From an uncultured Candidatus Saccharibacteria bacterium (GTDB taxonomy: Bacteria > Patescibacteriota > UBA1384 > JAMDBS01 > DAOVQR01): 64,000 nucleotides of DNA. The stretch spans positions 7,963-71,962 of the forward strand of contig CAYZSW010000001.1 in assembly GCA_964481135.1 (NCBI GenBank), given 5' to 3'. Made by a program: the position numbers and the translations under genes. Within the stretch, counting starts at the first letter, position 1. The number at the start of each line of letters is the position of its first letter. The notes beneath the pieces were generated by a model. It ran no database searches. It had not been told where the DNA came from and worked only from the letters and a program-made list of their open reading frames with translations. This document shows, in pieces, positions 1 through 64,000 of this stretch.

Positions 1-483
1 CTTTTCAGAATAATCATGGCCTGATGGGATGAAGCCAACAGTTGTAATCTTATTTAAAATTTCTTTAGGAAGATTGTAATGACCGCCATTTTCTTTTAAT
101 CCAGCTTGAAAAACTTTTTTAGGCATTACTGTAACATAACTACTAACAAATTCAATAACAGGAAATGGGCTTTTTTCTGGAACAAATAGCCAGTTTGAAT
201 CTAAAGTTAAAATATTATCAGCTTTAGGTTTTTTGGTTATTAAATCATAAACTGTTTTAGAATTGCATAAAAATAAATAGCTAGGATTAATTTTACTGAT
301 TATTTCATCAGCGTTATTTTCTATTAACTGATAATTAAAATTATCTGATTTAACTGCTTTTTCTAATTGAGTAGGAACAATAAATAAACTCTCAATCTTT
401 TGTTTTTCAAGGTACAAAGCAAATGAACTTGCCTGAGCATATTCACCCATACCACTTACCAAAAATAATACTGGTTTTTTCAA
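1..483 (-). CDS. hypothetical protein, 5' part only (runs off the window). Glycine-rich N-terminal loop is reminiscent of GT-B glycosyltransferases such as MurG.
   Basis: Minus-strand reading from an ATG near 483 gives MKKPVLFLVSGMGEYAQASSFALYLEKQ..., open to the window edge. No ORF-track entry because it is truncated. Confidence 0.3.
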   Translation of the reverse strand, partial: MKKPVLFLVSGMGEYAQASSFALYLEKQKIESLFIVPTQLEKAVKSDNFNYQLIENNADEIISKINPSYLFLCNSKTVYDLITKKPKADNILTLDSNWLFVPEKSPFPVIEFVSSYVTVMPKKVFQAGLKENGGHYNLPKEILNKITTVGFIPSGHDYSEK

Positions 484-516
484 GATTAAGTCCTCCTCTT
501 AATAATATTTTACCTA

Positions 517-1533
517 TTATTTTTCCTGTCCTTCCCAAACTTTGGTTTTCTTGGTTTTATCTTTCAAATAATAAGCTGTTTGTTCTGGACTAACTACATT
601 AATAACATTGCCTGAACCCATTTCATAACCACCATAACCTGTAACTCTAGGGGCAATTTCAATATGCCAATGGTAATAATCTGAATTAGTAATAGTATTT
701 GGCGTAGTATGAAAAAAGAAATTTACAGGTGGATCATTTAAAGTTGAATCTAGCTTACCAAAAACATCTATTAGGCATTCTGAAAGACTCAGATATAAAC
801 TTTTAGTTTCATTTTCAAATTTTGAAGCATGGTTTTTTGGCAATATCCAGATCTCAAAAGGAAAACGGGCCGCATAAAATGTAAAAGCAATAAAATTTGA
901 ATTTTCAAAAATAATTCTTTTTTTAAATTTTTGTTCATGTTTAATGAGATCGCAAAAAGCACAACTTCCATTGTGTTCAAAATATTTCTCCGTATGGTGA
1001 ACTTCTTTTGAAATTAAATTGGGAATTATATTTGAGGCAAAAATTTGAGCATGTGGATGCTCAATAGATGCACCTGCCGCCTGATTGTGATTGTAAATTG
1101 GCATTGTATATGCAACATTACAATTTTCATCAAAATATTTATATCTAGCACTAAATGTAAGTAAAAGCTCATACCAGATTTGTCTAGTAAATTTTGGCAT
1201 ATCTATATCGTGATCTTTTATAACAACTACATCATGACCACCCGTAGAAGGACGAGCTCTATAAAAATCATTCTCGACTTTATAAGACCTAATAATATCT
1301 TTTGCCGCAACTTCAATAAATGCTGGGTATTTATTTTCAATAACCCAAATATTTTTTGTATCGAATCGCTTGATTCTTCTTTTGTATTCACTTTTATCAA
1401 TACAGAATGGGCAAGTGCCTTTGTTTTGAGTTTTAATAGTATCTGAAGTAATAAAATCGCTTGGTCGCTTCGCGCGCTCTGGAGCAATAACCACCCAATC
1501 ACCAGTTATTATATTTTGTCTTAGTTCAGGCAC
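517..1533 (-). CDS. galT: galactose-1-phosphate uridylyltransferase family protein (GalT-like, HIT superfamily)
   Basis: ORF 517..1617 has CPFC zinc-ligand and HPHAQIF (HxHxQ) active-site motifs in two half-domains. The likely true start is GTG at ~1533, preceded by GGAGG, giving MPELRQNIITGDWVV and an N-terminus length like E. coli GalT. The upstream extension only translates a repeat. Confidence 0.7.
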   Translation of the reverse strand: MPELRQNIITGDWVVIAPERAKRPSDFITSDTIKTQNKGTCPFCIDKSEYKRRIKRFDTKNIWVIENKYPAFIEVAAKDIIRSYKVENDFYRARPSTGGHDVVVIKDHDIDMPKFTRQIWYELLLTFSARYKYFDENCNVAYTMPIYNHNQAAGASIEHPHAQIFASNIIPNLISKEVHHTEKYFEHNGSCAFCDLIKHEQKFKKRIIFENSNFIAFTFYAARFPFEIWILPKNHASKFENETKSLYLSLSECLIDVFGKLDSTLNDPPVNFFFHTTPNTITNSDYYHWHIEIAPRVTGYGGYEMGSGNVINVVSPEQTAYYLKDKTKKTKVWEGQEK

Positions 1534-1544
1534 AATTTCCTCCA

Positions 1545-1654
1545 AAATTTCGAATTTCGAATATCGAAGTTCGAAACAATTTTCAAAAATTAAATAATTT
1601 ATTATTTGACCATTCAAATTTGTTTCGGTTTTCGGATTTCGTTTTTTCGAATTT
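1545..1654. repeat. two RPE-like repeat units between galT and ruvC
   Basis: 1545-1580 is a degenerate TTTCGAA heptamer array. 1611-1654 CATTCAAATTTGTTTCGGTTTTCGGATTTCG is ~29/31 identical to 2150-2180 inside ruvC. Confidence 0.7.
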
Positions 1655-2369
1655 AATACTTATTTGTTTGTAAGTGGGTAAGGCCTATAGCTATAGCATC
1701 TGTCGTATCGTCTTGTTTGGAAAAATGTCCGCACGGTAAATGAAACTTGACCATTTTTTGAATTTGATCTTTTGTCGCTTTACCATATCCTACCACTGCC
1801 TGTTTTACTTGTAAAGGAGTATATTCTGATACTCCTAATTTATGATTTTTTGCACAAACAATAATTACTCCACGAGCTTGTGAAACATTCATGGCAGTTT
1901 TCTGATTTTTAAACCAAAAAAGAGACTCTATTGCAAGTTCTGTAGGTTTATACTTTTTAATTAAATATTCAACTGCTTTATAAATTTCTGTTAATCTGTC
2001 TGGCAAATTTTTTCTTTTTTCTGTTTCAATTAAACCACAATCTCTTAGTTCAATCTCAAAATTCGAGTCTCGATATTCAAAACAATAATCTAAATCCAAA
2101 TTTTTTAATTTTTTAAACTGTTTTTTGTTTTTGTCATTATAATTTTGAACATTCGAATTTGTTTCGTGCTTCGGATTTCGCCCCTCGACCGACTCGGGAC
2201 GATCTGAACCTGTTGAAGATCGGGCTTTAGATTTTACTGGCTTTACAAGGATTGCCCAACCGCATCTTCCATAACCCGGATCTATTGCAAGAATGCGTTG
2301 AAGAGATGTTGAGCTATTCACCTTATTCGCTCGTTGAAGTTGTTGAAATTGTTTTTTTGTAATTTTCAT
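1653..2369 (-). CDS. ruvC: crossover junction endodeoxyribonuclease RuvC with a ~55-aa lineage-specific in-frame insertion
   Basis: N-terminal ILAIDPGYGRCGWAI and C-terminal DDTTDAIAIGLTH match RuvC. At 238 aa it is longer than the ~170-aa norm; the extra segment lies between the second beta-strand and the LPDRL helix. Confidence 0.7.
   Translation of the reverse strand: MKITKKQFQQLQRANKVNSSTSLQRILAIDPGYGRCGWAILVKPVKSKARSSTGSDRPESVEGRNPKHETNSNVQNYNDKNKKQFKKLKNLDLDYCFEYRDSNFEIELRDCGLIETEKRKNLPDRLTEIYKAVEYLIKKYKPTELAIESLFWFKNQKTAMNVSQARGVIIVCAKNHKLGVSEYTPLQVKQAVVGYGKATKDQIQKMVKFHLPCGHFSKQDDTTDAIAIGLTHLQTNKY
2150..2230. repeat. RPE-like repeat copy embedded in frame in ruvC, plus an adjacent GC-rich segment
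   Basis: CATTCGAATTTGTTTCGTGCTTCGGATTTCG followed by CCCCTCGACCGACTCGGGACGATCTGAACC, which encodes part of the RuvC extra segment. Confidence 0.7.
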
Positions 2370-2465
2370 AATTAAATTTCATTTTATTCTTAATATCTTT
2401 ACAATTTTAATAAACAAAGCGATCCAATAAGTTCAACAAACGGAGTGATTCAACATTTTCAACAT

Positions 2466-3170
2466 CTAAAGATCTGCATTTGTATAAACTTCACTAACAT
2501 CATCGAGTTCTTCTAAAGATGTAAGTAATTTAATTACACTTTCTTTTTTGTTTTCATCAAGATTTATATAACTTTTAGGACACATCTGTAATTTAGCAGA
2601 ATCAATTTTTAATGATTTGAATTCAAGTGCTTTTTTTATTTCTGACAATTTTTTAGGTTCTGTATAAACATAAATTATACCATCGTCGATTGAATAATTT
2701 TTGGCACCCGAGTCAATGATAATCATTTCTAAATCATCACCAGCAACAGTTTGACCATCTTTTTTAAATTGAACAACTCCTTCTTGGTCAAACAAATAAC
2801 TGACCGCTCCAGAACTAGCAAGTTTGCCATTATATTTATTTAAAACTGATTTAATTTCCGATAAAGATCTGTTTTTATTATCAGTTAAAACATCGATAAT
2901 TATTCCTATACCTCCAGGACCATATGACTCGTAACTCATTGAGTTTATTTCTTCACCGCCTAATTCTCCAAGACCTCTTTGAAGAGCTCTTTCAATATTT
3001 TCTTTAGGCATATTTGCTTTTTTCGCTTGTTCGATAGCCAAATCTAAATTTTTACTCTCTTTAGCGGCAATTGTTATTGCTCGAGCAAGTTTAGTAAATT
3101 GATTAGATCTTTTTGAGTCTGCAACACCTTTTTTGCGTTTAATTGTTGACCACTTACTATGTCCTGACAT
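2466..3170 (-). CDS. yebC: YebC/PmpR family DNA-binding transcriptional regulator
   Basis: MSGHSKWSTIKRKKGVADSKRSNQFTKLARAITIAAKE is the canonical YebC/TACO1 N-terminus. The gene is adjacent to ruvC, as in many bacteria. Confidence 0.85.
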   Translation of the reverse strand: MSGHSKWSTIKRKKGVADSKRSNQFTKLARAITIAAKESKNLDLAIEQAKKANMPKENIERALQRGLGELGGEEINSMSYESYGPGGIGIIIDVLTDNKNRSLSEIKSVLNKYNGKLASSGAVSYLFDQEGVVQFKKDGQTVAGDDLEMIIIDSGAKNYSIDDGIIYVYTEPKKLSEIKKALEFKSLKIDSAKLQMCPKSYINLDENKKESVIKLLTSLEELDDVSEVYTNADL

Positions 3171-3174
3171 AAAA

Positions 3175-3365
3175 TATCCTTATATATAAATTTTCTAATT
3201 GCACCCTGCCTCGACGGCAGGCGGGTAATTGACCTAATTATTCTAAATAAATTTCAATGACTTAAATCCTAATTAGACATTAGAACTCGGTTCTTGTTTA
3301 GGTTAATTAGAATAATTAGGAACTAATTAGGTTAATTAAGAGTATCTTTAGAATATATTATATTT
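3175..3365. repeat. repeated leader element (TAGGTTAATTA and AATTAG motifs plus a GC hairpin), copy A
   Basis: Shares TTAGAATAATTAGGTCAATTACC and a GC hairpin with 49120-49326. Confidence 0.5.
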
Positions 3366-4252
3366 TATTTTCGGGTTTTAGTCCAATATGATTGTCCGTC
3401 AGAAATAATTTTAATAGTTGAATTTGCATCGGTTCTTAAAATTTTACTTCCCTGTTTTGTTAAATTATCTAATAAAATTTGATGCGGGTGACCAAATCTA
3501 TTTTTATCACCTACGCAAATTATTGAAATTTCCGGATTTATAATGTTGATAAATTCTTCTAATACCCCATTTTTTGATCCATGATGTGCAACTTTGTAAA
3601 TTTCTGAATCTAATTCATCTTTAAAAAGTTCGATAATCTCTTTCTGTGCCTCATCTTCAGCGTCTCCCGAAAACAATACATCAAAATCGTAATAACTTAA
3701 TTTACCAACAATCGAAGTGTTATTCAAGTTAGTAACACTTTTATCTTTATATGACGAATTGGGCCAAAAAACTTTAAACTTGGTATGATTATCTAGGTGA
3801 ATTTCATCGCCACTTCTTACAATTTTTGTTGGGATATTTTTTTGGTTTATAATTGTTAGAAATTCTAAATAATCTTTAGATGAAGATGTTGCGTCTGTTA
3901 AAATTACTTGACCAACATCAAATCTTTTAATTACTTCTATCAGCCCACTTACATGGTCAGAATGAGGATGTGTTAATAAAATAAAATCAATTTTTCTATC
4001 ATAAAAAGGCATTGCGTTTGCTAGCTCATATATTACTTTCGAACCAGGTCCTCCGTCTATCAACATATCTATATTATTAATTGTACGAATGTATATTGAA
4101 TCTCCTTGTCCGACATCTAAAAAATAAATGTTTAAATTATTGTCCGGCTTTTCAAATACTAAAGCCCAAACCAAAATAGCAAAAATAAGTAAAAATCCTA
4201 ATATATATTTAGTAATAATATTTTTTTTATTTTTAAATTTATTTTTAATCAT
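3365..4252 (-). CDS. membrane-anchored MBL-fold metallo-hydrolase (ComEC C-terminal-domain-like)
   Basis: N-terminal TM helix, then LIDGGPGSKV, HPHSDHVSGL and AHHGSKNG metallo-beta-lactamase motifs. It overlaps the upstream ComEC membrane ORF by 8 nt. Confidence 0.7.
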   Translation of the reverse strand: MIKNKFKNKKNIITKYILGFLLIFAILVWALVFEKPDNNLNIYFLDVGQGDSIYIRTINNIDMLIDGGPGSKVIYELANAMPFYDRKIDFILLTHPHSDHVSGLIEVIKRFDVGQVILTDATSSSKDYLEFLTIINQKNIPTKIVRSGDEIHLDNHTKFKVFWPNSSYKDKSVTNLNNTSIVGKLSYYDFDVLFSGDAEDEAQKEIIELFKDELDSEIYKVAHHGSKNGVLEEFINIINPEISIICVGDKNRFGHPHQILLDNLTKQGSKILRTDANSTIKIISDGQSYWTKTRK

Positions 4253-5756
4253 ACAAATATTTTTGTTTTAATTTATATTTCTTTTGGAAAAAGTAAATAA
4301 TAAGTACTAAAATTATATAATAGAAACTAATTGCTTGCCACGATGAGAGCGCTATGTTTATTTTTGATATTTGCAACTTAGAAAATTCATTTGTTATATA
4401 TATAATATATTTTAATATAATCCAAACTAAGATTGATATACATTTTGCTATCGTGAAATTTATAAAAGAAAAAATAAGCATCAAAAAGCTCAAAGGAATT
4501 ACTATTGGTAAAGCAGGTAATATTAACAAATTTACAACAGGAGAGATAATACTTATTTGGCCAAAATTTAATATAATAATTGGCATTGTAGCAATCTGAG
4601 CTGAAAATGTAGCGGACAATATATCTCGTAATATTTTTGGAACAAAGTTTAAGTACTTATTAAATAATAAATTAAATAATGGGCTTAGATAAACAATACC
4701 AAGAACTGCTAAAAATGAGAGTTGAAAACCAATATCATAGTGCAAGATAAGTGGATTTTGTAAGACCATCAAAAAAGCAATAAAAACTAAGACATTGACA
4801 ACGCTAGCTTTTCTACCAATTTGTCTTGCAAAAAGAAAAGAACCGGCCAAAATTGAAGCCCTAACAACTGAAGACCTTAACCCAGTCAGAATACAATAAA
4901 AAGATAATCCAGCAATACCTAAAATAAAAACCATTTTTTGGGGCCATCTTTTTGTAAAAATTTGATAATATTTCACTAAAATCGCAATATGTAATCCAGA
5001 AATTGCAATAATATGGGAAGTACCGGTAGCATTAAATGCATCAAGAATATTTTGCGGGATACCTCGTCTTAAACCCAAAATTAAACCATTTAAAAATGAA
5101 GCAAATGGTTCTGGAAGCAATCTCCTAATATTATTCGCAGACCTCGCCTTTATCTTATATATATTATTTAGTAATAAATTACCTCTGTTAATATCTATTA
5201 AGCTGGCTTTTGCATTTTTGACAATATAAAAAATATTATATCTGCTTAAATAATTTTTATAGTCGAAATCTTCAAATTTTTGAGGTTCCTCTATTTCCCC
5301 CTTAAATTGGATTATGTCACCATACTTATATTGAGGATATTTTTCTAAAGTTACTAAAACATTTCTACTAATAATATTATCATTCGCCTCAATTGCATTT
5401 GTGATATTAACTTTTAATTGCGTTTTTGTCTCTTTTTCGTCTGGCTCTTCATAGATAATACCTTCTAATTCAACTTCGCTACCTAACTCAATTTTTGGCG
5501 GTGTAATTTTTATTCTAAACCAATTGTAATATAACAAGCCACTAAAAAAAATTATCCCGCACACAAAAATTATTGTTAGTTCCTTTTGATAAAACGAAAA
5601 TATTAAAAAAACAAATATTAAAATTATACTAAAGACGTAAATTACATCAGTATTATCAATTATTATATATTTACCAAAAAATATTCCTGCAATTAAAATT
5701 AATTCAAAAACAATAAATATTTGCGATTTTGTTATTTTTGATAATTGCTTAAACAT
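4245..5756 (-). CDS. comEC: ComEC/Rec2-family competence membrane channel (N-terminal and core membrane part only)
   Basis: 503-aa polytopic membrane protein with the DUF4131-like N-terminal region and the competence domain. The MBL domain is encoded by the next ORF. Confidence 0.65.
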   Translation of the reverse strand: MFKQLSKITKSQIFIVFELILIAGIFFGKYIIIDNTDVIYVFSIILIFVFLIFSFYQKELTIIFVCGIIFFSGLLYYNWFRIKITPPKIELGSEVELEGIIYEEPDEKETKTQLKVNITNAIEANDNIISRNVLVTLEKYPQYKYGDIIQFKGEIEEPQKFEDFDYKNYLSRYNIFYIVKNAKASLIDINRGNLLLNNIYKIKARSANNIRRLLPEPFASFLNGLILGLRRGIPQNILDAFNATGTSHIIAISGLHIAILVKYYQIFTKRWPQKMVFILGIAGLSFYCILTGLRSSVVRASILAGSFLFARQIGRKASVVNVLVFIAFLMVLQNPLILHYDIGFQLSFLAVLGIVYLSPLFNLLFNKYLNFVPKILRDILSATFSAQIATMPIIILNFGQISIISPVVNLLILPALPIVIPLSFLMLIFSFINFTIAKCISILVWIILKYIIYITNEFSKLQISKINIALSSWQAISFYYIILVLIIYFFQKKYKLKQKYLYD

Positions 5757-5962
5757 TGATTTTATTGTATCATATGATTGATTTTGTCAAATAAATCAAA
5801 GACATTTAATCTAGAGTAATCTCTAGAGTTAAGATCGTGCAACTTGCTACAAGCAATTCAACCAAACAATCTTGCCCAATAAAACTTTAGTAAAAAGAAA
5901 TAAAACAATATTTACGAAAAATAAAGATATTTAATCATTTATTAAAAATTAAAGAGGATTTT

Positions 5963-6451
5963 ATGAAAAAGAAAAATCAAATAAATCATAGTGACGAAGA
6001 ATTAAAAAAACTGAATATGAGAATCGAAGAACTTGAAAACGGATGGAAAAGAACTCAAGCTGATTTTGTAAATTTTCAAAAAAGAACCGAAAAAGAAAAA
6101 ATGGGTTTAATTAAATATGCAAATAAAGAATTGATTTTAGAGCTTTTACCTATCTTAGATAATTTTTCGCGTGCTTTAAATTCTACAAAAATACAAAAGT
6201 CAGACGAATTAAACACATACTCTGAAGGAATAAAACAGATAAAAGAGCAGCTCGAAAGAGTATTGCAAAATAATGGACTAAAAGAAATTCCAGTAAACAC
6301 TGGAGATGAATTTAACCCAGAAATTCATGAAGCTGTAATGACTGAGGAATCTGATAAATTTGAAACTGATAAAATAATTGAAATTATGGAGAACGGCTAC
6401 AAGCTTGGCGATGAGCTAATAAGACCTGTTAAAGTTAAAGTTGCCAAATAA
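5963..6451 (+). CDS. grpE: nucleotide exchange factor GrpE
   Basis: 162-aa coiled-coil N-terminus and GrpE C-terminal fold (ILDNFSRAL, GDEFNPEIHEAV). Lies upstream of dnaK. Confidence 0.85.
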   Translation: MKKKNQINHSDEELKKLNMRIEELENGWKRTQADFVNFQKRTEKEKMGLIKYANKELILELLPILDNFSRALNSTKIQKSDELNTYSEGIKQIKEQLERVLQNNGLKEIPVNTGDEFNPEIHEAVMTEESDKFETDKIIEIMENGYKLGDELIRPVKVKVAK

Positions 6452-6548
6452 ATCAGCCATTGAACAACAGGTCTCGCAATATTAATTAAAATAGTTAAAA
6501 AATACTATCTATTTGTATTTAGTAAATTGAAAGATTAATAAACCTTTA

Positions 6549-6689
6549 ATAAACTACCTCCCAGCAAGCTACGAGATATAAATTGAAATAATTTATACGA
6601 AGCAACCTGCCTGCCTGTCTGCTGATAAGGCAGGCAAGGCAGGGCTTCGGGGAATTCACCCACTTGTCCGCCTTTGGCGGATTAAATTT
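6549..6689 (+). promoter_or_regulatory. conserved upstream element, copy 1: ATAAACTACCTC..GCAAGCT (6549-6575) and GGAATTCACCCACTTGTCCGCCTTTGGCGGATTAAATTT (6651-6689), split by a GC-rich hairpin insert
   Basis: A near-identical ~65-nt sequence recurs at 16143-16206. Both copies end ~30 bp before a sigma70-like promoter. Confidence 0.4.
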
Positions 6690-6718
6690 ATTTTTTATAA
6701 ACACAATGTAAAGTTAAC

Positions 6719-6747
6719 TTGACATTTTTTTTACAGTATTTTATAAT
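6719..6747 (+). promoter_or_regulatory. sigma70-type promoter for dnaK (TTGACA, 17 bp, TATAAT)
   Basis: Perfect TTGACA and TATAAT hexamers with a 17-bp spacer, ~160 bp upstream of the dnaK start. Confidence 0.6.
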
Positions 6748-6904
6748 ACAATTACAAATAAAAATATTAATGATGCTAGTCTGCAAATTATACATAAATG
6801 ATCTGAACAAATGATCACAACACGGATATAAAAAATATGATTTAAATATATTCGTGGCAATCAAATAATAATTAGCAGCTTTCGCATTATATTAAGGAGT
6901 TTTT

Positions 6905-8800
6905 ATGTCTAAAGTTATTGGAATTGATTTAGGAACAACTAATTCAGTTGTAGCCGTCATGGAAGGTGGAAAGGCTAAAGTAATCCCAACTGCAGAAGGA
7001 GCTAACACTTGTCCTTCTATTGTTGCAGTTAATAAAAAAGGTGAAAGATTGGTTGGACAGGTAGCAAAAAGGCAATCTATAACAAACCCGGAAAATACAA
7101 TCTTTTCAGTTAAAAGATTTATCGGGCGAAAATTTGATGATGCTGAGTCAAAAAAAGATGAAGAACTTATGCCGTATAAGATGGTAGAGGCTAATGATGG
7201 TTCAATTAAAGTTAAAATGGGAGAAAAAGATTATACTCCACAAGAAATATCTGCTTTTATCTTACAAAAACTTAAAACTGACGCTGAAAGCTATTTAGGA
7301 GAAACGATTACCGATGCAGTTATCACAGTTCCTGCATATTTTAATGATTCTCAAAGAAAAGCTACAAAAGATGCTGGAAAAATTGCCGGACTTGAAGTTA
7401 AAAGAATTATTAATGAACCAACTGCAGCAGCACTTGCTTATGGGCTTGATAAGAAAAAAGAAGGTAAAATTGCAGTGTTCGACTTAGGTGGTGGAACATT
7501 TGATATTACAATTTTAGAAATTGGCGACGGAGTTTTTGAGGTTAAATCAACAAACGGAGACACTCACCTTGGAGGTGATGATTTTGATCAAAAAATTATG
7601 GACTATATTATTGATGAATTTAAAAAATCCGAAGCTATTGATTTAAAGAATGATAAAATGGCAATACAAAGAGTTAAAGAAGCAGCAGAAAAAGCAAAAG
7701 TAGAACTTTCAAGCGCACAAGAAACTGATATTAATTTACCATTTATTACAGCTGATGCGAATGGTCCAAAACATCTAAATATTAAATTAACTCGTCCAAA
7801 GTTGGAACAGCTTGTTGAAGATTTAGTCCAAAAAACCCGTAAACCGTGCGAAAAAGCAATTGATGATGCAAAAATTGATAAAAATGAAATTGTGGAAGTA
7901 ATACTGGTAGGCGGGATGACAAGGATGCCTTTAGTACAACAAACCGTTAAAGACATCTTTGGAAAAGAACCTTCTAAAGGAGTAAACCCTGATGAAGTCG
8001 TAGCGCTCGGTGCCGCAATTCAAGGTGGAGTTCTTTCAGGCGAAGTAAAAGATTTACTTTTACTTGATGTAACACCTTTGTCACTTGGTATTGAAACTCT
8101 TGGTGGAATTTGCACAAAATTAATTGAAAAAAATACAACAATTCCTGCAAATAAAAAACAAATTTTTTCCACAGCAGCAGATAACCAAACTTCGGTTGAA
8201 ATTCATGTTTTGCAGGGTGAAAGAGAAATGGCACAAGACAATAAAACTTTGGGTAGGTTTATGTTAGACGGAATACCTCCAGCTCCTAGAGGGGTACCGC
8301 AAATTGAAGTAAGTTTTGATATAGATGCAAACGGAATATTAAATGTTAAAGCTCAAGATAAAGCCACAGGCAAAGAACAAAAAATTACTATTACTGCATC
8401 AAGCGGACTGTCAGATGAAGAAGTTGAAAAAATGAAAAAAGATGCTGACGCACATCAAGAAGAAGATAAAAAGAAAAAAGAACAAATTGAAACTAAGAAT
8501 AAAGCTGAAAACTTAATTTATACTGCACAAAAAACTTTAAAAGATGCTGGTGATAAAGCTAATCCTGAAGACAAAAGAAAAGTTGAAGATATTATTATGC
8601 AACTGAAAAATGAAATGGAAAAAGACAATATTGAAGAAATCACGAAAAAAACTGACGAGCTTTCAACTGCAATACAAGAAATTGGAACTAAAATGTATCA
8701 ATCTGCAAATAAAGATAAAAAAGAAAACAACAAAAAAGAAAATGAATCAGAAAATAAGGAAAAAGAAAAAGAAGAAAAAAAAGATAGTGAAAAAAAATAA
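6905..8800 (+). CDS. dnaK: molecular chaperone DnaK (Hsp70)
   Basis: [18 protein letters not shown] and a GGMTRMP-type motif; 631 aa with a K/E-rich C-terminal tail. Confidence 0.97.
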
Positions 8801-8956
8801 TTCAAGAATTAACTAATATTAAATTTTGAATTGTATAAAATACTAAATTTGTGATATAGTAATAGTAGCATAAAAAATTTGCTGCTATTACTTTATTATT
8901 AGGGATTTGTTTTAATAATACTGATAAAAACCAATTAAATAATGTAGGGAGGAACT

Positions 8957-9703
8957 GTGGATAAAAAATTTTTGTTAATTGGAATTATAATAAGTTTATT
9001 TTTAATTGTTCCTGGGTGTAATAAAAAAACTGACGAACCAGAACCAATTCCAGCTGAAGAAGCAGTGATAAATCCTGATTTAAATCTAGCAGTATCTAAT
9101 TTAACTATAATTGATCCGGTAACTATTGATACTGTTACTAAACAAAATTATAATTTAGCCCAAGTAAAAGCTCAAGAATGGCAACCAGATGCTGTTTTAG
9201 TTTCCTTTTCAATTAAATTTCCTCAAAATTTAGCTGTTGGACAATCAGACGAAACATTTATTTTTGGATCAGCAAATGATACAAAAAACTGGTGGAGTTT
9301 TTCTATATCGGAAGAAACATCGCGCTACATTAGGGCAATTATTCCTAAAGAAGATTATTTAGGAGTAGATATTAAACCAATTGATAAAAAATTCTGGCAA
9401 CTAAATTATGCTCAAGCATTTCAATTGGCAGAATTAAATGGAGGACAACAATTTAGACAAACTAATCCTAATACATCAATTACGGCTACTTTACATAACA
9501 CTCAACCAAGAGAATGGTTATGGTGGGTTATTGAATACAAATCAGGTGTTAACAAATATGTAATAAAGGTTAATCCATTTGATTCCCAAGTTGTAGATGA
9601 AAGTGGCAACCCTCTTTCTGCAGGAACAACAACTCAAGATTTTAATACTAGCACAACAGATATGCAACAACCGCAAACATATCAAGGACAAACTACCTAT
9701 TAG
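8957..9703 (+). CDS. hypothetical secreted protein or lipoprotein
   Basis: GTG start after GGAGG. Signal peptide ends in VPGC (lipobox-like). No recognisable domain. Confidence 0.5.
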   Translation: MDKKFLLIGIIISLFLIVPGCNKKTDEPEPIPAEEAVINPDLNLAVSNLTIIDPVTIDTVTKQNYNLAQVKAQEWQPDAVLVSFSIKFPQNLAVGQSDETFIFGSANDTKNWWSFSISEETSRYIRAIIPKEDYLGVDIKPIDKKFWQLNYAQAFQLAELNGGQQFRQTNPNTSITATLHNTQPREWLWWVIEYKSGVNKYVIKVNPFDSQVVDESGNPLSAGTTTQDFNTSTTDMQQPQTYQGQTTY

Positions 9704-9744
9704 TTTTTTCTATAAATATTATTCGTTCTAAATTATTAAAAAAC

Positions 9745-9773
9745 TTGTCAAAGTAACTATTTTAAGGTATAAT
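9745..9773 (+). promoter_or_regulatory. sigma70-type promoter (TTGTCA, 17 bp, TATAAT) for the J-domain gene
   Basis: Hexamers and spacing read directly from the sequence. Confidence 0.5.
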
Positions 9774-9796
9774 ACTATTAAAAATTTAAGGAATTA

Positions 9797-10429
9797 ATGA
9801 GCAAAGATTATTATCAAATTTTAGGCGTAAATAAAAACTCGTCTGCCGAAGAAATTAAAAAAGCTTATCGAAAACTTGCTTTAAAACATCACCCTGATAA
9901 AGGTGGGAATCAAGAAAAATTTAAAGAAATTAACGAAGCATATCAAATACTTTCTAATACTCAAAAACGCGCGCAATACGATCAATTCGGATCAGCTGGA
10001 TTTGAACAAGGTGCGGGTTCTCAAGGCAGTGGTTTTCATCAAGGTTATTATTCTGGCAACATGGATGATATTTTTAGTAATTTTGGAGGTTTTGGCAGAA
10101 CTAGTGATATTTTTGAAGATTTTTTTGGACAAGCTTTTTCGCAAATTCAAGTAGAAATTCCTATTAAACTAACTCAAGCAATATTAGGTACTAAAATACA
10201 ATTTCAGATAGAAAATGGTGAAACAATTGTTCTTGAAATTCCTCCAGGAACCCAAGATGGACAATCATTTAAAATGAGGGGCAAAGGTAGAAAACATCGA
10301 AAAGGAAAAGGAGATTTAATCGCAACCATAAGAGTTGAAATTCCAAAAAAAATTACTCAAGAAGAAAAAAAATTATACGAAAAAATTCGTGAAATTGAAG
10401 AAAAGAAAAAATCTTGGAAATTTTGGTAA
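9797..10429 (+). CDS. dnaJ: J-domain co-chaperone (DnaJ-like, no zinc-finger domain)
   Basis: YYQILGV...HPDK J-domain, G/F-rich linker, truncated C-terminal domain; 210 aa, with no CxxCxGxG repeats. Confidence 0.8.
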
Positions 10430-10467
10430 AAATAATACAATTATTATATTCATATAAATGCACTTAA

Positions 10468-10500
10468 TTGTTTTTATGTTTAATCGACATGTGATATAAT
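10468..10500 (+). promoter_or_regulatory. extended -10 promoter (TGTGATATAAT)
   Basis: TGnTATAAT ~50 bp upstream of the 10546 start. The same TGATATAAT form recurs near 19410 and 44680. Confidence 0.4.
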
Positions 10501-10545
10501 ATAAATGTTTTAAAAAAATAAACAAATTTCTAATTAGGGAGGGAT

Positions 10546-11058
10546 ATGACTGTTTTACCAACATGGGACCTTTTTATAACATTATTTTTTGTTATAGGTA
10601 TCGCTTACGGGCTAATACTTCAAAAAGATAAAACAATTTTAACAATTATATCAACTTATGCTGCTCTTATAGTAGTAAATGCAATTGCTCCAACAATTCA
10701 AAGCTATATGGTAGGCGAACAAAATATCATGGGGCAAGTATTTATAAAAAGTAATACTAATCTATTTACCATTAAGTCAGTAATATTTATCCTAATAATT
10801 GCACTAGTTTCCACAAAAAGTGGACTTTCTGGTAAAGACACTGGCGGCGTACTCTCTCCAATAGAGCTTTTTGCTTATAGTTTTTTTAGTACAATGCTAG
10901 TAATTGCCTCTATCTTCAGTTTTATGACTGTTGAAACGCGTACTGGTTTTGCTGCAAGTTCGAAAATTGCTTCGCTTATTATGCAGTACGAAGTCTGGTG
11001 GGTTGTACTACCCGTAGTCTTGCTGATAATCACAGGATTTATGCATAAAAGTGAATAA
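10546..11058 (+). CDS. hypothetical integral membrane protein
   Basis: 170 aa, ~5 predicted TM helices, preceded by an AGGGAGGG RBS. Confidence 0.55.
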   Translation: MTVLPTWDLFITLFFVIGIAYGLILQKDKTILTIISTYAALIVVNAIAPTIQSYMVGEQNIMGQVFIKSNTNLFTIKSVIFILIIALVSTKSGLSGKDTGGVLSPIELFAYSFFSTMLVIASIFSFMTVETRTGFAASSKIASLIMQYEVWWVVLPVVLLIITGFMHKSE

Positions 11059-11080
11059 TTAATTTTTAAATTAATAAAAT

Positions 11081-11110
11081 AAAAAACTTGAGATAATCTC
11101 AAGTTTTTTA
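11081..11110. terminator. bidirectional rho-independent terminator
   Basis: AAAAAACTTGAGATAATCTCAAGTTTTTT hairpin flanked by A and T runs, between convergent genes. Confidence 0.75.
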
Positions 11111-11130
11111 TATAAATAAGTAATAATATT

Positions 11131-11892
11131 TTATCTTAATTGATTAAATTCTGCTTGGATATCAGATTCTAATTTATTGAATGTTTCTAATTCTTGCTGA
11201 GAAATAATTTTTTCTTGCAAAGAATCCATCTCTTTTTGAAATGTATCGTTTGCTTTATTGATTTTATCTTCAAATTCTTTTTCTTTAATTACATCTGATT
11301 TTTTAACATCAATGGCAGTAATAACTGAATTTAAAAATTCAATATAAAAAGTTGACATATCTATTAATGCTTGTTTTGATTTAGTAAACATAGCATCCAT
11401 ATCTTTTTCTTTTAAATCATCTAAAATTTTTTGTTGTTCATTTTTTGCATTTTCAAATTTAACTTTTGTTGCAGATAAATCTTTAGAAAAATCAGTTGGC
11501 AAAGATTTAGTTGAATCCTCTAAACTTTTTGCGATTTTTTCAGTTATATCAATAAATTCAAATAAATTATTAATTTTAATAATTAACTCACCAATTTTAG
11601 CGTAATAATCAAGTAAATTCTGATTTAAATTCTGTGCTTTTTGTGGAGCTTTTAGAGATTCTAATTCTAGTTTTGCATTTTTCGCTTTAGTTGATAGATC
11701 TGATCCATTTTGAATTTTTTGAGAAGCAGAGACAGCCTCATTATTTAAAATATTGCCATAACTATCTGCCAAACTATAAACCTCGTTAAATTTTGGTTCA
11801 GTCTTTTGCACATAATTTTTAGCTGTCATTGAAAAACAACCACTTAAAAACACAATTAGCAAAAAAGCAATAGATAATTTTATTTTATGCAT
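11131..11892 (-). CDS. hypothetical coiled-coil lipoprotein
   Basis: Signal peptide with LSGC lipobox; the rest is a K/E/Q-rich predicted coiled coil. Confidence 0.55.
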   Translation of the reverse strand: MHKIKLSIAFLLIVFLSGCFSMTAKNYVQKTEPKFNEVYSLADSYGNILNNEAVSASQKIQNGSDLSTKAKNAKLELESLKAPQKAQNLNQNLLDYYAKIGELIIKINNLFEFIDITEKIAKSLEDSTKSLPTDFSKDLSATKVKFENAKNEQQKILDDLKEKDMDAMFTKSKQALIDMSTFYIEFLNSVITAIDVKKSDVIKEKEFEDKINKANDTFQKEMDSLQEKIISQQELETFNKLESDIQAEFNQLR

Positions 11893-11915
11893 TTTATCTT
11901 CTCCTTTATTTTTTA

Positions 11916-12041
11916 TTTAAATACTAATTAAGTTTAATGCAAATAGAATTAAAACAGTTAAAATTACTATTAATAAACTAACAACAAATATTATTATTTG
12001 GGTAAAATCGCTTGGTGGTTTATTAATATTTTTTTTCATAG
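11916..12041 (-). CDS. possible 41-aa small membrane protein
   Basis: MKKNINKPPSDFTQIIIFVVSLLIVILTVLILFALNLISI read on the minus strand. Single TM helix, weak RBS. Below the ORF-track size cut-off. Confidence 0.2.
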
Positions 12042-12046
12042 ATATT

Positions 12047-12577
12047 TTACTTTTTAATTTGAAAACTAAACATTGTAAGTGAAATTCCAAATATTAAAGC
12101 ATAAACGCCAATCACCCAAACAATAAATTCTAAACTAATAATTGGGAAAAATAAAATTGTTATACCAACAATTAAAGATATCGCTCCGACAGTACTTAAA
12201 AGCCATTTGCCGATAACCTCTCCTTTTGTGGAAAAACCAACTATTAATTCCATAATTCCTGCAATAACTGCCCATATTGCAACAAAATAAATTAGTGTTA
12301 ATACTGTAATAGCTGGCCAAACAAAAATTAATACTCCAATTATAATCCCTAAAATACCATTTAATAAGTAAATCCACCACTTTTCATGATGATCCTTTGC
12401 TGAAAAAGATCCGATGATCATAATGATACCACTTAAAGAAGCATAGATTGCAAACAATACTACAATTGTTTTAATAGTAAGTCCTGTCCAAAAAAGTGCT
12501 ATTAATCCAAATAAAATCGCTAAAATTCCCCTAAATAAAATTACTCCAGAATACTTTGACAAATAATTTTTATTCAT
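12047..12577 (-). CDS. DUF308/HdeD-like membrane protein
   Basis: 176 aa, six short TM helices with the repeated small-residue pattern typical of the HdeD family. Confidence 0.5.
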   Translation of the reverse strand: MNKNYLSKYSGVILFRGILAILFGLIALFWTGLTIKTIVVLFAIYASLSGIIMIIGSFSAKDHHEKWWIYLLNGILGIIIGVLIFVWPAITVLTLIYFVAIWAVIAGIMELIVGFSTKGEVIGKWLLSTVGAISLIVGITILFFPIISLEFIVWVIGVYALIFGISLTMFSFQIKK

Positions 12578-12631
12578 ATTAATCCTTTCATAATTTTAAT
12601 TATAACAAAAATTATAAAAGTTGTATAATTA

Positions 12632-12660
12632 TTGACCAAAAAAAATATATCTGTTATAAT
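12632..12660 (+). promoter_or_regulatory. sigma70-type promoter (TTGACC, 17 bp, TATAAT) upstream of tRNA-Lys
   Basis: Hexamers and spacing read directly; ~55 nt upstream of the tRNA. Confidence 0.5.
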
Positions 12661-12715
12661 CATTTTTGACCTCATCAAATTGTAAAAAGAAAATTATTAA
12701 TCATGCACTCAGGAA

Positions 12716-12790
12716 GGGCCTGTAGCTCAGTGGTAGAGCAGGAGCCTTTTAAGCTCTGTGTCATGGGTTCAATCCCCATCAGGCCCTCCA
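12716..12790 (+). tRNA. tRNA-Lys (anticodon UUU), CCA encoded
   Basis: GGGCCTG/TA/GCTC-AGTGGTA-GAGC/A/GGAGC-CTTTTAA-GCTCT/GTGTC/ATGGG-TTCAATC-CCCAT/CAGGCCC/T/CCA. Complete cloverleaf with a TTCAATC T-loop and anticodon TTT. Confidence 0.9.
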
Positions 12791-12829
12791 GATACAAGCC
12801 CTTCCTGAGTGCATATATAAATAAATTAA

Positions 12830-13072
12830 GCCTTTTAAAGTCCGGCGGGGATAACTGTGCCAATCTGTATCATAGTTTCGACCTCGTGCCGTATACCACG
12901 ATTCTGTAATAACAGGATGTAATCCGTTTTACAGAAAGCTGTGCCCAGTATACGACGATTCTGTCATATTAGAACATAATTCAATTGACAGAAAGGAGTT
13001 TTACCGGGGAGTTATGCTGGTATTCCCATATGACCCTCCAAAAAATCACCAGAAATTTGGTGATTTTTTTAT
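12830..13072 (+). ncRNA. candidate small structured RNA: two tandem hairpin modules plus an intrinsic terminator
   Basis: Repeated units GTATAC(C/G)ACGATTCTGT(A/C)A..loop..T(T/G)ACAGAAAG, then CCGGGG..CCC, then the terminator at 13043-13072. No ORF, in a large noncoding gap. Confidence 0.3.
13043..13072 (+). terminator. rho-independent terminator
   Basis: AAAATCACCAGAAATTTGGTGATTTTTTTATT: 8-bp stem and a T run. Confidence 0.7.
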
Positions 13073-13223
13073 TGTATATATTGCCATATAAAAAATATAA
13101 TTAACATTTTGTCTAGTATTCTTCAACAGCTTTTCAAGCTCTTTCATATGCGATTTCAAAATCTACTTGCACTTTTTTAACTTCTTCTTTTGAGATTTTA
13201 TTTCTTTCATTCCATTGATTACC

Positions 13224-13295
13224 TTTTACTAACCTCCGGGGTTAGTAAAAGGTTTGAACCTGCAAATCTTTTGCAAACCCCGGAGGTTAGTAAAA
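13224..13295. repeat. 18-bp perfect inverted repeat (TTTTACTAACCTCCGGGG / CCCCGGAGGTTAGTAAAA) enclosing a 36-nt sub-hairpin
   Basis: Read directly. It sits in a ~400-bp stretch free of ORFs. Confidence 0.5.
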
Positions 13296-13473
13296 TCAGG
13301 TGATAATTTTAGTATTAGCAAATTTTTGAAGTAACTCATAGCATATTAGGTTTTTGCAAAAAAATATAATTACAAAAAAAATAAAAGACAGAATTTACTG
13401 TCTCTTTTTTTATAACCTATTTTAAAAAGTAATGTATAATATACTTAATAATAAAAATCAAAGGAGGTAAATT

Positions 13474-13788
13474 ATGGATAAGTGTTTTTGCAAAACATGG
13501 TGGGGAATTTTGTTAATGATAATAATTACAGGATTATTGATTTATTTTTTTATGAACATATCAAAAAATAAAAATAGTGATGATAATATTGATGCAAATG
13601 TATTACCGCCTAAATATTTGTCTCAAATGGAAAAATGCGAAATTTTTGGCGGAACAATTGAAAAACAAGATGAAAGCGTGGACTCGTGGCAACAACTAAA
13701 TAAGTGGCGATGTGTTTGCCAAGAAGAAAAAATATTCGATACACAAAGCCAATTGATGTGTAACAAGTGGTACGAACCAGAAATATAA
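13474..13788 (+). CDS. hypothetical small Cys-containing membrane-anchored protein
   Basis: GGAGG RBS, N-terminal TM helix, 6 Cys in the ectodomain. Confidence 0.45.
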   Translation: MDKCFCKTWWGILLMIIITGLLIYFFMNISKNKNSDDNIDANVLPPKYLSQMEKCEIFGGTIEKQDESVDSWQQLNKWRCVCQEEKIFDTQSQLMCNKWYEPEI

Positions 13789-13811
13789 TATCAAAAAATT
13801 ATCAAAATATT

Positions 13812-15086
13812 TTAGGTACCTTGTTGCCAAGAATTAAGATATTTAATTTGTTCTTGAGTTAGTTTATCTATTTTTATATCCAAAGCTTTAAGTTGAAGTT
13901 TAGAGATTTTTTCATCAAACTCATCCGGTAAAAGATAAACTTTATTTTCTAATTTATTTTGATTATCAACCAAATATTTACAAGCAAAAAATTGATTACA
14001 AAAACTCATTGCCATAATAGTTGAAGGGTGGCCTTCCGCAGCTGCTAAATTACATAATCTGCCCTGTGCAACTAAATATAAACTTTTTTTACCTGTAGTG
14101 TATTTGTCTAAATAAGGACGAATAAATTCTTTTCTATTAGAAATTTTTTCTAAACCATTAACATTAATTTCCACATCAAAATGTCCAGAATTTGCTAAAA
14201 TTGCTCCATCTTTCATAATTTTCATATGAGGAGCGTCAATAACATGAATATTACCAGTCAGTGTAATAAATATATCCCCTATTTTTGCTGCTTGGTTTAA
14301 AGGCATAACTCTATAACCTTCCATTATCGCTTGTAAAGCACAAAAAGGATCAACTTCAGTAACAATTACATTGGCTCCGAGTCCACTGGCTCTGCGGGCA
14401 ACACCTTTGCCGCAATTTCCAAATCCAATAATTACAACTACTTTACCAGCAAATAAAGTATTTGTTGCGCGCAAGATACCGTCAATAGTAGATTGACCAG
14501 TTCCAATATAATTATCCATTAAATGTTTAGTTTTAGAATCATTTACAGCAATAACTGGGTATTGCAGAGCTTTTTCTTTTTCCATTGATTTAAGTCGAAT
14601 AATACCTGTTGTAGTTTCTTCTGCGCCTCCAATTATATACTTAAGCAATTCTCTGTGTCGTGTATGAATTTCAAACACCAGATCACAGCCATCATCAATT
14701 GTAATTAATTTCATCTTTTTTTGTGCCATATCTTTCATAAAATTAATTACAGATTTAATATTTTGATAATATTCTTTTTTACTTTCACCTTTATGCGCAA
14801 AAACTGCAACACCTTCTTTGGCTAAAGCAGCAGCTACATCATCTTGAGATGAAAGCGGATTACAGCTAGCAATTGCAACTTGAGCCCCTGCATGTTTTAA
14901 AGTTCTTACTAAAACTGCGGTTTCTTTTGTAACATGTAATGCCATACCAATCGCAATGTTTTTTAGTGGTTTGGTTTTTTTAAATTCTTGTTGAACTTCA
15001 ATTAAAGCACCCATTTGATTTTCTGCCCAAGTAATATTTTTTTGTCCTTGCGGGGCAAGTTTAATGTCTTTTACAGAATATTTCAT
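13812..15086 (-). CDS. ahcY: adenosylhomocysteinase (S-adenosyl-L-homocysteine hydrolase)
   Basis: NAD-binding GFGNCGKG and catalytic-domain motifs; 424 aa. Confidence 0.9.
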   Translation of the reverse strand: MKYSVKDIKLAPQGQKNITWAENQMGALIEVQQEFKKTKPLKNIAIGMALHVTKETAVLVRTLKHAGAQVAIASCNPLSSQDDVAAALAKEGVAVFAHKGESKKEYYQNIKSVINFMKDMAQKKMKLITIDDGCDLVFEIHTRHRELLKYIIGGAEETTTGIIRLKSMEKEKALQYPVIAVNDSKTKHLMDNYIGTGQSTIDGILRATNTLFAGKVVVIIGFGNCGKGVARRASGLGANVIVTEVDPFCALQAIMEGYRVMPLNQAAKIGDIFITLTGNIHVIDAPHMKIMKDGAILANSGHFDVEINVNGLEKISNRKEFIRPYLDKYTTGKKSLYLVAQGRLCNLAAAEGHPSTIMAMSFCNQFFACKYLVDNQNKLENKVYLLPDEFDEKISKLQLKALDIKIDKLTQEQIKYLNSWQQGT

Positions 15087-15995
15087 TTAAAACTCCCTTA
15101 TTTTATTAAATATATTATATCTTTCTTGAATATCTTTAAAGCTAATATTTGTTAATTTATTAATAGAAAAATCTTCTGTACAAAAAGAAGCAATCGAAGA
15201 TCCATAAATAATTGCTCTTCTAATGTTTGATTCTGACGCATCGGAAGTTTTTGCTAAATAACCAATAAGAGAACCTGCAAAAGAATCACCTGCTCCAGTA
15301 GGATCAACCAAATCTTCTAAAGGATAAGCTGGTGCAGAAAAAAAACCGCGGTGAGAAAAAAGTAAAGACCCATGTTCTCCTTTTTTTATAATTACAAATT
15401 CTGGACCCATTTGTAAAGCTAAATGACCAGCTTTAATTAGATTTGGTGTTTTGTAAAGTTGTCTGGCCTCTTGCTCATTTAAAAGTAAAATATTACTTTT
15501 ATTAATAACCTTTACAAGCGAAGTATATTTTTTATCAATCCAATAGTTCATCGTGTCAATTAAAACAACTTTAGGTAAGGTGAATTGTTTTAATACTTTT
15601 AATTGCAAATCTGGATCGTTGTTGGCTAAAAATACATATTCTGAGTTTTTATGTTGCTCTGAAATATTTGGATTAAATGCTTCTAAACAATTTAAACAAG
15701 TTTTAATGGTCTGTGCCTCGTTCATATCATATTTATACTCACCCTGCCAACGAAAAGTTTTACCATTTTTTGTTAAATTGGAAATATCAATATTTTTTTT
15801 CTTAAGTGTTTGAAAATATTTTTCAGGAAAATCTTCACCAACCGCACTAACTAAAGCAATTGAAAAATTACTTGCAAAATATGATGCGCAAATTGATGCA
15901 TAAATAGCACTTCCGCCTAAAACATTTTTTTGTCTACCAAAAGGTGTTTTAATATCATCAATACCAATTGATCCAAAAATTACTAACTTTTTCAT
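15087..15995 (-). CDS. PfkB-family carbohydrate/nucleoside kinase (possible adenosine kinase given the ahcY neighbour)
   Basis: DPTGAGDSFAGSLIGYLA anion-hole motif of the ribokinase/PfkB family. Confidence 0.7.
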   Translation of the reverse strand: MKKLVIFGSIGIDDIKTPFGRQKNVLGGSAIYASICASYFASNFSIALVSAVGEDFPEKYFQTLKKKNIDISNLTKNGKTFRWQGEYKYDMNEAQTIKTCLNCLEAFNPNISEQHKNSEYVFLANNDPDLQLKVLKQFTLPKVVLIDTMNYWIDKKYTSLVKVINKSNILLLNEQEARQLYKTPNLIKAGHLALQMGPEFVIIKKGEHGSLLFSHRGFFSAPAYPLEDLVDPTGAGDSFAGSLIGYLAKTSDASESNIRRAIIYGSSIASFCTEDFSINKLTNISFKDIQERYNIFNKIREF

Positions 15996-16142
15996 AATAA
16001 TGATTAATACCTAATATTATCTGTTTTATTATAGCACTACTCTGTATTTTTCCAAACTTTTAATGAACTTCCCTGTGGCTTAAAGACCACAGGGTTTTCC
16101 CCGGCCTCGCTCCGCGAAGCGGGGCGGGCTGGCGAAGGGTGA

Positions 16143-16206
16143 TAAACTACCTCACGGCAAGCTTCGCGGAATTCATCCACTTGTCCGCCTTGAGCAAATT
16201 AAATTT
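16143..16206 (+). promoter_or_regulatory. conserved upstream element, copy 2 (ATAAACTACCTCACGGCAAGCTTCGCGGAATTCATCCACTTGTCCGCCTTGAGCAAATTAAATTT)
   Basis: Matches the dnaK-upstream element. Followed ~20 bp later by TTTACA, 17 bp, ATAATA, and then the 16295 start. Confidence 0.4.
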
Positions 16207-16294
16207 TTAAAAGTTACTCTTTACAAATCACAAAAAAAACAGATAATATAAATAACATCTAATTGTATTTTAAAAATTAAAAGGAGGAAGTGTT

Positions 16295-17374
16295 ATGAAA
16301 AAGCTAGAACCGCTTTATATTGGAGATTTGGAGATAAAAACACCTATCATCCAAGGAGCAATGGGAGTGCAAATCTCAACTGCGCCACTTGCGGGTGCAG
16401 TCGCTGATTGTGGCGGAGCAGGCACTATTGCCAGTGTGGGTTTGGGGTATGGAACTAAAGAAAATGAAATGAATTTTGTTCAAGCTTCAAGAGATGGATT
16501 GATAAATCAATATCATAATGTAAGATTGATCACAAAAGGAATCGTTGGTGTTAATATAATGGTTGCTTTAAGTAATTATCGCGACTTAATACAAACTGCA
16601 GATTCTTTAGGATTTGATTTTATTGTTTCAGGAGCAGGATTACCTCTAGATTTACCAAGTATTGCTAAAAATACAAAAACATTAATACCCATAGTTTCTT
16701 CTGCACGAGCTGCGAAAATAATAATCCAAAAATGGATGAAACAAAATCATCCACCTGATGCGATAATCGTAGAAGGTCCCCTGGCAGGCGGACATCTGGG
16801 TTTCAAATCTGAATTTCTCAGGACCGATCTTAACGATGTTCTGGAGGAAATTGTCGGTGAGATCATAAAAGTTGCTCATCAGGCAGAGGAAGAAAACGGA
16901 ATTCATCTTCCGGTTATCGCTGCAGGCGGAGTTTTTGACGGCAAAGACATAGCCCGTTTTATAAAAATGGGAGCCAGCGGGGTACAGATTGCTACCCGGT
17001 TTGTTGCTACACGCGAATGCTCAGTGGCTGATGAGTTCAAACAGATATACCTTTCCGCATCCAACAGTGATGTTTTAATTATCGACAGCCCTGTGGGCAT
17101 GCCGGGAAGAGCTATCAGAACATCTTTCATCGATAAAGTTACAGGCGGTGAAAGAATTCCCTTCAAATGTAATTACAGATGCCTGAAAACCTGCAACCCT
17201 CATACAGCTCCATATTGCATTGCAAAGGCGCTTTTCGCTGCTGTTCGTGGCGACATGAACAATGCAGTGGTCTTTGCAGGAAGCAATGTCTCAAGGATAG
17301 ATAAAATTGTATCTGTAAAAGAGCTGATGAATGAACTCATTCAGGAAGCTAACAAAGAGTTATCAGCTGGTTAA
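16295..17374 (+). CDS. nitronate monooxygenase / FabK-like FMN-dependent oxidoreductase (NMO family)
   Basis: PIIQGAMG...ST and GGAGTIAS at the N-terminus, TIM-barrel FMN-binding pattern; 359 aa. The 3' two-thirds is visibly GC-richer than its surroundings. Confidence 0.6.
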   Translation: MKKLEPLYIGDLEIKTPIIQGAMGVQISTAPLAGAVADCGGAGTIASVGLGYGTKENEMNFVQASRDGLINQYHNVRLITKGIVGVNIMVALSNYRDLIQTADSLGFDFIVSGAGLPLDLPSIAKNTKTLIPIVSSARAAKIIIQKWMKQNHPPDAIIVEGPLAGGHLGFKSEFLRTDLNDVLEEIVGEIIKVAHQAEEENGIHLPVIAAGGVFDGKDIARFIKMGASGVQIATRFVATRECSVADEFKQIYLSASNSDVLIIDSPVGMPGRAIRTSFIDKVTGGERIPFKCNYRCLKTCNPHTAPYCIAKALFAAVRGDMNNAVVFAGSNVSRIDKIVSVKELMNELIQEANKELSAG

Positions 17375-17379
17375 AAATC

Positions 17380-17420
17380 CAAACCACTTAAATAAAAATT
17401 AAGTGGTTTTTTATTTTTGC
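17380..17420 (+). terminator. rho-independent terminator
   Basis: AACCACTTAAATAAAAATTAAGTGGTT followed by a T run. Confidence 0.7.
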
Positions 17421-17457
17421 ACTAAACAAACCTATTAAATTGTAGTAATATATAAGC

Positions 17458-18000
17458 ATGTCGAAAAAAATTTCTGATCAGGAATTAGCTGAAAAATGTT
17501 TGAAAAATTCTGAGTATTTTAATCAATTAGTAGATAGATATGCAGACAAGATTCGTAGATATATTGCTAGAATTACAGGAAACTGGACGGAATCAGAAGA
17601 TATCACCCAAGATGTTTTTTTCAAAGCATATAAAAACATTGCCTCGTTTAATCCCCAAATGAGTTTTTCAGCATGGCTGTATAGAATCGCCCATAATGAA
17701 TCTGTTAATTTTATAAAAAAACATTATAGATTTAAAAATGTAGAATTCAATGATGAAATTAAAAATAAATTAACAGAAGACAACGAGGCACTTAAAAAAA
17801 TATTTTCTCTTGAAAATGTTGAAACAGTACAAAACGGACTGAAAAAATTAAATCAAAAGGATAGAGAAATATTGGAATTAGTTTTCTTTGAAGAAAAATC
17901 TTATATTGAAATTGCAGATATTTTACAAATGCATATTAATTCAGTTGGGCCAACAATAAAAAGAGCAAAAAATAAATTAAAAACAATAATTAAACAATAA
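17458..18000 (+). CDS. RNA polymerase ECF-type sigma factor (sigma-70 regions 2 and 4)
   Basis: Region 2 DITQDVFFKAY...WLYRIAHN; region 4 EILELVFFEEKSYIEIADIL; 180 aa. Confidence 0.8.
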   Translation: MSKKISDQELAEKCLKNSEYFNQLVDRYADKIRRYIARITGNWTESEDITQDVFFKAYKNIASFNPQMSFSAWLYRIAHNESVNFIKKHYRFKNVEFNDEIKNKLTEDNEALKKIFSLENVETVQNGLKKLNQKDREILELVFFEEKSYIEIADILQMHINSVGPTIKRAKNKLKTIIKQ

Positions 18001-18010
18001 TTTTAATAAA

Positions 18011-18736
18011 ATGAAAAATTTAAAAGATAAAATTAAAGAAAAAATTAAAAAAGAAAAGCCAAATCCAAAATGGCAATATACCACTAATGAAATTTTAAAA
18101 AATTTAATTTTAATAATACTCTGGATATCAATTGTCATAGGCATTGGAGCATTTACTTACATATTAATCCATTACAACCCGTGGACTAAAGTTCCATACG
18201 CTTTCAAATATTTTTGGAATAATTTGTTCGGATTGCCGTGGGAATTTATGATAATTCTAGGTATTTTAATAATTATTTCCTACTATTTAGTTAAAAAAAT
18301 TCATTTTATATATCGATTAAACAGATGGTTAATTGTAGGAATTATTCTTTTATCATTAATACTCGGTTACTTTATCGCAGAAAAAATTGGAATAAATCAA
18401 AAAATTGCCAATATTGAGCTAATCAGAAAAATATATCAAAGTCAAGGCAAATTAATTCAAACAAAGAGAACTGCAATTGTAATCGGATTAATTACGGAAA
18501 TTGATAAAGAGAAATTAACCATCAAAGACACCGCTGGATACAATTGGAGCGTAGTAATTGATAAAAACACAATTTTTCCACAAGGTAGTAAATTTTTCCT
18601 AGGAGAAATAGTTAAAATTCAAGGAATAACCAACAAAAATTCAATAAATGCAATTATTATGCAACCACTCAATATTAAGTTAAGAGGTTATCGCAAGATA
18701 AATTATAACCCAAACTGTAATGATTTAAAATTATAA
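18011..18736 (+). CDS. hypothetical membrane protein (positionally a candidate anti-sigma factor)
   Basis: Starts 11 nt after the sigma-factor stop. Short cytoplasmic N-terminus, 3-4 TM helices, extracytoplasmic C-terminal domain. Confidence 0.4.
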   Translation: MKNLKDKIKEKIKKEKPNPKWQYTTNEILKNLILIILWISIVIGIGAFTYILIHYNPWTKVPYAFKYFWNNLFGLPWEFMIILGILIIISYYLVKKIHFIYRLNRWLIVGIILLSLILGYFIAEKIGINQKIANIELIRKIYQSQGKLIQTKRTAIVIGLITEIDKEKLTIKDTAGYNWSVVIDKNTIFPQGSKFFLGEIVKIQGITNKNSINAIIMQPLNIKLRGYRKINYNPNCNDLKL

Positions 18737-18823
18737 TGTACGAAAATTTTTATAATGTTGTAGTATTTTATGCAAGTCTGGGCAACAATGTTTAAAAATT
18801 AATAAAAAAACAAAAGGATTTTT

Positions 18824-19225
18824 ATGTCTAAAACAAGTACAATTATTACAGGAGCAGTTATTGCTGTAGTATTGACCGCTGGCGTATCTGCGTATGTAAA
18901 AGCAGAAAACAATAATACACTCGCAAATCGTCAAGAAATAATACAAGAAGCTGTAGATGAAGGAATTATTGATCAAAAGTCAGCTAATAAATTATCAGAA
19001 TACACTCGGGCAAAAAGAAACCAAATGACGAAAGAAAGAATACAAGAAAAAATTAATAACGCATTAGAAAACGGAACAATTACACAAGAAGAAGCACAGC
19101 AAATTATTGATTGGCATAATTCAAAACCAGAAGCTATGAAAAAAATTGGTGGTAGAAAAATGAATAGAGAAAATAGAATGAACAATCATACAACCTGCCC
19201 GTACGAGGAAACAGAACAAAACTAA
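18824..19225 (+). CDS. hypothetical secreted or membrane-anchored coiled-coil protein
   Basis: N-terminal hydrophobic helix then a charged helical region. Confidence 0.45.
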   Translation: MSKTSTIITGAVIAVVLTAGVSAYVKAENNNTLANRQEIIQEAVDEGIIDQKSANKLSEYTRAKRNQMTKERIQEKINNALENGTITQEEAQQIIDWHNSKPEAMKKIGGRKMNRENRMNNHTTCPYEETEQN

Positions 19226-19312
19226 TATACAAAATTTACATGTACTAAAATAAAAAATACGATGTAACACTATATGAAGATAAAGATTGAAAAATTAATT
19301 AACTTACAAAAA

Positions 19313-19345
19313 AACAGCCATTTCCCTCCAATGGCTGTTTTTTAA
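19313..19345 (+). terminator. rho-independent terminator
   Basis: CAGCCATTTCCCTCCAATGGCTG followed by TTTTTT. Confidence 0.7.
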
Positions 19346-19499
19346 TTGATCTATCTTAAACTATTTAAAGTTATCCACTAGCGTTATTAATTATTTGTAT
19401 GATATAATACTAATTGAGGTGAATATTAATTAATAAGTAAGTTAATTATTTCCTATTTTAAAATAGGAAATCCCATAATTATGGGATACGGAGGAAAAA

Positions 19500-19952
19500 A
19501 TGGATTACGATTACACGACTACCTATTCGGGCGATTTAAGTCCAGCAGCAGCATTAGGTATTTTCAGCGCAATTATGATTCCGCTTTTGATAGTTGGACT
19601 TGTGCTGTATATTTATTCTTCGTGGGCACTGATGACAATTGCTAAAAAAACTAATACTCCAAATGCATGGCTTGCATGGATTCCAATTGCAAATTTGTAT
19701 CTTATGACACAAATTGCCCAGGTTCCATGGTGGACATTTTTGTTAGTATTTTTAGCTTGGATTCCTGTCGTAGGTTCATTGGGAATACTTGCTCTAATGA
19801 TTTGGTGGTGGTGGAAAATCTGTGAGAGAAGAAACAGACCTGGTTGGTGGAGTTTATTAATCGGTTTAGTCCCGATTCTAAATTTAGTTATGATTGGATT
19901 ATTGGCATGGACCGAAGCTGAATCTTCTTCAAAACCAGCAAAACAAGCATAA
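19500..19952 (+). CDS. hypothetical Trp-rich integral membrane protein
   Basis: 150 aa, 4 TM helices, WWWWK motif. Preceded by two adjacent palindromes (19448-19487) and a GGAGG RBS. Confidence 0.5.
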   Translation: MDYDYTTTYSGDLSPAAALGIFSAIMIPLLIVGLVLYIYSSWALMTIAKKTNTPNAWLAWIPIANLYLMTQIAQVPWWTFLLVFLAWIPVVGSLGILALMIWWWWKICERRNRPGWWSLLIGLVPILNLVMIGLLAWTEAESSSKPAKQA

Positions 19953-19969
19953 AAATATTATCAATTATA

Positions 19970-20008
19970 AAAAACAATCCTTTGACTCAGGTCAGGATTG
20001 TTTTTTAA
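19970..20008. terminator. bidirectional rho-independent terminator
   Basis: AAAAACAATCCT...AGGATTGTTTTTT between convergent genes. Confidence 0.7.
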
Positions 20009-20049
20009 TATCATTTTTATTTCCTATGTACAACCTAAAAATGAAAATT

Positions 20050-21819
20050 TTAATATTTCAATAACTTAATAAAAACATCGGAAGGAATATCTACTTTCCC
20101 GAGCTTTTTCATTTTCTGCTTACCTTTTGCCTGTTTTTCCCAAAGCTTTCTTTTACGAGTAATATCCCCACCATAAAGATGACCAGTAACATCTTTTTTC
20201 ATAGCAGAAATATCTTCTCTGGCTAAAATTTTTCCTCCAACTGCTGCTTGGACTGTTATCTGAAACATTTGTTTTGGAATTAAATCTTTTAATCTTTTAG
20301 TGATTTCATGTGCTTTTGAATTTAATTCTAATCTATGTACTATTTGAGAAAGAACATCGATTTTTTCACCAGCAATTAGAATATCCATTTTTACTAGGTC
20401 TTCGTAGCGATAGTCTATGAGCTCATAATTCATTGAGGCATATCCACTAGAAATACTTTTGAGTTTATCATAAAAATTAATAATTATTGATGCAAGCGGA
20501 GCCTCGTATTTCAAAATTACTCTATCTGAAATATATTCTGTAGAAATATATTTTGCACGCGATTTTTGGGCTAAATCCATTACAGACCCAATAAATTGCC
20601 CAGGACAAACTATTTCAAGCGCGACCCATGGTTCTTTATAACTCAATTTCCCATCTAAATTTTGAACTATATAATCAACTTGTGGGGTAGTCACAATTAA
20701 ATCTAAATCATATTCTCTTTCTAAACGCTCCTTCACTATCTCCATATGAAGTAAACCCAAAAAACCACATTTAAATCCAAAACCAAACGCTCTAGAGCTT
20801 TCTGGCTCAAAAGATAGGGAAGAATCATTTAATTTTAATTTATTTAATGCTTCGCGAAGCTTATTAATATTTCCTTCCTGAGAATAAAGACTCGCAAAAA
20901 TCATTGGTCTAATTTTTTTATAACCTGGCAGGGGAGAGAGTCCGATTTGATTTTTCAAATCGTTAATTTTCGAATTTCGAATTTCGAATTTCGAATTATC
21001 TACAGTAAGAGTATCTCCAACTTGACACAAAGAAATATTTTTTAATCCTGTCACAACATATCCAATATCCCCTACTTCTAGTTTTTCTTTTTTAGTATAA
21101 TTTGGAGAAAAAATACCAACGTCTAACGCATCGTCTTCGGCGCGGGTTTGCATGAGGCTAATCTTATCTCCAGAATAAATCTGACCATCAACAACTCGAA
21201 TATATGCTATTACCCCCCTATATGAATCATAAACTGAATCAAAAATTAAAGCTCTTGTTGGACTTAAATCTCCTTTTGGAGGCTTAACTCTTTTAATTAC
21301 CGCTTCCAAAATTTGCTCTACACCTTCTCCTGTCTTTGCTGATGTATATAAAATTTGAGATCTGTCAATTTTTAGTAATTCGACAATTTCACTGACAACT
21401 TTTTCTTTGTCTGCCGCCGGAAGATCAATTTTATTTATTACTGGAATAATATCTAAATTTTGTTTTTGAGCATAATAAAGATTTGCAAGAGTTTGTGCTT
21501 GAATTCCTTGGGTTGCATCAATTAACAATATTGCGCCTTCTACAGCAGCAAGAGATCGAGAAACTTCATACGAAAAATCTACATGGCCGGGAGTATCAAT
21601 TAAATTTAACTGGTAGTTATTAAAATTAATTGTAACAGGTTGTAATTTGATTGTTATCCCTCGCTCTCTCTCAAGATCCATTTTATCTAAATACTGTTCT
21701 CGCATATTTCTATCTTCTACTGTTTTTGTAATTTCTAAAAAACGATCAGCGAGCGTTGATTTGCCGTGATCTACATGAGCAATAATGCAAAAATTGCGAA
21801 TATTTTCTTTTGTTACCAT
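20050..21819 (-). CDS. lepA: elongation factor 4 (LepA)
   Basis: IIAHVDHGKSTL G1 motif, DTPGH, NKID, and a LepA-specific C-terminal domain. The likely start is MVTKENIRNF, the second Met of the ORF. A 15-aa extra segment NSKFEIRNSKINDLK is encoded by a 7-nt tandem repeat. Confidence 0.9.
   Translation of the reverse strand: MVTKENIRNFCIIAHVDHGKSTLADRFLEITKTVEDRNMREQYLDKMDLERERGITIKLQPVTINFNNYQLNLIDTPGHVDFSYEVSRSLAAVEGAILLIDATQGIQAQTLANLYYAQKQNLDIIPVINKIDLPAADKEKVVSEIVELLKIDRSQILYTSAKTGEGVEQILEAVIKRVKPPKGDLSPTRALIFDSVYDSYRGVIAYIRVVDGQIYSGDKISLMQTRAEDDALDVGIFSPNYTKKEKLEVGDIGYVVTGLKNISLCQVGDTLTVDNSKFEIRNSKINDLKNQIGLSPLPGYKKIRPMIFASLYSQEGNINKLREALNKLKLNDSSLSFEPESSRAFGFGFKCGFLGLLHMEIVKERLEREYDLDLIVTTPQVDYIVQNLDGKLSYKEPWVALEIVCPGQFIGSVMDLAQKSRAKYISTEYISDRVILKYEAPLASIIINFYDKLKSISSGYASMNYELIDYRYEDLVKMDILIAGEKIDVLSQIVHRLELNSKAHEITKRLKDLIPKQMFQITVQAAVGGKILAREDISAMKKDVTGHLYGGDITRKRKLWEKQAKGKQKMKKLGKVDIPSDVFIKLLKY
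20968..20995. repeat. 4x tandem heptanucleotide repeat (TTTCGAA) in frame inside lepA
   Basis: TTTCGAATTTCGAATTTCGAATTTCGAA read directly. The same heptamer is repeated at 1545-1580. Confidence 0.85.
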
Positions 21820-21914
21820 ATTTGTTCCTATTTTATGTGATTTTAACACAAATAATAAATCATTTCCAGGTTGAAAGCTTAAAAAGATAATCGATTTAAG
21901 CTATAATATAATAA

Positions 21915-22982
21915 ATGAATAAACAAGAACAACAAAAACCAATAGACCAAACTTGGGGTGATGATAGTTTTGATCAAAATAAAACTATAGACACCCAGAC
22001 ACAAATTCCCATATCAACAAAACCGCAAAAAAAACAAAAAAGCGAACAAATTGTCGATATGTATAAAAATGACAAACCAGAAAATGAAAACAAAACAACT
22101 CTACCTCCAGAAGATCAACTAGATAAGCCCAAGAAAAAATCGATTTTTTTTCAGATACTAAAAGCAATTGGTATCTTTGTCGGGGTGTTTATTTTTGTAT
22201 ATCTGTTTTTAACCTTTCCTGCTCAATATGCAAAAATTAAATACTGGGTAGATAATTTAGGAAAAAAAGAAGAAGTTACAACAATTGAAGTCCCTCAGGT
22301 AATAGACGATTCTTCAGATTTATTTTTATCTACAATAAAAACTGCGTTAGAAAGTGAAAAACCAGACATACCACAAACACAAAGCTCTGTATCTCAAAGA
22401 CATTCCCTTGATTTATCAGATCTAAAAAATAATCATTTACTTATTCCAAAACTAAATATAAATGTTCCGATAATTTGGAATTCGCCACCAGATGAAGACA
22501 TTATGATGAAAAATTTGCAGAATGGTGTAGTACATTACAATGGAACAGGACTCCCAAACGAAACAACTGGAAATGTTTTTATATCTGGACACAGTTCTTA
22601 CTGGTGGTGGGACAAAGGAAAATATAAAACTGTATTTGCAAATTTAAATAAACTTGAAAATGATGATGAGTTTGCTATTGCTTATGAAGAAAAGGTATAT
22701 ATTTATAAAGTTTATGAAAAATTTGAAGTTAAACCTGAAGAAGTTGGAGTTTTGGATTCAGTGGGAAAACCAATAGTGAGCTTAATGACATGTGTACCAG
22801 TTGGTACTAATCTAAGGAGATTAATAGTTCGAGCCGAAAGAATAGTCAGTGGTGCAAACCAAGACCAAACCAAGCAACAAGAACCAGAAATCAAAGACGA
22901 CACTGAGCCATCGCCACTACCCACAAAATTACCCGAGTTAAATCCAATAAATATAATTAATTTACTACCCTGGAGAAGATAA
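21915..22982 (+). CDS. sortase-family transpeptidase
   Basis: N-terminal TM anchor. Sortase fold signatures: LLIPKLNINVPI, GNVFISGHSS (His), LENDDEFAIAYEEKVYIYKV, LMTCVP (Cys) and RRLIVRA (Arg). Confidence 0.75.
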   Translation: MNKQEQQKPIDQTWGDDSFDQNKTIDTQTQIPISTKPQKKQKSEQIVDMYKNDKPENENKTTLPPEDQLDKPKKKSIFFQILKAIGIFVGVFIFVYLFLTFPAQYAKIKYWVDNLGKKEEVTTIEVPQVIDDSSDLFLSTIKTALESEKPDIPQTQSSVSQRHSLDLSDLKNNHLLIPKLNINVPIIWNSPPDEDIMMKNLQNGVVHYNGTGLPNETTGNVFISGHSSYWWWDKGKYKTVFANLNKLENDDEFAIAYEEKVYIYKVYEKFEVKPEEVGVLDSVGKPIVSLMTCVPVGTNLRRLIVRAERIVSGANQDQTKQQEPEIKDDTEPSPLPTKLPELNPINIINLLPWRR

Positions 22983-23084
22983 TCAACTTCTTGAAAAATA
23001 AAATTTATTCGATAATTTTTCTTTGGCTAAATTTATTTTTACAATATTTCAGAATCTAAAAACAATATAAATAAGGATAAAACC

Positions 23085-23903
23085 GTGAATCAATTACTAA
23101 ACAATCAAAAAGAAAAATATCCACAAGATTCTAAGTATCAAAATGAATCTCAAAATAATTTTATTTTACAAATTGAAAAAAATATTGAAGATGGAAATTT
23201 GAATGAAATAAAAAAAATTATTGATGATTTTAAAAAAGAGAAAAAAAATTTAGATTTTAAAAAAATATTTTTGGATTTTTTTGTAAAACATATAAAACAA
23301 CAATCCCATCAAACAATTGACCAATTAAAAAATATTTCTAATATTGTTAATGAAATAAAAATTGATGTTGATTTAAAACCTTTTTATATAAGTGCTTTGT
23401 TAGTAAATATTGGTTCAGCTTCTACGGGGACAATCATTAGTATTATCGCACTTGCCAAAGAAAATAATCTAGACGATATTTTAAATTCAGATATTATCAA
23501 AAAAGCTTTTATGGAAAAAATATCTTGGATGCTAAAGGACAATCAAACCAATAAAGCCGAAGAATTAATAGACATTATTATAAAATATAACATTTTAAAT
23601 AAAAAAGAGATCCAAACATCATTTTACACGGGAATATCTAAAGCGCTCGCAAATAATAATTTAAAAAAGATTGCAGATGTATTAAACTTAACAAAATTAA
23701 ACGATTTAGAACTATATGATTTTTTTACAAGTCAAGAATTTAAAAACGAAATGCAAAATAATAGTTTTTTAAATAATTTTTTAATAATTAATGAAAAAAA
23801 TGATATTCGTACACTTCAGGGTTTAATTAATTTTATTAATAAAGCAGAAATTAAAAATGAACTAGGAAAATGCTTTAACGAAAAAAGGCAAATAAATTTT
23901 TAG
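23085..23903 (+). CDS. hypothetical N/K-rich protein
   Basis: 272-aa low-complexity ORF with no recognisable domain. Confidence 0.4.
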   Translation: MNQLLNNQKEKYPQDSKYQNESQNNFILQIEKNIEDGNLNEIKKIIDDFKKEKKNLDFKKIFLDFFVKHIKQQSHQTIDQLKNISNIVNEIKIDVDLKPFYISALLVNIGSASTGTIISIIALAKENNLDDILNSDIIKKAFMEKISWMLKDNQTNKAEELIDIIIKYNILNKKEIQTSFYTGISKALANNNLKKIADVLNLTKLNDLELYDFFTSQEFKNEMQNNSFLNNFLIINEKNDIRTLQGLINFINKAEIKNELGKCFNEKRQINF

Positions 23904-25531
23904 TGCTCATTGAAACCAGAAATATTATCATCTGGTTTATTTTTTGATGAAGATAATTTAAAACGAGTTAAAATAATTTTTTTAATTTCACTAAATTCCT
24001 CACATCTTAACAGCCAAGTCAATACAAAATAAACCAATGAACCCAAAAGCGAACTTATTAAAAGTTGCGAAAAAACTCCCCACCCGCGAGTCATATCAAT
24101 ATATGGTTCAATGTTTATTTTAGTAATTTGAATAACAAACGCCATAATTAAACTAGATAATAATACTTTTAAAAAAAATATTGTTCCTGAGTATTCAAAA
24201 CTTGTTAATATTTTTACTTGCTTTCTTAAAAATAAATACAAAAGTATTGCATTAACAAAGCTTCCTACAGAAAAAGAAATTGCAAGACCCAAAACTCCCC
24301 ATTTAGCAATCAAAAAATAGGCAGTTAAAATACTTATAATAATTGAAACAATACTAATTATTGTAGGTGTCTTAGTGTTATGTAGCGCGTAAAAAGATCT
24401 GGCAAAGAGTGGGATCATGCCTTGCACCACAAGAGAAATTGCAAAAAAACCAAGTGTGTTAGCAGTAGTTATGGTTTGCTCCCATCCAAAATAACCTGAT
24501 CCTAAAATTACTCTTACTATTTGGGCTCTTAATAAAATAATTAATACTGAAATTGGTATTAAAATATAAATTATAGTTCTAATACCTCGCCAGACATAAC
24601 TAGAAAAATCTGAAAACTTTTTAAGAGAAATTTGTTCTGATAAAGTTGGAAAAATTGCCGTAGCTATTGAAGTTGCAAAAACAACAGTTGGCATTGTCTG
24701 AATATTATCTGCTAAATTAAAAACTGCAACTGCGCCAGAGGAAACAGTTGAAGCTAGTGCAGTATAAATCATAAGCATTATTTGCATTGATCCTAGCCCA
24801 ACAGCTCTTGGCAACATCAGTAGACCAATTTTTCTTACAGCTTTATTATGCCAATCAAACAAAAAACAATATCTGTAACCTAATTTTAAAACAACTGGGA
24901 GTTGGATTATCATATGAAAAAATGCTCCGCAAATCACACCAATAGCAACACCATAAACACTAAAACGAGAGGTTAGAAATAAGGTAGCAAGAATAATTGA
25001 AAGGTTATAAATTAATGGCGCTAAAGAATAAACAAGAAATCTTTTAAATGAATTTAATATTCCGCCGAAAATATAAGAGATACTAAAAAAAATTGGTGAA
25101 ATTAAAAACATCCTTGCTAAATTAACAGTCATTTGCTGTTTTTCTAAATTAAAGTCAGGAACTAATTTCGAAATAGCCCAAGGCATAATAAAAAACAAGA
25201 TTATTAAAAAAACAATTAATAGTGTTAAGATTATATTTAAAAATGAATTAGTAACCTTCCAGGCCTCTTGAAGTTTATTTTTACTTATAAAGCCAGTAAA
25301 TACTGGAATAAAAGCAGCAGAAATTGCACCTAATACTAAAATATTAAAAACTAAATCAGGAATTCTAAAGGCCGCATAATAAGTATCTAATAAATCAGTT
25401 GGTATTCTTTGAGCTAAAAAACGATCTCTTAATAGACCTAAAAAATTTGAAGCAATTAGTGTTATTACCAAAATAAAAGTTGCAGACTTAACAGTATTTT
25501 GAGAATTAATGATTTTCTTTATTTTTTCCAT
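23900..25531 (-). CDS. murJ: lipid II flippase MurJ (MviN family)
   Basis: 543 aa, 14 TM helices. N-terminal LRDRFLAQRIP...YYAAFRIPDLVFN is characteristic of MurJ. Confidence 0.85.
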   Translation of the reverse strand: MEKIKKIINSQNTVKSATFILVITLIASNFLGLLRDRFLAQRIPTDLLDTYYAAFRIPDLVFNILVLGAISAAFIPVFTGFISKNKLQEAWKVTNSFLNIILTLLIVFLIILFFIMPWAISKLVPDFNLEKQQMTVNLARMFLISPIFFSISYIFGGILNSFKRFLVYSLAPLIYNLSIILATLFLTSRFSVYGVAIGVICGAFFHMIIQLPVVLKLGYRYCFLFDWHNKAVRKIGLLMLPRAVGLGSMQIMLMIYTALASTVSSGAVAVFNLADNIQTMPTVVFATSIATAIFPTLSEQISLKKFSDFSSYVWRGIRTIIYILIPISVLIILLRAQIVRVILGSGYFGWEQTITTANTLGFFAISLVVQGMIPLFARSFYALHNTKTPTIISIVSIIISILTAYFLIAKWGVLGLAISFSVGSFVNAILLYLFLRKQVKILTSFEYSGTIFFLKVLLSSLIMAFVIQITKINIEPYIDMTRGWGVFSQLLISSLLGSLVYFVLTWLLRCEEFSEIKKIILTRFKLSSSKNKPDDNISGFNEH

Positions 25532-25579
25532 AAAAAACTTTAGTTTTTGTTTTTAGAATGTTATTTGAAAATATAGTTT

Positions 25580-26311
25580 TTATTTTTTATTAAAAGAATT
25601 AACAGTTTTTTCCACTAAAGGTGAAAAATTATTTACAAATTTGTTAGGAATACGAGTTACAAATTGATAAAACTCATTTCCAGCATAAATATAATAATCT
25701 TTGCCCGAAATTAAGTCATATTCATCATAATCTTCTACAACAGTCCACTTGCCGTCGATTGCAGAACTCTTAGTGACATTTTTTAATTTATAATTTTTCG
25801 AAAGTTGTTCATGACTTACAAAATCATTGACTTTAGATTTAATGTAATCTAACCAATCATCTAAAGATTTAATTACAGAACTATCTTCTAAAACAAATCT
25901 AAGCAGTTTAATACTTGTAGTTGCTGTATTAGGATCGTCTTTGTTGATTTCAGAATTATTGATATAAAAAAATCCAATATTTTCACGCATGAGCGGTTCT
26001 GTAACTTTTTTTTCTCCTCCAAGATCTACTTGCTGCCAACTTGCGGGATATTGCATGCTGATATTATGATCTTTGTTGTAAAAATCTTTCATATCTGACA
26101 AATCATCGCTACTAGCAATTTCAGCAGGATCAATATTATCAATAGTTGCCTCAATAATATCTTTTTGCTCTTGTGAGCTAATTTCTGAAAATTTGTCAAT
26201 ATTATTTACGCTTTTGTTTTTATTTTGGTTAAAATAATAAAAACCTAGACCAGCCAAAACAATTACTAATACAACAATTAAAATATAAATTTGTTTTTTT
26301 TCGTTCGACAT
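25580..26311 (-). CDS. hypothetical membrane-anchored protein
   Basis: Single N-terminal TM helix and a 200-aa extracytoplasmic domain. Confidence 0.45.
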   Translation of the reverse strand: MSNEKKQIYILIVVLVIVLAGLGFYYFNQNKNKSVNNIDKFSEISSQEQKDIIEATIDNIDPAEIASSDDLSDMKDFYNKDHNISMQYPASWQQVDLGGEKKVTEPLMRENIGFFYINNSEINKDDPNTATTSIKLLRFVLEDSSVIKSLDDWLDYIKSKVNDFVSHEQLSKNYKLKNVTKSSAIDGKWTVVEDYDEYDLISGKDYYIYAGNEFYQFVTRIPNKFVNNFSPLVEKTVNSFNKK

Positions 26312-26322
26312 TATTCCTCCGC

Positions 26323-27663
26323 TTAAAAATTACTTAATTTTTTTATTGCTAAATTAATTCGTTTAATTGATTCTTCTTTTCCTAAAACCCAAAGTAATTC
26401 TTTGGGTGAAGGACTTTTTTCTAAACCAGAAAGTGCTACCCTTACCGGCCAAAAGACATCTCCATTGGATAGTTTTTCATGATTTACAACATCTATCAAA
26501 TTTTTATTAATACTTTCAATTTTTTTCCATTTTGAATTATCAATTTTATCTAAAGTTTCAAGTGTTGATTTTAGACCACGCAATGTAAGATTTCTATTTG
26601 ATTTTTTAAATATTAGCATGTTTGTTTTATATTTATCAAGACAATAAAAATAGCTAGTTGTAGCAAAAAAATCCTGCAAATTATTAGCACGACTTTTCGT
26701 AACTGAAATAATTTTTAATGTAAAAGATTTATTTTTTTTAATTTTTAAAAATGCATTTTTATCTTTATAATCAATTTTTTCATTTATTAACAAATCGTAA
26801 ATTTTTTTGTCTTGAAGTTGACGCAAATAATAATTATTGAACCAATTCAATTTTTCTACATCAAATATTGCTCCTGATCTATTTATTTTTGTCAAACTAA
26901 ATTCTTTTATTAACTCCTGGAGTGAAAAAATTTCTTTTTCAGTTTTTGAATTCCAACCTAAAAAAGCCATATAATTTAACATTGCTTCTGGTAGATAACC
27001 TTTTGAACGAAAATCATTACTAATAGAAACTGGGTTTTTGCGCTTACTCATTTTTGTTTTATCTTGATTCAAAATTAAGGGTATATGAGCGAATTTTGGC
27101 ATTCTAAACCCCAATAGTTTATACAACATAATTTGCTGAGGAGTACTATTTATATGGTCATCTCCTCTAATTATATGAGTTAGACCCATTTCATAATCAT
27201 CTACCACGGCAGCAAACATATAAAGAGGTACCCCATCAGATTTAATAATTACAAAATCATTAAAATTATCTCTCTTAAATGTTAGTTCGCCCATTATTAA
27301 ATCATTATATTTAATAATTGTTTGTGGATAGGAATTGATTTTAAACCATACAGCACCATCTTTTATGTAAGCATTTTTGTTTTGTATAAGTTTTTTGGCA
27401 TAGTTTGAATATATATTTTTTCTTTGACTTTGATAAAAAATTTTCCCGTCGTGTTTGATGCCAAGCCATTTCATTCCTTCAATGATATCTATCTCGTATT
27501 CCTTTTTAGATCTTTTTAAATCAGTATCTTCTATTCTTAGAATAAATTTACCTTGGTTTTTCTTTGCAAATAAATAATTAAAAAGAGCGGTACGCGCTGT
27601 ACCAATATGTAAAAAACCTGTCGGAGAAGGTGCTACCCGAGTTACAATTGTGTTTTTTTTCAT
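26323..27663 (-). CDS. gltX: glutamate--tRNA ligase
   Basis: Class I HIGH (HIGT) and KMSKR (KMSKRK) motifs; RVAPSPTGFLHIGTARTALFN N-terminus. Confidence 0.9.
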   Translation of the reverse strand: MKKNTIVTRVAPSPTGFLHIGTARTALFNYLFAKKNQGKFILRIEDTDLKRSKKEYEIDIIEGMKWLGIKHDGKIFYQSQRKNIYSNYAKKLIQNKNAYIKDGAVWFKINSYPQTIIKYNDLIMGELTFKRDNFNDFVIIKSDGVPLYMFAAVVDDYEMGLTHIIRGDDHINSTPQQIMLYKLLGFRMPKFAHIPLILNQDKTKMSKRKNPVSISNDFRSKGYLPEAMLNYMAFLGWNSKTEKEIFSLQELIKEFSLTKINRSGAIFDVEKLNWFNNYYLRQLQDKKIYDLLINEKIDYKDKNAFLKIKKNKSFTLKIISVTKSRANNLQDFFATTSYFYCLDKYKTNMLIFKKSNRNLTLRGLKSTLETLDKIDNSKWKKIESINKNLIDVVNHEKLSNGDVFWPVRVALSGLEKSPSPKELLWVLGKEESIKRINLAIKKLSNF

Positions 27664-27774
27664 ATGCTTATTGTAGCTTAATAAAACATGTTTGACAAAT
27701 CCTTTGCTCTAAAAAAAAGAGAAATTACACAACAACACATTCGTTAAATATAAATGGGTTATTTTGTAAGCTAT

Positions 27775-28137
27775 TTATGGATTTGGCAAATTGTCACTAC
27801 CGGTTGGGGTTACTGCAGGGCTTGCTACTGGACTAGTTGTTGTCTGTGCAGGAGTAGTTGGGGTTGCAACTGCTGTTGGAGAAGTAGTTGCCCTCTGAGT
27901 TGCGGTTGGAGTAACTTGGATATTAATTTCTTCTTGGACAAAAACAAAAGAAGAAGCGTAAAAATAACCACCAAAAGCGCCAAGTGCCAAACATACTACG
28001 GCGATTACTACAACCCAAACTGCCGGTAGACCAGCTTTTGTCTCTTGAGGTGCTTGTGAGGGTTGAGGCATTTGATTATTTGACATTTGTTGATTTTGCA
28101 TACCCTGACCCTGATCGGGCATCATTTGATCTTGCAT
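27775..28137 (-). CDS. hypothetical single-pass membrane protein with a Q-rich N-terminus and a Pro/Thr/Ala-rich C-terminal tail
   Basis: GC-richer low-complexity coding region. The opposite-strand ORF 27754..28029 is Cys/Trp-rich and judged spurious. Confidence 0.4.
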   Translation of the reverse strand: MQDQMMPDQGQGMQNQQMSNNQMPQPSQAPQETKAGLPAVWVVVIAVVCLALGAFGGYFYASSFVFVQEEINIQVTPTATQRATTSPTAVATPTTPAQTTTSPVASPAVTPTGSDNLPNP

Positions 28138-28317
28138 TTTCCTCCTAATTTTTCTGTGGTTATTTGTATAACAAAAATTTTTGTTATTAAAAAAACCACA
28201 GGGTTTATAAAATATTTTTATATCTTGTTATAGTTGATATTAATTAAAATAATCAATATTTTTTTTATTATATCACAATAATAAACAAAAATGTATTTAA
28301 AAAAATAATAAAACCAA

Positions 28318-28677
28318 TTATTTACCCTCAACTGCATTAACTAAATGATTAATTTTGAAATTATTATCAACAATATTAATTGCAATTACATCTATTCTAA
28401 TTGATTTATTTGGGTATTTTTGTTGTATAATTTGAGACAATAATCGAAGTTTTTTTTGTTTAAAAAAATCTACCATTTCTTCTGCACTACCTTGCGTAAA
28501 CTGTTTTTTTGTTTTAACCTCTATTAAAACAATATAATCGCCATCACTAGCGATTATATCAATTTCTCCAAATTTTAACTCGACATTTCTATCTAAAATT
28601 TTATAATTTTTTTTAATAAGATAACTAACCGCGATATCCTCCCCACTACTCCCCAGTTTTTTTCTCTGATGAATCAT
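28318..28677 (-). CDS. yraN: YraN-family (UPF0102) endonuclease
   Basis: GEDIAVSYL...GEIDIIA...VLIEVKTK motif pattern. Confidence 0.75.
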   Translation of the reverse strand: MIHQRKKLGSSGEDIAVSYLIKKNYKILDRNVELKFGEIDIIASDGDYIVLIEVKTKKQFTQGSAEEMVDFFKQKKLRLLSQIIQQKYPNKSIRIDVIAINIVDNNFKINHLVNAVEGK

Positions 28678-29209
28678 TTTCCTTCTTATTAAGATTAGTA
28701 TCTTTTTTTGATTCCTCTTTCCCTCTTACAGATTCGAATTTTTTCTCTAGTTCTTCCTGTTTCTTTATTTTTTCCTCTTCTTTAGCTTTTGCTTCTGCTT
28801 CTTTTCGTGCTTTTTCTTTTTCCTCTTCTTCTTTGCCTTTTGCCTCTTCCCAAACAATAAATTCTTTAAACTCACCTTTTCTTTTAATCTGTTTATCTGT
28901 CAATTCTCTTAAATAATATAATTTTGATTTTTGAACATTTATTCTTTTTGTTTTTTCAATTTTTACAATCAATGGAGAGTGTAAAGCAAAAGTAATTTCA
29001 ACTCCTACTCCGAAAGATTTTCTTCTAACTGTAAATGTAGCATCTAACGATTTGCCGCCCGATTTTTTAATAACTATTCCATCAAAAATTTGAATTCTGG
29101 ATTTATTACCTTCTTTAATTTTTTGATGAACTCTAATAACATCTCCTGTCATAAGGTCAGGAATATTTTTCTTAAGATATTTTTTTTGTGTTTGCTTAAT
29201 TAATTGCAT
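28646..29209 (-). CDS. rplS: 50S ribosomal protein L19 with a K/E-rich C-terminal extension
   Basis: GDVIRVHQKIKEGNKSRIQIFDGIVIK...SFGVGVEITF core; 187 aa. Confidence 0.85.
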   Translation of the reverse strand: MQLIKQTQKKYLKKNIPDLMTGDVIRVHQKIKEGNKSRIQIFDGIVIKKSGGKSLDATFTVRRKSFGVGVEITFALHSPLIVKIEKTKRINVQKSKLYYLRELTDKQIKRKGEFKEFIVWEEAKGKEEEEKEKARKEAEAKAKEEEKIKKQEELEKKFESVRGKEESKKDTNLNKKENDSSEKKTGE

Positions 29210-29212
29210 AGT

Positions 29213-29503
29213 TTATTTCACACTCCCAGAAGATTCAACTTCAACAAAAGTTGTGTTTACTAATTTACCATCATATTTTTTAATTTTTTTCTTATAAAAC
29301 CTAACTTTCCCATCGCAAGTAGCAAAAATCGTATAATCTTTGCCATATCTAACATTTTCACCAGCCCTAAACTTGCTACCTCTTTGCCGAATAATTATAT
29401 TACCCGACTTAACAATTTGACTTCCAAATTTTTTTACACCTAATCTTTTTGATTGCGATTCACGACCAAGCTTAGATGTTCCTTTCGCCTTTGTATGGGC
29501 CAT
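29213..29503 (-). CDS. rpmA: 50S ribosomal protein L27
   Basis: [27 protein letters not shown]...IIIRQRG. Confidence 0.9.
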
Positions 29504-29678
29504 ATTTTACTCCACGATATAAATTATAAATAAACATAAAAACAGAAAAACTAATGAGTTTATTGTTTTTACATATATTATTTCTTATGCTCTTAAGCAA
29601 ATATACCTAAAATTTTTCTTTTTGTCAATTCTTAGTTTATAATAGGTTTAGAAATTAGTAATTAGGAATTAGTATTTT

Positions 29679-32600
29679 ATGAGTAAAACAAAATTTATCC
29701 ACTTGCATGTTCATAGTCATTATTCATTATTAGACGGCTTGTCAAAAATTCCTGAACTTGTATCAAAAGCAAAAGAATTTAACATGCCTGCCCTGGCATT
29801 AACTGATCACGGTAATATGTATGGAGCGATAGAATTTTATGAAGAGTGCCAAAAACAAGCAATAAAACCAATTATTGGTTGTGAAGTCTATATTGCTCCT
29901 AGAAATATGCAAGACAAACAAGCCAAAATTGACACACGACCTTACCACCTAGTATTACTGGCAAAAAACCTAGAAGGATATAAAAATTTAATTTATTTGG
30001 TGAGCCAAGCACATCTAACCGGATATTATTATAAACCAAGAATAGACAAAAAAATATTAAAAGAACACACTAAAGGGTTAATTGCTACTAGCGCTTGTCT
30101 TAATGGTGAAATTCCTCGATTAATTTTATCTGATAAACCAGATGTTGCTGAACAAACAATTAAATTTTATAAAAATATTTTTGGTGATGATAATTTTTAT
30201 TTAGAAATTCAATATCACCCCAAACTCATTGAACAAAATATTGTTAATAAAAAAATATTAGAATTATCAAAAAAAACTAAAACAAAAGTAATTTTAACAA
30301 ACGATTCACACTATTTAGAAAAAGAAGACCAAAAAGCCCATGAGGTGCTACTTTCAGTACAAACAGGTAAAGATTTTGACGACAAAGCGCGTCTTTCAAT
30401 GGTTGATATTGATGCTTCTTTTTACTCGCCAGAATATGCACAAAAAATCTTATCCGACCATCCAGAAGTTATTGAAAACACTTTAGAAATTGCACAAAAA
30501 TGTAATCTAAAATTAGATTTGGGAAAAAATATTTTACCTGAATTTGAAATACCAAAAAACGAACAAGATTCTTTTTCATATTTAAAAAAACTTACCCTAA
30601 ATGGATTTAAATATAAATACCTACAAAAAGACAATGTAGCAAAAAAAAGATTAGATTACGAACTACAAATAATCAAGAAAACTGGATTTGCTGATTATTT
30701 TTTAATTGTGTCTGATTTTATAAACTGGGCTAAAAATCAAGGCATTATTGTTGGCCCTGGTCGTGGTTCAGCTGCGGGATCTATTGTGTCTTATTGCCTT
30801 GGAATCACTGATCTTGAGCCACTGTCACAAAACTTAATTTTTGAAAGATTTCTAAACCCAGAAAGAATATCTATGCCTGATATCGATATTGATTTTGCAG
30901 ACGACAGGCGTGGAGAGGTTATTAAATATGTTCAAAATAAATACGGTGAAAACCATGTAGCACAAATAATCACTTTTGGAACCATGGCTGCAAGAGGATC
31001 TATAAGAGATACTGCGAGATCTTTAGGATTTTCTTATGATCAAGGAGATAAAATCGCAAAACTAGTTCCTTTTGGTATGAGTTTAAACCAATCTATGCAG
31101 GAGGTTGCCGAATTAAAAGATTTATACAATCAAGATGTTAATACTAAAGAAATTATTGATTACGCAAAAAAATTAGAAGGAGTAGCAAGGCATGCTGGAA
31201 CACATGCCTGTGGAGTAGTAATTTCGAAAAAACCTCTTATTGAATATTGCCCATTACAAACTGCCGCAAAAGGTGAAACAAATATTACTACTCAGTATTC
31301 AATGAAATATATTGAAGATATCGGATTATTAAAAATTGATTTTCTAGGATTATCTAATCTTACAGTAATTAAAAATGCTTTAAAAATTATTAATAAAATT
31401 CACAATACTAAAATTGAGATTGATAAAATCCCAATAAATGATAAACCTACATTTACATTGCTTTCCAGGGCACAAACTACGGGCATATTTCAATTGGAAT
31501 CAAACGGTATGAAAAGATATCTTAAACAACTAAAACCAAACTGTTTTGATGATATTATTGCCATGGTTGCACTTTACAGGCCAGGACCAATAGAACTAAT
31601 TCCAGACTTTATCGATAGAAAACACGGCAAAAAACAAATTAAATACTTACATCCAAAATTAGAACCGATCTTAAAAAATACTTATGGTATAGCTGTATAT
31701 CAAGAACAAATCATGCAAACTGCAAGAGAATTGGCAGGTTTTAGTATGAGTGAGGCAGATGTTTTAAGAAAAGCTGTAGGTAAAAAAATTAAATCCTTAC
31801 TTCAAAAACAAAAGTCAAAACTAATAAATGGTATGGTAAAAAATAAAATACCTCAATCGGTAGCAATAAAAATTTGGCAATACATTGAGCCTTTTGCAAA
31901 ATACGGTTTTAATAAATCACATGCCGCCTGCTATGCATTAATTGCATATCAAACCGCATATTTAAAAGCCCATTATCCAAAAGAATTTATGGCGGCACTT
32001 CTAACTTCTGATTTTGGCAATTTAGATAGGGTGGCTATTGAAATCGAAGAATGCACCAGATTAGGAATTCAAGTAATCCCGCCTGATGTTAACACCTCGT
32101 TTGAAAAATTTGGAGTAATTCCAGATAAAAATAATATATCATTTGGGTTAGAAGCAATTAAAGGAGTTGGTCAAAAAGTAGCACAGTTAATCGTGGAAGA
32201 AAGAAAGAAAAATGGAAAATACGAATCATTAGAAGATTTTTGTTCTAGATTAGGCCCTGAAGTAATTAATAAAAAAACTATTGAATCTTTGGCAAAATCA
32301 GGTGCATTAGATAAAATTGGTGAAAGAAACCAAATAATAGGTTCTGTTGACATAATTTGTAAATTTGCCAACCAATTATCTAAAAATAAAATTGCCAATC
32401 AAGCAAGTTTATTTGCTGACAACACTCAAAAAAATCAATTAATTAAGCTTTCTTTGAACTCAATTGACAAAGCATCAAAAAACCAAAGATTGTCTTGGGA
32501 AAGAGAATTTTTAGGAATATACTTAAGTGATCATCCACTTTTAGAATATAAAGAAATAATGCGACAATTTAACAGTAAAGATATTAATTTACTTAGATCC

Positions 32601-33101
32601 AATGAACAAAATATTAGAATTGCTGGAGTTATTACTTCTATAAAGAAAATTACTACCAAAAAGGGTGAACCTATGATATTTGCTAATATTGAAGATTTTA
32701 GCGGGAAAATTGAAGCTTTAGTTTTTCCGAAAATTCTTAAAGACAATGATTTAATATGGAAAGTTGATAATATTTTAGCAATTAAAGGTAAGGTTAATAG
32801 TAAAGATGGAAACTTAAAATTAATTGTTGAAAAATGCAAAGAATTAACTGAAATAAAAAAACAACACACTGTTAATAAAGAAAGAAAACTTGTCATATCT
32901 TTATTACAAAATGCCAACCTTAAAACACTTCAAGAAATTAAAAATATTCTAAAAGAATTTCCCGGAAAAGAAACTGTAATTTTAAAAATTATTCAAAATC
33001 ATGAGGAAAAAATTGTCATTCCAAAAATTAAGATAAATATTACAAAACAATTAATTAGCGAGCTTGATAAAATTCAAAATATTAAAAGTAATCAATTGTA
33101 A
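29679..33101 (+). CDS. dnaE: DNA polymerase III alpha subunit
   Basis: PHP domain (HLHVHSHYSLLDG), polymerase core and OB-fold; 1140 aa. Leader carries AATTAG repeats. Confidence 0.95.
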   Translation: MSKTKFIHLHVHSHYSLLDGLSKIPELVSKAKEFNMPALALTDHGNMYGAIEFYEECQKQAIKPIIGCEVYIAPRNMQDKQAKIDTRPYHLVLLAKNLEGYKNLIYLVSQAHLTGYYYKPRIDKKILKEHTKGLIATSACLNGEIPRLILSDKPDVAEQTIKFYKNIFGDDNFYLEIQYHPKLIEQNIVNKKILELSKKTKTKVILTNDSHYLEKEDQKAHEVLLSVQTGKDFDDKARLSMVDIDASFYSPEYAQKILSDHPEVIENTLEIAQKCNLKLDLGKNILPEFEIPKNEQDSFSYLKKLTLNGFKYKYLQKDNVAKKRLDYELQIIKKTGFADYFLIVSDFINWAKNQGIIVGPGRGSAAGSIVSYCLGITDLEPLSQNLIFERFLNPERISMPDIDIDFADDRRGEVIKYVQNKYGENHVAQIITFGTMAARGSIRDTARSLGFSYDQGDKIAKLVPFGMSLNQSMQEVAELKDLYNQDVNTKEIIDYAKKLEGVARHAGTHACGVVISKKPLIEYCPLQTAAKGETNITTQYSMKYIEDIGLLKIDFLGLSNLTVIKNALKIINKIHNTKIEIDKIPINDKPTFTLLSRAQTTGIFQLESNGMKRYLKQLKPNCFDDIIAMVALYRPGPIELIPDFIDRKHGKKQIKYLHPKLEPILKNTYGIAVYQEQIMQTARELAGFSMSEADVLRKAVGKKIKSLLQKQKSKLINGMVKNKIPQSVAIKIWQYIEPFAKYGFNKSHAACYALIAYQTAYLKAHYPKEFMAALLTSDFGNLDRVAIEIEECTRLGIQVIPPDVNTSFEKFGVIPDKNNISFGLEAIKGVGQKVAQLIVEERKKNGKYESLEDFCSRLGPEVINKKTIESLAKSGALDKIGERNQIIGSVDIICKFANQLSKNKIANQASLFADNTQKNQLIKLSLNSIDKASKNQRLSWEREFLGIYLSDHPLLEYKEIMRQFNSKDINLLRSNEQNIRIAGVITSIKKITTKKGEPMIFANIEDFSGKIEALVFPKILKDNDLIWKVDNILAIKGKVNSKDGNLKLIVEKCKELTEIKKQHTVNKERKLVISLLQNANLKTLQEIKNILKEFPGKETVILKIIQNHEEKIVIPKIKINITKQLISELDKIQNIKSNQL

Positions 33102-33210
33102 TAATTTGTTTTTTTGCAAAAAAAAATTTTTTTGTAGTTTGGATTAGTAATAAGCATATCTGGCAACAGATAAGCAAACACTTACGAAATGAAACTAGAT
33201 GATTTGTTAA

Positions 33211-33759
33211 CTATCTAATTAAATAATTTTTTGATTTTTTGGGTGCATTTTTGGACGGATTTTTTTTCTGATTTTTTAGCTTGATAATATATTCCTGAAT
33301 TTTATATGGATCTGAAATATTTTTAAGTAATATTTCTTGAGAAGAATCTGCTATTCTTAACCCCACATTACCAAAATTTAGCATATGCTGTATAAAACCT
33401 TTTATTTCGTAATCGGTGCTTAAGATTTTATTAAAATTTAACTCTGTAACTTTTCTATCAAAAAAATTTTTTTGGTATATACAAATTACTCTTTTATTGG
33501 TAATTAGATAAACTCTATTTTTCCAAATAAAATATTCTTTATAAATAACATAGATTGCAACTGATAAGCATAATATAAATATAATTATTGATAAATTTCC
33601 AAATCCAAAAATCAAAATAAAAATTATTAAAAACAGCAAGATTACTAAAACCTTGGAAAATGGCATAAAAAAATAAGAAAAATGAGTTCTTATTGCGATT
33701 TTAATAAACTCGTCTTTGTCTTCTGCAGGTAAGTCAAAATCTTGTAGCTCATCTTGCAT
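33211..33759 (-). CDS. membrane protein with a bacterial PH-like (YdbS/DUF304-type) domain
   Basis: Two TM helices then a beta-rich C-terminal domain. Confidence 0.4.
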   Translation of the reverse strand: MQDELQDFDLPAEDKDEFIKIAIRTHFSYFFMPFSKVLVILLFLIIFILIFGFGNLSIIIFILCLSVAIYVIYKEYFIWKNRVYLITNKRVICIYQKNFFDRKVTELNFNKILSTDYEIKGFIQHMLNFGNVGLRIADSSQEILLKNISDPYKIQEYIIKLKNQKKNPSKNAPKKSKNYLIR

Positions 33760-33771
33760 TAATACCTCCCT

Positions 33772-33870
33772 TTATCTAAGCAAGGCAAAAGGAACTATCA
33801 TGCCTATCACAAAAACAACAAGTATAATAATAAAAACAATTTTAACCCACTTTGGTTTTTCTTCACCCAT
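33772..33870 (-). CDS. possible 32-aa small membrane protein
   Basis: MGEEKPKWVKIVFIIILVVFVIGMIVPFALLR, with AAAAGG upstream. Below the ORF-track size cut-off. Confidence 0.2.
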   Translation of the reverse strand: MGEEKPKWVKIVFIIILVVFVIGMIVPFALLR

Positions 33871-33999
33871 AATTTACCTTTTGAATTTAGTCTATAGATT
33901 AAGGTTAGGATACCGGTTTGGTTTAGAGGTTAGGTTATAGGTTTTTGCTACTTCTAACTTTACCCTTTAACCATACTGGCTTCATTACCTTTACCAAAA

Positions 34000-35040
34000 T
34001 TACCTATTATTTTGCTTATATTTTTTGATAAATAAAACTATACTTAAAATAATCATAGCTATTAAAAGCCACACTAAAGCTTTAACTTTTCCTTGTGTTT
34101 CGCTTTCTAGTGCTATTATACCAAAACCAGCGCAAATCGCATAAATAATAATTACGGTTTGTTTTGTTGTAAACCCAGCTTCCAAAAACTTATGATGAAG
34201 GTGATTTTTATCTGCATAAAAAGGAGATTTTTTACTTAATATCCTCCTAATAATAACCCAACAAGCGTCGATAATTGGAACTCCTAAAACTAGGGCAGCT
34301 GTCGCAAGTTTTGCCCCAGAAATTATTGAAAAAACACCAATCATAAGTCCTAAAAACATACTACCAGAATCACCTAAAAATATTTTTGCTGGCGACCAAT
34401 TGTAAGGTAAAAAACCTAAAACTGAACCTGCCAAAATTATACAAAGCAATGCTGTAGCAGGCTGATTGACTTGTGGATTTATTGAAAGAATAAATAAAAT
34501 TATTAATGCTATTGTTGATACTCCTGGCGTCAAACCATCAATGCCATCAAACCAATTTAAAGCATTCATAATAAGCACAATCCAAACTGGTACTAAAAAA
34601 TAATTCCAATCACCAATTATAAAAGCTCCGCCTGTAATAGGATTTGAAAGCCACCAAATTTTTATTCCGAAAATGACAATAATTAAACCGCAAATAAATT
34701 GCCAAAAAAGTTTACTAAAAGGATTCATGCCCTTTAAATCATCGTATAATCCTACTACTATCCAAACCAAACCAGCCGAAAGAAGTCCAAAAAGATTTTC
34801 ATCAATACCGAGAATTTTATAATCTACAAAACTTAATTTTTCTGGGCTGATTAAATATAAAATTAAAACATTAAAATAAAAAACAATAAAAAGGACAACA
34901 CCGCCTAAACGAGGAATTGGTTTTACTTTCTTTTCTCTAGACCGTAAACCGATATTATGTTTTAGAGCATAATTTCTAACCAAAGGAGTACAGATTAAAG
35001 ATAAAATAAATGATGATAAAAAAAGAATAATATAATTCAT
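34000..35040 (-). CDS. glycosyltransferase family 4 (WecA/MraY-type polyprenyl-phosphate N-acetylhexosamine-1-phosphate transferase)
   Basis: NALNWFDGIDGL and IPRLGG motifs in a 10-11 TM architecture. The likely start is MNYIILF; the ORF-track N-terminal extension only translates a GC-rich leader. Confidence 0.65.
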   Translation of the reverse strand: MNYIILFLSSFILSLICTPLVRNYALKHNIGLRSREKKVKPIPRLGGVVLFIVFYFNVLILYLISPEKLSFVDYKILGIDENLFGLLSAGLVWIVVGLYDDLKGMNPFSKLFWQFICGLIIVIFGIKIWWLSNPITGGAFIIGDWNYFLVPVWIVLIMNALNWFDGIDGLTPGVSTIALIILFILSINPQVNQPATALLCIILAGSVLGFLPYNWSPAKIFLGDSGSMFLGLMIGVFSIISGAKLATAALVLGVPIIDACWVIIRRILSKKSPFYADKNHLHHKFLEAGFTTKQTVIIIYAICAGFGIIALESETQGKVKALVWLLIAMIILSIVLFIKKYKQNNR

Positions 35041-35044
35041 AATT

Positions 35045-35290
35045 AAAATCCGAAATACTAAACCCGAAATTTCTGCCCGCCGCTCAATCTCATCGAGAAA
35101 TAGGTGATTATTCCCCTTCTCGATATATGTTTCACCTCGGCAGGTGGGCAAAACAATATTGAAGCTCCGCGGGTTAAAAACCGCGGATTCCACTTAGGCG
35201 GAGCTGAAATCCGCCGTAGCGAAATCTTACCTTGCTTCATCCCCGGGCTAAAGCCCTGGAATTTCGCGAAGGCTGGATTAAAATTCTAAT
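35045..35290 (-). promoter_or_regulatory. GC-rich structured leader or candidate cis-regulatory RNA upstream of the GT4 gene
   Basis: ~250-nt island of much higher GC with nested perfect hairpins (CCGCGGTTTTTAACCCGCGG, GCTCCGC...GCGGAGC). No credible ORF. Confidence 0.3.
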
Positions 35291-35382
35291 ATACAATGTT
35301 CAAAACAAATGTTTAGGATTTTGTATTTTGTTCATTGAAATTTGTTTAAGATTTCAAAATTCGAAATTCAGATTTGAATGAT

Positions 35383-35856
35383 TTACAATCGTTCGTCTAC
35401 TGCGTAAATTGCTTCCCAATCAATTTTCTTGTAAGAAAAGATTTCTGCGGATTTAAAAAATCTTTTTATTTCAATTTTTGCTTGTTTTGCATCCTCTGAA
35501 GCATGAACAACATTATGAGAAATACTAGAAGAATAGTCGCCTCTTATGGTTCCAGGAGGAGCAGTATAACCACTGGTTGGCCCCGCCATAGCTCTTACAA
35601 CACTAACAGCGTGATTACCCTCCAAAATCATAATTACAGTTGGAGAAAGTTGCATAAAATCTTTTAGATCTTTAAAAAACGGCTTATCTTTATGGTGAAA
35701 ATAATGCTCTTCTAAAATTTTATCATCTAATTTAACCATCTTTAAAGCAGCCAATTTTAAACCCTTTCTTTCAAATCTATGAATTATTTCACCAATTATA
35801 CCTCTATTGATTCCGTCTGGCTTAATTAAAACTAAAGTTTGTTCTTGTTGTGCCAT
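35383..35856 (-). CDS. ndk: nucleoside diphosphate kinase
   Basis: LVLIKPDG, catalytic-His region NVVHASE. Confidence 0.9.
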   Translation of the reverse strand: MAQQEQTLVLIKPDGINRGIIGEIIHRFERKGLKLAALKMVKLDDKILEEHYFHHKDKPFFKDLKDFMQLSPTVIMILEGNHAVSVVRAMAGPTSGYTAPPGTIRGDYSSSISHNVVHASEDAKQAKIEIKRFFKSAEIFSYKKIDWEAIYAVDERL

Positions 35857-35955
35857 AATGACTCCAAAATATTATCCTACTGGATTTTTTATTAGTAATT
35901 TAATTTATTTTTAATAATAACTTATAAAAATATATTAACTTTTTACATACCCATA

Positions 35956-37230
35956 TTACCAAGCATTGACAATTTTTTCAAACCTATTGTTATCTTTAAA
36001 TGGACCTAGAATTGTTAAATTTAATGAATTTAATTTTATAAATTCATTTGCGAGTTTTTTAAGATCTTGATTTTGTAAAGAAAAAATTTTCTTTAAATGT
36101 TCTTCTGGCTGTGTAATCTCATCATACAACAATTCCTGTTCTGCTAAATAATCTGCTATCGAAGAAGAACTTTCTAAATCAATGTATGTCCTGCCTTTAA
36201 TATTGTCTTTAGATCTTTTTATTTCTTCTTGCAGTAGACCTTTAGAAATTATTTTTTGATATTCTGAAAGAATAACTTTTATCGCTTCGTCAATTCTTTT
36301 GTTATCAACTCCTGCATAAGCAAAATGCATACCTGTATCTGCAAACTCTGCAATACTAGAACCAATATAATAAGCTAAACCTCTTTTTTCTCTTATTTCG
36401 GTGAATAATCTCGAACTCATATTTGCTCCAAAAATATTATTAAGTAATTTAAGAGGATATCTTCTCTTGTCTAATCTCGAAAAAGTAGGAAAACCTAGAA
36501 CAAGATGTGACTGATCGGTTTTTTTATAATAGGTATTTATCACCGGGCTATTTTGTATTTTAATATTTTTTTGTGGCTTTGCAACTTCACCTTGAGTAAT
36601 TTTTGATAATTTCTGTTTAATTGCAGATTCCCAGTTTAATTTTTCTTGATTACCGGCTACAACAACCAAAGTATTTTTAGCACAATAATTTTTTTTAAAA
36701 ACATCAATAAAATCTTTTCTACTAAAACTAGAAACAGTTTGAGATGTTCCTAAAGTTGATCTACCCAAAGGAGTATTGCCAAACATTTGCTTTTTGGCTA
36801 ACTCCATCACATATCTTTGAGGCAAATCCTTATACATATTTATTTCCTCTAAAATAACTCCTTTTTCTTTTTCAATTTCTGGGCTGGGAAACATAGAATT
36901 TAAAAAAATATCAGACAATATATCTAAAGATAAATTAAATTTGTCTGATGCTGATGTAATATAAAATCCGGTATATTCTTCGGAAGTAAAAGCATTAAAA
37001 TCTGCACCGATTCCGTCTAACTGACGAGATATATCTATAGCTCTAGGTCTTTTTTTGGTGCCTTTAAAAATCATATGTTCCATAAAATGAAAAATGCCAT
37101 TTTGTTTCTGGCTTTCATGTCTACTGCCCGCTTTAACTAAAAATAAAATTGTAACTGCTTTAGTTTCCTTCATCGGCGCAGTAATAATTCTTAAGCCACT
37201 ATCTAAAACCGTTTTATAAAAATTAATCAT
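35956..37230 (-). CDS. M16-family zinc peptidase (pitrilysin/insulinase-like)
   Basis: HFMEH inverted zinc motif (HxxEH). Confidence 0.8.
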   Translation of the reverse strand: MINFYKTVLDSGLRIITAPMKETKAVTILFLVKAGSRHESQKQNGIFHFMEHMIFKGTKKRPRAIDISRQLDGIGADFNAFTSEEYTGFYITSASDKFNLSLDILSDIFLNSMFPSPEIEKEKGVILEEINMYKDLPQRYVMELAKKQMFGNTPLGRSTLGTSQTVSSFSRKDFIDVFKKNYCAKNTLVVVAGNQEKLNWESAIKQKLSKITQGEVAKPQKNIKIQNSPVINTYYKKTDQSHLVLGFPTFSRLDKRRYPLKLLNNIFGANMSSRLFTEIREKRGLAYYIGSSIAEFADTGMHFAYAGVDNKRIDEAIKVILSEYQKIISKGLLQEEIKRSKDNIKGRTYIDLESSSSIADYLAEQELLYDEITQPEEHLKKIFSLQNQDLKKLANEFIKLNSLNLTILGPFKDNNRFEKIVNAW

Positions 37231-37243
37231 AATAAAAAATTAA

Positions 37244-37717
37244 TTAATGTTTAATAAAAATTGAAACATTTAACACTCCGACACTGACCAATGTAACAAC
37301 AGCTCCCGCAATTAGAACTCCAAGGAAAATTAAAGGTAATGCTTTTTTATAAGGTATTCCAAATAAAAATGCTGCTAAACTTCCTGTCCATGCACCTGTT
37401 AACGGAAGAGGAATTGCTACTAAAATAACTAGTGCCAATTCTCGATATATTTCCATTTTTTTAGCATGTCTTTTTCTATTATAATCAAATAGCCAAGTAA
37501 AAAACTTATTAAAAAATTTAAAGTTTTTCATAAGCCATTTTGAAACTGGATCTAAAAACCATAAAATAAAAAAAACAGGAATCATATTTCCAACAACAGC
37601 GATAACAAATGCCTGCCACCATGGCATATTATAGATACCAATAGCAACAGGAATCGCTCCACGAAGTTCAGAGATAGGCATTGCAGAAAGTAAAAGTGTT
37701 TGTATTATTCCATTCAT
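37244..37717 (-). CDS. small membrane protein (COG2426-like putative small multidrug export protein)
   Basis: 157 aa, 4 TM helices, overlaps the PAP2 gene by 4 nt. Confidence 0.35.
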   Translation of the reverse strand: MNGIIQTLLLSAMPISELRGAIPVAIGIYNMPWWQAFVIAVVGNMIPVFFILWFLDPVSKWLMKNFKFFNKFFTWLFDYNRKRHAKKMEIYRELALVILVAIPLPLTGAWTGSLAAFLFGIPYKKALPLIFLGVLIAGAVVTLVSVGVLNVSIFIKH

Positions 37718-38301
37718 GCTAACCTTATAAATTTGGCTATTTTTAAAATTGGTTCTGCCAAATATAACTGTATGTATTTATCTAAATAATGCAATAAGTA
37801 TGCGCCCAGAAAACCAAGCATCAAACCACACACTACATCTAGTGGATAATGAATCCCAGAGATTACTCTAGAAAATCCTACTAAAAACGAACCGATAATA
37901 ATTAAAATACCAATTTTTTTGTATTTAAGCAAATAAAAGTATGTTCCTAGCGCCATTAAAAAAGTAGCATGATCTGAAGGAAAAGAATAGCTTGGTAAAT
38001 GGAAAAATAATTCTTTTGTTTGACCCAATTCGACAAATGGTCGCGGTCTATACCAAAAATAAGCTATGATTCTTGTTGGAACCTGCCAAACAAAAACTGA
38101 AACTAATGTTGTTTTAATCATAGCTATTCTGTCTTGATTAGAATTATAGATGAACCAAGATACAAGCAATCCAATAGGAACAAAATATACAAGATATTTG
38201 CCAATAAATAGAATTATGTAATCAAGTATTTGATTAAATCCTAAAATTGAATGGAACCAATAAAAAAGAGATTGATCGAATTGTAATAATTGATTAATCA
38301 T
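37714..38301 (-). CDS. PAP2-family phosphatase (undecaprenyl-diphosphatase-like)
   Basis: KX6RP (RPRPF), PSDHA (PSGH) and SRVISGIHYPLD (SRX5HX3D) motifs. Confidence 0.8.
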   Translation of the reverse strand: MINQLLQFDQSLFYWFHSILGFNQILDYIILFIGKYLVYFVPIGLLVSWFIYNSNQDRIAMIKTTLVSVFVWQVPTRIIAYFWYRPRPFVELGQTKELFFHLPSYSFPSDHATFLMALGTYFYLLKYKKIGILIIIGSFLVGFSRVISGIHYPLDVVCGLMLGFLGAYLLHYLDKYIQLYLAEPILKIAKFIRLA

Positions 38302-38371
38302 AAGCTAATTTTAGCATATTAACAAATGGAATAAAAGTTAAAAATGTCGTACAATATAAATAGAATACTAA

Positions 38372-38788
38372 TTGCTAATTCAACAAATTACAAATAATAT
38401 TAAAAACATTATGGATAATTTAATATATCCAGAATTAAGCTATAAGATAGTGGGTTTGCTTTTTGAAGTATATAATAAATTAGGATATGGTTTGAGAGAA
38501 AAAGATTATCAAAAAGCGATATCAATTTTCTTGAGTGAAAATAATATTATATTTCAAGAACAAGTATCCGCAAATCTTAAAATTAATAATCAGAATATAA
38601 GAAAATATTATTTGGATTTTATAATTGATAATAAAATTGTTTTGGGATTAAAAACTGAAAATAGATTTAATAAAAATAATATTGCTCAAATATACAGTTA
38701 TTTAAAATCAACTAACAAAAAATTAGGAATTATAGCAAACTTTTCAAAATATGGAGTTAAATTTAAAAGAATTGTAAATATTAAATAA
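38372..38788 (+). CDS. GxxExxY family protein (PD-(D/E)XK-like)
   Basis: IVGLLFEVYNKLGYGLREKDYQKAI matches the family signature; 138 aa. Confidence 0.75.
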   Translation: MLIQQITNNIKNIMDNLIYPELSYKIVGLLFEVYNKLGYGLREKDYQKAISIFLSENNIIFQEQVSANLKINNQNIRKYYLDFIIDNKIVLGLKTENRFNKNNIAQIYSYLKSTNKKLGIIANFSKYGVKFKRIVNIK

Positions 38789-38824
38789 TATTAGCAACCA
38801 GTTGAATTCGTAATAGGTATTAAT

Positions 38825-39835
38825 ATGGATAAGTATATTAAAGATTTTTTAGGTTATTGTGAAATAGAAAAAGGACACTCTGACCATACAATTAAAAATT
38901 ATGATCATTATTTAACACGCTTTAATAATTGGGCAAGAGCTAATAAAATTATTAAACCAGAACAAATTGATCTTGAAGTTTTAAAAAAATACCGCTTATA
39001 TTTAAATCGCTTAAAAGTTTTGAATAAAAAAACTCAGGGCTTTCATATTATTGCACTCCGTTCATTTTTAAAGTATTTAGCACAACACGATGTAAAAACT
39101 CTGGCAGCTGAAAAAATCGAGTTACCAGATATTCCAGATAGACAAATAACATTTATGGAAGAAAATGAATTAGATAAATTACTTTCCCAACCCCATACTA
39201 CAAAAATCACCGACTTAAGAGACAAAGCGATTTTAGAAGTTTTATTCTCCACTGGATTGCGTGTTTCAGAACTTGTTAAATTAAACCGTGATGAAATTAA
39301 CTTAAATAAAAATGAATTTTCAGTTGTTGGTAAAGGTGGTAAAAACAGAATAGTGTTTTTGTCAAAAAGTGCGCTTGATGCGTTAAAAAACTATTTAGCA
39401 AAAAGATTTGATAAAGATAAAGCGCTATTTATTTCACATCAAAATATTGGAAGAGACTTCAAAACTAAAGAACTTAAGAACCAAGAAACAAAAGAAAAAC
39501 AAAATAATAATAAATCAGACGACAATATTGAAAAAAGAACAAAAGAAAATTCGCAATTGCGCTTAACGACGCGCTCGGTTCAAAGAATCGTAAAAAAATA
39601 CGCAATCGCTGCAGGATTAAATAAAAAAATTACACCCCATACTTTACGGCACTCTTTTGGTACTGATTTGCTGCGTTCTGGTGCAGATTTGCGTGCTGTT
39701 CAACAGCTTCTGGGACATTCTTCAATAACTACTACTCAGATATACACACATGTCACTGACGAGCATCTAAAAGAAGTACACGATGCCTTTCATGGACAAA
39801 GAAGAGAAGATCTAAACACTAAAAAAAATAAATAG
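38825..39835 (+). CDS. tyrosine site-specific recombinase (XerC/XerD-like integrase family)
   Basis: SAM-like N-domain, catalytic R...HxxR...Y region (LRHSFGTDLL...LGHSSITTTQIYTHV) and a K/N-rich insertion. Confidence 0.8.
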   Translation: MDKYIKDFLGYCEIEKGHSDHTIKNYDHYLTRFNNWARANKIIKPEQIDLEVLKKYRLYLNRLKVLNKKTQGFHIIALRSFLKYLAQHDVKTLAAEKIELPDIPDRQITFMEENELDKLLSQPHTTKITDLRDKAILEVLFSTGLRVSELVKLNRDEINLNKNEFSVVGKGGKNRIVFLSKSALDALKNYLAKRFDKDKALFISHQNIGRDFKTKELKNQETKEKQNNNKSDDNIEKRTKENSQLRLTTRSVQRIVKKYAIAAGLNKKITPHTLRHSFGTDLLRSGADLRAVQQLLGHSSITTTQIYTHVTDEHLKEVHDAFHGQRREDLNTKKNK

Positions 39836-39855
39836 TAAGTTATCGTTTTTTCCTA

Positions 39856-39884
39856 CCATATTCCACTTACGGAGTGGAATATGG
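39856..39884. repeat. perfect palindrome CCATATTCCAC-TTACGGA-GTGGAATATGG, 20 bp after the recombinase stop
   Basis: 11-bp perfect arms with a 7-nt spacer and no T-run. A separate classic terminator follows at 39929-39966. Confidence 0.6.
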
Positions 39885-39928
39885 TTGGTGAATGTCAATA
39901 ATATAACGCTTAAAAAAATCGGGTATTA

Positions 39929-39966
39929 AAAAACTGCCCTAAGTTCTAAGGCAGTTTTTTATTTTC
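39929..39966 (+). terminator. rho-independent terminator
   Basis: ACTGCCCTAAGTTCTAAGGCAGT followed by a T run. Confidence 0.7.
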
Positions 39967-40031
39967 ATTTAGGTAGATTCAAGAATAATTGGGTTTGGCT
40001 TCATTCTCCCTCCGTTAAATAATTGATTAGG

Positions 40032-42230
40032 TTATTTTTTCTCCCAAATATCTTTTCTAAATATTAAGTATGCAAATCCGCCAGTCAATAAAATCGCAAG
40101 TAAAATATTAAACCAAAGCGCTGACCCCGTAGAAACTAAAGTACCTAAGCTAGAGCCATCTTTAATGCTTGTTGTAATTGAACAAGATTCTGTTGATACT
40201 TTTACTTCATCAGACTTCATAGATTTTTCACCTGCAGCATTATGAGCAATCACATAATAGCAGATTTCTACATCACAATTTAAACCAGTAAATACATAAC
40301 CGGTATCAGATGTTGATGTAATATATTTTCCAGTACAATCGAAAATATCATATCCTACGGCACCATCTACAGCATCCCATGTTAAAGTAGCCATACCTCC
40401 ACCGTTATAAACAAGCTCAATGTTTTCAGGTTTTTTGTCAGAAATATCCTGACCAGTTGAACACTTACCAGTGTTAACACTGGCTGTATTGCTAGGATTA
40501 GATTCCAATTCCTCATAACCAGCTGTTACATAATAACCGTAATTTGTTTCACAATTAAGTCCATCGATTACAAAACTCAAAGTATTCATATCAACTTGTG
40601 CTATCAACACTCCGCTTTCCGCGTTATAAATTCTATAATAACCAACACTGCTTCCTTCTAGTTTGTTCCATGCCAATTTTATTGAACTATTGGAAATCGG
40701 GGTGGCGGTTAGATTAATAGGTGATGGAGGGGGTGTCGGTGATACAGTTGGACTGGCCGTTGGACTAGATGTTGGGGTTAAAGTTGGAGAAGGTGTTGGG
40801 GTTATGCCACAATAAGTTTGCATACATTCTGTTCCATCTCCATATTGCGTACAATCAATTCTATATGCCCATTTAAAATAAACTGGTCCACCTGGAGTAT
40901 CAGTAGTCGCATCACACCCATAAACCTTTGTTCCTTCACATTTAAATTGACCTGATTCACATTCTGAGGGTGGAGTAACTGTTGGTGTCGGTGTTGGTGA
41001 CGAAGTTGGTGTCTCTGCTGGACAATTTAAATTTTGTGCTATCATTTCATTTGAATCGGCATATCTACCAGCACCAGTAGAGTTAACATATTTTGTCTGA
41101 ATTTTATAGGAAACATTATCATAACTTGGATAAAATTCTTCATGGGTTAGTGTAGATTCTTTATAAATAGTTGAATTGGTCGCAGACCACTGATTATTAG
41201 TTACAGATGATTTTACATAAGGCTGATAATAGTAAAAAGTGTATCCAGAGTAAGGAGTACCTTTTTGCCAACTGAGAGTATTTCTTTGTCTTCCAACTGT
41301 TGGATATCCACTAACACAAGTGGATTGAATTTTATTTAGAACAGGACTTTCATTGGCAGGAGTAGGAACTGGCGTAACACTTCCACATGAATTAGCGTAA
41401 GTTTCATAACTTCTATATGTTTTTCCATCGGCTTTATTTTTTACATATACTCGATAAGTGTAATTTGTAGATCCATCACTAAATGTATCTGTATGAGAAC
41501 ATTGTCCAGAAGAATTACATGGCCAAGTGGAAGTAATCGGTCTTTGATTAATTTGTGGACTACCAAGTGTAAATGTGCCACTCCCTGTTCTTCTCTGAAC
41601 TGTTACCCATTCGTATTTATCCCAAGGATTTGATCCTAAATTCCAAGTAAGTTGATTAGTTTTATTATTACAATTTTGATTTAAATTTAATGTAAAAGCA
41701 TTTATACATACATTTGGGTCAGTTGATGAAGTTGTACAGGTTGTACTTGGAGTTGTAGTAGGAGCGGGAGAAGTTGTAGGACTAACAGAACAAGATGCGA
41801 CCTGAACTGGACCATGTCTTTGACCTCCAGTACAATTACATTGAGCTGAAAAACTTCTTGAAAGAGAGTCTGCTGGTCCCCAGACACATTGTTGATCTCT
41901 TAATAAATTTTGGCATTGACTAATAGTTGACCATTCTGCGGAATTACCTAAACGAGTATAATAAGTACACTTACAGGCAGAAATCCCAATACCGGGGTTA
42001 ACTCTTAATGTGTCTGTTTGCATTCCGTTTGCACAAGTCGTTACAGCAGTCAAATTATTATTAGTAACAGTTCTAGTGGTACTCGCCCATAAACTAATTT
42101 TTCCTGTTTGATTGGCCCAAACTAGCGTTGCAAGTGAAAGAAAAAATATTCCTAAAACTATTACTAAGTAAGTCTTGCTCTTTTTAGTAGCAAATAATGG
42201 CTGATGCCAAATTGATTTTTTTTCTGACAT
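40032..42230 (-). CDS. large Cys-rich surface protein with Ser/Thr/Pro linkers and a C-terminal LVSTG-type cell-wall sorting signal
   Basis: Signal peptide, many Cys, TPTSSPTPTPT linkers, Ig/FN3-like repeats. C-terminus is LGTLVSTGSALWFNILLAILL...FRKDIWEKK. GC-richer than the backbone. Confidence 0.6.
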   Translation of the reverse strand: MSEKKSIWHQPLFATKKSKTYLVIVLGIFFLSLATLVWANQTGKISLWASTTRTVTNNNLTAVTTCANGMQTDTLRVNPGIGISACKCTYYTRLGNSAEWSTISQCQNLLRDQQCVWGPADSLSRSFSAQCNCTGGQRHGPVQVASCSVSPTTSPAPTTTPSTTCTTSSTDPNVCINAFTLNLNQNCNNKTNQLTWNLGSNPWDKYEWVTVQRRTGSGTFTLGSPQINQRPITSTWPCNSSGQCSHTDTFSDGSTNYTYRVYVKNKADGKTYRSYETYANSCGSVTPVPTPANESPVLNKIQSTCVSGYPTVGRQRNTLSWQKGTPYSGYTFYYYQPYVKSSVTNNQWSATNSTIYKESTLTHEEFYPSYDNVSYKIQTKYVNSTGAGRYADSNEMIAQNLNCPAETPTSSPTPTPTVTPPSECESGQFKCEGTKVYGCDATTDTPGGPVYFKWAYRIDCTQYGDGTECMQTYCGITPTPSPTLTPTSSPTASPTVSPTPPPSPINLTATPISNSSIKLAWNKLEGSSVGYYRIYNAESGVLIAQVDMNTLSFVIDGLNCETNYGYYVTAGYEELESNPSNTASVNTGKCSTGQDISDKKPENIELVYNGGGMATLTWDAVDGAVGYDIFDCTGKYITSTSDTGYVFTGLNCDVEICYYVIAHNAAGEKSMKSDEVKVSTESCSITTSIKDGSSLGTLVSTGSALWFNILLAILLTGGFAYLIFRKDIWEKK

Positions 42231-42259
42231 TTTATCCCTCCCTATTGATAGAAGCAGAA

Positions 42260-42697
42260 TTACGCAGATAGTGACGCAGAAGTACGCGGAACTTTACTGC
42301 GAGCTTTATCATAAACTCTGCGTATTATTTCTAACTTTTCCGCTCCAAAATTTATTAATAATCCTAATTTATATTTTGAACCTTTTAAATATAACCAAAA
42401 TTGTCGCTTATCTTCTTTAGTTATAAATGGTTTGCATTTAAGTTCTAAAAGAATTTTATCATTTATTATTTTATCTGGTTGATATATTCCAACCTTTTTA
42501 TTATTGAAATAAATATTAATTTTTACTTGATTTTTTACTTTAAGATTTTTGTTTTCTAGAGCAATAGTTAATGCCCTGTCAACAATTTTTTCTTTAAATG
42601 CTCCACCAAAGCATTTCCATACTTCAAAACATGCTCCTCTGACCTTGTAAGTTATATCTTTATAAAGTAATTTGTCTTGATTCATATGCTTCTGCAT
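42260..42697 (-). CDS. GxxExxY family protein
   Basis: GACFEVWKCFGGAFKEKIVDRAL signature. Flanked by imperfect inverted repeats rich in CTGCGTAATT and ACGCAGATA. Confidence 0.7.
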   Translation of the reverse strand: MQKHMNQDKLLYKDITYKVRGACFEVWKCFGGAFKEKIVDRALTIALENKNLKVKNQVKINIYFNNKKVGIYQPDKIINDKILLELKCKPFITKEDKRQFWLYLKGSKYKLGLLINFGAEKLEIIRRVYDKARSKVPRTSASLSA

Positions 42698-42775
42698 TAT
42701 TCTGCGTAATTATCTGCGTTTATCGGCTTCTACAATTTATTAAATCAAAAATATTAATATTTCACAAGTGGATAA

Positions 42776-43876
42776 CTATTTATTTTTTTTCCAAATATCA
42801 TCTCTAAACATTAAATAACCTATAGCCGAGGCCAGTAAAACTGCAAGTATAAGATTAAACCATAAAGAAGAACCTGTAGAAACTAGGGTTTTTAAATTAT
42901 TTAAACCAATCTCGCCTGAACTTATAGCATTAATATCGTCTTCGTTGTTGCTTTGATTCACACTAGTAATAACCTTTCCACCTGCCATATAAGTTCCGTC
43001 ATCTAAAAAACTATCATCCGACGAACCTTCTTTGCTCGTTTCAAAACCTAAATTATCCATAACCTTGTAATTAACTCTAATATCACAACCATTTAAAAAT
43101 GGAGTTAACCTGTTCGGAGAAAGGGTTTGTCCTAGCATGATTCCATCAAAATAATCTATTGGAGTAAATTCAATCACCGAATATGCTCCGGGCTGATTAG
43201 TACCTGCGTAATAAATATCACCATATTGTTGACAGTGTGCGTCGAGATCTAAATCTGGAATTTGATCAAAATCAAAACCTCTAGGTTTATTTTGAATTAC
43301 TCCATAATATGTATCGTATCTACCAGCATTATCTTGTTTATCCCCTTCTTTAGGAGTTGGAGCGTTGTGATAATTTACATCTGGCAAACGCCGATTCCCG
43401 ATTTTTGTTTTTATATTTTTAAAGTTTTTTGGATCATAAAAGTTTGGACTAATTCCTGCAAATATAAAATTCGGCAAGACATCAAGAGATGCGTTAATAT
43501 AATCCCATTTTCCGTTTTGTATACATTTTAAATATGGCGCCTTATAAACTAAATCCCCATCTATTTGGTGATAATCGAAATCTCCCATAGTGTAAGTAAC
43601 GGTATATGGTTGATTTTTTTCTAAATAAACAATTTCAGGTATTTCGACTACATCTTTTGCTAAATCAAAAAAACATTTTTCTGTAATCTTTTTGTTGTCT
43701 ACTATCATCTTTCCACTAATACATAAAGTACCTGGTGATTTATTTAAGCTAGCACTAATTTGTAGCAAATTTTTATGATTTAAATAAATTAAAACTGCAA
43801 AAAAAATTAATATTATTGATATCAAAACAAAACTAATAGTTTTAATTTTTTTATTTATTGGATTACTCACAATCAA
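42776..43876 (-). CDS. surface protein, paralogous C-terminal sorting signal
   Basis: Signal peptide. C-terminus is LKTLVSTGSSLWFNLILAVLL...FRDDIWKKNK. Confidence 0.55.
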   Translation of the reverse strand: MIVSNPINKKIKTISFVLISIILIFFAVLIYLNHKNLLQISASLNKSPGTLCISGKMIVDNKKITEKCFFDLAKDVVEIPEIVYLEKNQPYTVTYTMGDFDYHQIDGDLVYKAPYLKCIQNGKWDYINASLDVLPNFIFAGISPNFYDPKNFKNIKTKIGNRRLPDVNYHNAPTPKEGDKQDNAGRYDTYYGVIQNKPRGFDFDQIPDLDLDAHCQQYGDIYYAGTNQPGAYSVIEFTPIDYFDGIMLGQTLSPNRLTPFLNGCDIRVNYKVMDNLGFETSKEGSSDDSFLDDGTYMAGGKVITSVNQSNNEDDINAISSGEIGLNNLKTLVSTGSSLWFNLILAVLLASAIGYLMFRDDIWKKNK

Positions 43877-43915
43877 TCCTCCTGAATTATAAACCTCAAA
43901 ATAATTATTATATTA

Positions 43916-44494
43916 TTACTTTTTTCTTTTTTTCCAAATATCTTCTCTAAACATCAAATAGCCAATTGCCAGAGCAAGTAACACCGCAAGTACAAGATTA
44001 AACCACAAAGATGCGCCTGTAGAAATTAAAACAGCTGGATTTTTATGATAATCTGTTGGAAAATACAACTCTTCGTTTTCTAAATCCATTGGATCTGAGT
44101 ATATGGTTGGATAAGATATTGGGGAAATCTGTAGACAACAACAAGATTTACCCGCACCAAGAATTTGATCGTCTAAATAGCAATCTTCTGTTTGCCCAAT
44201 AGATATTTCCCCTTCTAGACAAATTTGCGGATCTTCTATAATTGGGTATTCTCTGCAAATTCCTGTTTCGTATCCCCTACTTAGACATTTTTCTTGACAA
44301 GTGTCGATAATAACAGTTGGCTGTGGAACTGGTGGGCTTGGGGTTGGAGTTTCCATAATAGGCACATACACATCAGCGGCAATTTTTAACTTTTGATTTG
44401 ACCCATACCAAATAATTACAGCTAAAAAAATTAAAAAAACACCTATTATAAAAAGCCAGGTCGTTTTAGTGTTATTTGAAAGTTTATTTTTCAA
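43916..44494 (-). CDS. small Pro/Cys-rich surface protein, paralogous C-terminal sorting signal
   Basis: TTG start after GGGAGGGG. C-terminus is AVLISTGASLWFNLVLAVLL...FREDIWKKRKK. Confidence 0.55.
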   Translation of the reverse strand: MKNKLSNNTKTTWLFIIGVFLIFLAVIIWYGSNQKLKIAADVYVPIMETPTPSPPVPQPTVIIDTCQEKCLSRGYETGICREYPIIEDPQICLEGEISIGQTEDCYLDDQILGAGKSCCCLQISPISYPTIYSDPMDLENEELYFPTDYHKNPAVLISTGASLWFNLVLAVLLALAIGYLMFREDIWKKRKK

Positions 44495-44787
44495 TTTTCC
44501 CCTCCCAGGTAGTAGAAATTTGATCGCTTTCTTAAAAATTTTCTATTCCTAATATTAATATTATAATATATTTATTCTTTGATGTTTTAATTTTATTATC
44601 AGATGCCAGAAAGCTTAAATTTTTATCAAATTTTCACTATCTGGCTCCGCTTGATCAATAATTGATACCATTTATATTATCTGATATTATTAATTTGATG
44701 TCAAATATATTATTATCAAAGTTTTATTTATTTTTGTAAAAAATTTATGCTAGCAAATATTAAATATTGTATTAATGCGGAGGAATT

Positions 44788-45309
44788 ATGAAATATCAAG
44801 AACATCGGGTAGGCATTTTTATTGATGTGCAAAATGTTTTTTATTCTGCAAAAAACTTATACGGTGCGTATCCTGATTATGGAAAAATATTAAATAAAGT
44901 TGTTGAAGGTAGAAAGCTGATTTGTGCATTTGCTTATGCCGTAAGAGCATATTTGCCAAAACAAGAAGATTTTTTTTCAGCACTAGAAAGTGTTGGATTT
45001 GAGGTCAAAACCAAAGATTTGCAGGTTTTCCCGGGTGGTATTAAAAAAGGAAATTGGGATGTTGGAATTGCAGTTGACATACTCCGTTTTTCTAAAAGAG
45101 TTGATGCAATAATTTTAGTTTCAGGTGATGGTGATTTCGCAGATCTTTTAAATTTTTTAAAACACGAGGGAGTTAAAACAGAAGTTGCTGCTTTTGGTAA
45201 AACATGTAGCGCAAAATTAAAAGAAGAAGCAGATGAATTTTTAGATTTAGACGAAAATCCAAAAAATTATTTAATAAAAAAATATTCAAAGTATAAATTT
45301 AAAAAATAA
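44788..45309 (+). CDS. NYN-domain (LabA-like) protein
   Basis: VGIFIDVQNV...ILVSGDGDFADLL pattern of the NYN/LabA PIN-like fold. Confidence 0.75.
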   Translation: MKYQEHRVGIFIDVQNVFYSAKNLYGAYPDYGKILNKVVEGRKLICAFAYAVRAYLPKQEDFFSALESVGFEVKTKDLQVFPGGIKKGNWDVGIAVDILRFSKRVDAIILVSGDGDFADLLNFLKHEGVKTEVAAFGKTCSAKLKEEADEFLDLDENPKNYLIKKYSKYKFKK

Positions 45310-45325
45310 ATTATTTTTGTCAAAT

Positions 45326-45364
45326 TAAAAAACGCTTTAGTTAAATATAAGCGTTTTTTAATTT
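45326..45364. terminator. bidirectional rho-independent terminator
   Basis: AAAAAACGCTTTAGTTAAATATAAGCGTTTTTT between convergent genes. Confidence 0.7.
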
Positions 45365-45369
45365 TAGAT

Positions 45370-45795
45370 TTATCTAGTTACTGAAATTGTAACGCCTAAT
45401 TCTGCTCCGGGAGCGTTTACAGTAAGACGACCATTACCGTCTTGACAGACAGTATAGTCGGTTCCACTTGGATCAGATGGCATCGAAGAAACATAAGTTG
45501 GCACTGTGGCATTTGACATATTTGCTGCGGCAGTTGTTGCAGGACAAGTAGCTATAGCATTGCCCGCATTGTCAGTTGGCAAGTTACCATTATTGTCAAC
45601 AGCATTTTGATGAATAGCATTTAAAATAGTATTTGTGTCATTGCTGCGTTGAGAATTTCTTGATTGAGCAAATTGTCTTGCTGGATTAACTGCAATTAAA
45701 ACTATTACAGCTAATATTGCAATAATTCCAATTACAACTAAAAGTTCGATTAGTGTGAACCCTTTTGTTTGAACAAAAGACAGATTTTTTTTCAT
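45370..45795 (-). CDS. pilA: type IV pilin (candidate major pilin)
   Basis: MKKNLSFVQTKG / FTLIELLVVIGIIAILA class III signal with Glu at +5, and a C-terminal Cys pair. Start taken at the second Met, after GGAGGGAAA. Confidence 0.75.
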   Translation of the reverse strand: MKKNLSFVQTKGFTLIELLVVIGIIAILAVIVLIAVNPARQFAQSRNSQRSNDTNTILNAIHQNAVDNNGNLPTDNAGNAIATCPATTAAANMSNATVPTYVSSMPSDPSGTDYTVCQDGNGRLTVNAPGAELGVTISVTR

Positions 45796-45849
45796 TTTCC
45801 CTCCTAAATACGCAAATCGTATAACACGAAAATGCATAAATTATTTTTA

Positions 45850-46059
45850 CTATTGTTTATCTAATTTTAATTTTACTTCATCTAATCCTTTTATGTCAAT
45901 GAAAGAATCTGAGCCGATGTTTTCTGGCGCTTTATTATATTTACTAACAAACATACTTAAAGAATATAAAAAATACATAAAAATAAAAAGTCCCGATAAT
46001 ATTGTTATTACCAAAATTAATTTTACCTTTCGCTGATCTTTATCTGAATTATCAATCAA
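45850..46059 (-). CDS. hypothetical small single-TM protein in the pilus cluster
   Basis: 69 aa, overlaps pilO by 8 nt. Confidence 0.4.
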   Translation of the reverse strand: MIDNSDKDQRKVKLILVITILSGLFIFMYFLYSLSMFVSKYNKAPENIGSDSFIDIKGLDEVKLKLDKQ

Positions 46060-46582
46060 AATATACCTCCGTTAAAATCTCCGCTTTGACATTATCTTTT
46101 ATATTACCCGAATCGCTAATTTTTATTGCCTTTATCGTAACTAGAATATTTCTGTGATTAGATAAATTATTAATGAAACTCATAACATTTTCGGTATAAC
46201 CAGAAACAGTAAACCTAGCAGTAATTTTGTGACCTGAAATCTCGGATTCAAATTTTGTTGATAAATCAACTTTGTTATCTTTCGCCATAGCTTCGATTCT
46301 TGAAATAATATTTATTGCTTCATCCTGATTTGGCAATAATTGATTAATATATTCCACATCGTTAGATATTTCTTGATAATCTTTTTGAAGTTTGTCTAAG
46401 TTTGCTATTCTGTCCCTAAGGGCAATTTCTTGTTTTTGTTTTTCTTTATAATTTTCTATCTGCTGATTAACCATTAAATTTCCTTGCATAAGAAGAAGGG
46501 TTGTAATTAATATAAAGAACACTAACAATAAAATTGATTGGCTGAATTTGATTGAAATTTTTTTGAATTTGTATTTTGGCAT
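46052..46582 (-). CDS. pilO: PilO-like pilus assembly protein
   Basis: N-terminal TM helix, coiled coil and a ferredoxin-like C-terminal region; sits after the PilM/N gene. Confidence 0.5.
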   Translation of the reverse strand: MPKYKFKKISIKFSQSILLLVFFILITTLLLMQGNLMVNQQIENYKEKQKQEIALRDRIANLDKLQKDYQEISNDVEYINQLLPNQDEAINIISRIEAMAKDNKVDLSTKFESEISGHKITARFTVSGYTENVMSFINNLSNHRNILVTIKAIKISDSGNIKDNVKAEILTEVYFD

Positions 46583-46609
46583 AAGTATTAATAATTATTT
46601 TTATAAAAA

Positions 46610-48001
46610 CTATTTTAATGTTGTGGATAACTCAAAATCTACATCCTCATTTTTTTCTAAAGCAGTGATGGGTAAATTAATTTGGTTCATGAAATTTAAT
46701 TTGTTTAAATTATCTTTGAAAATAATTAGATCATTTCTACTTTTAGCGACACCTTTAATTTTTACATTTTTGTTACTTTCAATATTTATTTCTTTTAATG
46801 AAATATTTGAATCTGCGGAATCCATAATTTCTTCAATAAAATTTGGGTTGAGTGAATTTTCTAAAGGAATTGATTTGATTGTTGCAATTTTTGAATTAAA
46901 TTTTTTTATTTGCGCCTCAAGCTCTTCTTGTTTTGAACTGGTCTCAATATTTTGCAATTGAGCATATTCTTTACTTAAATTTAAATTATCGTAATAAATT
47001 TTTCCCCAGATAAACACATACGACAAAGCCAAAAAAATTACAAACAATATAAAATAATTTACAATACTAGAAAGTTTATAATTAATATTTTCATTTTTTG
47101 CATTTTCGCGAACTTCTGTTGGAGATAAACTAAGGTCTTCTAGCGAGAGGTTGAGTCCTAGATTGTCTATATAAGAAATATATTCCTGTTTAATATTTCT
47201 AATAATTTTAATATCGCTAGAATCACCTATCTTAATATTTTTTCCAATAGTGCTAATAATTTTTTGTTCAATATCAGAAAGATTTGGCGGACCAAAAATT
47301 AAAATTTGTGCAATATCTTCATTAAGATATTTTTTATTGTAATAATTAACTGTTTCTCCTATTATTCTCTCTAATCCTTTATAATTTGAGTCAATATAGC
47401 GTGATGTACTAAAATGAACATCTTTATTTTTTGCAATAACTATTGAAATATTGTTTGTTCTTGATAAATCAACTATTGCTATCAATTTATCTGAACTAGA
47501 CAGCAAACCAGCAAGTCCAGCAGAAGGGAAGGTAATAACCAAAGGTTTACATTTAGCTAAAACCAATGATTCAAAAAAACTATCTACAATCTTTTTTTCA
47601 CAAGCTGCGATAAGAACTATTAGTGCATTAGCTTTAGTGCCAATTATTTTCCAGTTGAAATATACTTCTTGAAGTTTAAAAGGAATTACTGATTCAATTT
47701 GATAAGTAATGGCAGAATCTACCTTGCTTACAGGCATCTTTGGAATCTCAATTGTTTTCAAAAAAACTTTTTCTTCTGGCAGTGCAGCAATAACTTCTGA
47801 TTGAGTGATTTTTTTAGGTTTAGCTTTTGATTTTAATTCAACAATAAGATCAGAAAAAATTTTAATTCTTTCGATTTTTCCTGCATTAACAACCCCTGCC
47901 GGTATATTGGCAGAAGCCACAGAATCAATATTTTTGCCAGTAATTTTACACAAACGAATCACATTGTTTGAATATGTTAGTGTAAAAAAATTGCGTTTCA
48001 T
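46610..48001 (-). CDS. pilM: PilM (actin-like ATPase) fused to a PilN-like TM and coiled-coil region
   Basis: Actin/HSP70-fold N-terminal 330 aa, then a TM helix (IVNYFILFVIFLALSYVFI) and a coiled coil. Confidence 0.6.
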   Translation of the reverse strand: MKRNFFTLTYSNNVIRLCKITGKNIDSVASANIPAGVVNAGKIERIKIFSDLIVELKSKAKPKKITQSEVIAALPEEKVFLKTIEIPKMPVSKVDSAITYQIESVIPFKLQEVYFNWKIIGTKANALIVLIAACEKKIVDSFFESLVLAKCKPLVITFPSAGLAGLLSSSDKLIAIVDLSRTNNISIVIAKNKDVHFSTSRYIDSNYKGLERIIGETVNYYNKKYLNEDIAQILIFGPPNLSDIEQKIISTIGKNIKIGDSSDIKIIRNIKQEYISYIDNLGLNLSLEDLSLSPTEVRENAKNENINYKLSSIVNYFILFVIFLALSYVFIWGKIYYDNLNLSKEYAQLQNIETSSKQEELEAQIKKFNSKIATIKSIPLENSLNPNFIEEIMDSADSNISLKEINIESNKNVKIKGVAKSRNDLIIFKDNLNKLNFMNQINLPITALEKNEDVDFELSTTLK

Positions 48002-48134
48002 TGTCGGATGCCCCTCCCTGCACAGAACTACACAAATATGAACACGGATTATACACTAAAATTGATAGTTTCATCACAAGAGCAACTAATCAGTGTATTA
48101 TTTTGTGTTCCCGCCTGTGTGAATTTTGTGTGTT

Positions 48135-48596
48135 CTAATATATTTCTTCGATATTATTAATAATCAGAATTCCGCTTGCATTAAAAGTAGCTAAAGCTTC
48201 AACTTTACAGATGTATCTATTGTTATTAACACGGCTTACAATGTTTATGTTTTTTGGGTTATCCCCAGTTATATCTATTATAACACTTCCGTCATCAAAA
48301 ATTAAGTTTGTGCCAGCAAAAGATGGATCCCGCATAATTCTCAAAATGGATTCATCTATTGCTGATATTGCATTGTTGTAGGCCTCGTCAGATTTTTTTA
48401 AATTAAAACTCATATCAGTATCAATTAAAACATTTTGTAAAACAACAGTTACTGCCAACAAAGCAACGGCTAAAATTACCATAACAGCTACCATGGCAGA
48501 ACCCTTTTCACATACAGAACCACACAAAAATGAACACATATTTACACTCTTCTTATGTAACTTTAATTTATTTATTGATGGTAATTGATGTGTCAT
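48135..48596 (-). CDS. hypothetical membrane protein, possible minor pilin (PilX-like), start uncertain
   Basis: N-terminal hydrophobic helix but no canonical GFTLIE. An alternative start ~48494 (MVAVMVIL) follows an AAAAGGG RBS. The annotated start sits inside a CA-rich repeat. Confidence 0.35.
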   Translation of the reverse strand: MTHQLPSINKLKLHKKSVNMCSFLCGSVCEKGSAMVAVMVILAVALLAVTVVLQNVLIDTDMSFNLKKSDEAYNNAISAIDESILRIMRDPSFAGTNLIFDDGSVIIDITGDNPKNINIVSRVNNNRYICKVEALATFNASGILIINNIEEIY

Positions 48597-48624
48597 TTTG
48601 TGTTCCTATTTGTGTTGATTTGTG

Positions 48625-49119
48625 TTACTTAAGGTAGTATGTTGTTTCAAATTCCTGCGAAATATCACGCTTACCCTCAACCTCTCCAATAAAATTAATA
48701 TTTATTTTAATTTGTATACTAGGCCTGCCTCCGACATTGGCAATTTTACGAAATTCTAAACTTTCTACTTTAACTTGGTTTGAGGTAACATTATCAAAAT
48801 CACCGCTTTCTGATCGAATTAATGTACCCGATATCAAACCATAACTCACATCTCCAGCTATTAAATTATTTGTTGGGTTGTTATCGTTTGGCACATCGAC
48901 ACTACTTGCATTTTGCAAATCACGAATAATTAACTCTGTGACAAACCTACCATTTTTTTGAATTTCAAGTCGTGCAGTTTCTTCTTGAGAAAAATAACTG
49001 GCAGTAATTAATAAGTTTGTAATTATTAAAAGAATTATCGATAAAAGCCCCATATATATAATGGTTTCTATGAGGGTGAAACCACCTTCAAATTTTTTTC
49101 CACTTTTATATTTTTTCAT
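48625..49119 (-). CDS. pilin-like protein with prepilin-type N-terminal cleavage/methylation domain
   Basis: KFEGG / FTLIETIIYMGLLSIILLI. Confidence 0.65.
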   Translation of the reverse strand: MKKYKSGKKFEGGFTLIETIIYMGLLSIILLIITNLLITASYFSQEETARLEIQKNGRFVTELIIRDLQNASSVDVPNDNNPTNNLIAGDVSYGLISGTLIRSESGDFDNVTSNQVKVESLEFRKIANVGGRPSIQIKININFIGEVEGKRDISQEFETTYYLK

Positions 49120-49326
49120 AATTAAATAAAATTTCTAATTTTTCTAATTGATCTAATTATTCTAAACAAATACCAAACTATAATTTCTAATGTCTAAATG
49201 TATTTTCTCTTTTTTGTTATTGGTGTTTGGGTCATTTTTTAGGTTAATTACCTGCCCGCCATTAGCTATCGCTTCAAGCGATTAGCAGGCGGGGAAATTA
49301 GGTTAATTAGGTTAATTTCTACTCGC
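49120..49326. repeat. repeated leader element, copy B
   Basis: GAAATTAGGTTAATTAGGTTAATTTC, a CCTGCCCGCC...GGCGGG hairpin and TTAGAATAATTAGATCAATTAG, ending in CAATTAGAAAAATTAGAAATTT before an ATG. Confidence 0.5.
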
Positions 49327-51251
49327 TATGGTGAATAATTCACCGACACATCGTAAACAACCGGTGTTTTGCTATTCTCAAGTGTTGTTAAATATATTTT
49401 ATATTTTATATATCTTCCTAAAGAATGTGAAAGAGGAATTGCTTCTCCATCTGGATTGGTAAATCGCGTTGCTTCTGTTCCGTCTGGTCCTACAAAATTC
49501 CATGTTGCATTATCAGTATTAGTAGCAATTTGGAATTCTACATTTGTTACTCCGGGATCGATCAATTCTGTCCAAAAAATCCGATTAAATGAAACTTCAT
49601 CACCTGCATCAAAAGTACTTGATATATATTGCCCAGACGGAAAGTAACCAGTTTCTGCGATAGCTGAAAGTCGAAACATTGTATCTTGATTATTAAATAC
49701 ATTCCAATTTGTACCGGCATTATTGCTTTCTGTATATCTTGCATCTAAACCCAGATAATTAATATCATTGTCTGGGCTTCGGTCTAAATTTTCTGCGTGT
49801 TCTATGTGATATGATCGATTATGTGCAGTTCCAGGTGATTTTAGATAAAATCTATATTGCCTTCCTTCTATAAAAGCAATTTTTGGGTCAAGTGAAATTT
49901 CATGTAGTTGATAATCCATAGTAATATCTGTTCTTGTAACAAAAATTTCGTTAAATAAAATAGTATTGGTTGTCATATCTTCAATAACTAAATATAAATC
50001 ATCTTGAGGCTGAGCACCAACACTTTTTTTAACATAAATTGCCATTCTATTAAAAAACTCTGTACCCTCTTTGTAAGTAAAAATTTCTCCTTTATAAAAA
50101 TTTCCGTAAACATCTTTGTCTCGTGCTTCATGATATGGATTTCCTTCGGCTTCTGGGTTGCTATCAGTAAATAATAAAATATAAACAGGCGTATTATTAA
50201 CATCTGACCAGTTTGCGCCACCATTACTAGTCCAGCGGATCATAAGATTTAAATCATCTGCACTAGTTAAAGGCACAACCAAGTTTAAAGGATTTAAAGT
50301 TCTAAATATAATTGATCTTCCGGCATTTATTTGACCTGAATTATGCTCTATTACTAGGTGATAAATATTACCAGCTGTAATAGAAACATTTTCATTTAAA
50401 TTAAGTTCATGCCAGCCAGTGTTATTAGTTTGAAAATCTTTATAACCCTCATTATTACCTCCCAACCAATTACCACTTGGACTACCGTTATTATCTGATT
50501 GCAGTCCATATCTATATGTAGGAGTTTGATTTTGATGAGTAGAAGAAATGTAAATTCTAAGCGCTCTTACCTCTTTTGTATTTTGAGCAGTAAAACGAAA
50601 AGAAACTTTTTTACTTGAATTATCTAATGCATCTGTTTGGCTAGTACCAAAAACAGAGAATCTGTTACCAACTTGCTTGCCTTCACCTTGTCCATAAGCA
50701 AGCTTAATTTCACCACCTTGATCGTTTGTAACTTCTGTATCATTTACAGTCCCATCTATAAAATCATTATAAGTTGTTTCAATCCAATTAGCATTGTTTT
50801 GATAACGAGTCAGATATATTTCCTTAGATATAGATAAATTACGGGGTTTTTGCCAAGAAACAGAAATAATAAATTTTTTTGTCGATGGGTCCTCAATTCC
50901 ACTTTCTGATATTTCTCCGCTAACCGCATTACGGTAAACTGATTCGATAGAGATGCTTCTAGTAAAATTATCATCGATATTTTCTACACCATCTGCTAAA
51001 TTCCACACTCCGTTATTATTTATAATACGAGCGGGATATGTATGATAAACTAAGTCATTCCACGACCGCTCGTGTATTGAATAAAGAGCATTAACTGCTT
51101 CTTGAACATATTCTTCTGCTTGAGTTTGTTTTAATGAATTAAACTGAGCTTGTGAAATATCTACAAAAAGACCAATAACTGAACTAATTATTACACTAGC
51201 AATAGCAGTAGCAATAATAAGCTCAATTAGAATTTGACCTTTATTTGACAC
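49326..51251 (-). CDS. large (~640 aa) pilin-like protein, candidate tip or PilY1/PilV-like adhesin subunit
   Basis: The ORF-track N-terminal extension translates a CA-rich leader. A GTG ~51251 gives MSNKG / QILIELIIATAIASVII, a classic short prepilin leader, followed by 600 aa of beta-rich sequence. Confidence 0.5.
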   Translation of the reverse strand: MSNKGQILIELIIATAIASVIISSVIGLFVDISQAQFNSLKQTQAEEYVQEAVNALYSIHERSWNDLVYHTYPARIINNNGVWNLADGVENIDDNFTRSISIESVYRNAVSGEISESGIEDPSTKKFIISVSWQKPRNLSISKEIYLTRYQNNANWIETTYNDFIDGTVNDTEVTNDQGGEIKLAYGQGEGKQVGNRFSVFGTSQTDALDNSSKKVSFRFTAQNTKEVRALRIYISSTHQNQTPTYRYGLQSDNNGSPSGNWLGGNNEGYKDFQTNNTGWHELNLNENVSITAGNIYHLVIEHNSGQINAGRSIIFRTLNPLNLVVPLTSADDLNLMIRWTSNGGANWSDVNNTPVYILLFTDSNPEAEGNPYHEARDKDVYGNFYKGEIFTYKEGTEFFNRMAIYVKKSVGAQPQDDLYLVIEDMTTNTILFNEIFVTRTDITMDYQLHEISLDPKIAFIEGRQYRFYLKSPGTAHNRSYHIEHAENLDRSPDNDINYLGLDARYTESNNAGTNWNVFNNQDTMFRLSAIAETGYFPSGQYISSTFDAGDEVSFNRIFWTELIDPGVTNVEFQIATNTDNATWNFVGPDGTEATRFTNPDGEAIPLSHSLGRYIKYKIYLTTLENSKTPVVYDVSVNYSP

Positions 51252-51333
51252 AGAATTACACAAATTGGAACACAAATTACCACACCTATTAAGTTGATGT
51301 GTATTTCTGTGTTCTGTTTTGTGTTTTTCTGTG

Positions 51334-51858
51334 TTAATTAACATCAATTACTCCCAACTTATTAATTGTAAAATTTCTAGTTTCGCCGGAGCTTAACTCA
51401 GATAATGAAAAATTTTTATTTTGCTCATCGTAATTCCTTACATTACCAAAAACTTTCTCAAAGACAATTGTCGAATTATCTGGTAAATTTGAATCTAATG
51501 ATAAATTGTCTGGTAAATTTACATTGATATTATAATTATCACTCGGGTTATAAATAATTCCCCGATATAAAACAATTTTATTTTCAACTGAATCAAAATA
51601 TATGCTAAAATTTTCGCCCGACTCAGCTGTATCGCAATTTTGGGTACACATTCTACTCATTGCCTGATTCTGTGCCTGATATATAGTAGATAATATTTGA
51701 GTCGAAAAAGAATCCAAACTGTTGGTTCGTTGAAAATTTAAATAAGAAACCCACGATCCAGCTAAAATAATACCAAAAATTCCTATCGTCACTAATAGTT
51801 CAATTAAAGTAAAACCTTTTTTAACTTGTAGCTGGTAGCTTTTTAGCTTATTAGACAA
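51334..51858 (-). CDS. pilin-like protein (prepilin-type N-terminal domain)
   Basis: TTG start after GGAGGGGC. KKG / FTLIELLVTIGIFGIILA. Confidence 0.65.
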   Translation of the reverse strand: MSNKLKSYQLQVKKGFTLIELLVTIGIFGIILAGSWVSYLNFQRTNSLDSFSTQILSTIYQAQNQAMSRMCTQNCDTAESGENFSIYFDSVENKIVLYRGIIYNPSDNYNINVNLPDNLSLDSNLPDNSTIVFEKVFGNVRNYDEQNKNFSLSELSSGETRNFTINKLGVIDVN

Positions 51859-51948
51859 TGCCCCTCCGTTTACTAGCTTATTAGTTTGTAGCCTTTTAAC
51901 TTATTAGAGAAAAATATCTAAGAAGCTAATTAGCTAATTCCTAAGAAG

Positions 51949-52407
51949 CTATTTTAAATGCTCTTTAATCTTTTCTACAACTTGATTTGGTGTAAGGTTT
52001 GCTTTTACTAAATAATCATTTGCGCCAAGTTTTTTTGCTCTATCAATATCAGTTTGCTGGCCAAGATTAGAAAATACTACTACTGGTTTTTTGGCGTTCG
52101 GCCAACTACTGGCACGAAGTTTTTCTAATATTTCAAATCCATCTACTTTTGGAAGCATCAGGTCTAAAAGTATAATACTATAATCATTTTTCTCTAATTT
52201 TTCTAAAGCTTGTTGTCCATCAAGAGCATTATCAACTTCAAAACCTTCCATTGAACATTTTGTTGAATACATTTTTACTAGTAATTCATCGTCTTCTATA
52301 ATTAATAATTTACCACCATTTTTTTCCAATTGTGCTGATTGATTAGCTGTATTGTCTGCTGGCTGTGGTTGACCCTGAGGTTGAACTGGTATTTGTTGAT
52401 TTTGCAT
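51949..52407 (-). CDS. single-domain response regulator (CheY-like receiver only) with a Q/P-rich N-terminal tail
   Basis: REC-domain motifs (LLIIEDD, DLMLP, receiver lysine region). Start chosen at MQNQQ after GAAAGGAG. Confidence 0.7.
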   Translation of the reverse strand: MQNQQIPVQPQGQPQPADNTANQSAQLEKNGGKLLIIEDDELLVKMYSTKCSMEGFEVDNALDGQQALEKLEKNDYSIILLDLMLPKVDGFEILEKLRASSWPNAKKPVVVFSNLGQQTDIDRAKKLGANDYLVKANLTPNQVVEKIKEHLK

Positions 52408-52456
52408 AATTATACTCCTTTCTTTCACACAGAACTACACAAATAGGAATACAAAT

Positions 52457-52882
52457 TTACACTTTAGTTAAAAACGGTTTTCTATCATTGGTGTAAATGA
52501 TTCTTTTGACATATAGTTTTAGTGTAGAAAAATTTACTAAATAACCTATTTCATATTTACTATTTCTTAAATAATGATAAAGTTGTATTTCGTCTTGTTT
52601 AGTAGTGAATCTTGACGATTTCAATTCTATAATAATTTTATTATCGATAATTACATCTGGTTTATAACTTCCTACTTTTTTACCAGTCTGATTAGAATAA
52701 ATACTAATTAATTTTTCTTTTTCAATTTTTATTTGTTTATTTGTTAAATATTCAATCAATAAATTCTGATAAATTGATTCTTTGTGACCAGGTCCGTATT
52801 CCTTTCTTATTTCGAAAAAACATCCTTGAACAATATAGCTTAATTCCTTGTAAAGGAACAGCTTCTTATCTGGTGCGTTCAT
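52457..52882 (-). CDS. GxxExxY family protein
   Basis: [29 protein letters not shown]. Start MNAPDKK follows AGGAACACAA. Flanked by ~20-bp imperfect inverted repeats at 52425-52465 and 52870-52920. Confidence 0.7.
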
Positions 52883-53023
52883 TTGTGTTCCTGTTTGTGT
52901 TGTTTTGTGTTGTAACCAACGGTAATGTAAAGCTAAAATTGGAGCCATGCCCTTCGCGACTCTCTACCCATATTTTACCACCACATCCTTCAACTATCAA
53001 TCGGGAAATGTAAAGGCCTAAAC

Positions 53024-55201
53024 CTAATCCTGACCCTGACCTTCGATAACTTTTTTAGTTCCACCAGATACTTGATAATACTTAGTAAATAATGCCTCTT
53101 GTTTTTCTTCGGAAATACCTTGTCCAGAATCAGAAATAGAAAACTGGGCGAATTTATCTTTTAATTGTATATCAAATTTAACCCAACCACTTTTAGTATA
53201 TTTTATAGCGTTATCTATTAGATTAGTAAGAACTTGCTGAATTTTATCAGAATCAGTATAAACAAAAAGTTGCTCAGGAATTTCCTCAAGCTTAAATTCA
53301 AGACCTTTTTTCTCGGCTATTGGAGATATCTGTTTAATTAAAGTTTTTACAATGGGAATAATATCTATATTTTTTGGCTGAATAGTAATTTTCCCTTTTT
53401 CTATACGAGATGAAGTTAAAAAATCATTAACCATGCGAATTAATCTTTCGGAAGCAGATTGAGTTTCTTTAAGTGGTTCGCGTAAAGTTTCTGGAATTTG
53501 CCCAAAGTCACCATTTAAAATCATATCATTATATCCCTTAATGGCTGTCATTGGAGTTCTTAGATCGTGTGCGGCAATATTTAAAAATTCATCTTTCATT
53601 TTTGCAAGTTCTCTTTCTTTTGAAACATCATGAAACACTACCACGCAACCTATAATTTTATTGTTATTATCTCGTAGAGGAGAAGCACTATCTGCAACTG
53701 GAATTTTTTTATTATATTTTGTAAGTAGGTAAGTATGATTTGTCATATAGGTAATCGTGCCACTAGTCATAGCGTCTCGGACAAATTTATCATTTATTGA
53801 ATTGTCTTTTTCTAAATAAAATTTAAGTATATCTTTGTATACTTTGCCAACTGCTTCTTCTTTAGTATATCCAGAAATTTTTTCTGCAATAGAGTTAAAC
53901 ATAATTATCTTTTCATCTAGTCCAATTACAAATACAGCATCTCCAATAGAAGAAAGTATTGCTTGAATTTTATTTCGTTCGTGTTCAGTTTTTAGTTTTT
54001 CCTCATTTACATCTTCTAAAATATTTAAAATTGCCTTTTGTTGATTTTGCATTTTTTGATCGTTTAGTTTAATCTCTTTTGTTTGCTCTTCTACTTTTTT
54101 ATCAATTTCGGCACGAGATACTTTAATAGCACTAGTTAAATTATCAATTTCTCTTGATAGGTCTCCGATTTCATCTTTAGAATTATTACCAACCTTGTAA
54201 TCCAAATCTCCTTTTTGAATAATTTTTATGCCTTTATGCAAATTTTCAATTGGTTTAGAAAGAATGCGAGCAACAAATAGAGCTACCGCAAAAGAAAATA
54301 ATAAATAAACTAAACTAATAACTATCAAAATATTTATTTCATGATTAATTGGCGCAAAAACTTCCTTTTGATCAATCTTAACAACTAGTCCCCAGCCGGT
54401 GTGGTCAATATAACGAGACGCAGAAAAAACTTTTTCGTTACGATAATCAGCTAAATCTGTAAAGTAATCTTCGTTATTTAAAAGTGCCTGAACAAGTGGT
54501 ATGTGTGTATCTAATTTAGTTACTTTTACACCGGGTGGATAAGGATGTCTGGTTTCTAAAAAATACTCAACATCATTGTTTTCATCTAACCTAGCAATTA
54601 TTGTTTCTCCTGTTTCACCCAACCCAGAGTAATCATTCATAATATTAATTATTTCTTCTGGACTTGTTTGAACAATAGACACACCTAACACATTTTCATC
54701 TTTTTGTATTGGGCCGGCAAGATAAAACCAATTTTCTTTATTTTCTTCGTCTTTTACAAATGTAATATAATTTTTTTCCTTGCCAAATTCAAAATATTCT
54801 TCGCTAGAAAAATTTTTGTTTTCTTGATCTTTTTCACTTGAAGCAATAACTTTACCATCTTTATCTGTTATCCAAAGAGCGTTATAATCTGTACTTGATT
54901 TTTTAGCATCTTCTAATCGTCGCGAGAGGTCATCTTTGTCTATTGAATCAGGATTGTTATAATAATCCTGCATTAAATCAATAACCCCCACTCTTGAAGT
55001 AAAAATTTTAATTCGTTCTAAATTAATATTAATAAGATTTTCAACTCTTGATTCTTGTAAATCTGCTATTACATTTAATTTTTCCTCGGTATTATCTAAA
55101 GCATTTTTTCGCATCTCAAAATAACCATAAAAAATGGATATCAAAAAAGAGAAAAATGCTATACAAACTATGCTAATAATAATTCTTGTTCTGATTTTCA
55201 T
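53024..55201 (-). CDS. sensor histidine kinase (TM, extracytoplasmic domain, HAMP, PAS, HisKA, HATPase_c); 3' end frameshifted in an A6 run
   Basis: [14 protein letters not shown]-box and [10 protein letters not shown]1 box. The ORF stops at GQGQD, but the G2 box [41 protein letters not shown] continues in another frame down to ~52876. Confidence 0.75.
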
Positions 55202-55252
55202 AATAATTATATTGGTAACGCGTAATGGGTAATAAGTAACGCGTAATTAATA

Positions 55253-55789
55253 TTATCTAATATTTTTTCTTGCCGCATACATTCTTTCAGCTAAACCACC
55301 ATTTTGTAAAAAATCTTTTTCTAAACTCTGAAGCTGGCGATCTAATAGATAGTTAGCTTGGTGAATTAAACAAATTATTGAATTTGCTGCAGATTCTGGA
55401 TCTGACATATAGGTCATATAAGTCTCATAAGACCTATTCGACCTATAAGATAATTTTCTAATTTCCTGAATTCGTGAATCTTCTTTGTTCCAAAGTTTTA
55501 ATTTTTTCTGACGCAAAAAATCCAAATAATCTTCTAAAAGTTCTTCTAAACTTGCCCTAGCCACACCAATAAGTTTTATTTCAGATTTTTTTGATGTACC
55601 TGAAACTTGACTTCCTTCAACAATATTTTGCTTTCCACTTCTTGCGGCTTGGACCATTTGATCACGCGTCCTAGAAAATTTACTAACATATTTATTACAA
55701 AATTGGTCTGTCAAATCGTAAACTATAACCGAATTTTGATAGGATTTTAACTTTTTGTATCCTCCATGAATAGATATAAAATTTGACAT
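55253..55789 (-). CDS. four-helix-bundle protein (TIGR02436 / 23S rRNA intervening-sequence protein family)
   Basis: KSYQNSVIVYDL...GKQNIVEGS pattern; 178 aa. Confidence 0.65.
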   Translation of the reverse strand: MSNFISIHGGYKKLKSYQNSVIVYDLTDQFCNKYVSKFSRTRDQMVQAARSGKQNIVEGSQVSGTSKKSEIKLIGVARASLEELLEDYLDFLRQKKLKLWNKEDSRIQEIRKLSYRSNRSYETYMTYMSDPESAANSIICLIHQANYLLDRQLQSLEKDFLQNGGLAERMYAARKNIR

Positions 55790-55887
55790 TTAATTTTTCC
55801 TTAAATTTTATTTATTCTACTATCTTACCTACTTGCCTACAGGTCTTACTATTTATCTACCATCCTACTGGCCTACTTTCTACTAGC

Positions 55888-56208
55888 CTACTTGTCTAAT
55901 TTCTCCACTAACTTCATAATTTCTTCTTGGTGTTTTTTTACTACTTCCTGATTTCTAAATTTTTTGGCAAACTGGGCTAATTCTCTTAGGGAATTTATGA
56001 TTGATTCTTTGGTTGGATTTTCAAAATCCCCTCCGGAATCAACGAATGCTTTTTTAACAATTTCTACACAGTATTCTTTTTCCATAGATTCCTGATTAGA
56101 AACTCCTGCATCGCTACAATGTGCCTGGCTAAAACATTCGCTTATTGCATCGCGCACCATAAGTGGTGTAATTTTTTCATTTAAATCAACTCCGTAAATT
56201 TTTGTCAT
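55888..56208 (-). CDS. hypothetical protein
   Basis: 106-aa acidic ORF. Leader has (A)GTAGG repeats. Confidence 0.4.
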   Translation of the reverse strand: MTKIYGVDLNEKITPLMVRDAISECFSQAHCSDAGVSNQESMEKEYCVEIVKKAFVDSGGDFENPTKESIINSLRELAQFAKKFRNQEVVKKHQEEIMKLVEKLDK

Positions 56209-56259
56209 AATTTTCCTTTCTAATGGCCTACTAGCCTATCTTTCTACTAATCCAAAGGC

Positions 56260-56472
56260 CTAGCGTTTATCTAAATTAATTATTCTTAAAATTTCCTCGC
56301 AAATTTTCATATGTTCAATTTCTTCGTCACGGATTTTTTCCACAACTTCTCTTTTTTGAGGATCTTTTAAAGTAAGCAAATAATTAGAATACAAATCCTT
56401 TGCTTGTTTTTCTATAAAATACAAATCATAAAACATTTCCCTTAATGTATCGTGACTATTTTCCTTGTTCAT
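56260..56472 (-). CDS. hypothetical small protein
   Basis: 70 aa. DEEIEHM is faintly ferritin-like. Overlaps the upstream gene by 17 nt. Confidence 0.3.
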   Translation of the reverse strand: MNKENSHDTLREMFYDLYFIEKQAKDLYSNYLLTLKDPQKREVVEKIRDEEIEHMKICEEILRIINLDKR

Positions 56473-57631
56473 ATTTTATAAGCTCCTTAAATTTATTTTC
56501 ATGATCTATACTCTCCTCGACTAAGTGATTTAATCTGTTAATTATTTGCTGTTTTTTTTCATTATCTAAATCAGAATGCTCTACTTTTAGTAAATAATAT
56601 GATTTTAATTTTTGAATTACACTTTCTTCGACATCTATTGCTATTTGAAATTTTTCTTCCCAGGTTTCTGAATCTTCTGTTTTATATTCTTTATTTTTTC
56701 TTAATTTGCTAATTTGTTCTTTCAGTTCAATCATTCTGATTTCTCTGCCGACTAACACTTCATTAATTTTTTCTAATTCCTTAGTTCTTTGGGCAACTTT
56801 TCCTTCAATATTTGTTTTTTCTTCTTTAAGCTTGTTAGTCATTTGATTGATATTTTCACTAAGTAATCCTATTTCATCTCGTGATTTAATTTCTAATTTT
56901 TTATCTAAATCTCCATCAATAATCTTTTGTGAAATATCCTGAATCTGTCTAACTGGGTTTAAAATTGATCTAATAAAGATAAAATAAATTATTATTAGAA
57001 AAATAATAAAAATTATTATAAAAACAATATACAAATAAATTTGATAGTTGATTGATTTTTTTAAATTTTCATTTGATTGACTTAATTTTTTGGTGGATAA
57101 ATCTATAGCTTCATCGTATGCCGTATTGCGTTTAGTTAAATATTGATCTAGACCAGATTTATAAATTTCTTTTTGTTTCCAATACTCACTGCTTTCCAAT
57201 ATTTTTTGCGCCTCATCTTTATTGCCTTCATCAACTAATTTTATTGCCTCTTCTTCCATTGCAACAAGTGCAAGATTGGCTTCATCTACATTGGAAAATG
57301 CTTGTTTATCTTCATCGTCTCCTTTTTCTATAGCTTGATTTATTCTTAGCTCGAGTTTAGGCACAAATTCTTCATATCTAGTTTTCCACTTTTTATCTCC
57401 TGTAAAAGCATAATTTCTAGCCGATTGGGTTAATACTTCATCGTCATAGCGAATAAGCTCAGCTATACCATCAAGATATGAAGTTTCATTTAAATCATTA
57501 ACTAATTCGGTAAAATCAGTTTCTAAATAATTAATATTTTTACTTTCTTCAGAAATAATAAAATACCCGACTGAAATTGTCAGCATCATTAACGCAATCA
57601 AGATTAATAATATTTTTGTTCTGATTTTCAC
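56456..57631 (-). CDS. HAMP-domain membrane protein (MCP-like sensor module with no output domain)
   Basis: TM, 170-aa periplasmic domain, TM, HAMP (DEIGLLSENINQMTNKLK), coiled coil ending LVGREIRMIELKEQISKL. N-terminus MKIRTKI is paralogous to the kinase MKIRTRI. Confidence 0.6.
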   Translation of the reverse strand: MKIRTKILLILIALMMLTISVGYFIISEESKNINYLETDFTELVNDLNETSYLDGIAELIRYDDEVLTQSARNYAFTGDKKWKTRYEEFVPKLELRINQAIEKGDDEDKQAFSNVDEANLALVAMEEEAIKLVDEGNKDEAQKILESSEYWKQKEIYKSGLDQYLTKRNTAYDEAIDLSTKKLSQSNENLKKSINYQIYLYIVFIIIFIIFLIIIYFIFIRSILNPVRQIQDISQKIIDGDLDKKLEIKSRDEIGLLSENINQMTNKLKEEKTNIEGKVAQRTKELEKINEVLVGREIRMIELKEQISKLRKNKEYKTEDSETWEEKFQIAIDVEESVIQKLKSYYLLKVEHSDLDNEKKQQIINRLNHLVEESIDHENKFKELIKYEQGK

Positions 57632-57694
57632 ATTTGCTCCGCAAAACTTATAACTAATATTTCATAACTCATAACCATATCTAATAACTTAAAA

Positions 57695-58084
57695 CTATTT
57701 TTTGCCTTTTAAAGTCAATAAACTAGAAGCAAGCATTTTGGTTATTTGTTGACATTCGTCTAATAACGGTTCTGCCTCTTTTTTCTGAATTAATTTTGAA
57801 TCTTTCAATAAACTTAGCCAATACAATGTTTCATTGGCAGATTTTAAAGAAATATCATAATATTTAATAAATTCTTTTTTTGAACTAGATGATTTTGCTT
57901 CTACAATATTTGCTCCAATAGATGTTGATGATCTTAAAAGTTGATCTGAAACTATCCAATACATTTTTTTATTAGGCAAGCTATTTATAAACTTGATAAT
58001 GGATAATGAAAAATTATACGCTCTAATTTTTACATTAGAAGATTTAACATTTGAGTTATGATTATGAGTTATGAGTTTTAACAT
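57695..58084 (-). CDS. four-helix-bundle protein (TIGR02436 family)
   Basis: YNFSLSIIKFINSL...RSSTSIGANIVEAKS. Its ATG lies 3 nt after the PAS gene stop. ATAACTCAT-type inverted repeats occur at both ends. Confidence 0.65.
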   Translation of the reverse strand: MLKLITHNHNSNVKSSNVKIRAYNFSLSIIKFINSLPNKKMYWIVSDQLLRSSTSIGANIVEAKSSSSKKEFIKYYDISLKSANETLYWLSLLKDSKLIQKKEAEPLLDECQQITKMLASSLLTLKGKK

Positions 58085-58089
58085 ATGAA

Positions 58090-59337
58090 TTATTTTCCTT
58101 TCAACCTTTCAATCTCTTTTTTAAGCTCTATCATTTTAAGTTCGCGACCCACCATAAGATTATTCATTTTTTCTGTAAATTGCGTTTGTTTTTTTAATTT
58201 TTCTTGCGCTTCCATTTCTTTTGAAATATCAAAAATAAATCCTTCTAGGTGTTTAATATTTCCCTTATTATCTTTTATTGCAAGTCCCTTTTCATGAACC
58301 CAAATATTTTTTTCATCTTTACTTATGATACGATAATCAATTTCCCAGTATCTATTTTCTTTTACTGCCTTGGAAATTCCTTCTGATACTAGACTTCTAT
58401 CTTGTTTGTAAATTACACTTTCATAAGTTCTAATTTTATTTTCTACAAAATCACTTGCCTTATATCCACACAACTGCTCAATATAATTACTTACAAACAT
58501 CATGGTCCAATTTTTATCAAACTTACATTTGTAAATAATTCCCGGGATATTATTAACTAAATTTGAAAATTCTTTTTGAAACTGCTCAAGCTTAATTTTA
58601 TTTAGCTTATTTTCATTAATATCTCTATCTATTCCTCTATATCCGGTGGATCCATCTTGTTTTTTTACTGGTAGACCATAACTTAAAATCCAAAATATTT
58701 TTCCATTTTTATCTAAAAGACGATTTTCTAAATTGATTGTCTTTTTACCTTCTTTAATAAAAGCTAAGCCAATTTTTTTAATTTCTTCTTTGTCTGGAGA
58801 CAAATCATAAAAATGTTTTTTGCCAATGACCTCTTCTGGCTTATATCCCAAAACTTGTTCTATAGAAGGACTTACATATGTATACAAACCATTTTCATCA
58901 ACTTCCCAAATAAAAGATTTGCTTTCACTAACTAAACTTTCGTATGCCTTATTTAATTCAAGAATTTTTTGTTCGTTTTTAATTCTATTGGTAATATCGT
59001 GAGCTAAACTTAAAATTGCTTTTTTGCCATGAAAGTCAATAACTTGGGAATTAATTTCTACTGGAATTTCCCTGCCATTACTTGTAACATGAGCCGAACG
59101 AAATACTAACTTTCCTTTGGATTTTAACTCCTGGATTCTTTGGGGCACCATTTTAGCATATTTAGGTGAATCAATTTTCTGTGGGCCAATTTCTAATAAC
59201 TGTTCTTTGGTGTATCCTAACCGACTGCAAGCTTCTTTATTGACATCTAAAAAATTACCCTCTAAGTCGTGGATAAATACAGCTTCATTTAAATTTTCGA
59301 ATATTATTTGATATTTATCATCCATTTTTGCTTTCAT
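58090..59337 (-). CDS. multi-PAS sensor protein lacking a kinase domain
   Basis: Three PAS/PAC-like repeats, then a coiled coil ending MVGRELKMIELKKEIERLKGK. Confidence 0.6.
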   Translation of the reverse strand: MKAKMDDKYQIIFENLNEAVFIHDLEGNFLDVNKEACSRLGYTKEQLLEIGPQKIDSPKYAKMVPQRIQELKSKGKLVFRSAHVTSNGREIPVEINSQVIDFHGKKAILSLAHDITNRIKNEQKILELNKAYESLVSESKSFIWEVDENGLYTYVSPSIEQVLGYKPEEVIGKKHFYDLSPDKEEIKKIGLAFIKEGKKTINLENRLLDKNGKIFWILSYGLPVKKQDGSTGYRGIDRDINENKLNKIKLEQFQKEFSNLVNNIPGIIYKCKFDKNWTMMFVSNYIEQLCGYKASDFVENKIRTYESVIYKQDRSLVSEGISKAVKENRYWEIDYRIISKDEKNIWVHEKGLAIKDNKGNIKHLEGFIFDISKEMEAQEKLKKQTQFTEKMNNLMVGRELKMIELKKEIERLKGK

Positions 59338-59366
59338 TTTTGAAAAAAATTTTAATTTTCTTAATG

Positions 59367-60596
59367 TTATCTGTTGGAAAAATTACCAACTAAACCATAT
59401 ATCGGGCTAATAATTGTTAAAACTAAAGCAGCTACAATTATTCCCACTATTAACATTAATACTGGTTCAATAAGATCAGACAGTGTTTTCAGCATAATAT
59501 CAACCTGCTCGTCATAATACTCCCCTAGTTCACTCAAAACCTCATCCATCTTGCCTGATTTCTCACCAACTTTAGTAATTTTAATCAACATATTTGGAAT
59601 TACTTTTGAATGAGACGCAAAAGATTGAGACAATGATTTACCACCCCTGACTAATTTTTCTGAATCAATAATTGCATTTTTTAAATTTATATCAAAAATA
59701 CCTTCTGAAACGATTTTCAAAGAATCTGTCATTGGAACACCTGCATGTAATAAAAGTGATAAAGTAGAAGTTATTCTAGACATATCGTATGCCTGAGTAA
59801 GTTTTGAAACATAAGGAATCTTTCTTAAAAAAAAGGAATTGGTATTTTTTCCTGCAGAAGAACGAAAAAAAACAATAACAAAAATAATAATTATAAAAAG
59901 AATTGGAAAACTTAAATACCAAAAATTTATAAAAATCGTTGTTAGAAACTGTAGAATTTTTAAAGTAAAAGGTAAATCTATTTGCATTCTGGCAAAAACT
60001 TCTAATATTTTTGGCACAACTAAAATTAACATTACAAAACCCATAATAGCTAAAGCAACAAGCACAACAATTGGATAAGTAAAAGCAGAAACTACTTTTG
60101 TTTTCATACGAACAGTTTTTGAAAGTTGTTTATAAATACTAGCCAAAACTTCTGAAATTTTTCCACTAACTTCTCCTGCCGAAACCAAAGAAATAAAGGT
60201 TTTGTCAAAAATTTCAGGATATTTTGCTAATGCTTGGGAAAGTGGACGGCCACTTTCAATATCATATTTTATTTCAATTAGAATTTTATTAAATTTTTTT
60301 GATTTTGTATCTTGAGATATCACTTCAATAGAATCGGCAATTGGCATACCAGATTTAAGCATTGTAGAAAGATTTCTAGCAAATGTTGCCTTGTCATTAA
60401 TACTTACTCCGCCAGAAAACATCTCGGCAATCGAAAATTTGGAAAATGCAGAATCTTCTTTTTTTTGAATTGTAATTATCGTATATTTTTGAAGTTTTAA
60501 AAAACTAGCGATTTCATCTTCGCTTGAAGCGACTTTTTCGCCTTTGATTATTTCATTATTTGAACCCATTGCTTCATAATAAAAATTCATTATCAA
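59367..60596 (-). CDS. pilC: type IV pilus assembly platform protein PilC (GspF family)
   Basis: Two T2SSF repeats and 3 TM segments; 409 aa. Confidence 0.85.
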   Translation of the reverse strand: MIMNFYYEAMGSNNEIIKGEKVASSEDEIASFLKLQKYTIITIQKKEDSAFSKFSIAEMFSGGVSINDKATFARNLSTMLKSGMPIADSIEVISQDTKSKKFNKILIEIKYDIESGRPLSQALAKYPEIFDKTFISLVSAGEVSGKISEVLASIYKQLSKTVRMKTKVVSAFTYPIVVLVALAIMGFVMLILVVPKILEVFARMQIDLPFTLKILQFLTTIFINFWYLSFPILFIIIIFVIVFFRSSAGKNTNSFFLRKIPYVSKLTQAYDMSRITSTLSLLLHAGVPMTDSLKIVSEGIFDINLKNAIIDSEKLVRGGKSLSQSFASHSKVIPNMLIKITKVGEKSGKMDEVLSELGEYYDEQVDIMLKTLSDLIEPVLMLIVGIIVAALVLTIISPIYGLVGNFSNR

Positions 60597-60688
60597 CCGT
60601 TCTAAATGTTGAATATGTTCTATCTCTTTATTTGTTCAAATTGCTACAATTACAACACTTTGAACAATTAGAACATTTTGAACATTTT

Positions 60689-62377
60689 TTAAGCTTTTGT
60701 TACCCTCAGAACTTCTTCAATTGTTGTTACTCCTTCTCTAACTTTTTTAATCCCATCTTGATGAATAAAAACCATACCTTCTTTTTGTGCTTGTTTTTTA
60801 ACTTCTTCTATTGTTGGGTTTTTATTAATGATTTCTGAAATAGTTGGAGTAACATCTAAAATTTCATAAATTCCAATCCTACCTTTATACCCTGAATTAT
60901 TACATTGTTTACAACCTTTGCCTCGATAAAATTTAATATTTTCTGTTTCTTTCATTCCCAAAGAATCTAAAATACTTTTACTCGGTTCATAGCTTTCAAT
61001 ACAATTAGCACAAATTTTTCTAACTAGTCGCTGAGCAATAATCACATTTAGTGTTGAAGCTAAAAGAAAAGGTTGTATTTTTAAATCAATAAATCTAAAA
61101 ATAGCAGAAATAGAATCATTAGTATGAAGTGTAGAAAGCATAAGGTGTCCAGTTAGAGCAGAATGAACAGCAATTTCTGCAGTTTCAGTATCTCGAATTT
61201 CACCCACCATAATTATGTCTGGGTCATGACGCAAAAAAGCTCTAAGCCCGGATGCGAAAGTAAGTTTAATCTCTGGTTTTACTTGAGTTTGCTCTATACC
61301 TTCAATGCCATATTCTATAGGATCTTCAATAGTACAAATTTTAATATTTGAGGTATTTAAAATATTTAAAATCGAATACAAAGTAGTTGTTTTACCCGAA
61401 CCTGTTGGACCTGTTACTAAAATCATTCCAAAAGGTTTAGCAATAGATTTTTTTACCAGTTCTAAATTTTTGCCATCAAGGCCTAGCTCGTTCAAAGTTA
61501 AAACTCTTTGTGATTCTTTTAAAATTCTCAACACAACATCTTCACCATAAAACGAAGGCACGATTGAAACTCTAAGAGAAACAAATTCTTTTTTTCCTTT
61601 AGAAAATTTAAAACGACCATCTTGAGGCAGACGAGTTTCATCTATTTTTAAGCGTGCCAAAATTTTTATTCTAGCCACTAGTGCATCATCGATTTCTTTT
61701 GGAAGATCAATAACATTTTGTAGTACACCATCAACTCTAAATCTAATTCTTGTTTTATCTTCCCATTTTTCAATATGTATATCTGAAGCATCTTGCGATA
61801 GCGCATGGTCTAAAATTGTATCAATAATTTTTACAACCGGTACATCTTGAGCAACTTTTTGAATACCTTGAATTTCTTCTTCAGGTACTGAAACCTTTGA
61901 TTTTTCAACATTTTCATTAATAATTTTTGCAAAATCTTTTTGAATATCTGCTTTGTATTTACCCAGTGCTTCATCTATATCTCTTGCGCTTGCTAGATAC
62001 GGTTTAACACTATACCCAGTTTTTTTTCGAATAAAGTCAATTACTTCAAAATCAGAAGGATTCTCCATTGCCAAGTGAATTAAACTATTCTCTTTATTGA
62101 ATGCTACGATTCTGTATTCTCTTGCTGTTTCTTCTGGAATAAGACTTAAAACTTGCTCTGAAATTTTTTGGGAACTTAAATCAATATAATCAACACCCAA
62201 AACTTCTGCAATAGTTTTAGTTAGATATTCTTCGGAAATTAAACCTTCTTCTACTAAAATATTGCCCAGACTTTTATCTTGGCCTTTTGTTTTTTCAAAT
62301 GCTTTTTCTAAATCTTCTAGTTTAACTAAGTTTGATTTAGCAACTATTTCTTTTAATTGATCATCAGAAATTTGCAT
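60689..62377 (-). CDS. pilB: type IV pilus assembly ATPase PilB (GspE family)
   Basis: Walker A GPTGSGKTTTL, Asp box, His box and a CxxC-type tetracysteine. Start MQISDD follows CAGGGAGGGGC. Confidence 0.9.
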   Translation of the reverse strand: MQISDDQLKEIVAKSNLVKLEDLEKAFEKTKGQDKSLGNILVEEGLISEEYLTKTIAEVLGVDYIDLSSQKISEQVLSLIPEETAREYRIVAFNKENSLIHLAMENPSDFEVIDFIRKKTGYSVKPYLASARDIDEALGKYKADIQKDFAKIINENVEKSKVSVPEEEIQGIQKVAQDVPVVKIIDTILDHALSQDASDIHIEKWEDKTRIRFRVDGVLQNVIDLPKEIDDALVARIKILARLKIDETRLPQDGRFKFSKGKKEFVSLRVSIVPSFYGEDVVLRILKESQRVLTLNELGLDGKNLELVKKSIAKPFGMILVTGPTGSGKTTTLYSILNILNTSNIKICTIEDPIEYGIEGIEQTQVKPEIKLTFASGLRAFLRHDPDIIMVGEIRDTETAEIAVHSALTGHLMLSTLHTNDSISAIFRFIDLKIQPFLLASTLNVIIAQRLVRKICANCIESYEPSKSILDSLGMKETENIKFYRGKGCKQCNNSGYKGRIGIYEILDVTPTISEIINKNPTIEEVKKQAQKEGMVFIHQDGIKKVREGVTTIEEVLRVTKA

Positions 62378-62571
62378 GCCCCTCCCTGTAAACAAATATA
62401 CACAAATCAGAATACAAACCAACACGCTGAAATTGATATTTTGATCAGTAAAATAATATTACTAGTGTGTTATTTTATTTTCGCATCTGCGTATATTTGT
62501 ATTATAGAGTCTATTTCATTATATCAAAAATTAGGATATTTAGATATTGTTAATTGTCTAATAATATTATT

Positions 62572-63699
62572 TTATTTTAACTTTTTTACCGAATCTTGGG
62601 ATCCAAATGCTTTGATGAATTTTTTGGCACCGATATAGGACTTTTGTTTAAGAGCTTTTAGCGTGTCTGTTTTGAGATCTTTGTTTATTTCGTCATAAAA
62701 TTCTCTAATTGCATATTTTGAATTTTTGCCAAAAATTTCTTCTTTTGATTTCTTACTATCTTGATAATTTGTAAGTGTCCAATTATAAATTTTTTTATAA
62801 AGTTTTGGTTCAAATTTACGAAATACTTCCCAAACAATATTGCGCCAAAAAGTGCCGACATTACCTTTTAAAATATCACTCTTTGGAAATTTATTTTTAA
62901 TTATTGGAAGGGGAGTACCAGTAATTCCATGTTGCGCAATGCGAGTTTCAAATCCAGCATCTTTTATTGCCTTAGCTACTTTTTTTGTTTGTGCAATATT
63001 TATTGCAGATTGGGGAACTTCCTTGCCGTCTTTGTAAATGTTTCCATGAGCTGAGCCATTGGCAATTGCAAGCAAATGCGGGTTAATATTATTTTTATCT
63101 AATTCCTGTAAATATGTAACGGCTTCCTCTGGGGTGGTTAAGACCATTCCGTTTTCATCTTTTTTGCCAATCTCCCCCACTTCAACCTCTAAACCAAATT
63201 GATTATTTTTATAGTGTTTTTTAATAAAGTTTGCCAATCTTATAGTTATATCAGTATTATTTTTTAGTTTTTCTTTTTCTGTTTTTGCATTTAAATCGTA
63301 AAGAAAAGATGCATCAATAGCAAAAGAAGTATAGCCCACATCAATTTGAGCCTTAATTAATTTTTCTACAGCTCTAATTTTATCTTCTGATAATGATTTT
63401 ATTGTAAGATGGTCTGCATGTAAAACCCAATAATCAAACTTAACCTTACCGGCAGTTTCAAAACAAGCATTGGCAAAATCTTTTGGCATTAAACCAGTAT
63501 AACCACCCTCTAGATTACACTCAGATTTAGCAAGTTCTAAAATAATTGGACTTTGTAAATCTTTTGCTGCTTGCATAATTCCTTCTAAAATTCCAGGGAT
63601 TATTTGTACATTAGCAGCCATAATAATCAGTTTCTCATCACGCAAGGCATTATACATTTTAGCACCATCCATAGGAACAAAATGCTGTTTTTGATTCAT
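62572..63699 (-). CDS. fba: class II ketose-bisphosphate aldolase (fructose-bisphosphate aldolase family)
   Basis: Class II aldolase TIM-barrel His/Asp pattern. Start taken at MNQKQHFVPMDGAKMY after AAAAGGA. Confidence 0.6.
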   Translation of the reverse strand: MNQKQHFVPMDGAKMYNALRDEKLIIMAANVQIIPGILEGIMQAAKDLQSPIILELAKSECNLEGGYTGLMPKDFANACFETAGKVKFDYWVLHADHLTIKSLSEDKIRAVEKLIKAQIDVGYTSFAIDASFLYDLNAKTEKEKLKNNTDITIRLANFIKKHYKNNQFGLEVEVGEIGKKDENGMVLTTPEEAVTYLQELDKNNINPHLLAIANGSAHGNIYKDGKEVPQSAINIAQTKKVAKAIKDAGFETRIAQHGITGTPLPIIKNKFPKSDILKGNVGTFWRNIVWEVFRKFEPKLYKKIYNWTLTNYQDSKKSKEEIFGKNSKYAIREFYDEINKDLKTDTLKALKQKSYIGAKKFIKAFGSQDSVKKLK

Positions 63700-63787
63700 A
63701 AATATCCTTTTGTTTAAATTCAAATTACAAATTCTAAATTTCAAACAATATTTTGATATTTGATTATTGATAATTATTTGTATTTTG

Positions 63788-64000
63788 TTATTTGTGATTT
63801 TGCAATCTGTGTTCTGCTTCAATAAATCTAATTGTTTTAGATGTATTTCTCATAACAACAGAGTGGGTAATTACTTTATTTTTTGATTTGTAACGAACCC
63901 CGCGAAGCATCGGGCCATCAATGATTCCTGTTGCTACAAAAGAAACTTGATCGCCTTTAATAAAATCATTCATTTTTAAAAGTTTATCAATCTTTTTAAT
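63788..64000 (-). CDS. glpX: fructose-1,6-bisphosphatase class II (GlpX), 3' end only; the gene continues beyond the window
   Basis: C-terminal ...VSFVATGIIDGPMLRGVRY... matches the GlpX C-terminus. The open frame reaches the window edge. Confidence 0.5.
   Translation of the reverse strand: MKKIDKLLKMNDFIKGDQVSFVATGIIDGPMLRGVRYKSKNKVITHSVVMRNTSKTIRFIEAEHRLQNHK

What the first reader, a model, noticed from the sequence alone, without database searches (positions are those of the whole stretch)
6549..6689. ~65-nt conserved element placed just upstream of the -35 box at two unrelated promoters (dnaK and the NMO-like gene)
The second copy spans 16143-16206. Both copies read ATAAACTACCTC(C/A)C(A/G)GCAAGCT(A/T)CG(A/C)G ... 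GGAATTCA(C/T)CCACTTGTCCGCCTT(T/G)(G/A)GC(G/A)(G/A)ATTAAATTT. Copy 1 carries a 75-bp GC-hairpin insert in the middle. Each ends ~30 bp before a good sigma70 promoter. It is not a CIRCE or HAIR heat-shock operator. Candidates are an activator-binding site or UP-element module, a transcribed leader RNA, or a small repeat family that inserts next to promoters.
Basis: seen in the sequence. Interest (0 to 1): 0.5.

Follow-up and report, generated by a model that had tools for sequence, protein, structure and literature searches.

The report
Leftover transposon ends, not promoter elements
The two look-alike stretches upstream of dnaK and the NMO-like gene are decayed right ends of a TnpB-type (IS200/IS605 superfamily) jumping gene read on the opposite strand, so their position next to promoters is most likely incidental and the finding is ordinary.

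Summary
The repeat is real. There are two copies, 6549-6689 and 16142-16206, about 87-91% identical over a 65-nt core, with a 76-nt difference in the middle. No shuffle of the window reproduced either half.

The regulatory reading is not supported. Read on the minus strand, both copies end in a hairpin followed by GGTAGTTTAT. That is the invariant right-end terminus of a TnpB transposon family that I recovered from IMG/VR (about 100 distinct loci across two protein-guided scans). Copy 1 matches one such right end at 31 of 35 positions. The similarity between the two window copies stops exactly at that terminus.

A covariance model built only from viral right ends ranks copy 1 first in the window. 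It ranks the GC hairpin beside copy 2 (16063-16098) second.

The nearest available relatives lack the element upstream of dnaK and upstream of NMO. The distance from the core to the -35 box differs (29 against 13 nt). No tnpB gene, left end or further copy occurs in 84 kb.

Verdict: these are transposon right-end / guide-RNA-scaffold relics, a new member of a known kind, of low interest. Two things stay open: whether they are still used in trans, and which copy is ancestral.

The parts
6549..6689 (-). Copy 1: relic of the right end / omega-RNA 3' module of a TnpB-type IS (141 nt). Read on the minus strand it is: hairpin TCCGCC-AAA-GGCGGA, a linker, a GC-rich hairpin, an AT-rich linker, the terminal hairpin, then GGTAGTTTAT.
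   Evidence: 31 of 35 positions identical to the right end of the viral TnpB element L190, score 48 against a shuffle mean of 14.2 (sd 2.2; none of 2000 shuffles reached it). Best hit of covariance model R1 in the window, 6549-6595(-), 17.6 bits, E 0.49.
6549..6558 (-). Terminal motif GGTAGTTTAT, the family-invariant right-end terminus (the transposon-encoded-motif region). Similarity to copy 2 stops here.
   Evidence: TAGTTTA is identical in all 42 aligned viral right ends and the G before it in at least 90%. GGTAGTTTAY occurs only twice in the window, at the ends of the two copies.
6555..6578 (-). Terminal hairpin TATCTC-GTAGCTTGCTGG-GAGGTA, with the AGCTTGCT-type loop also seen in the right ends of L190, L188 and L270-L273.
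   Evidence: The family hairpin shows compensatory changes at 6 of 8 predicted pairs.
6598..6649 (.). GC-rich hairpin CGAAGC...GCTTCG inside the 76-nt segment that copy 2 lacks. It is either an insertion in copy 1 or the stretch deleted from copy 2.
   Evidence: Direct repeats CGAAGC and CGTAGC flank the segment (read directly from the sequence). Two independent Logan assemblies break at 6602.
6666..6682 (+). Hairpin GTCCGCCTTTGGCGGAT followed by a T-rich tail. On the + strand it is the only terminator-like site after grpE. On the minus strand it sits where the penultimate stem-loop of the transposon end would be.
   Evidence: Architecture compared with the L270-clade right ends. Terminator function is inferred, not shown.
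16142..16206 (-). Copy 2: shorter relic of the same module (65 nt), ending in GAGGTAGTTTAT. Its penultimate hairpin has decayed (GGCGGA has become GAGCAAA on the + strand).
   Evidence: 20 of 22 positions identical to the L190 right end, score 34 against a shuffle mean of 12.7 (none of 2000 shuffles reached it). nhmmer right-end profile hit at 16143-16162(-), E 9.1.
16063..16141 (-). GC-rich block made of hairpin B and hairpin A. It is probably a second, more diverged right-end-like module that abuts copy 2: GCCCGCCCCGC-TTC-GCGGAGCGAGGC, then CGGGGAAAACC, then CTGTGGTCTTTAAGCCACAG, then GGAAGTTCAT.
   Evidence: Second-best R1 hit in the window, 16063-16098(-), 14.8 bits, E 1.5. The loop GTCTTTAAGC resembles the family loop GTCTTTAGC. 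Plain sequence alignment is not significant. This assignment is tentative.
6719..6747 (+). dnaK promoter, TTGACA-17-TATAAT. This is context only and not part of the repeat.
   Evidence: The promoter-proximal motif AATGTAAAGTT.ACTT.ACA is conserved in relative L051, which lacks the repeat.
16220..16247 (+). Promoter of the NMO-like gene, TTTACA-16-GATAAT. This is context only.
16028..16055 (-). Divergent promoter for the PfkB-AdoHcyase operon, TTGGAA-16-TG-TATAAT. The whole GC block at 16063-16206 lies between the two divergent promoters.
   Evidence: Gene content.

Best explanation
The two copies are remnants of the right end (RE) of an IS200/IS605-superfamily transposon of the tnpB-only kind (IS1341-like). 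They lie on the minus strand, so their outer terminus points away from dnaK and from the NMO-like gene.

In intact family members, the last roughly 60 nt hold one or two stem-loops followed by the invariant GGTAGTTTAY. By analogy with characterised IS200/IS605 elements, this stretch serves two purposes. It is the subterminal hairpin and cleavage region used for single-strand 'peel-and-paste' transposition. It is also the 3' end of the TnpB guide-RNA (omega RNA) scaffold, which reads out into the flanking DNA.

In this window only that terminal module survives. It occurs at two intergenic sites, and probably a third time as the adjacent block 16063-16141.

What is shown: homology of the termini, and coincidence of the repeat boundary with the IS terminus.

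What is inferred:
- The elements arrived by transposition into tolerated intergenic DNA.
- The rest of each element was lost.
- The copies are now inert, apart from the incidental use of the copy 1 hairpin and T tract as the grpE terminator.
- Their position upstream of promoters is a by-product of where intergenic DNA exists in a genome that is about 88% coding.
For: 1. The 5' half pattern hit only one phage lineage in IMG/VR (two contigs). There it lies at the very end of a 362-aa gene's downstream region. That gene is a TnpB: Pfam Cas12f1-like_TNB and OrfB_IS605, and NCBIfam guided_TnpB at 168 and 189 bits against a cut-off of 100.

2. Two protein-guided scans each returned 80 TnpB loci, some being the same or near-identical elements. 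In the clade nearest L190 all but two of the listed distinct right ends finish with a covarying hairpin and GGTAGTTTAY, after which the sequences diverge. In the second, more distant clade many end in variants such as GGTAGTTGAC. 6 of 8 hairpin pairs show compensatory changes.

3. Copy 1 aligns with the L190 RE at 31 of 35 positions, and copy 2 at 20 of 22. None of 2000 shuffles reached either score.

4. GGTAGTTTAY occurs only at the two copy ends in the window. The similarity between the copies ends exactly there.

5. Covariance model R1, built without any window sequence, ranks copy 1 first and hairpin A beside copy 2 second among 128 kb searched.

6. The core has the same two-hairpin layout as the L270-clade REs.

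7. The element is absent at the orthologous dnaK and NMO upstream regions of the nearest relatives.

8. The spacing to the -35 box is not constant.

9. There is no Rfam match.
Against: - No tnpB, tnpA or left end occurs near the copies, nor anywhere in 84 kb of this genome.
- Both copies share the same inner boundary. That is unexpected for two independent truncations. It hints at a short derivative that was itself copied, or at selection on the retained part.
- The covariance-model E-values are weak on their own (0.49 and 1.5). Their weight comes from where the hits fall and from the exact terminal motif.
- The L190 match was found with a pattern taken from the copies, so 22 of the 35 aligned positions are not independent evidence.
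- Homology of the inner 40 nt is only architectural. An nhmmer profile of family left ends gives its best window hit on the + strand at 6651-6696 (E 0.37). I could not explain that hit.
- The genome-wide copy number is unknown.
Confidence: 0.75

Rival explanations
1. The copies are still-active gene-less derivatives. Either they are PATE-like mini-elements, or they are orphan omega-RNA scaffolds transcribed on the minus strand and used in trans by a TnpB or TnpA encoded elsewhere in the genome.
For: - Both copies share the same inner boundary and keep the two-stem-loop module plus terminus.
- The terminal hairpin pairs better on the minus strand, through G-U pairs. One pair differs on both sides between the two copies yet stays paired (read directly).
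- Gene-less elements that resemble PATEs, often encode omega RNAs and would need a TnpB supplied in trans are described for Geobacillus stearothermophilus (PMC10055086).
Against: - No left end or TTCAT-flanked left boundary is detectable.
- Copy 2 has lost the penultimate hairpin and part of the terminal one.
- 65 nt is short for both ends of an IS605-type element and for a complete omega-RNA scaffold.
- No TnpB occurs in 84 kb.
- There are only two copies in 84 kb.
Confidence: 0.15
2. The core is a pair of paralogous small-RNA genes on the + strand. The conserved TAAACT would be the -10 box and the 3' hairpin with its T tract the terminator.
For: - Copy 1 has TTGAAA-17-TAAACT at 6527-6555 and a terminator-like hairpin at 6666-6682.
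- Copy 2 has TGaTAAACT, which resembles an extended -10 box (read).
- On the + strand, conservation runs from the putative -10 box to the T tract.
Against: - The 'TAAACT' is fully explained as the reverse complement of the invariant IS terminus.
- Copy 2 has no terminator hairpin.
- The 73-nt core does not fold better than shuffles, z = -0.96 on the + strand.
- There is no Rfam hit.
- The element is absent in relatives.
Confidence: 0.05
3. The core is a protein-binding regulatory module (activator site or UP element) shared by the dnaK and NMO promoters.
For: Both copies lie upstream of predicted sigma-70 promoters and in the same orientation relative to the downstream gene.
Against: - The distance from the core to the -35 box is 29 nt at one locus and 13 nt at the other.
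- A 76-nt segment splits the core in copy 1.
- There is no dyad or direct-repeat symmetry typical of operators.
- The element is not conserved at the orthologous promoters of relatives, although the dnaK promoter-proximal palindrome is conserved.
- The terminal 30-35 nt of copy 1 and about 22 nt of copy 2 are homologous to a transposon end.
Confidence: 0.03

Closest known systems
Right end (RE) and omega-RNA 3' scaffold of IS200/IS605-superfamily tnpB-only elements (IS1341-like). The comparison set is the IMG/VR TnpB family L190-L355.
   Same: - A subterminal hairpin followed by the invariant GGTAGTTTAY at the element boundary.
- An AGCTTGCT-type loop, as in L190, L188 and L270-L273.
- A two-hairpin layout, as in the L270 clade.
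- Flanks that diverge immediately after the terminus.
   Different: - There is no adjacent tnpB and no left end.
- Only the last 65-141 nt remain.
- The sequence has adapted to a 30% GC genome.
- Copy 1 carries an extra GC hairpin not seen in the viral elements.
PATEs (palindrome-associated transposable elements), the gene-less IS200/IS605 derivatives (PMC10055086, PMC3119063)
   Same: Short, gene-less, intergenic, built from IS605-type end hairpins, and able to carry omega-RNA sequence.
   Different: A PATE has both a left and a right end. No left end or TTCAT target motif was found here.
Other small bacterial intergenic repeats: REP/BIME, BOX, Correia, ERIC and Rickettsia palindromic elements. 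This comparison is from my own knowledge.
   Same: GC-rich hairpin modules in intergenic DNA, modular length variation, and occasional overlap with terminators or promoters.
   Different: Those families are defined by their own consensus sequences and, for some, by terminal inverted repeats or RAYT transposases. None of these was found here, and the terminus matches a TnpB-type IS instead.
TldR-type domesticated TnpB with guide RNAs acting as transcription factors (PMC10705468; title and abstract only)
   Same: A guide-RNA scaffold derived from an IS end, located close to promoters.
   Different: There is no TnpB or TldR gene nearby, no evidence of transcription, and the scaffold is truncated.

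Membership tests
IS200/IS605-superfamily (TnpB-type) transposon right end | Subterminal imperfect-palindrome hairpin a few nt inside the end | tested here: met
   Copy 1 is the best R1 hit in the window and matches the L190 RE at 31 of 35 positions. In copy 2 the hairpin is degraded and forms only with G-U pairs.
IS200/IS605-superfamily (TnpB-type) transposon right end | Family-specific conserved terminal motif at the exact element boundary (here GGTAGTTTAY) | tested here: met
   Both copies end in GGTAGTTTAT. These are the only two occurrences in the window. TAGTTTA is invariant in 42 viral right ends. The similarity between the copies stops there.
IS200/IS605-superfamily (TnpB-type) transposon right end | Adjacent tnpB (or tnpA) gene upstream of the right end | tested here: not met
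   tblastn of the viral TnpB against the window and 20 kb of extra flank gave nothing below E = 1.8. The copies are therefore called relics or derivatives, not intact elements.
IS200/IS605-superfamily (TnpB-type) transposon right end | Matching left end with the target motif (TTCAT in this family) | tested here: not met
   Covariance model R2 of the left end gives no hit at the copies. nhmmer gives only weak hits, E 0.37-0.5, in inconsistent orientation.
IS200/IS605-superfamily (TnpB-type) transposon right end | Several copies, or intact master copies, in the same genome | not testable with these tools
   The source genome is absent from the DNA-searchable collections. Only 84 kb could be read.
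PATE (gene-less IS200/IS605 derivative) | Both left-end and right-end hairpins present, with no gene between them | tested here: not met
   The right end is present and no left end was found.
Omega RNA (TnpB guide RNA) gene | Transcribed scaffold that ends at the right end and continues into a flank-derived guide, with a cognate TnpB | not testable with these tools
   No expression data are available. No TnpB occurs in 84 kb. No Rfam model exists for this family's omega RNA.
UP element / class I activator site | Fixed position and helical phase relative to the -35 box | tested here: not met
   29 nt at one locus against 13 nt at the other.
UP element / class I activator site | Conservation at orthologous promoters | tested here: not met
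   Absent in L051 (dnaK) and in L059 (NMO).
Any curated RNA family (Rfam 15) | Covariance-model score at or above the gathering threshold | tested here: not met
   The best hit was E 0.018, far below the gathering score and unrelated.

The most novel reading that the evidence does not exclude
The terminal two-stem-loop module is not debris. It would be a retained, minus-strand-transcribed orphan guide-RNA scaffold, or a right-end-only mini-element, that a TnpB or TldR-like protein encoded elsewhere uses in trans. Its flank-derived guides read into the grpE 3' flank and, for the block at 16063-16141, into the -35 region of the PfkB-AdoHcyase promoter. That would link a transposon-derived RNA to control of neighbouring genes in a reduced, probably CPR-type genome.
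Probability: 0.07. Interest if true: 0.6.

Novelty: new member of a known kind. Interest (0 to 1): 0.22.

Why it matters
The result removes a tempting false lead: there is no shared 'stress promoter module' for dnaK and the NMO-like gene. It also gives a concrete annotation, TnpB-type IS right-end relics, in an AT-rich uncultured lineage with no close reference genome.

As a by-product it documents a large phage-borne TnpB family. That family has sharply conserved ends: a TTCAT target, a left-end hairpin, and a right-end hairpin followed by GGTAGTTTAY. Its guide RNA has no Rfam model, which could help annotation of omega RNAs.

If the relics proved to be expressed and used in trans, they would be an example of orphan guide scaffolds. 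Nothing here shows that.

Tried and rejected
1. Rfam, at gathering thresholds and at permissive E-values on both loci: nothing relevant.

2. Exact 22-mer of the 3' half in public collections:
- Genome contigs gave 0 hits.
- Viral contigs gave 0 hits.
- Metagenome contigs gave 3 hits, all in unrelated contexts: one in GC-rich DNA with the look of coding sequence, and two copies of one non-repetitive locus. I treated these as chance matches.

3. A 15-mer in viral contigs: over 120 hits, too short to be specific; not examined.

4. Closest genomes via GrpE: the best is 44% identical, so there is no usable reference.

5. Looking for other copies as spurious ORFs:
- A six-frame chimeric query in the search for homologous proteins gave nothing at E <= 10.
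- The 52-aa ORF over copy 1 against 1.84 billion representatives hit only unrelated tandem-repeat translations.

6. Similarity downstream of the core, to test the 'mobile promoter' idea: not significant. 289 of 500 shuffles scored as well or better.

7. Secondary structure of the bare 73-nt core: not better than shuffles on either strand.

8. The 'attL/attR of an island' idea: the 9.6 kb between the copies holds dnaK, dnaJ, a tRNA and AdoHcyase but no integrase. Rejected.

9. SAH-riboswitch-like leader for PfkB-AdoHcyase: no Rfam support, and the block lies upstream of the predicted minus-strand promoter.

10. Plasmid and phage blastn with both loci: nothing.

11. Left-end covariance model R2 and mixed-clade right-end model R3: uninformative, with AT-rich noise among the top hits.

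12. Reading the core as a left end on the + strand: there is only a weak nhmmer hit, against a 10 of 10 terminal-motif match for the right-end reading. Left as unexplained.

Full report
**1. The observation**

The window is about 30% GC. The two flagged stretches stand out as GC-rich islands in AT-rich intergenic DNA.

- The 5' part, ATAAACTACCTCMCRGCAAGCT, occurs at 6549-6570 and 16142-16163.
- The 3' part, GGAATTCAYCCACTTGTCCGCCTT, occurs at 6651-6674 and 16168-16191.
- Both are on the + strand, and no shuffled window gave a match.
- The repeat finder and blastn-short give 87-93% identity.
- Copy 1 is 141 nt (6549-6689) and copy 2 is 65 nt (16142-16206). The 76-nt difference lies in the middle.
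- No further copy exists in the window, in 20 kb of extra flank from the same genome, or in the relatives' loci.

Copy 2 starts at 16142. The core ends 29 nt before the dnaK -35 box but only 13 nt before the NMO -35 box.

**2. Context**

- Copy 1 lies between the grpE stop codon (6451) and a perfect TTGACA-17-TATAAT promoter for dnaK (6719-6747).
- Its hairpin GTCCGCCTTTGGCGGAT with a T-rich tail is the only terminator-like site after grpE.
- Copy 2 is the right-hand part of a 144-nt GC-rich block (16063-16206). This block sits between two divergent predicted promoters, one for PfkB-AdoHcyase on the minus strand and one for the NMO-like gene on the + strand.
- Contigs of the same strain from other assemblies are identical across both regions. 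Two independent Logan assemblies break at 6602, and two at 16117, in each case inside a GC hairpin.
- The genome has no close relative among GTDB representatives; the best GrpE match is 44% identical, and the top hits include Patescibacteria. Neither DNA-searchable collection holds it. Genome-wide counting was therefore impossible.

**3. Tests of the regulatory readings**

- No Rfam family matches.
- The bare core does not fold better than shuffles.
- Similarity does not extend into the promoters.
- In L051, the closest available dnaK locus (GrpE 53% identical, same MBL-ComEC-GrpE synteny), the promoter-proximal motif AATGTAAAGTTtACTTtACA is conserved but the element is missing.
- In L059, the closest NMO locus (82% identical, same NMO-ECF sigma synteny), it is also missing.
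- Together with the 16-nt difference in spacing to the -35 box and the 76-nt split, this argues against an activator site, an UP element or a leader RNA.

**4. What it is**

A scan of IMG/VR with the 5' half pattern hit two near-identical phage contigs. In these the motif lies on the opposite strand. It sits about 40 nt downstream of a 362-aa gene whose C-terminus carries the Zn-ribbon and DADxNAAxNI motifs.

That protein is a TnpB. Pfam gives Cas12f1-like_TNB and OrfB_IS605. NCBIfam guided_TnpB gives 168 bits, and 189 bits for a second clade member, against a cut-off of 100.

Protein-guided retrieval returned 80 related loci per scan in two scans, with some redundancy.

- In the clade nearest L190, all but two of the listed distinct right ends finish the same way...TTAGGTTTAAAGCC, then a hairpin, then GGTAGTTTAY. 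After that the sequences become unrelated. In the more distant second clade many ends are variants such as GGTAGTTGAC.
- The hairpin stem covaries. 6 of 8 predicted pairs show compensatory changes, and TAGTTTA is invariant in 42 aligned ends.
- Their left ends follow a TTCAT target and carry GGAAACCC-hairpin-GGGAGGAAT.

This is the anatomy of IS200/IS605-superfamily elements. In those elements the right end also encodes the 3' part of the TnpB guide (omega) RNA, as described in PMC8612924 and PMC10055086.

**5. The link to the window**

- The conserved 5' end of the core, ATAAACTACC, is the reverse complement of GGTAGTTTAT.
- That 10-mer occurs only twice in the window, at the two copy ends.
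- The similarity between the copies stops exactly there. The flanks are TAAAGG... and CACCC... on the minus strand.
- Read on the minus strand, copy 1 aligns with the L190 right end at 31 of 35 positions: TTTATATCTCGT-AGCTTGCTGGGAGGTAGTTTAT against TTAATACCTCGTCAGCTTGCTGCGAGGTAGTTTAT.
- Copy 2 aligns at 20 of 22 positions. None of 2000 shuffles reached either score.
- Part of that match was selected by the search pattern. The 12-13 positions beyond the pattern and the location at an IS terminus are independent evidence.
- Covariance model R1, built from 42 viral right ends only, ranks copy 1 first in the window (6549-6595 minus, 17.6 bits, E 0.49).
- R1 ranks hairpin A next to copy 2 second (16063-16098 minus, 14.8 bits, E 1.5; AAAACCCTGTGGTCTTTAAGCCACAGGGAAGTTCAT against the consensus AAAGCCCACAAGTCTTTAGCTTGTGGGTAGTTTAC).
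- The E-values are weak alone. That the two best of 128,000 positions fall in the flagged loci is not.

**6. Architecture**

Right ends of the L270/L188 clade have a penultimate hairpin, then the linker CAGGGACAAAGCC, then the terminal hairpin, then GGTAGTT(T/G)AC. The tnpB reading frame ends inside the last hairpin (...MPRQLAAG*).

The window core has the same layout on the minus strand: TCCGCC-AAA-GGCGGA, then CAAGTGGGTGAATTCC, then the terminal hairpin with its AGCTTGC loop, then GGTAGTTTAT.

The block 16063-16141 (hairpins B and A) repeats this layout once more and abuts the terminus of copy 2. I read it as a second, older relic. Plain sequence alignment does not support this, so the assignment is tentative.

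**7. Insertion or deletion?**

The 76-nt segment of copy 1 is flanked by CGAAGC and CGTAGC.

- For a deletion in copy 2: copy 1's proximal arm (ATCTCGT-AGCTTGC) matches the L190 hairpin arm (ACCTCGTCAGCTTGC) better than the distal arm does.
- For an insertion into the loop in copy 1: the distal arm TTCC(C/G)CG pairs with (T/C)G(G/T)GAGG in both copies, with one pair changed on both sides, and copy 2 already has the canonical two-hairpin spacing.

I cannot decide between these.

**8. What is missing**

- No tnpB or tnpA gene occurs in 84 kb.
- No left end was found. Model R2 was uninformative. nhmmer's best left-end hit is 6651-6696 on the + strand at E 0.37, an orientation that does not fit, and I leave it unexplained.
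- No copy-number information is available.
- The shared inner boundary of the two copies is not what two independent truncations would give. It leaves room for a short derivative that was itself propagated, or for retention of a useful part.

**9. Mechanism and verdict**

The best-supported account is as follows. A TnpB-type IS200/IS605-superfamily element, of a family that is abundant in IMG/VR contigs, entered intergenic DNA of this compact genome. About 88% of the window is coding and 7.4 kb is intergenic. All but its terminal hairpin module was then lost.

The module's position upstream of promoters is incidental. The only plausible present role is that copy 1's inner hairpin serves as the grpE terminator, which is inferred.

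A still-active orphan guide-RNA or mini-element role is possible but unsupported. The finding is a new member of a known kind and of low interest.

Noticed in passing
window 6707-6724; L051 about 6845-6862: The palindrome TGTAAAG-N4-CTT(G/T)ACA overlaps the dnaK -35 box. It is conserved in L051, a relative whose GrpE is only 53% identical, as TGTAAAGTTTACTTTACA. A weaker version, TAAAAGTTACTCTTTACA, precedes the NMO-like gene at 16208-16225. It could be a heat-shock operator that is neither CIRCE nor HAIR.
   Followed up: partly
window 3195-3340 and 49130-49320: Two intergenic regions share three features: the motif TTAGGTTAATTA (3224-3237 minus, 3297-3309, 3325-3338, 49239-49250, 49298-49309), a GAYCTAATTATTCTAAA stretch, and a GC hairpin of the type CCTGCC..GGCAGGCGGG. 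At 49251-49297 the hairpin is flanked by the 12-nt direct repeat.
   Followed up: no
window 12840-13075: A GC-richer intergenic stretch downstream of the tRNA. It has an internal repeat (cgtataccacgattctgtaat and cagtatacgacgattctgtcat) and ends in a clean terminator (aaaaaatcaccagaaatttggtgattttttt). It may be a small RNA. Rfam gave no match at E <= 1.
   Followed up: partly
window 12701-12816: The tRNA at 12716-12787 is enclosed by a 15-nt inverted repeat, GCACTCAGGAAGGGC ... GCCCTTCCTGAGTGC. This would form a long stem around the precursor.
   Followed up: no
window 13224-13295: A 33-nt inverted repeat, 91% complementary with 6 nt between the arms (TTTTACTAACCTCCGGGGTTAGTAAAAGG...). Only generic hairpin (miRNA precursor) matches appeared in Rfam.
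   Followed up: partly
window 35135-35285: Another GC-rich intergenic island with several hairpins. One of them, CCAGGGCTTTAGCCCGGGG on the minus strand, has the CTTTAGC loop typical of the TnpB-family end hairpins (weak R3 hit at 35241-35259, E 3.7). It may be a further, more decayed IS-end relic.
   Followed up: partly
window 16295-17374: The NMO-like gene is much GC-richer than its surroundings, reaching 64% in 50-nt windows. It has homologues 60-82% identical across several phyla. This suggests horizontal transfer or very strong conservation.
   Followed up: partly
window 48021-52910 and 62459-62503: Families of short dispersed and inverted repeats: CACAGAACTACACAAATATGAACAC and the T/G-rich TTTGTGTTCC... 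(D2, D4, D5, I1, I2). They lie between minus-strand genes.
   Followed up: no
window 40025-40138, 42772-42885, 43915-44028: Three copies of a 114-nt repeat, 67-82% identical (D1). They probably lie within paralogous genes with G/T-rich repetitive coding sequence.
   Followed up: no
window 1605-1641, 2144-2180, 35327-35363: Repeat TTTGAACATTCGAATTTGTTTCG..TTCGGATTTCG in three places, 76-86% identical (D7).
   Followed up: no
L190-L355 (IMG/VR loci): A large TnpB family on IMG/VR contigs has sharply conserved ends. Insertion follows TTCAT. The left end is GGAAACCC-hairpin-GGGAGGAAT. The right end is TTAGGTTTAAAGCC-hairpin-GGTAGTTTAY. The LE and RE hairpins of one element often share the loop GTCTTTAGC. 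No Rfam model matches its guide-RNA region.
   Followed up: partly
window 6602 and 16117 (ends of L009/L011 and of L005/L006): Independent k=31 Logan assemblies of different runs break at the same base inside the GC hairpins. This may mean that these hairpin sequences recur elsewhere in the genome or community.
   Followed up: partly

What the first reader, a model, noticed from the sequence alone, without database searches (positions are those of the whole stretch)
12830..13075. Candidate novel sRNA downstream of tRNA-Lys: duplicated hairpin module plus terminator in an 880-bp ORF-free gap
Two tandem units share GTATAC(C/G)ACGATTCTGT(A/C)A-loop-T(T/G)ACAGAAAG. They are followed by a GC clamp and a strong intrinsic terminator at 13043-13072. 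A sigma70 promoter at 12632-12660 could drive tRNA and sRNA together. Gaps this large are rare in such a compact genome. No match to tmRNA, SRP RNA, RNase P or 6S signatures is evident by eye.
Basis: seen in the sequence. Interest (0 to 1): 0.5.

Follow-up and report, generated by a model that had tools for sequence, protein, structure and literature searches.

The report
Orphan structured RNA behind tRNA-Lys
Directly downstream of a lysine tRNA gene, an AT-rich and poorly sampled bacterium carries a roughly 230-260 base, strongly folded, non-coding stretch that looks like a real small RNA of unknown function, but no relative could be found, so it cannot be confirmed.

Summary
Two 48-nt modules lie at 12891-12938 and 12948-12995. 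A strong intrinsic terminator sits at 13040-13069, and an 11/12 TG-extended sigma-70 promoter at 12632-12660. The whole lies in the largest gene-free gap of the window (896 bp).

New here:
- The two module hairpins differ at 10 positions. Eight of these form four compensatory pairs, so the hairpin itself is under selection.
- The + strand folds better than the - strand.
- tRNA-Lys is enclosed by a perfect 17-bp leader/trailer stem.
- The last 19 nt of the RNA copy the last 19 nt of the tRNA (15/19), the only such match in 64 kb.

Rfam 15, ARAGORN and Pfam give no match. No homologue turned up in genome, metagenome, viral, phage or plasmid collections. Same-species contigs are 100% identical, and the closest relative has lost synteny. 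Conservation and covariation between genomes are therefore untestable here, and expression is untested.

The best reading is a tRNA-trailer-derived structured sRNA, co-transcribed with tRNA-Lys and released by processing, with two hairpins as likely ligand sites. Rivals are a tRNA/att-site remnant, a cis-regulatory leader, and (remotely) a minimal RNase-P-like core. It is a plausible new sRNA of moderate interest.

The parts
12632..12660 (+). Sigma-70-type promoter TTGACC-17-TATAAT with TG extension. The predicted start is near 12667. It is the presumed promoter for tRNA-Lys plus the downstream RNA.
   Evidence: 11 of 12, the best site in 12400-13600. Function is inferred, not shown.
12703..12727 (+). 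5' arm of the inverted repeat that encloses the tRNA. It comprises 13 nt of leader plus the first 12 nt of the tRNA. 12703-12719 pairs perfectly (17 bp) with 12798-12814.
   Evidence: I2 (25 nt, 92% complementary); also present in the MFE fold.
12716..12790 (+). tRNA-Lys(UUU) with encoded CCA.
   Evidence: ARAGORN; Rfam RF00005 at 71.6 bits.
12790..12814 (+). 3' arm of the inverted repeat (the tRNA trailer). Together with the leader it forms a putative double-stranded processing stem.
   Evidence: A role as an RNase III substrate is inferred.
12815..12836 (+). A/U-rich spacer, the likely single-stranded 5' region of the downstream RNA. 12829-12838, AGCCTTTTAA, repeats the anticodon stem/loop 12743-12752 exactly.
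   Evidence: D2; local alignment p about 0.02.
12837..13001 (+). Core of the RNA, closed by the helix AAAgUCC (12837-12843) / GGAgUUU (12995-13001), which encloses three hairpin domains.
   Evidence: MFE equals centroid; pair probabilities 0.56-0.93 for the closing helix.
12845..12887 (+). Hairpin A: GCGGGG/CCUCGU plus AACUGUG/CAUAGUU, with an 11-nt loop CCAAUCUGUAU. It contains 3 G.U pairs.
   Evidence: pair probabilities >=0.78.
12890..12954 (+). Long hairpin B, which includes module 1 (12891-12938). It consists of CGUAUAC/GUAUACG (the two palindromic GUAUAC copies pairing with each other), CACG/UGUG, and the module-1 hairpin 12902-12936 (8 bp, U, 3 bp, A, 4 bp).
   Evidence: pair probabilities >=0.76.
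12948..12995 (+). Module 2: GUAUACGACGA followed by hairpin 12959-12993 (8 bp, U, 3 bp, A, 3 bp). It has the same architecture as module 1, with four compensatory pair changes.
   Evidence: (D1).
13006..13040 (+). 3' hairpin ('GC clamp', 13 bp). Its 3' strand and tail (13022-13040, ATTCCCATATGACCCTCCA) match tRNA-Lys positions 58-76 including CCA at 15 of 19.
   Evidence: D7; the only >=15/19 match in 64 kb on both strands.
13040..13075 (+). Intrinsic terminator (A6 run, 12-bp stem, T7 tail). It is bidirectional in form, so it would also stop minus-strand transcription from entering the RNA.
   Evidence: (I11).

Best explanation
A single transcript starts at the promoter at 12632-12660 and ends at the terminator at 13040-13075. 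It carries tRNA-Lys(UUU) followed by a structured non-coding RNA of about 225-260 nt (about 12815-13075), a tRNA-trailer (3' ETS-type) small RNA.

The tRNA sits inside a 17-25 bp leader/trailer duplex. This duplex most likely serves as a double-strand-specific (RNase III-like) processing site. Cleavage there, plus RNase P and 3' trimming, would release the tRNA and leave the downstream RNA as a separate stable molecule.

That RNA folds into a closing helix, three hairpin domains and a 3' hairpin whose end imitates the tRNA-Lys acceptor/CCA end. Its functional units are most likely the two paralogous hairpins. Each has an invariant lower stem UUCUGU/ACAGAA and an invariant 5' flank GUAUACsACGA, and would serve as two equivalent binding sites for a protein or other ligand (a scaffold or decoy RNA).

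Shown: the sequence anatomy, the predicted fold, selection on the hairpin, and the absence of any known-family match. Inferred: transcription, processing, stability and any ligand.
For: - The promoter and terminator bracket the tRNA and the RNA on the same strand. No comparable promoter lies between the tRNA and the RNA.
- G+C is about 0.40, against 0.13-0.25 in the flanks.
- The + strand has MFE -60.9 kcal/mol, z -3.1, with the centroid equal to the MFE. The - strand has -56.5 kcal/mol, z -2.0 and a poorly defined ensemble. Seven of the 72 predicted pairs are G.U, which only work on the + strand.
- The module hairpins differ at 10 positions. Eight of these form 4 double (compensatory) changes, one opens the apical pair and one is in the loop. 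96.7% of cells are paired, against 30-50% when partners are slid.
- The leader/trailer stem has 17 perfect bp, or 25 nt at 92%.
- The 3' end copies the tRNA 3' end at 15/19, a match unique in the window.
- There is no coding signal.
- There is no Rfam or ARAGORN match.
- The locus is identical in three independent metagenome assemblies of the same species, so it is not an assembly artefact.
Against: - There is no expression data.
- No homologue was found in any collection, so there is no between-genome conservation or covariation.
- In the nearest relative found (DnaJ 70% identical), the neighbouring DUF308 gene has no tRNA or RNA beside it. The RNA may therefore be species-specific.
- With only two module copies, the covariation statistic is weak (32 of 500 shuffles reach the observed value).
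- All hairpin pairs in the modules are Watson-Crick, so the modules themselves do not tell RNA from single-stranded DNA.
- The fold z-scores are moderate.
- No ligand, target or partner gene is identifiable in the neighbourhood.
Confidence: 0.45

Rival explanations
1. Evolutionary debris of the tRNA-Lys locus. The region would be a decayed partial duplicate of tRNA-Lys, or the remnant of a genetic element that integrated into the tRNA gene. In that case the displaced original 3' end lies at 13022-13040, followed by the tRNA's original terminator, and the direct repeats are former integrase arm-type DNA sites. Any transcript would be incidental.
For: - 13022-13040 matches tRNA positions 58-76 at 15/19, and AGCCTTTTAA (anticodon stem/loop) recurs at 12829, collinear with it. 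A full tRNA plus a partial 3' copy downstream is the classic signature of integration into tRNA genes (established knowledge).
- The neighbourhood to the right holds an orphan ORF and an archaeal-like AdoHcyase.
- Synteny differs in the nearest relative.
Against: - The two tRNA-like pieces are 183 nt apart instead of contiguous.
- No integrase or other mobile-element gene was found among the genes scanned on either side (window 517-33101). The ORFs beyond about 33 kb were not scanned.
- There is no second copy of the segment in the window or elsewhere.
- The trailer at the start of the supposed insert is perfectly complementary over 17 bp to the host leader, which an inserted element would not be.
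- Four compensatory changes preserve the upper hairpin stems, which protein-binding DNA repeats do not need.
- There is a G.U-dependent strand asymmetry in the fold.
Confidence: 0.17
2. A cis-acting leader or attenuator: a tandem-aptamer riboswitch, or a T-box-like or protein-dependent attenuator, whose terminator controls read-through into downstream DNA.
For: Two similar structured modules directly followed by an intrinsic terminator is the architecture of tandem riboswitches and attenuators (established knowledge).
Against: - The next + strand ORF starts 400 nt further on (13474). It is an orphan with its own -10-like box and Shine-Dalgarno sequence, and is separated from the RNA by a palindrome and a second terminator-like hairpin at 13383-13406.
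- The element is preceded by a tRNA rather than a bare promoter.
- No riboswitch or T-box model scores even at E<=10.
- No alternative anti-terminator pairing involving the terminator stem is apparent in the ensemble.
Confidence: 0.07
3. A drastically reduced RNase-P-like catalytic core. The closing helix would be a P4 analogue built from CR-I-like AAAGUCCGG and CR-V-like GACAGAA-N-GGAGUUU, enclosing three hairpins, and co-transcribed with a tRNA substrate. This is analogous to the minimal RNase P RNAs of Pyrobaculum and some yeast mitochondria.
For: - AAAGTCCGG is identical to E. coli M1 RNA positions 65-73, and GACAGAA to positions 346-352. These are the only shared 7-mers apart from one other, and in both RNAs the two blocks lie in the same order and flank the strands of one helix.
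[quoted passage not shown] A catalytic-domain-only RNase P RNA exists in Pyrobaculum (PMC4919922).
- This is an AT-rich reduced genome, and the RNA is adjacent to a tRNA.
Against: - No RNase P model hits at E<=10.
- There are no P1-P3 equivalents upstream.
- The helix has a G.G mismatch where the conserved G-C pair should be, and the universally bulged U is paired.
- ACAGAA is buried in the module-2 stem instead of being a junction.
- A loose CR-I...CR-V descriptor occurs by chance in about 14% of shuffled 64-kb windows.
- GUCCGG also resembles the SRP RNA core, which shows how easily remembered motifs match.
Confidence: 0.04
4. A tandem-repeat antitoxin RNA of a type III toxin-antitoxin-like system, or another repeat-processed RNA, whose partner gene has been lost.
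For: Direct RNA repeats followed by a terminator resemble the toxI-type arrangement (established knowledge). A degenerate reading frame lies just downstream on the other strand.
Against: - No toxin ORF follows the terminator on the + strand.
- The 104-aa ORF is an orphan with only sub-threshold Pfam matches, and the degenerate minus-strand frame has none. No defence-system (PADLOC) library was searched.
- There are only two repeats. They are 48 nt long with 9-nt linkers and divergent loops, whereas toxI-type repeats are near-identical.
Confidence: 0.03

Closest known systems
tRNA-trailer (3' external transcribed spacer) small RNAs, e.g. 3'ETS-leuZ of E. coli (own knowledge; not read here)
   Same: A non-coding RNA encoded directly downstream of a tRNA, made from the same primary transcript and released by tRNA processing.
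   Different: 3'ETS-leuZ is short (about 50 nt), largely unstructured, Hfq-dependent, and acts as a base-pairing sponge. This RNA is about 230-260 nt and highly structured, with duplicated hairpins and its own tRNA-like 3' end. No sequence similarity is expected or seen.
RNase III processing stems around rRNAs (and around some phage or operon-embedded tRNAs)
   Same: A long, perfect leader/trailer duplex (17 bp, extendable to 25) encloses a stable RNA gene.
   Different: Here the stem encloses a single tRNA and overlaps its first 4-12 nucleotides, so it competes with the acceptor stem. Cleavage is inferred only.
Protein-sequestering sRNAs with repeated hairpin sites (CsrB/RsmZ type)
   Same: Several copies of a hairpin with an invariant sequence element on one structured, terminator-ended RNA.
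   Different: There are only two copies. The invariant element is GUAUACsACGA plus UUCUGU/ACAGAA, not GGA in loops. No Rfam Csr/Rsm model hits, and no partner protein was identified.
RNase P RNA catalytic core (P4 helix formed by CR-I and CR-V)
   Same: The 9-nt AAAGUCCGG and 7-nt GACAGAA blocks are identical to E. coli M1 RNA, lie in the same order, and border one long-range helix.
   Different: Everything else that defines RNase P RNA is missing or altered: P1-P3, the bulged U, the G-C pair in P4, CR-IV, P15 and the S-domain. No covariance-model hit.
Attachment-site repeats of elements integrated in tRNA genes
   Same: An intact tRNA is followed downstream by an imperfect copy of its 3' end (15/19).
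   Different: The interval is only 231 bp, has no integrase gene, is single-copy, and begins with a sequence complementary to the host leader.
[quoted passage not shown]
   Same: A structured insert of about 200 nt associated with tRNA sequence in a reduced, AT-rich genome. Such cases escape standard tRNA finders.
   Different: The tRNA-Lys here is intact and uninterrupted. The downstream piece has no 5' exon, no T-loop and no anticodon-stem 3' strand. RF00028 gives no hit, and ARAGORN intron mode finds nothing.

Membership tests
Any Rfam 15 family (4227 models) | Covariance-model score at or above the family's gathering threshold | tested here: not met
   (only the tRNA scores); at E<=10, 12800-13075 gives only terminator-hairpin look-alikes (STnc230 at 23.6 bits against a threshold of 50; RNAI at 17.3 against 47).
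tmRNA | tRNA-like domain formed by the 5' and 3' ends, with a T-arm and ACCA end, plus a tag reading frame | tested here: not met
   ARAGORN finds no tmRNA at default settings or at thresholds relaxed to 70%. No Rfam tmRNA-clan hit.
RNase P RNA | P4 helix from CR-I and CR-V, with a bulged U and a conserved G-C pair | tested here: inconclusive
   The CR-I and CR-V core strings are present and form a helix. In that helix the U is paired and there is a G.G mismatch.
RNase P RNA | P1-P3, CR-IV/J5-15, P15 (or equivalent), and overall model similarity | tested here: not met
   No RNase P model (bacterial A/B, archaeal, type T, nuclear) hits at E<=10. The upstream sequence is an A/U-rich spacer.
Group I intron in a tRNA gene | 5' and 3' tRNA exons flanking an intron with a P3-P8 core | tested here: not met
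   ARAGORN intron mode finds only the intact tRNA-Lys. No RF00028 hit. No T-loop in the putative 3' exon.
Riboswitch / T-box leader | Known aptamer model, and a regulated gene directly downstream on the same strand | tested here: not met
   No model hit. The next + strand ORF is 400 nt away, behind another terminator-like hairpin.
Type III toxin-antitoxin (toxI-like repeats) | Near-identical tandem RNA repeats, a terminator, then a toxin ORF | tested here: not met
   The repeats are 77% identical. No ORF follows the terminator, and the nearest ORF is an orphan with no significant Pfam match. The PADLOC defence library was not searched.
tRNA-trailer (3' ETS) sRNA | Encoded immediately 3' of a tRNA within the same promoter-terminator unit | tested here: met
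   Promoter 12632-12660, tRNA 12716-12790, RNA, terminator 13040-13069, all on the + strand.
tRNA-trailer (3' ETS) sRNA | Accumulates as a discrete processed RNA | not testable with these tools
Integrated-element att site in a tRNA gene | Direct repeat of the tRNA 3' part bounding an element that carries an integrase or other mobile genes | tested here: inconclusive
   An imperfect repeat is present (15/19). The bounded interval is 231 bp with no genes, and no integrase was found among the genes scanned within about 12 kb to the left and 20 kb to the right.

The most novel reading that the evidence does not exclude
The RNA is an extremely reduced RNase-P-like ribozyme. Its core of about 165 nt would be closed by a P4 analogue built from CR-I (AAAGUCCGG) and CR-V (GACAGAA-N-3' strand) look-alikes. 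It would be co-transcribed with, and perhaps acting on, its own tRNA-Lys precursor, in a bacterial lineage with a compact genome.
Probability: 0.04. Interest if true: 0.9.

Novelty: new member of a known kind. Interest (0 to 1): 0.4.

Why it matters
If this RNA is real, it would be a new structured RNA family from a barely sampled bacterial lineage. That lineage is probably of the candidate-phyla-radiation type, where almost no regulatory RNAs are known.

It combines three uncommon features in one transcription unit:
- a tRNA locked inside a long processing duplex;
- a trailer RNA with two paralogous hairpins kept intact by compensatory changes;
- a 3' end that imitates the tRNA's acceptor end.

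It would give a concrete case for studying how tRNA transcription units spawn new RNAs, and how processing enzymes (RNase III, P, Z) define sRNA ends in reduced genomes. If it is only a decayed tRNA/att remnant, it is ordinary.

Tried and rejected
1. Known RNA families. I ran Rfam at gathering threshold on the whole window, then at E<=10 on 931 nt and on 281 nt. Nothing scored but the tRNA and terminator look-alikes. ARAGORN with relaxed thresholds and intron mode added nothing.

2. Homologue hunts by DNA. The strict module pattern gave 0 hits in genome contigs. A looser module pattern gave 0 in metagenome contigs, and a tRNA-Lys 29-mer also gave 0 there. Module and tRNA patterns in viral contigs gave only chance coding hits. 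blastn (distant mode) against phages and plasmids matched only the tRNA part. nhmmer and blastn against all held loci found nothing. The metagenome collection evidently does not hold the JGI contigs of this very species, so its silence is weak evidence.

3. Homologue hunts by synteny.
   - The DUF308 neighbour gave relatives at 64-66% identity whose loci lack the tRNA and the RNA.
   - AdoHcyase has no relative above 67% identity, and those are DPANN archaea.
   - The 104-aa neighbour is an orphan.
   - Same-species contigs are 100% identical.
   - I extended 10 kb beyond the left window end and found no RNA families and no module copies. The right end could not be looked up.

4. Coding. The open + frame (71 codons, no start codon) has no Pfam hit. 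Among 1.84 billion representative proteins, the only match is a low-complexity artefact.

5. Target prediction. I tried RNAduplex against the 61 translation-initiation regions in the window. It gave only long, loopy, uninformative duplexes and I dropped it.

6. Considered and rejected: group I intron, tmRNA, SRP RNA, 6S RNA, T-box, and Y RNA (no Rsr/TROVE-domain gene among the Pfam-scanned ORFs between 517 and 33101).

Full report
**Context.** The window is a bacterial chromosome segment with 30% G+C, the standard genetic code and about 88% coding density. It carries grpE-dnaK-dnaJ, dnaE, lepA, gltX, rplS, murJ, an ECF sigma factor, a sortase and comEC. Its proteins occur in NCBI, JGI, ENA and Logan assemblies, but always as a single genotype. 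The nearest relative I could find has DnaJ 70% and DUF308 66% identical. The gene set and composition suggest a reduced, CPR/Patescibacteria-like lineage. That is an inference, not a result.

**Checking the observation.**
- The two modules are 12891-12938 and 12948-12995 (D1). The 17-mer GTATACNACGATTCTGT occurs exactly twice (three matches at <=3 mismatches, 0.36 expected by chance). The hairpin pattern TTCTGT-N15-30-ACAGAA occurs twice in 64 kb against 0.08 expected.
- The terminator (13040-13069 plus T-tail) and the promoter (12632-12660, TTGACC-17-TATAAT with TG, 11/12) are both found by the scans. Promoter-like sites in general are not enriched in this AT-rich DNA.
- The gap 12578-13473 (896 bp) is the largest in the window.
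- G+C rises to 0.36-0.46 over the candidate, against 0.13-0.25 beside it.
- The fold is more stable than shuffles: z = -3.1 for 12829-13040, -3.5 for 12791-13075 and -5.9 with the tRNA included.

**What else is there.** Four things were not in the finding.

1. *The two hairpins share one architecture.* Each has 8 bp, a bulged U, 3 bp, a bulged A, 3-4 bp, then a loop. They differ at ten positions. Eight of the ten form four double, pair-preserving changes: A-U to C-G, A-U to U-A, C-G to U-A, and G-C to A-U. One difference opens the apical pair and one lies in the loop. No change breaks an internal pair. Sliding the partners by 1-3 columns drops pairing from 97% to 30-50% and removes essentially all of these double changes (at most one chance instance, at the +3 slide). 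With two sequences the shuffle statistic cannot be strong (32/500), but the pattern is what selection on a hairpin produces. By contrast, the lower stem UUCUGU/ACAGAA and the 5' flank GUAUACsACGA are invariant, which points to sequence-specific recognition there.

2. *The predicted fold is well defined.* The centroid equals the MFE, and most helices have pair probability >=0.75. A closing helix AAAgUCC/GGAgUUU encloses three domains. Hairpin A is 12845-12887. Hairpin B is long (12890-12954); in it the two palindromic GUAUAC copies pair with each other (P>=0.94) below module 1. Hairpin C is module 2. A 13-bp 3' hairpin (13006-13039) and the terminator follow. Seven of the 72 pairs are G.U. The minus strand folds less well (z -2.0, diffuse ensemble). 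The terminator is bidirectional in form, so minus-strand transcription should not enter the region. These points favour an RNA on the + strand. GTATAC itself is under-represented in the window (6 found, 21 expected), and two of the six copies are here.

3. *tRNA-Lys is enclosed by an inverted repeat.* 12703-12719 pairs perfectly (17 bp) with 12798-12814, and the pairing extends to 25 nt at 92% (I2). The repeat takes in the first nucleotides of the tRNA, and in the full-length fold it wins over the acceptor stem. The simplest reading is a double-stranded processing site of the kind that flanks rRNAs. This is inferred.

4. *The RNA ends like the tRNA.* 13022-13040 (ATTCCCATATGACCCTCCA) matches tRNA positions 58-76 (ATCCCCATCAGGCCCTCCA) at 15/19, including the discriminator and CCA. 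It is the only site in 128 kb of sequence (both strands) that matches at >=15/19. AGCCTTTTAA from the anticodon arm recurs at 12829. So the RNA is related to tRNA-Lys at its ends, either by descent or by functional mimicry of an acceptor end.

**What it is not.**
- Rfam 15 gives nothing at gathering thresholds, and nothing but terminator look-alikes at E<=10.
- ARAGORN finds no tmRNA and no intron-containing tRNA even at relaxed settings.
- The region has an open + frame of 71 codons. That frame has no start codon, runs through the terminator, has no Pfam match, and has no homologue among 1.84 billion representative proteins apart from a low-complexity artefact.
- It is not a group I intron of the kind recently described in Patescibacteria tRNA genes (PMC13011429). 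The tRNA is intact, and the downstream piece lacks a 5' exon and a T-loop.

**Comparative evidence: none obtainable.**
- Three same-species contigs are 100% identical over 880 bp.
- Module patterns and a tRNA-Lys 29-mer found nothing in the genome or metagenome collections. Viral collections gave only chance hits. Phage and plasmid BLAST matched the tRNA only.
- Synteny walks failed. The relative's DUF308 gene sits next to bipA, without a tRNA. AdoHcyase has no relative above 67% identity, and those are DPANN archaea. The 104-aa neighbour is an orphan.
- The metagenome collection does not even contain the JGI contigs of this species, so absence of hits there says little.

**Mechanism.** I commit to a tRNA-trailer sRNA: one transcript from about 12667 to about 13075. 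The leader/trailer duplex is cut by a double-strand-specific nuclease. RNase P and 3' trimming finish the tRNA. The downstream RNA of about 230-260 nt persists, protected by its compact fold and its terminal hairpins. The two invariant hairpin feet (GUAUACsACGA plus UUCUGU/ACAGAA) would be equivalent binding sites for a protein or another ligand. The acceptor-like 3' hairpin may direct 3'-end processing or add stability.

I put about 0.45 on 'a real, processed, structured sRNA'. I put perhaps half of that on the ligand-scaffold idea specifically.

**Rivals.**
- The main rival (0.17) is that the segment is debris of the tRNA locus, either a partial duplicate or an att-site remnant. The tRNA-like ends, the broken synteny and the foreign-looking neighbours favour it. 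Several observations count against it:
  - the compensatory changes;
  - the strand asymmetry of the fold;
  - the lack of any integrase or second copy;
  - the perfect complementarity of the supposed insert's first 17 nt to the host leader.
- A cis-regulatory leader (0.07) lacks a downstream gene.
- A type III antitoxin-like repeat (0.03) lacks a toxin.

**The RNase-P-like reading.** This is the most novel reading not excluded. AAAGUCCGG and GACAGAA are identical to the CR-I and CR-V cores of E. coli M1 RNA. As in P4, they border the two strands of one helix. CR-I and CR-V carry 11 of the 21 universal nucleotides, and catalytic-domain-only RNase P RNAs exist (PMC4919922).

Against this:
- P1-P3 are missing.
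- The helix has a G.G mismatch and no bulged U.
- ACAGAA is paired in the module-2 stem.
- No model scores.
- A loose CR-I...CR-V descriptor hits about 14% of shuffled windows.

I give it about 0.04.

**Verdict.** The interpretation as a novel sRNA is plausible and somewhat strengthened by the paralogous covariation, the strand asymmetry and the processing stem. It remains unproven, because neither expression nor between-genome conservation could be tested. If real, it is a new family within a known kind (tRNA-linked structured sRNAs), of moderate interest.

Noticed in passing
window 6551-6690 and 16085-16205: Two other intergenic gaps (grpE-dnaK, and the divergent pfkB/NMO gap) hold G+C-rich islands (0.61 and 0.68 over 80 nt, in a 30% G+C genome). 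They share a repeated element: AAACTACCTCmCrGCAAGCTwCG ... GGAATTCAyCCACTTGTCCGCCTT. The 23-mer is present twice, with 0 expected by chance. The first copy carries an insertion of about 75 nt with its own GC-rich hairpin. There is no Rfam hit. This could be a second unknown RNA or a small repeat-element family.
   Followed up: partly
window 13218-13304: A near-perfect palindrome with 33-nt arms (91% complementary, 6-nt loop) that is single-copy in the window. It sits inside a degenerate minus-strand reading frame (...ELLQKFANTKIIT / NQWNERNKISKEEVKKVQVDFEIAYERA*KAVEEY*). It looks like a small pseudogene interrupted by a palindromic insertion. There is no Pfam match.
   Followed up: partly
window 13812-15086 (-): The closest non-self relatives of the S-adenosylhomocysteine hydrolase are only 65-67% identical, and nearly all are from DPANN archaea (Woesearchaeota/Nanoarchaeota). 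This suggests inter-domain gene transfer into or out of this bacterial lineage.
   Followed up: partly
window 13474-13788 (+): A 104-aa ORF with an N-terminal hydrophobic segment and a good Shine-Dalgarno sequence is a complete orphan. Only its own sequence was found among 5.8 billion clustered proteins.
   Followed up: yes
window 12703-12814: The tRNA-Lys gene lies inside a perfect 17-bp (25-nt, 92%) leader/trailer duplex that overlaps the first nucleotides of the tRNA and out-competes the acceptor stem in the predicted fold. This is unusual for a stand-alone bacterial tRNA gene.
   Followed up: partly
window-wide (GTATAC at 12891, 12948, 43519, 48714, 53837, 58880): The palindromic hexamer GTATAC is about 3.6-fold under-represented (6 found, about 21 expected from base composition), as if avoided because of a restriction system. 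Two of the six copies lie 57 nt apart in the candidate RNA.
   Followed up: no
L059 18844-19221 (about 8 kb left of the window start): A gene for a 23S rRNA intervening-sequence protein family member (PF05635) lies just outside the window. No rRNA or other Rfam family was found in that 10-kb extension.
   Followed up: no

What the first reader, a model, noticed from the sequence alone, without database searches (positions are those of the whole stretch)
20960..21000. Heptanucleotide (TTTCGAA)x4 tandem repeat in frame inside lepA
The array encodes NSKFEIRNSKI within a 15-aa insertion relative to E. coli LepA (between GDTLT and LPG(Y/F)KK). A 7-nt unit means gain or loss of one or two units by slipped-strand mispairing would frameshift this translation factor; only multiples of three preserve the frame. 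A degenerate version of the same heptamer array sits upstream of galT (1545-1580). The heptamer may be a mobile microsatellite, and lepA a contingency-type locus.
Basis: seen in the sequence. Interest (0 to 1): 0.55.

Follow-up and report, generated by a model that had tools for sequence, protein, structure and literature searches.

The report
In-frame heptamer microsatellite in lepA linker
A perfect four-copy 7-base tandem repeat sits in frame in a floppy linker of the translation factor LepA of a candidate-phyla-radiation bacterium; it is an ordinary bacterial heptamer microsatellite tolerated at a permissive spot, stable between close strains, slowly rewritten between lineages, with no sign of being an on/off switch.

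Summary
Window 20968-20997 is a perfect (TTTCGAA)x4.3 array, the only perfect tandem repeat of period 4-12 with at least 3.5 copies in the 64 kb. It lies in frame in lepA (minus strand), inside a 15-aa insertion between domains II and III that AlphaFold2 models as disordered coil.

The same linker carries heptamer arrays in other Patescibacteria LepA genes, with different units:
- AATYCGA in a 74% relative.
- AAAATCG in a 62% relative.
- ATTTCCG and ATTGCCG in a second clade, apparently in the opposite orientation.
- Decayed remnants in sister lineages.

Three strains at 94-98% nucleotide identity carry an identical array. Two lineages at 89% protein identity differ by one base in every unit. 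That is a microsatellite with slow concerted turnover, always found in frame.

One relative has nine period-7 arrays in 17 kb, two of them in frame in oxidoreductase genes. Arrays of this unit family occur across many phyla without conserved flanks, and a composition-matched control heptamer is equally common in viral contigs.

Verdict: a heptanucleotide simple-sequence repeat, a known and over-represented bacterial class, fixed in a permissive linker. The contingency-locus reading is not supported but could not be tested on reads. The "mobile microsatellite" reading is not supported. Interest is modest.

The parts
20968..20997 (-). Perfect heptanucleotide array. It reads (TTTCGAA)x4.3 on the + strand and (AATTCGA)x4 + AA on the sense (minus) strand, and encodes NSKFEIRNSK. 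There are no stop codons in any of the six frames.
   Evidence: frame and consequences of unit changes
20953..20997 (-). The 45-nt (15-aa, NSKFEIRNSKINDLK) insertion relative to T. thermophilus EF4, between the last strand of domain II and domain III. It is predicted to be disordered.
   Evidence: HMMER alignment. Loop lengths are 24-25 residues in most homologs against 40 here. In the AF2 model, residues 278-291 have pLDDT<50 and 274-306 are coil. Pfam D2 ends at residue 282 and EFG_III starts at 315 in 599-aa numbering.
20943..20962 (.). 8-bp-stem inverted repeat CGATTTGA-tttt-TCAAATCG next to the array, partly inside the insertion. It is probably incidental.
   Evidence: predicted fold. The 3' arm is disrupted in the 74% relative without a compensating change.
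20050..21849 (-). lepA (EF4) ORF of 599 aa from GTG. The database protein P0001 starts at the ATG at 21819 and is 589 aa.
1546..1575 (-). Degenerate array of the same unit (AATTTCG x4.3, 86%), immediately 5' of the GGAGGA Shine-Dalgarno and GTG of galT. It lies in the likely 5' UTR, in the same orientation as the lepA array.
1623..1652 (-). Second degenerate heptad array. It reads TTTCGGT TTTCGGA TTTCGTT TTTTCGAATTT on the + strand and lies just 3' of the ruvC stop codon.
2152..2187 (-). Decayed heptads inside the roughly 58-aa RuvC insertion. The sense strand reads CGAAATC CGAAGCA CGAAACA..TTCGAAT, peptide GRNPKHETNSN. Four CG dinucleotides sit at 7-nt spacing.

Best explanation
The array is a heptanucleotide simple-sequence repeat, produced and kept homogeneous by replication slippage or intra-array conversion. 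It sits in a structurally permissive, disordered linker between domains II and III of LepA.

It is tolerated for three reasons. The unit has no stop codon in any frame. The total length is a multiple of three (30 nt, 10 aa). The linker accepts almost any sequence.

It behaves as a fixed in-frame insertion on the strain timescale. It turns over on the timescale of about 10% protein divergence, through unit replacement, decay and loss. Selection removes out-of-frame lengths.

Shown: the anatomy; positional homology across lineages; different units per lineage; stability among close strains; genome-wide excess of period 7 in a relative; predicted disorder of the loop.

Inferred: slippage or conversion as the homogenising mechanism, and the absence of any regulatory role.
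For: (1) The array is perfect and unique in the window.

(2) The same linker carries arrays in relatives, starting at the same codons:
- L001 (74% aa identity): AATTCGA AATCCGA AATCCGA AATTCGA. The same T>C change appears in two adjacent units.
- L003 (62%): AAATTCG + (AAAATCG)x4.
- L002 (57%): (ATTTCCG)x4.3.
- L206: (CGATTGC)x4.7.

(3) P0082 and P0107 are 89% identical, yet their units differ by one base in all copies. That is concerted evolution.

(4) L002, L210 and L211 come from three samples at 94-98% nt identity and have identical arrays.

(5) Sister lineages at 66-83% identity have decayed remnants that have lost the CG (L005, L208, L209), or short loops with no insert. This is a microsatellite birth-death pattern.

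(6) Ten of 120 LepA relatives have loop peptides that fit a near-perfect heptamer array, with at least six different units.

(7) The linker is hypervariable in length, 23-57 residues between anchors, and is modelled as disordered with pLDDT 43.

(8) Period 7 dominates tandem repeats in these genomes. L206 has 9 arrays against 0 for periods 4-9, including in-frame arrays of 36 and 33 nt in TPP-enzyme and PFOR genes. In the window, CG triples at 7-nt spacing number 9, against 0-2 for other spacings.

(9) Literature: heptanucleotide repeats are the most abundant long SSR class in most bacterial genomes, and polymerase slippage has been proposed as the cause. This is Mrazek et al. 2007 as summarised in PMC4679880 and PMC4692102.
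Against: - No reads or population data were available for this genome, so present-day length variation is untested.
- Between the window and its 74% relative, the loop is unusually conserved at synonymous sites: 16 of 17 identical-aa codons are identical against 10.5 expected, P about 0.0014, including the rare codons TCG and CGA. Pure neutral turnover does not predict this. It could mean nucleotide-level constraint or a more recent shared origin of this segment.
- Homogenisation of a 4-unit array without passing through frameshifted intermediates needs conversion or +/-3-unit steps. No 7.3-unit intermediate was seen.
- The second clade appears to carry the array in the opposite orientation. 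That needs either an independent origin or an in-place inversion.
Confidence: 0.7

Rival explanations
1. Contingency locus. Slipped-strand mispairing in the array switches lepA on and off at high frequency. This would give phenotypic heterogeneity in a factor that is dispensable under good conditions.
For: A 7-nt unit inside an ORF means that +/-1 or 2 units truncate LepA at aa 290-302, right after domain II. Arrays evidently undergo turnover over evolutionary time. From established knowledge, E. coli lepA is non-essential, so null alleles could be tolerated.
Against: - There are only 4.3 units.
- The unit number and frame are the same in a 74% relative.
- The sister array is identical in three strains that differ by up to 5.7% in nucleotides.
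- Every array-bearing homolog retrieved is in frame, though the retrieval was biased towards intact proteins.
- In the relative L206, equivalent in-frame heptamer arrays occur in core metabolic enzymes. That points to a genome-wide mutational process rather than a gene-specific switch.
Confidence: 0.07
2. Mobile short element, meaning a 'mobile microsatellite' or a Rickettsia-palindromic-element-like insert. A roughly 45-nt unit (array plus hairpin) would be inserted in frame into permissive loops and intergenic sites, independently in different lineages.
For: - Related heptads occur at four places in the window, two of them inside insertions in conserved proteins, LepA and RuvC.
- The array appears at the same linker in two clades in apparently opposite orientation.
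- The high nucleotide conservation of the insert between the window and L001 is compatible with acquisition after their split.
- CGAAAWY arrays are found in many phyla and in viral contigs.
Against: - No conserved flanking sequence, terminal repeats or target duplications are seen among 135 arrays.
- The hairpin is not part of the other copies.
- The control heptamer GCAAAWY is equally frequent in viral contigs, 80 against 82, so the unit is not special.
- Arrays in window, L001 and L003 start at the same codons, with a shared first unit AAT TCG AAA. That indicates common descent rather than repeated insertion.
- The unit differs wholesale between 89%-identical proteins. Slippage or conversion explains this. 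Re-insertion does not.
Confidence: 0.1
3. Nucleotide-level functional element. The array, whether DNA with four TTCGAA palindromes in 30 bp or mRNA, would be bound by a protein or would form a structure that affects lepA expression. It would be conserved for that reason.
For: - There is excess synonymous conservation in the loop, P about 0.0014.
- The loop windows tie with the most conserved protein motif for nucleotide identity, 0.89.
- The window's array folds on itself at -9.6 kcal/mol against -1.3 for shuffles.
- A like-oriented array sits just 5' of the galT Shine-Dalgarno. This recalls the TAACTGA repeats found upstream of start codons (PMC4679880).
Against: - Units differ between lineages (CGAAATT, CGAAATC, CGAAAAT, CGGAAAT-rc, CGGCAAT-rc), and most are not palindromic or self-folding.
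- Orientation differs between clades.
- The adjacent hairpin is broken without compensation in L001.
- Many close relatives lack the array.
- There is no Rfam match.
- TTCGAA is not over- or under-represented in the window overall, 19 sites against 21.5 expected.
Confidence: 0.08
4. Selected peptide linker. The inserted residues lengthen the linker between domains II and III for a lineage-specific function of LepA, and the DNA repeat is only how the peptide arose.
For: The insertion length is conserved between the window and L001, 40 residues between anchors. Many Patescibacteria LepA proteins have extended linkers of varied sequence.
Against: The sequence and length of the linker are extremely variable, and close relatives at about 70% identity have none. 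The segment is predicted to be disordered. A selected peptide does not explain perfect DNA repeats or synonymous conservation.
Confidence: 0.05

Closest known systems
Bacterial heptanucleotide long simple-sequence repeats. Examples: LSSRs of Mrazek, Guo and Shah 2007; cyanobacterial STRR heptamers; Xanthomonas GGGAATC and Nostoc GGGGAYT repeats (PMC4692102); TAACTGA repeats of Beggiatoaceae and cyanobacteria (PMC4679880).
   Same: Head-to-tail 7-nt units in a few copies (typically 2-6). Period 7 is over-represented relative to other periods. Several unit families coexist per genome. Length and sequence vary between related species. Some copies lie directly upstream of start codons, as the galT copy does here. 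Inverted pairs occur in some genomes.
   Different: The described families are overwhelmingly intergenic. Units whose length is not a multiple of three are noted as disfavoured in coding regions (PMC4679880). Here the array is in frame inside a universal translation GTPase. It is positionally retained across lineages down to about 57-62% protein identity, and each lineage has its own homogenised unit.
Contingency (phase-variable) loci of Haemophilus, Neisseria and Helicobacter. An example with 7-nt units is the repeat tract controlling H. influenzae hmw1A/hmw2A (PMC8262952).
   Same: A non-triplet SSR whose unit gain or loss would change expression, here by frameshift.
   Different: Those tracts are long and polymorphic between and within strains, and they sit in surface or restriction-modification genes (established knowledge). 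This tract has 4.3 units in a housekeeping gene. The homologous tract is invariant among three close strains.
Rickettsia palindromic elements (RPEs), inserted in frame in conserved proteins (Ogata et al. 2000; recalled from memory, not checked in the paper library).
   Same: Repetitive DNA that survives inside conserved genes only where it adds a tolerated, surface-exposed peptide. Copies are found both in genes and between genes.
   Different: RPEs are about 100-150-bp palindromic elements with a conserved consensus. Here there is no conserved element beyond a 7-nt unit, no shared flanks, and the unit changes between lineages.
Low-complexity insertions in proteins of AT-rich genomes, generated by slippage (for example Plasmodium and endosymbionts; established knowledge).
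   Same: An N/K/S/I-rich, disordered insertion in a surface loop of a conserved protein in a 30% GC genome.
   Different: Those usually derive from triplet or homopolymer-codon expansion. This one derives from a 7-nt unit, so the peptide has a 7-residue period and the DNA contains rare CG codons (TCG, CGA).

Membership tests
Heptanucleotide simple-sequence repeat (bacterial LSSR / STRR-like) | Head-to-tail tandem copies of a 7-nt unit, longer than chance expectation | tested here: met
   TRF reports period 7, 4.3 copies, 100% matches. It is the only perfect array of at least 3.5 copies for periods 4-12 in 64 kb.
Heptanucleotide simple-sequence repeat (bacterial LSSR / STRR-like) | Period 7 over-represented relative to neighbouring periods in the genome | tested here: inconclusive
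   In the window, 3 arrays of period 7 against 0-2 for other periods, and CG triples at 7-nt spacing number 9 against 0-2. The excess is strong in the relative L206, 9 against 0. The whole source genome was not available.
Heptanucleotide simple-sequence repeat (bacterial LSSR / STRR-like) | Length and sequence turnover between related lineages (slippage dynamics) | tested here: met
   Different homogenised units at the homologous site. Decayed remnants in sister lineages.
Heptanucleotide simple-sequence repeat (bacterial LSSR / STRR-like) | Predominantly intergenic location | tested here: not met
   This copy, and the RuvC copy, are inside ORFs. Two other window copies are intergenic. Location is a tendency of the class, not a definition.
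Contingency / phase-variable locus | SSR placed so that unit gain or loss switches expression | tested here: met
   +/-1 or 2 units give a stop at aa 290-302.
Contingency / phase-variable locus | Repeat-number polymorphism among close strains or within a population | tested here: not met
   The homologous array is identical in three strains from three samples at 94-98% nt identity. The unit count is the same in the 74% relative. This array's own reads and strains were not available.
Contingency / phase-variable locus | Long tract giving high slippage rate, and a gene class under fluctuating selection (surface or R-M) | tested here: not met
   There are 4.3 units. The gene is EF4/LepA.
In-frame mobile palindromic element (RPE/MITE-like) | Conserved element consensus with shared ends in many dispersed copies | tested here: not met
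   No conserved flanks among 135 arrays from 120 loci. The window copies share only the heptad. The control heptamer is equally frequent.
In-frame mobile palindromic element (RPE/MITE-like) | Insertion in frame in surface loops of conserved proteins | tested here: met
   LepA linker, RuvC hairpin, and the TPP-enzyme and PFOR genes in L206.
LepA / elongation factor 4 | GTP_EFTU + domain II + EFG_C + LepA_C architecture and full-length similarity to solved EF4 | tested here: met

The most novel reading that the evidence does not exclude
In Patescibacteria, the linker between LepA domains II and III would be a maintained 'living' heptamer microsatellite rather than a passive one. One version is that nucleotide-level selection keeps the tract perfect, which would explain the synonymous conservation and the recurrence with different units and orientation. 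The other version is that the tract gives low-frequency reversible frameshift inactivation of the dispensable factor EF4. In-frame heptamer tracts in other core enzymes of these reduced genomes would then act in the same way.
Probability: 0.08. Interest if true: 0.65.

Novelty: new variant of a known kind. Interest (0 to 1): 0.35.

Why it matters
Heptamer repeats are the commonest long microsatellites in bacteria, yet they remain unexplained and have been described almost only between genes. This case shows one persisting in frame at the same spot of a universal translation factor across diverged candidate-phyla-radiation lineages. Each lineage has its own homogenised unit.

That gives a natural, datable series for measuring heptamer turnover:
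- Stable at up to about 6% nucleotide divergence.
- Replaced wholesale by about 11% protein divergence.
- Decayed at about 20-35% protein divergence.

It also documents one route by which the lineage-specific insertions typical of these bacteria's conserved proteins arise. It does not change what is known about LepA, and it gives no evidence of a new regulatory mechanism.

Tried and rejected
- The search for related loci with LepA on metagenome contigs returned mostly relatives at about 50% identity and no near-identical strain. The only array among them was the already known ACD58 contig. It served only as a negative control.
- Exact look-ups of the window's LepA, both 589 and 599 aa, found no contig on record. 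The cluster has one member and no name. So neither the source organism nor a second assembly could be examined.
- L003 and L004, two accessions carrying P0015, turned out identical in DNA over 3.3 kb. They are not independent evidence of stability.
- A literal-sequence literature search found only unrelated primer hits.
- Rfam at gathering thresholds matches only one tRNA in the window.
- GC3-periodicity and open-frame tests, meant to classify the 135 arrays from other phyla as coding or intergenic, were inconclusive in high-GC genomes.
- I considered the adjacent 8-bp hairpin as part of a mobile unit or a terminator. It is not followed by a T-run on the sense strand, and it is not conserved by compensatory change in L001.
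- I considered restriction-site clustering, since TTCGAA is a palindrome. The site is at expected frequency in the window.
- I considered the resemblance of TTTCGAA to the Spo0A box TGNCGAA (from memory). I dismissed it as coincidence because the units differ between lineages.
Full report
**Observation**

Window 20968-20997 is a perfect tandem array with period 7, 4.3 copies, 100% matches and unit TTTCGAA. It is the only perfect tandem repeat of at least 3.5 copies for any period from 4 to 12 in the 64-kb window. Two-unit matches are far above shuffle expectation: 17 against 2.2, with 0 of 100 shuffles reaching 17.

The window has 29.9% GC, with CG under-represented at 0.78 of expectation. The palindrome TTCGAA is at expected overall frequency, 19 sites against 21.5, but it clusters at 1549-1646 and 20969-20990.

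**The gene**

The array lies in the minus-strand ORF 20050-21849. This ORF is LepA/EF4. It matches T. thermophilus, Aquifex and E. coli EF4 structures at E = 1e-173 to 1e-180. Pfam finds GTP_EFTU, D2, EFG_C and LepA_C.

The sense strand reads GAT AAT TCG AAA TTC GAA ATT CGA AAT TCG AAA ATT, which encodes D-NSKFEIRNSKI. The alignment to T. thermophilus EF4 opens a 15-residue gap exactly here. Most homologs have 24-25 residues between the GDT and PGY anchors, where this protein has 40.

Pfam domain II ends at GDTLTV and domain III begins about 30 residues later. An AlphaFold2 model built on 56 homologs has mean pLDDT 82. It gives pLDDT below 50 for residues 278-291 (FEIRNSKINDLKNQ) and coil from 274 to 306. 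The insertion is therefore a disordered inter-domain linker.

A change of +/-1 or +/-2 units creates a stop at aa 290-302. A change of +/-3 units keeps the frame. The unit has no stop codon in any of the six frames, which can be read directly from the sequence.

**Other copies in the window**

- A degenerate array (AATTTCG x4.3, 86% matches) lies at 1546-1575. It sits directly 5' of GGAGGAAATTGTG, the likely true start of galT. Pfam GalT homology starts at residue 24 of the longer TTG-started ORF.
- A second degenerate array lies at 1623-1652, just after the ruvC stop.
- A decayed one lies at 2152-2187, inside a roughly 58-aa insertion in RuvC relative to E. coli RuvC.
- All four copies have the same orientation relative to their genes.
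- CG dinucleotides repeated three times at 7-nt spacing occur 9 times in the window, against 0-2 for spacings 4-12. Seven of the nine are in these four places. The sites at 50918 and 57115 are chance.

**Relatives**

The closest database proteins are Patescibacteria LepA. The linker is hypervariable, at 23-57 residues. I fetched DNA for eleven relatives.

| Locus | Protein | Identity to window LepA | Linker DNA |
|---|---|---|---|
| L001 | P0002 | 74% | AATTCGA AATCCGA AATCCGA AATTCGA, same length and frame as the window |
| L003 | P0015 | 62% | AAATTCG followed by (AAAATCG)x4 |
| L002 | P0107 | 57% | (ATTTCCG)x4.3 |
| L206 | P0082 | 58% | (CGATTGC)x4.7 |
| L005, L208, L209 | P0003, P0014, P0033 | 63-70% | Decayed remnants that have lost the CG |
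| L207 | P0040 | 59% | A different CGGAT/ATCCG-rich insert |

- In L001, the same T>C change appears in two adjacent units.
- The L206 array was predicted from its peptide IADCRLPIAD before the DNA was read.
- In window, L001 and L003 the array starts at the same codons with the same first unit, AAT TCG AAA. These arrays are positionally homologous.
- The second-clade units (L002, L206) are closest to the first-clade units as reverse complements. CGGAAAT differs from CGAAAAT by one base, whereas the direct comparison gives three or more mismatches. This suggests opposite orientation, though I cannot prove it.
- Ten of the 120 best LepA hits have loop peptides that fit a perfect or one-mismatch heptamer array, with at least six different units. 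Two more have such peptides in another variable loop near residue 65.
- Nearest-neighbour comparison shows array-bearing, remnant-bearing and insert-free proteins interleaved at 70-85% identity.

**Rate of change**

P0107, P0083 and P0108 come from three different samples. They are 94-98% identical in nucleotides and 87-97% identical at third positions. All three carry exactly the same (ATTTCCG)x4.3 array.

P0082 and P0107 are 89% identical in protein. Their units differ by one base in every copy, and the flank differs by a 4-aa indel.

The array is therefore stable at strain level and is rewritten in concert at roughly 10% protein divergence. This is microsatellite behaviour, not hypermutable switching.

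**Genome-wide process**

The 17-kb locus L206 has nine period-7 arrays and none of periods 4-9. They include in-frame arrays of 36 nt in a TPP-enzyme gene (KIRHPKSDIRNPK) and 33 nt in a PFOR gene, plus many intergenic (GAATTAA)n arrays.

In 0.6 Mb of unrelated LepA loci, period 7 is mildly the commonest: 6 arrays, against 3 each for periods 6 and 9.

These came from nearly every bacterial phylum, including genomes of 60-70% GC. Lengths were mostly 22-35 nt and none lay in lepA.

These arrays share no flanking sequence and show no orientation bias toward downstream genes, 14 against 19. About a tenth have an inverted heptamer array beside them.

In viral contigs the same pattern gives 82 stretches and the composition-matched control (GCAAAWY)x3 gives 80. 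The unit is therefore not special. The wide distribution reflects heptamer SSRs in general, not a mobile family.

**Literature**

Heptanucleotide repeats were reported as the most abundant long SSR class in most bacterial genomes. Their abundance was tentatively attributed to the length of DNA held by the polymerase. Non-triplet units were noted as disfavoured in coding regions. This is Mrazek et al. 2007 as summarised in PMC4679880 and PMC4692102.

Described families are almost entirely intergenic and of unknown function. They include cyanobacterial STRR, Xanthomonas GGGAATC, Nostoc GGGGAYT and Beggiatoaceae TAACTGA. Some lie just upstream of start codons, as the galT copy does.

I found no paper containing these unit sequences. 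A keyword search combining candidate-phyla-radiation and repeat terms listed none on heptamer repeats in these bacteria among its 12 top-ranked hits.

**One loose end**

Between the window and L001, the loop is more conserved at synonymous sites than the rest of the gene. Sixteen of 17 identical-aa codons are identical, against 10.5 expected from residue-specific backgrounds (P about 0.0014). This includes the rare codons TCG (twice) and CGA.

Loop windows tie with the most conserved protein motif for nucleotide identity, 0.89. The adjacent 8-bp hairpin is not kept by compensatory change. Only the window's own unit is self-complementary enough to fold.

This is a single comparison. It may reflect conversion-driven homogenisation, nucleotide-level constraint, or a more recent shared origin of the segment. 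I leave it unexplained.

**Verdict**

The best explanation (about 0.7) is a heptanucleotide SSR fixed in frame in a permissive, disordered linker of LepA. Slippage or conversion keeps it homogeneous, and selection keeps the length in frame.

The contingency-locus reading is not supported by comparative data (about 0.07), but it could not be tested on reads of this organism. The mobile-element reading (about 0.1) fails the tests for shared ends and for unit specificity.

The new element is the persistence and concerted evolution of a non-triplet microsatellite at one site of a universal translation factor across Patescibacteria. This is a new variant of a known kind, of modest interest.

Noticed in passing
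window 1653-2369 (minus), insertion about 2060-2245: RuvC carries a roughly 58-aa insertion between the equivalents of E. coli RuvC residues 19 and 30. Part of it (2152-2187, GRNPKHETNSN) is a decayed CGAAAYC heptad array. The upstream part is unusually GC-rich for this genome and contains short inverted repeats.
   Followed up: partly
window 1533-1617: The galT ORF as listed starts at a TTG at 1617. However, a GGAGGA Shine-Dalgarno followed by GTG lies just downstream of the heptad array, and Pfam homology starts at residue 24. The array is therefore probably in the 5' UTR, immediately upstream of the ribosome-binding site.
   Followed up: partly
relatives P0003, P0005, P0021, P0024, P0028, P0040 (loci L005 2124-4328 and L207 1838-4159): Several Patescibacteria LepA proteins (734-773 aa) have a PF13366 PDDEXK_3 nuclease-like domain nested inside the GTP_EFTU domain. 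This is a roughly 150-aa domain insertion in a translation GTPase.
   Followed up: no
L206 (GCA_028711415.1 contig JAQTSG010000015.1) 4057-17004: This locus has a very high density of heptamer arrays, nine in 17 kb. They include (GAATTAA)n arrays in several intergenic regions, sometimes as inverted pairs (12636-12665 and 12672-12706), and in-frame arrays in a TPP-enzyme gene (12300-12335) and a PFOR gene (16111-16143).
   Followed up: partly
LepA relatives P0114, P0118, P0068 (proteins only): The linker peptides ..PPFKKGARGI.. and ..RTGQCPV.. look like translations of short GC-rich palindromic elements. This suggests that other kinds of small repeats also lodge in this linker. It was not checked at DNA level.
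   Followed up: no
L207 about 2640-2760 (LepA linker of P0040): This linker is packed with CGGAT/ATCCG pentamers in both orientations (GCGGATTTAATATCCGT...ATCCGCGTAAAAATCCGC...). P0021 and P0028 share the peptide motif G[YF]NI..PRKNP. It is a different, palindromic type of insert at the same site.
   Followed up: no
L055 879-908, L057 8790-8819, L042 513-543: Other heptamer arrays of about 30 nt, (CTGACCA)x4.3 and (AGGGGCA)x4.3, lie in flanks of unrelated LepA loci. They resemble the cyanobacterial STRR units as recalled from memory.
   Followed up: no
window 20050-21849 (LepA residues about 398-402): This LepA lacks about 16 residues that T. thermophilus EF4 has between VQNLDGK and LSYKEPW. 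It also lacks 5 residues near residue 76. It carries lineage-specific deletions as well as the insertion.
   Followed up: no
LepA relatives P0022 (residue 67) and P0079 (residue 65): Peptides compatible with heptamer arrays (ITNNKSQITN and YQLQTTNYKL) occur in a second variable loop of the G domain. The linker between domains II and III may not be the only array-accepting site in LepA.
   Followed up: no
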